Positions 1 to 5,690 of a stretch of DNA of 5,690 nucleotides are shown here, piece after piece. This DNA comes from a virus: positions 1-5,690 of the IMG/VR virus record IMGVR_UViG_3300045988_010267. One strand, given 5' to 3'. The position numbers and the translations under genes are program-made. The notes under the pieces were generated by a model. That model was not told the origin of the DNA and searched no databases. It worked only from the letters and a program-made list of their open reading frames with translations. Each line of letters begins with the position of its first letter. The first letter of the stretch is position 1.

Positions 1-95
1 ACTGGCGCAAACTGGAAGCAGAGAACCCCGAAAAAGCATGGAGAATCAAGAAATACAGACAAGAAAAAGCCATTGCTTCCCTAATTGAAAAAAAC
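1..95. repeat. Terminal redundancy (left copy), identical to 5596-5690. It marks a circular genome opened at an arbitrary point.
   Basis: Base-by-base comparison shows 95/95 identity. The repeat lies inside a continuous reading frame. Confidence 0.95.
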
Positions 96-185
96 GCGGA
101 AACTGACAAATCATACGCGGAACAGTTGAAGGACAAAGAAACGGCCATGGCTAAAAAGATGAGCAAGGCAAAAGGAGTATTTTGA
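1..185 (+). CDS. VP4: 3' end of the replication initiator VP4 (wrap-around continuation of the CDS that starts at 4761; 5'-partial in this copy)
   Basis: Bases 1-95 duplicate 5596-5690. Keeping the 4761 frame, codons continue from 96 (A E T D K S Y A E Q L K D K E T A M A K K M S K A K G V F) to TGA at 183-185. This gives a 339-aa Rep on the circular molecule. Confidence 0.9.
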   Translation, partial: WRKLEAENPEKAWRIKKYRQEKAIASLIEKNAETDKSYAEQLKDKETAMAKKMSKAKGVF

Positions 186-196
186 CACTTTGGTGT

Positions 197-245
197 CACT
201 CAGCCAAGTAACTATCAAGTAAGCTACTTGGCTGAGTGTTTTATT
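197..245 (+). terminator. Rho-independent terminator downstream of VP4
   Basis: There is a perfect 14-bp inverted repeat, CACTCAGCCAAGTA (197-210) and TACTTGGCTGAGTG (225-238), with a 14-nt loop. It is followed immediately by TTTTATTGATTT and starts 12 nt after the VP4 stop. Confidence 0.8.
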
Positions 246-255
246 GATTTGTTAA

Positions 256-297
256 ATGCACACGCACGCGCACGTAATCGCGCACGCGCACGTGCAT
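256..297. repeat. CpG-rich alternating purine-pyrimidine tract containing a 12-bp direct repeat and bounded by a short inverted repeat
   Basis: GCACGCGCACGT occurs at 264-275 and 282-293, spaced 18 bp apart. ATGCAC (256-261) and GTGCAT (292-297) form the outer inverted repeat. A CACGTG palindrome lies at 289-294. The tract is embedded in AT-rich noncoding DNA. Confidence 0.85.
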
Positions 298-346
298 TAT
301 ATTATTATTTTTATTATTAACTTGTTGTAGTCGTAGTAGTAGGGAG
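298..346. other. AT-rich tract (possible DNA-unwinding element) with a short TAG/TAGT repeat
   Basis: The sequence ATTATATTATTATTTTTATTATTAACTTGTTGTAGTCGTAGTAGTAG lies between the CG-rich repeat and the iteron array and has no coding potential. Confidence 0.5.
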
Positions 347-521
347 TGTTGAAATGTTGAATACTATGAATTTTTATCCTTGGAACGATATTTTTTGGCT
401 AATTTTAATGTTGATACTTTTGTGGATAACTTGTTGAAATGTTGAAAGTGTAGCAATATGCACAAAAACCTTTGTGCAACATTTTGTGGAAAACCTGTTG
501 AAAGTGTTGAAAGTGTTGAAA
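347..521 (+). repeat. Iteron array of eight same-orientation copies of TGTTGAAA, six of them exact
   Basis: Exact TGTTGAAA lies at 347-354, 432-439, 440-447, 496-503, 505-512 and 514-521. Variants are TGTTGAAT (355-362) and TGTTGATA (409-416). A longer composite unit, TTTTGTGGAWAACYTGTTGAAA(G)TGTTGAAAGTG, occurs twice (418-450 and 482-515). Confidence 0.9.
459..478. promoter_or_regulatory. Hairpin centred between the two composite iteron units; candidate origin stem-loop
   Basis: TGCACAAA (459-466) and TTTGTGCA (471-478) form a perfect 8-bp inverted repeat with the 4-nt loop AACC. Confidence 0.6.
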
Positions 522-563
522 AAGCAAATAAAGGCCGTCCGGCGAGCGAAACCGGAAAGTCAC

Positions 564-603
564 GTCATGCTCTTCGCACGGCGCACCGCGCCTACCGCAT
601 GAC
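564..603. promoter_or_regulatory. GC-rich nested hairpin element just upstream of the promoter
   Basis: The outer inverted repeat is GTCATGC (564-570) and GCATGAC (597-603). The inner stem is GGCGC (580-584) and GCGCC (588-592) with a 3-nt loop. A further small stem, TCCGG (538-542) and CCGGA (552-556), lies just upstream. Confidence 0.55.
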
Positions 604-605
604 CT

Positions 606-659
606 AAAATAAAAAGTTTCAAAAAACCTCTTGACAAATAGACAATTATATGGTATAAT
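606..659 (+). promoter_or_regulatory. Consensus sigma70/sigmaA-type promoter with an extended -10 and an A-rich UP-like element
   Basis: The -35 is TTGACA (631-636). A 17-nt spacer follows, then TGg + TATAAT (651-659). Upstream lies AAAATAAAAAGTTTCAAAAAACC (606-628). The promoter is followed by AGGAGG and an ATG. Confidence 0.85.
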
Positions 660-683
660 GCAAATAGTAAAGGAGGTATAAAG

Positions 684-863
684 ATGAAAACCATCAATCA
701 TCTGAGCATCAAGGCTATGACGGAGCTAGAAGAAGTTGGCTCCTACGATACCAAAAAATACAGATACGTCATTAACCGGCAAAACGGCGAATGCTACCGC
801 ATCAACAAAGAGCTATTAGGGACAACGGAAGCACTCGACCCGGAAAATTGGATAGAACAGTAA
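684..863 (+). CDS. Hypothetical 59-aa protein, the first gene after the promoter (below the ORF-track threshold)
   Basis: AGGAGG at 671-676 lies 7 nt before ATG 684. Manual translation gives MKTINHLSIKAMTELEEVGSYDTKKYRYVINRQNGECYRINKELLGTTEALDPENWIEQ, with TAA at 861-863. No family was recognised. Confidence 0.6.
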   Translation: MKTINHLSIKAMTELEEVGSYDTKKYRYVINRQNGECYRINKELLGTTEALDPENWIEQ

Positions 864-934
864 CAAGGTTGAACGGCACAGAAGTGCTTTTTTACAAAAC
901 CATTTATACAAATAATTTTTAGGAGGTATTTGCT

Positions 935-1042
935 CTGACTCTCAAGGAAATTAACGCGCTGTTCAACAACATCCGCAAAATCTTAGCCATGTTGGATAAG
1001 ATTTACCACGCAGTAGAGGGCAACAACAAGCCCGAGGAGTAG
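935..1042 (+). CDS. Possible 35-aa ORF with a non-canonical CTG start
   Basis: AGGAGGTAT (921-929) duplicates the RBS context of the 59-aa gene, but the only start-like codon at proper spacing (8 nt) is CTG 935. The frame reads (M/L)TLKEINALFNNIRKILAMLDKIYHAVEGNNKPEE, with TAG at 1040-1042, 5 nt before the next gene's GTG. The only in-frame ATG (989) would give 17 aa. Confidence 0.3.
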   Translation: MTLKEINALFNNIRKILAMLDKIYHAVEGNNKPEE

Positions 1043-1047
1043 CCAAA

Positions 1048-1284
1048 GTGAAAACGTGGAACGTACGAGACCAGACCGATACGACGCTAGCGACGACGCT
1101 CGCAAGAACTTACAAGGAGATCGAGGCGACATACAAGCATGTAAGAAAAGCCGCCACGATAGAAGACGCAAAATTTTATATCGATATGGCATTTCGCAAA
1201 AAAGCTTTTGCAAATGACATTGAGATGGAACAAATCCGTAGGAGTATCAACAATGGCGAAGAGGACCAAAGTCCGCAAATCTAA
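1048..1284 (+). CDS. Hypothetical 78-aa protein (GTG start)
   Basis: This is an ORF-track entry. GAGGAG at 1034-1039 lies 8 nt upstream of GTG 1048. It is on the same strand as all other genes and no family was recognised. Confidence 0.55.
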   Translation: MKTWNVRDQTDTTLATTLARTYKEIEATYKHVRKAATIEDAKFYIDMAFRKKAFANDIEMEQIRRSINNGEEDQSPQI

Positions 1285-1372
1285 AGACGCAAAAATCTAC
1301 AACAAGACCGCAAAGAAAACCAAGGCTATCAACTTGGGAAGCGGCGCAATGCGAGGGGGCATCCGGCTGTGA
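1253..1372 (+). CDS. Small, highly basic DNA-binding/packaging protein (phiX174 J-like, gokushovirus ORF8-like), 39 aa
   Basis: AGGAG at 1240-1244 lies 8 nt before ATG 1253. The translation is MAKRTKVRKSKDAKIYNKTAKKTKAINLGSGAMRGGIRL, with 13 K/R and 1 acidic residue. The MRGGIRL-type C-terminus is as I recall for microvirus J/ORF8-like proteins. TGA lies at 1370-1372. It overlaps the 3' end of the 78-aa ORF by 32 nt. Confidence 0.7.
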   Translation: MAKRTKVRKSKDAKIYNKTAKKTKAINLGSGAMRGGIRL

Positions 1373-1497
1373 ACATCGTCATATGGGCAGGAGTCATCGC
1401 AAGTCTCATCGCAATATGCAGCGCAAGTTTCGCGCTCATCGCAATGGGCATCGACATAGTCAAAAACTGGAGCAAAAACTGGAGGAACGAGGAATGA
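1369..1497 (+). CDS. 42-aa single-pass membrane protein (candidate lysis or membrane-active protein), not in the ORF track
   Basis: GTG 1369 overlaps the upstream stop as GTGA. GAGGGGG (1353-1359) lies 9 nt upstream. The translation is (M)NIVIWAGVIASLIAICSASFALIAMGIDIVKNWSKNWRNEE, a hydrophobic stretch of about 27 residues plus a charged tail. Its stop TGA (1495-1497) overlaps the VP5-like ATG (1494-1496) as ATGA. Confidence 0.55.
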   Translation: MNIVIWAGVIASLIAICSASFALIAMGIDIVKNWSKNWRNEE

Positions 1498-1736
1498 ATA
1501 CCAATGTATATGGCATCTATGACAACTGCGTAATGGGCTACATCACCATCTTTACCGAGAGAGACGACAAAGTAGCCGAGCGCAATTTTAAAATTGCGCT
1601 GATGGACGAAAACAACATCATGAGCAAAACGCCGAGCGATTACCGACTCGTGAGACTCGCAAAGTTCGACGAAAAGAACGGTACTTTCGAAGAAGCAAAG
1701 GAGAACATTTACGATGGCATTTCGCTCCGTGAGTAA
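1494..1736 (+). CDS. VP5: VP5-like small nonstructural protein (80 aa)
   Basis: GGAGG at 1481-1485 lies 8 nt before ATG 1494. The sequence MNTNVYGIYDNCVMGYITIFTERDDKVAERNFKIALMDENNIMSKTPSDYRLVRLAKFDEKNGTF... fits the gokushovirus VP5 pattern (hYxIYD...A.RxF...P.DY.L..L..FD...G). The ORF-track start at 1383 has no SD. Confidence 0.7.
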   Translation: MNTNVYGIYDNCVMGYITIFTERDDKVAERNFKIALMDENNIMSKTPSDYRLVRLAKFDEKNGTFEEAKENIYDGISLRE

Positions 1737-2208
1737 TTTCCGCGAGACGGCGGAGGCATGGCCAACTGAGGCCGGCGAAAGCGTAAGACGCACATACCTT
1801 TGGGAACTCAACGAAAAAGGTGAAAAAGTGCTGAAACTCGACCAAATCATCGACCAGCAAGCCGAAATCGACTCCTACCTAGAAGAAACCAAAATAGAAA
1901 ACATCATCCGACGGGCAAGCATCGACCCGAACATCGCGGCACGAATCGCACCGGACATCGGCGGCGGAATCCAAGATTATACCGAAATGCCGAAAACGCT
2001 AGCCGAGCTCCAAAACATCATAATTCGAGCGGAACAGATTTGGGGCGAGGTGCCAAGAGAAATCAAGCTCAAATTTGACAACGATGTCGATAAATTTATT
2101 GCATCATTTGGCACAGTCGAATGGGCTAAAAATCTGGGCATCTACAAAGAAGAACAGGCCGACGGCAAAGTGACCGAAGCAACAGAAGTAACGGAGACCA
2201 AACAGTGA
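1714..2208 (+). CDS. VP3: Internal scaffolding protein VP3 (164 aa)
   Basis: AAGGAG at 1698-1703 lies 10 nt upstream of ATG 1714. The segment DYTEMPKTLAELQNIIIRAEQIWGEVPREIKLKFDNDVDKFIASF matches the conserved VP3 core (DY..MP.tl.ea.n....A...F..lP..iR..F.NDp..F). It has an acidic C-terminus, sits immediately upstream of VP1, and its stop overlaps the VP1 GTG (GTGA). Confidence 0.8.
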   Translation: MAFRSVSNFRETAEAWPTEAGESVRRTYLWELNEKGEKVLKLDQIIDQQAEIDSYLEETKIENIIRRASIDPNIAARIAPDIGGGIQDYTEMPKTLAELQNIIIRAEQIWGEVPREIKLKFDNDVDKFIASFGTVEWAKNLGIYKEEQADGKVTEATEVTETKQ

Positions 2209-3872
2209 ACAGAAACAAAGACGCAGGATTTAACCAAGTCCCAAGGCTGGACATCACAAGAAGCCGCTTTAAAAGACGACAAAACGTCAAGTTAACACTT
2301 AACGCAGGAAAGCTTATCCCATTTTACGTTGATGAGGTGTTACCGGGTGACACCTTCTCAATCGACCAAGCAGCGATCATCCGCATGACAACGCCCATCT
2401 TTCCGGTTATGGACAACTGCTACATGGACATCTATTATTTTTTCACTCCTAACCGAATTCTGTGGAAAAATTGGAAGCGATTTATGGGCGAGAACGACAC
2501 CGGACCGTGGGCACAAACACAAGAATATACAATTCCACAAATCAAGATCTATAAAGACAGCCGCAATGCTGTGCCGCTGGAAGGAAGCCTCATGGACTAC
2601 ATGGGGATACCGACAAAAGTATGCAAGGACGAAAATACAGAATTCGAAGTAAACGCACTGCCATTCAGGGCATACACAATGATATGGCAAGAGTGGTTCA
2701 GAGATCAAAACGTAGACAACCCGGCGATCAACTCTGTAGATGATGCAACAGTAAGCTACGCAGACGTCAACGACGATTCAAAAGTAGAAGACATGCTTAA
2801 AGAAGCATATCGAGGCGGCAGACCGTTGCCTGTTAACAAATTCCACGACTACTTCACCAGCGCATTGCCGAGTCCGCAGAAAGCGGGAGAACCGGTAACA
2901 ATTCCACTGGCTGGAAAAGTGCCGGTATATGGATATGAGTACAACAGCGACAAAAAGGTACCGGAAAAGTTAAGTTTAATCACAAGAAACGGGCAAAACT
3001 CAACCATCGAAAACGGTGAAGATACGCCGCTGCAGATAAATGCCTACGAAATAGACGCTGATGGCCAATACTACTACAAAAGCATGGACTTGTACACAGA
3101 CATGAGCAAAGTAAGCAGTACAACCATCAACCAGCTCCGCCAGGCATTCCAAGTTCAAAAGTACTACGAACAACTCGCACGCGGCGGAAGCAGATACCGA
3201 GAGATGATTTATTCGCTGTTTCATACAAAAATCAGCGATAAAACAGTGCAAATCCCGGAGTATCTTGGTGGTACGCGTATCACCATCAACATGAGCCAGG
3301 TCATCCAGACCAGCGGAACAACTCCTGAGAGCCCGCAGGGTAACACCGCAGCCGTGAGCGTTACGCCGTACAATGGGAGCATGTTTACGAAGAGCTTCGA
3401 GGAACACGGCTATGTAATCGGCGTATGCTGCATCCGGCATGATCATACTTACCAGCAGGGCCTCGAACGGATGTGGAGTCGTAAAACCAATCTGGATTTT
3501 TACTACCCTGTCTTTGCAAACCTGGGAGAGCAAGCAATCCTCAAAAAGGAAATCTATCTGACTGGTACGGAAACCGACAATCAGGCATTCGGCTATCAGG
3601 AAGCATGGGCAGAATACCGAATGAAACCAAACCGAATCTGTGGCAAATTCCGTAGCAACGCAACAGGAACGCTGGATAGTTGGCACTACGGCGACAACTA
3701 CAAAGCAGTGCCAAGCCTAAGTCAGGCATGGATGAAAGAAGGAGACACCGAAATTCAGAGAACCCTCGCGGTGGACAACGAACCACAATTTATCATGGAT
3801 ACTGTCATCGATAACACAAGCGTAAGACCCATGCCTATGTACAGCATTCCGGGTCTCGTAGATCACCACTAA
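2205..3872 (+). CDS. VP1: Major capsid protein VP1 (F-protein family), 555 aa
   Basis: Hallmark Microviridae capsid motifs are present: RSRFKR...N.GKLIPFYVDEVLPGDTF, FFTPNRILW.NW..F, TINQLRQAFQVQKYYEQLARGGSRY.E and PEYLGG. Its size and position are typical of Gokushovirinae. It has a GTG start with GGAG 8 nt upstream. Confidence 0.97.
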   Translation: MNRNKDAGFNQVPRLDITRSRFKRRQNVKLTLNAGKLIPFYVDEVLPGDTFSIDQAAIIRMTTPIFPVMDNCYMDIYYFFTPNRILWKNWKRFMGENDTGPWAQTQEYTIPQIKIYKDSRNAVPLEGSLMDYMGIPTKVCKDENTEFEVNALPFRAYTMIWQEWFRDQNVDNPAINSVDDATVSYADVNDDSKVEDMLKEAYRGGRPLPVNKFHDYFTSALPSPQKAGEPVTIPLAGKVPVYGYEYNSDKKVPEKLSLITRNGQNSTIENGEDTPLQINAYEIDADGQYYYKSMDLYTDMSKVSSTTINQLRQAFQVQKYYEQLARGGSRYREMIYSLFHTKISDKTVQIPEYLGGTRITINMSQVIQTSGTTPESPQGNTAAVSVTPYNGSMFTKSFEEHGYVIGVCCIRHDHTYQQGLERMWSRKTNLDFYYPVFANLGEQAILKKEIYLTGTETDNQAFGYQEAWAEYRMKPNRICGKFRSNATGTLDSWHYGDNYKAVPSLSQAWMKEGDTEIQRTLAVDNEPQFIMDTVIDNTSVRPMPMYSIPGLVDHH

Positions 3873-3882
3873 GGAAAGGGGG

Positions 3883-3917
3883 ATAGACCCGGGTCAAAAC
3901 CCCGGGTCTATTTATTT
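3883..3917 (+). terminator. Strong hairpin plus T-rich tail between VP1 and VP2; probable partial terminator, attenuator or mRNA stabiliser
   Basis: There is a perfect 11-bp inverted repeat, ATAGACCCGGG (3883-3893) and CCCGGGTCTAT (3901-3911), with the 7-nt loop TCAAAAC. It is followed by TTATTT and then the VP2 ATG at 3918. Confidence 0.65.
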
Positions 3918-4760
3918 ATGTTTGCAGGAATTGGAAAGATATTACTAGGAATCGGAAAACAACTACTGCCGTCAATAGCAGGCTGGGGTTTAAATAAACT
4001 GCTTGGAGGCAGCCTAAGCGAAAGCATCGGAGGTAGCCAACAGCACAACCAAAGCACAAGCGCAGGCGGCGGCACAAGCACCAGTGAAAGCGGCGTAAAC
4101 AGAGAGCAAAATCTACAGGACTGGAATAGTATGCTTGGAGCAATCCAAGCAAATATGCAAAGTCAGCAAAAGTTTAACCGAAAAAGCGTGTTCGAGCAAA
4201 TGGGATATAACACCATGTCGGCGATCATGCAAGGAGTGTATAACCAGATAAGCAACAACGCGGCGATGAACTACAACAGCGCAGAGGCCGCAAAAAACAG
4301 AGCTTGGCAAGAGCAAATGAGTAACACAGCCTATCAAAGAGCCGTAGCCGACATGAGAAAAGCAGGAATCAATCCTATTTTAGCATACCAGCAAGGCGGA
4401 GCAAGTACACCGGGTGGAGCACAAGGCACTATTAGCGGAGCAAGTATGGGACTTGCAAGCAGTAGCGCAGCAAGCGCGAGTGCTCTAGGTGTAAGCCAAA
4501 ACCATAACAACACATGGAGCAAAAGCGAAAGCAACTGGTACAACGCGGCGCAAGCGGTCGGAGACGCGACAAGTTGGCAACACACAAGCGCAGACAAAGC
4601 GTTTAACGAATTCAAGAACGTCTTTAATAGCCTCAGCAGTCTAAATACTGGCACAGGCGGGGCGGGAAGAAAACCGACCAAAGACGAACTCGAATACAAA
4701 CCGGGAAGAGATTTCATAGGAAGCAAAAACGTCGAATTTTGGAAAGGAAAACTTAAATAA
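3918..4760 (+). CDS. VP2: DNA pilot / minor capsid protein VP2 (280 aa)
   Basis: The conserved VP2 core [24 protein letters not shown] is present. It also has a hydrophobic/amphipathic N-terminus and low-complexity regions rich in G, S, Q and N. Its position directly after VP1 is typical. Confidence 0.9.
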
Positions 4761-5690
4761 ATGGGATGCAATAAACCATTAATCCGGTTTTATGTGCCTC
4801 ATGACAGAGAGGCGAGCGGGCGAGTGTACTCGCTCGCTTCTTTTAATAAGACGCATAAGGCAAATCTTAAATATGAAGACCTAATGTACAGAAAAGATGT
4901 AATGTTGATACCATGCGGACAATGTACCGGATGCAGACTACGCAAACGAAAAGACTGGTCAACGCGAATGGAACTAGAAGCATACGGCCACAACAAAGAA
5001 ACCATCTGGTTTATTACACTGACCTACGACGATGACCACGTACCAACACAGGATACAGAAACAGGCGAAATCTATAAAGGCGGCATAAACATCTGGAAAG
5101 GCACCTCAGAGCGCCCTAGAACGGCACAAACACTGAGCGTAGAGGATACCCAACTATTTATAAAAAGGCTCAGAAAGGCCGTCAAAGAGCCTCTCAGATA
5201 CTTTTTAGCGGGAGAATACGGAGACAACACAGCAAGACCACACTATCATATGATACTATATGGATGGCATCCAGACGACTTAAAACCAATCCACAAATTA
5301 TCAAGACACGGTCATTATACAAGCGATAAGCTAGTAAAAATCTGGGGACAAGGCACAGTTGACATCGCACAAGCAACGCCGGAAACATATAATTATGTTG
5401 CAGGGTATGTGACCAAGAAACTGTACGGTAACGACAAAAAGCGTTACCAAAAAATGGGTTTAATACCACCATTTTGCACCATGAGCCGCAAGCCGGGACT
5501 CGGTGACAAGTGGTTTCAAGACAACCAAGAACGACTCTGGCAACAGGGATATATACAACTAACCAACGGCAAAAGAGCCGCAATACCGGAATACTACTGG
5601 CGCAAACTGGAAGCAGAGAACCCCGAAAAAGCATGGAGAATCAAGAAATACAGACAAGAAAAAGCCATTGCTTCCCTAATTGAAAAAAAC
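4761..5690 (+). CDS. VP4: Replication initiator VP4 (HUH rolling-circle endonuclease); 3'-partial in the window, continuing at 96-185
   Basis: The frame is open from ATG 4761 to the window end (310 codons) and is missing from the ORF track because it has no stop. Motifs seen are PCGQCTGCR (Cys cluster), FITLTYD (motif 1), HYHMILYG (HUH, 5241-5261) and YVAGYVTKK (paired catalytic Tyr, Y-x3-Y, 5394-5420). Confidence 0.95.
   Translation, partial: MGCNKPLIRFYVPHDREASGRVYSLASFNKTHKANLKYEDLMYRKDVMLIPCGQCTGCRLRKRKDWSTRMELEAYGHNKETIWFITLTYDDDHVPTQDTETGEIYKGGINIWKGTSERPRTAQTLSVEDTQLFIKRLRKAVKEPLRYFLAGEYGDNTARPHYHMILYGWHPDDLKPIHKLSRHGHYTSDKLVKIWGQGTVDIAQATPETYNYVAGYVTKKLYGNDKKRYQKMGLIPPFCTMSRKPGLGDKWFQDNQERLWQQGYIQLTNGKRAAIPEYYWRKLEAENPEKAWRIKKYRQEKAIASLIEKN
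5596..5690. repeat. Terminal redundancy (right copy), identical to 1-95
   Basis: There is 95/95 identity with the window start. Confidence 0.95.

Follow-up and report, generated by a model that had tools for sequence, protein, structure and literature searches.

Gokushoviruses rank with the most abundant ssDNA phages of guts and oceans. The literature identifies no E-like lysis gene in them, in line with the remark of an earlier note on the DNA studied here that dedicated lysis genes are generally not annotated in this group, and the E. coli gokushovirus EC6098 lyses its host with only six core genes. The single-gene lysis protein of the Bullavirinae is protein E of phiX174, which inhibits MraY with the host protein SlyD. 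E requires P21, and to our knowledge it is universal in its subfamily. LysM, or Sgl-M, of the ssRNA phage M is 37 aa long and blocks the lipid II flippase MurJ. LysM and the transmembrane domain (TMD) of E show that a single transmembrane (TM) helix of the size considered below can be a complete lysis effector. Candidates for single-gene lysis (Sgl) have been defined as ORFs of at least 25 codons with a Shine–Dalgarno sequence (SD) and a TMD (Chamakura et al. 2020). Among such SD- and TMD-bearing candidates from ssRNA phages, 178/293 were without a phenotype and 33/293 were active in E. coli (Chamakura et al. 2020). Some gokushoviruses carry M15_3 peptidase genes, which are regarded as putative endolysins (Roux et al. 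2012).

The window, by which we mean the whole 5,690-nt stretch analysed, comprises one complete circular gokushovirus genome (5595 nt) and a terminal redundancy of 95 nt. All of its recognisable genes are on the + strand. The genes and translation signals are as follows.

684–863, + strand: 59-aa ORF
1048–1284, + strand: 78-aa ORF
1253–1372, + strand: 39-aa basic J/VP8-like gene, MAKRTKVRKSKDAKIYNKTAKKTKAINLGSGAMRGGIRL (PHROG 10695, E=2.6e-9, full length)
1353–1359, + strand: SD GAGGGGG, 9 nt before GTG 1369; GAGGAGG in many relatives
1369–1497, + strand: TM mini-gene with a GTG start, 42 codons plus TGA, MNIVIWAGVIASLIAICSASFALIAMGIDIVKNWSKNWRNEE, overlapping both neighbours
1481–1486, + strand: VP5 SD GGAGGA, in the last codons of the mini-gene, 7 nt before ATG 1494
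1494–1736, + strand: VP5 (Phage_ORF5), 80 aa, start ATG 1494 (Pfam PF20577, E=8e-18; PHROG 1670, E=5e-23)
1714–2208, + strand: VP3 scaffold
2205–3872, + strand: VP1 capsid
3918–4760, + strand: VP2 pilot
from 4761 across the origin, + strand: VP4/Rep

Relatives were gathered from IMG/VR through VP5 (51) and through the J-like protein (8 more), with 3 more from GenBank. Most come from one dataset (3300045988). Their VP4 proteins are 85–96% identical to that of the window and their VP1 proteins about 76–90%, and counts are given per 63 clade-1 genomes. The J/VP8-like protein is found in all relatives at 85–97% identity. The VP2 gene (window 3918–4760, +; relatives L055–L105) exists as two deeply divergent alleles, with about 85–93% versus 45–55% identity to the window, and these are distributed independently of VP4, VP1 and the presence of the mini-gene. 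Such shuffling among genomes indicates frequent modular recombination in this population. A search for the host through the capsid protein found no relative in 185,579 species genomes.

The mini-gene is a stand-alone ORF between the J-like gene and VP5 and has 4 nt in common with each. Its GTG (1369–1371) overlaps the TGA of the J/VP8-like gene (1370–1372) in the string GTGA, and its TGA (1495–1497) overlaps the ATG of VP5 (1494–1496) in the string ATGA. Its SD sits within the last codons of the J/VP8-like gene (MRGGIRL). The earlier note had pointed to both overlaps and to the GAGGGGG SD, and all three are where it placed them; the GTGA and ATGA overlaps also support its proposal that the gene is translationally coupled on both sides. 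Two subtypes occur among the relatives, type A of about 38 aa (MNIIIWAGVIAS.IA.CSASFALIAMGIDIIKNWREKK) and type B of 32 aa (MSAVFASMTMAFLAAGFYLVINAINIIKDWFK). Equivalents of the VP5 SD are TGGAGG or TGGGAGG in type A relatives and TAAGGAG, after the stop, in type B. Over the interval 150–1800, the only matches to a promoter consensus are upstream, at 631–668, and none adjoins the mini-gene, so it is probably co-transcribed with its neighbours.

An ORF caller reads this stretch differently, as a His/Arg-rich N-terminal extension of VP5 beginning at ATG 1383. Within that 117-aa ORF, however, the Pfam Phage_ORF5 profile begins at residue 42 and PHROG 1670 at residue 38, which places the start of VP5 at 1494 and leaves the His/Arg stretch outside it. 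GenBank relatives have VP5 annotated from the equivalent ATG. ATG 1383 is missing from many relatives, its frame contains stops in 13/35 of them, and no AG-rich SD precedes it, as had been noticed from the letters. We therefore rejected the extension, which is an ORF-calling artefact, and agree with the earlier note that 1383 is not the true VP5 start.

The choice of frame was examined in 35 distinct related inserts lying between J and VP5. All but one of these (34/35) keep the TM frame open, as against 2/35 for the J frame and 22/35 for the VP5 (His/Arg) frame, which is far beyond chance. The start always overlaps the J TGA and is always a valid initiator (GTG in 33, ATG in 1 and TTG in 1). 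The inserts of the 37/63 genomes that have one range from 79 to 121 nt between J stop and VP5. The length differences that are in frame are +12 in the window, −30 in one relative, +3 in another and 18 nt between the subtypes; the single out-of-frame indel is a +1 frameshift in L039/L090. The Nei–Gojobori (NG86) dN/dS of the TM frame is 0.37 in each subtype, versus 0.77–1.67 in the shifted frames. This is much looser than in the neighbours (0.06 for the J/VP8-like gene, 0.06–0.07 across J and VP5). The peptide is constrained, but loosely, as expected of a TM helix. Gene callers have given an equivalent 32–38 aa product on about 40 independent contigs. On comparative grounds, then, 1369–1497 is almost certainly a real protein-coding gene. 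The earlier note had proposed that conservation among relatives should decide between the frames, and the 1369 frame is the one that they keep. Two other frames were considered and rejected. Read-through of the J frame meets stops in 33/35 inserts. An antisense ORF of 173 aa at 1329–1850 (−), opposite the mini-gene and VP5, is not consistently maintained: measured across relatives, the longest stretch open on that strand runs to anything from 64 to 176 codons (median 143), and every recognised gene is on the + strand.

The following features were assigned within the mini-gene.

1372–1461, + strand: predicted TM helix, residues ~2–31, from hydropathy, composition and a predicted single helix
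1450–1470, + strand: membrane-boundary motif I-D-I-[IV]-K-x-W, conserved across both subtypes
1462–1485, + strand: 12-nt in-frame tandem duplication, AAAAACTGGAGC then AAAAACTGGAGG (KNWS then KNWR), in the window only; relatives have a single copy

The product is very likely a membrane peptide, judging from these predictions. Kyte–Doolittle means over 19 residues are 1.9–2.3 across residues 1–31, and AlphaFold2, given a 38-sequence alignment, returns one continuous helix over residues 3–41 with a mean pLDDT of 87, which bears out the clean single-TM peptide first seen in the raw translation. The first charged residue is D29. The helix is 39% Gly/Ala/Ser, with A7, A11, A15 and A19 at four-residue intervals. 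I30, K32 and W34 are invariant in the 38 family members of both subtypes, and A15, A19, F21, L23, I28 and D29 are nearly invariant in the family alignment. Lys and Arg, 2–5 residues in all, are confined to the C-terminus, where a charged tail (KNWSKNWRNEE in the window, KNWREKK in relatives) gives the peptide a holin-like shape. The net charge of the tail is only 0 to +2, so that it argues weakly for an N-out/C-in topology. The 12-nt duplication accounts for the 42 aa of the window versus 38 aa in relatives.

A word-indexed profile search over 5.8e9 proteins recovered 38 members of the family and nothing outside it; all are of 32–45 aa, and a few are labelled "hypothetical protein [Microviridae sp.]". 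An exhaustive HMMER search over 1.84e9 cluster representatives gave five family clusters and one spurious match of 2829 aa. The family contigs are about 1–5.8 kb, no larger than a microvirus genome, except for one of 12 kb. That contig (L129, ENA ERZ1305919 NODE_2963, 11,966 nt) consists of a 5.39-kb microvirus genome repeated head to tail, an assembly artefact rather than a larger element. Another contig (L130, ENA ERZ19243459 NODE_27452) has a tandem duplication of about 134 nt at the junction, within 340–600. The TM gene before it and the VP5 gene after it are both intact, and at an ATCACAA microhomology VP5 codons 1–18 run into the last 27 residues of the TM peptide, which yields a 45-aa chimera (P0007). 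At a coverage of 3.7x, this may be a true rearrangement of the junction or else a chimera made by amplification. Searches of Pfam, PHROGs, NCBIfam, PADLOC and PDB found no significant homologue of the family, and among the PHROGs no lysis family was matched. The best Pfam-A match at E<=0.1 is YnaM-like, with E=0.019, below the cut-off. A search for an internal donor of the insert elsewhere in the genome gave only chance matches of 10 nt or less. The mini-gene is unannotated in GenBank relatives such as KT264788. By these searches it is an orphan family limited to this clade, whose gokushoviruses come from human, pig and monkey guts, and a new orphan among the small single-TM proteins of minimal phages.

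The mini-gene is present in 37/63 clade-1 genomes and precisely absent, junction to junction, in the other 26/63. In the relatives that lack it, VP5 itself begins at the xTG of xTGA and is served by the SD that otherwise precedes the mini-gene (GTGAGCACC..., GTGAACACC..., ATGATTAAC...), with GTGAAyACC in place of GTGA...ATGA. Two TGAA(C/T)A repeats flank the mini-gene, and a deletion between them would leave just such a clean absence. On neighbour-joining trees, there are at least nine changes of presence or absence on VP4 and at least seven on VP5 plus VP3. Type B makes up one clade, genomes with type A are mixed in among TM-less ones, and in both trees sister genomes include mini-gene-less ones. 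The presence of the mini-gene is not correlated with the VP2 allele or with h59. Since many close relatives lack it so cleanly, it is dispensable, and we consider it very probable from this distribution that it is an accessory gene. The check proposed in the earlier note, for conservation of a small hydrophobic ORF at the J-like/VP5 junction, therefore comes out divided, with the ORF there in more than half of the genomes and gone from the rest. In the TM-less genomes, no substitute TM ORF was found in any + frame with hydropathy of at least 1.9 or at least 1.5. These viruses must lyse or exit otherwise, and with about 40% of close relatives lacking it, the mini-gene cannot be the essential lysis gene of the virus. 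A recurrent hydrophobic "ORF" at about 366–437 (MNFYPWNDIFWLILMLILLWITC) was considered and rejected. It lies in a T-rich non-coding region and is broken or was not recovered in about 16 relatives; conservation at the DNA level together with a broken ORF indicates a cis element, not a gene.

The same slot has been used elsewhere. In a second clade, recognised by a VP5 beginning MIHNIYSVRDN..., there is an unannotated 33-aa TM mini-ORF that we call type C, VIEMASAITVICCGVAIIMMAVRMMMDKNKEDK (L106 1287–1388; MG945382.1 2290–2391). It starts at a GTG that overlaps the J TGA and stops 1 nt short of the VP5 ATG, and similarity to types A and B is not detectable. In the sisters of MG945382, J is coupled directly to VP5. 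In L123, the J/VP5 slot holds a 55-nt spacer without an ORF, possibly a remnant. In eleven more distant J-bearing gokushoviruses, VP4 and the J-like gene are separated by a gene for a 132-aa Peptidase_M15_3 (Pfam E=1.6e-23; L107 652–1050, also in L117–L126). Co-occurrence was tabulated in 74 complete genomes, which hold 10 of the 11 peptidase carriers. The TM-positive genomes include 0 with the peptidase and 36 without, and the TM-negative genomes 10 with and 28 without. Stated the other way, a TM mini-gene is in 0/10 peptidase-positive and 36/64 peptidase-negative genomes (naive Fisher p=0.001). This mutual exclusivity is suggestive and rests on few independent evolutionary events. We also looked at the h76/h78 gene and the peptidase as alternatives in one slot and rejected the idea, because 9 genomes have both.

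Set beside protein E, the mini-gene product has several likenesses. It is a small microvirus protein without an enzymatic domain, its active part would be a single N-terminal TM helix, probably N-out/C-in, and it would be expressed from the morphogenesis gene block. It differs from E in having no sequence similarity to it in a Pfam scan and no proline in any of the 38 family members. It is also only 32–42 aa versus 91 aa, with almost no cytoplasmic domain, and it is intercalated and stand-alone, unlike E, which is overprinted inside the external scaffolding gene D. Finally, it is missing from about 40% of close relatives. The analogy to E drawn in the earlier note thus extends to the single TM helix, but neither to the sequence of E nor to its essential proline. 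With LysM and the levivirus Sgls, the peptide has in common its size class, its single TM helix, its short charged tail, and the lack of homologues beyond a narrow clade and of a detectable donor sequence. That lack is compatible with a de novo origin in a tiny genome. It differs in that a PDB profile search and the exhaustive HMMER search found no sequence similarity to these proteins, in belonging to a DNA virus, in not being embedded in another gene and in being dispensable among relatives; its lytic action is only a candidate one.

A third comparison is to class-III or pinholin-type holins. The peptide is likewise small and hydrophobic with a charged C-terminal tail, and its Gly/Ala/Ser spacing suits helix–helix packing. 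It is shorter than any holin known to us. It also differs in having no endolysin partner: no ORF of the window has a muralytic domain, and the M15 peptidase is found in 0/36 TM-bearing genomes. To the M15_3 peptidase itself, the mini-gene is alike in being accessory, in occurring in the same gut gokushovirus group and the same VP4-to-VP5 segment, and possibly in serving host exit. The difference is between a 132-aa soluble peptidase and a TM peptide, and none of the 74 genomes has both.

We tentatively favour, at a probability of about 0.35, a non-essential factor that promotes lysis, as a single-gene-lysis or pinholin-like peptide. The ORF has the three features by which Sgl candidates are defined (Chamakura et al. 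2020), namely its 42 codons, an SD and one TM helix. It was this, the size and shape of LysM and of the TMD of E, and its occurrence, after probably two origins, only in peptidase-less lineages of a group without a known lysis gene that committed us to the lysis reading. Ribosomes ending at the J TGA would restart at the overlapping GTG, aided by the SD within J, and the same ribosomes could continue to VP5 through the overlap of the mini-gene stop with the VP5 ATG. By the positive-inside rule, the helix would span the host cytoplasmic membrane with its N-terminus on the outer side and its tail on the inner side. The peptide might work within the membrane itself, with its small-residue face mediating self-association or with a host membrane protein as its binding partner. 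It would then speed or trigger envelope failure where the M15 peptidase is absent, beside the core lysis route. Several things count against this reading. Repeated loss is unlike an essential lysis gene; a phage's lysis gene is expected to be retained or replaced, and here 26/63 genomes are without the mini-gene and without a substitute TM ORF. The family lacks proline and resembles neither E nor LysM nor any entry of Pfam, PHROGs, NCBIfam, PADLOC or PDB. Also weighing against it are the lysis by EC6098 with six core genes, the inactivity of most SD- and TMD-bearing candidates from ssRNA phages, the small number of independent events behind the peptidase pattern, the low net charge of the tail and a dN/dS far above that of the neighbouring genes. 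The dispensability of the mini-gene lowers the prior that it answers the question of how gokushoviruses lyse their hosts. The earlier note had proposed a plausible lysis effector, or possibly a holin-like or superinfection-exclusion protein. The coupled TM gene is real, but it is neither a conserved nor a dedicated lysis gene; it may still act as a lysis helper, in a holin-like way or in superinfection exclusion. More doubtful is a stronger form of the lysis reading, in which the Gokushovirinae would have in this mini-gene their first single-gene lysis "protein antibiotic". This would be a TM helix of ~35 aa, arisen de novo at the J/VP5 junction at least two times (types A/B; type C), specifically in M15-less lineages, and killing via an envelope-biogenesis enzyme or by membrane collapse.

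Superinfection exclusion and another membrane role are close rivals of the lysis reading. In the first, which we hold to be fairly unlikely, the inner-membrane peptide would block genome delivery of relatives, for example via the VP2 pilot conduit, and would be under frequency-dependent selection. The mini-gene has the traits of this class in being accessory, patchy and by prediction membrane-located. A gene dispensable for the basic cycle, with at least seven to nine gains and losses in a recombining swarm mostly from dataset 3300045988, and with the divergent types A, B and C in one slot, would fit such competition, and superinfection immunity has been reported in the literature for a gokushovirus. 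However, the mini-gene does not correlate with the two VP2 alleles, its dN/dS of 0.37 is that of purifying and not diversifying selection, and it has no homology to any defence or exclusion model. The superinfection exclusion (Sie) proteins known to us are also larger.

In the second, the helix would modulate a host transporter, sensor, respiratory or defence component and so improve yield, working like the small membrane proteins of bacteria. Such a role would call for a product like this one, nearly all TM helix, in which the spacing of small residues is conserved and the K-x-W boundary invariant. The weak, sub-threshold resemblance to YnaM (Pfam E=0.019) and the accessory, lineage-specific character of the gene point the same way, but there is no significant homology to any known small-protein family, and we think this role distinctly unlikely.

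If instead the ORF were a translational relay or spacer, it would tune the flow of ribosomes to VP5 after J, and the peptide would be incidental. The arrangement of the signals speaks for this. Types A, B and C all have a start coupled to the J stop; in type A the stop codon shares bases with the VP5 ATG, and in types C and B it comes 1–12 nt ahead of that ATG. The VP5 SD is within the 3′ end of the mini-gene, and in TM-less relatives VP5 uses the exact same GTG/ATG and SD. A relay needs no particular residues, yet hydrophobicity, I30/K32/W34 and a dN/dS of 0.37 are kept in both subtypes, and the unrelated third insert also encodes a TM helix. We consider it improbable. That the frame is fortuitous in non-functional DNA left by a junction duplication or insertion, or that the 1383 extension of VP5 is genuine, is very improbable; the VP5 frame is open in 22/35 inserts, junction duplications do occur (L130) and L039/L090 are frameshifted, but the 1383 frame is interrupted or lacks its ATG in many relatives, VP5 profiles start at 1494, the TM frame has coding-type constraint and in-frame indels with one exception, and no donor sequence is found elsewhere in the genome.

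The mini-gene offers a concrete handle on how gokushoviruses lyse their hosts, with three peptide types (A, B and C; 32–42 aa) and natural isogenic-like genomes with and without the gene. Should the peptides prove lytic, they would add new minimal protein antibiotics and offer a clear example of a gene born de novo at a junction between genes. Otherwise, the presence/absence polymorphism still points to a hotspot at which accessory membrane genes are tried out by tiny phages. In either case, the annotation of the clade is corrected, with VP5 taken from 1494, the His/Arg extension dropped as spurious and the mini-gene, which most public records omit, included.

Several other elements were seen in the window. 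At 631–659 (+), a promoter that matches the sigma-70 consensus perfectly (TTGACA-17-TATAAT, extended −10 TG) precedes the 59-aa ORF at 684–863, which is followed by a terminator-like hairpin and T-run at 875–888. This ORF is in only about 15/52 relatives, and 631–888 behaves as a moron-like, self-contained accessory cassette. The type of promoter and the strong SDs argue for a non-Bacteroidota host. A conserved 35-aa ORF, LTLKEINALFNNIRKILAMLDKIYHAVEGNNKPEE, occupies 935–1042 (+). Its aligned start is CTG in 60/61 relatives, with an SD (AGGAGG at 921–926, or AAGAGG) 8–9 nt upstream. An in-frame TGA three codons upstream in many relatives leaves it without a canonical start; the homologue in clade 2 starts with ATG. 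It looks like a conserved case of non-canonical CTG initiation missed by ORF callers. The non-coding region 336–470 has 90–100% DNA identity in 55/60 relatives, above that of the synonymous sites of genes. About 8–9 copies of (T)GTTGAAA and 20–22-nt direct repeats extend across about 347–521, and these repeats (window 336–525, +) are probably origin or regulatory iterons. Directly after the VP4 stop, there is a 17-bp inverted repeat (197–213 / 222–238, +), and two exact 13-nt direct repeats, CGCACGCGCACGT, are found at 263–275 and 281–293 inside a GC-rich block.
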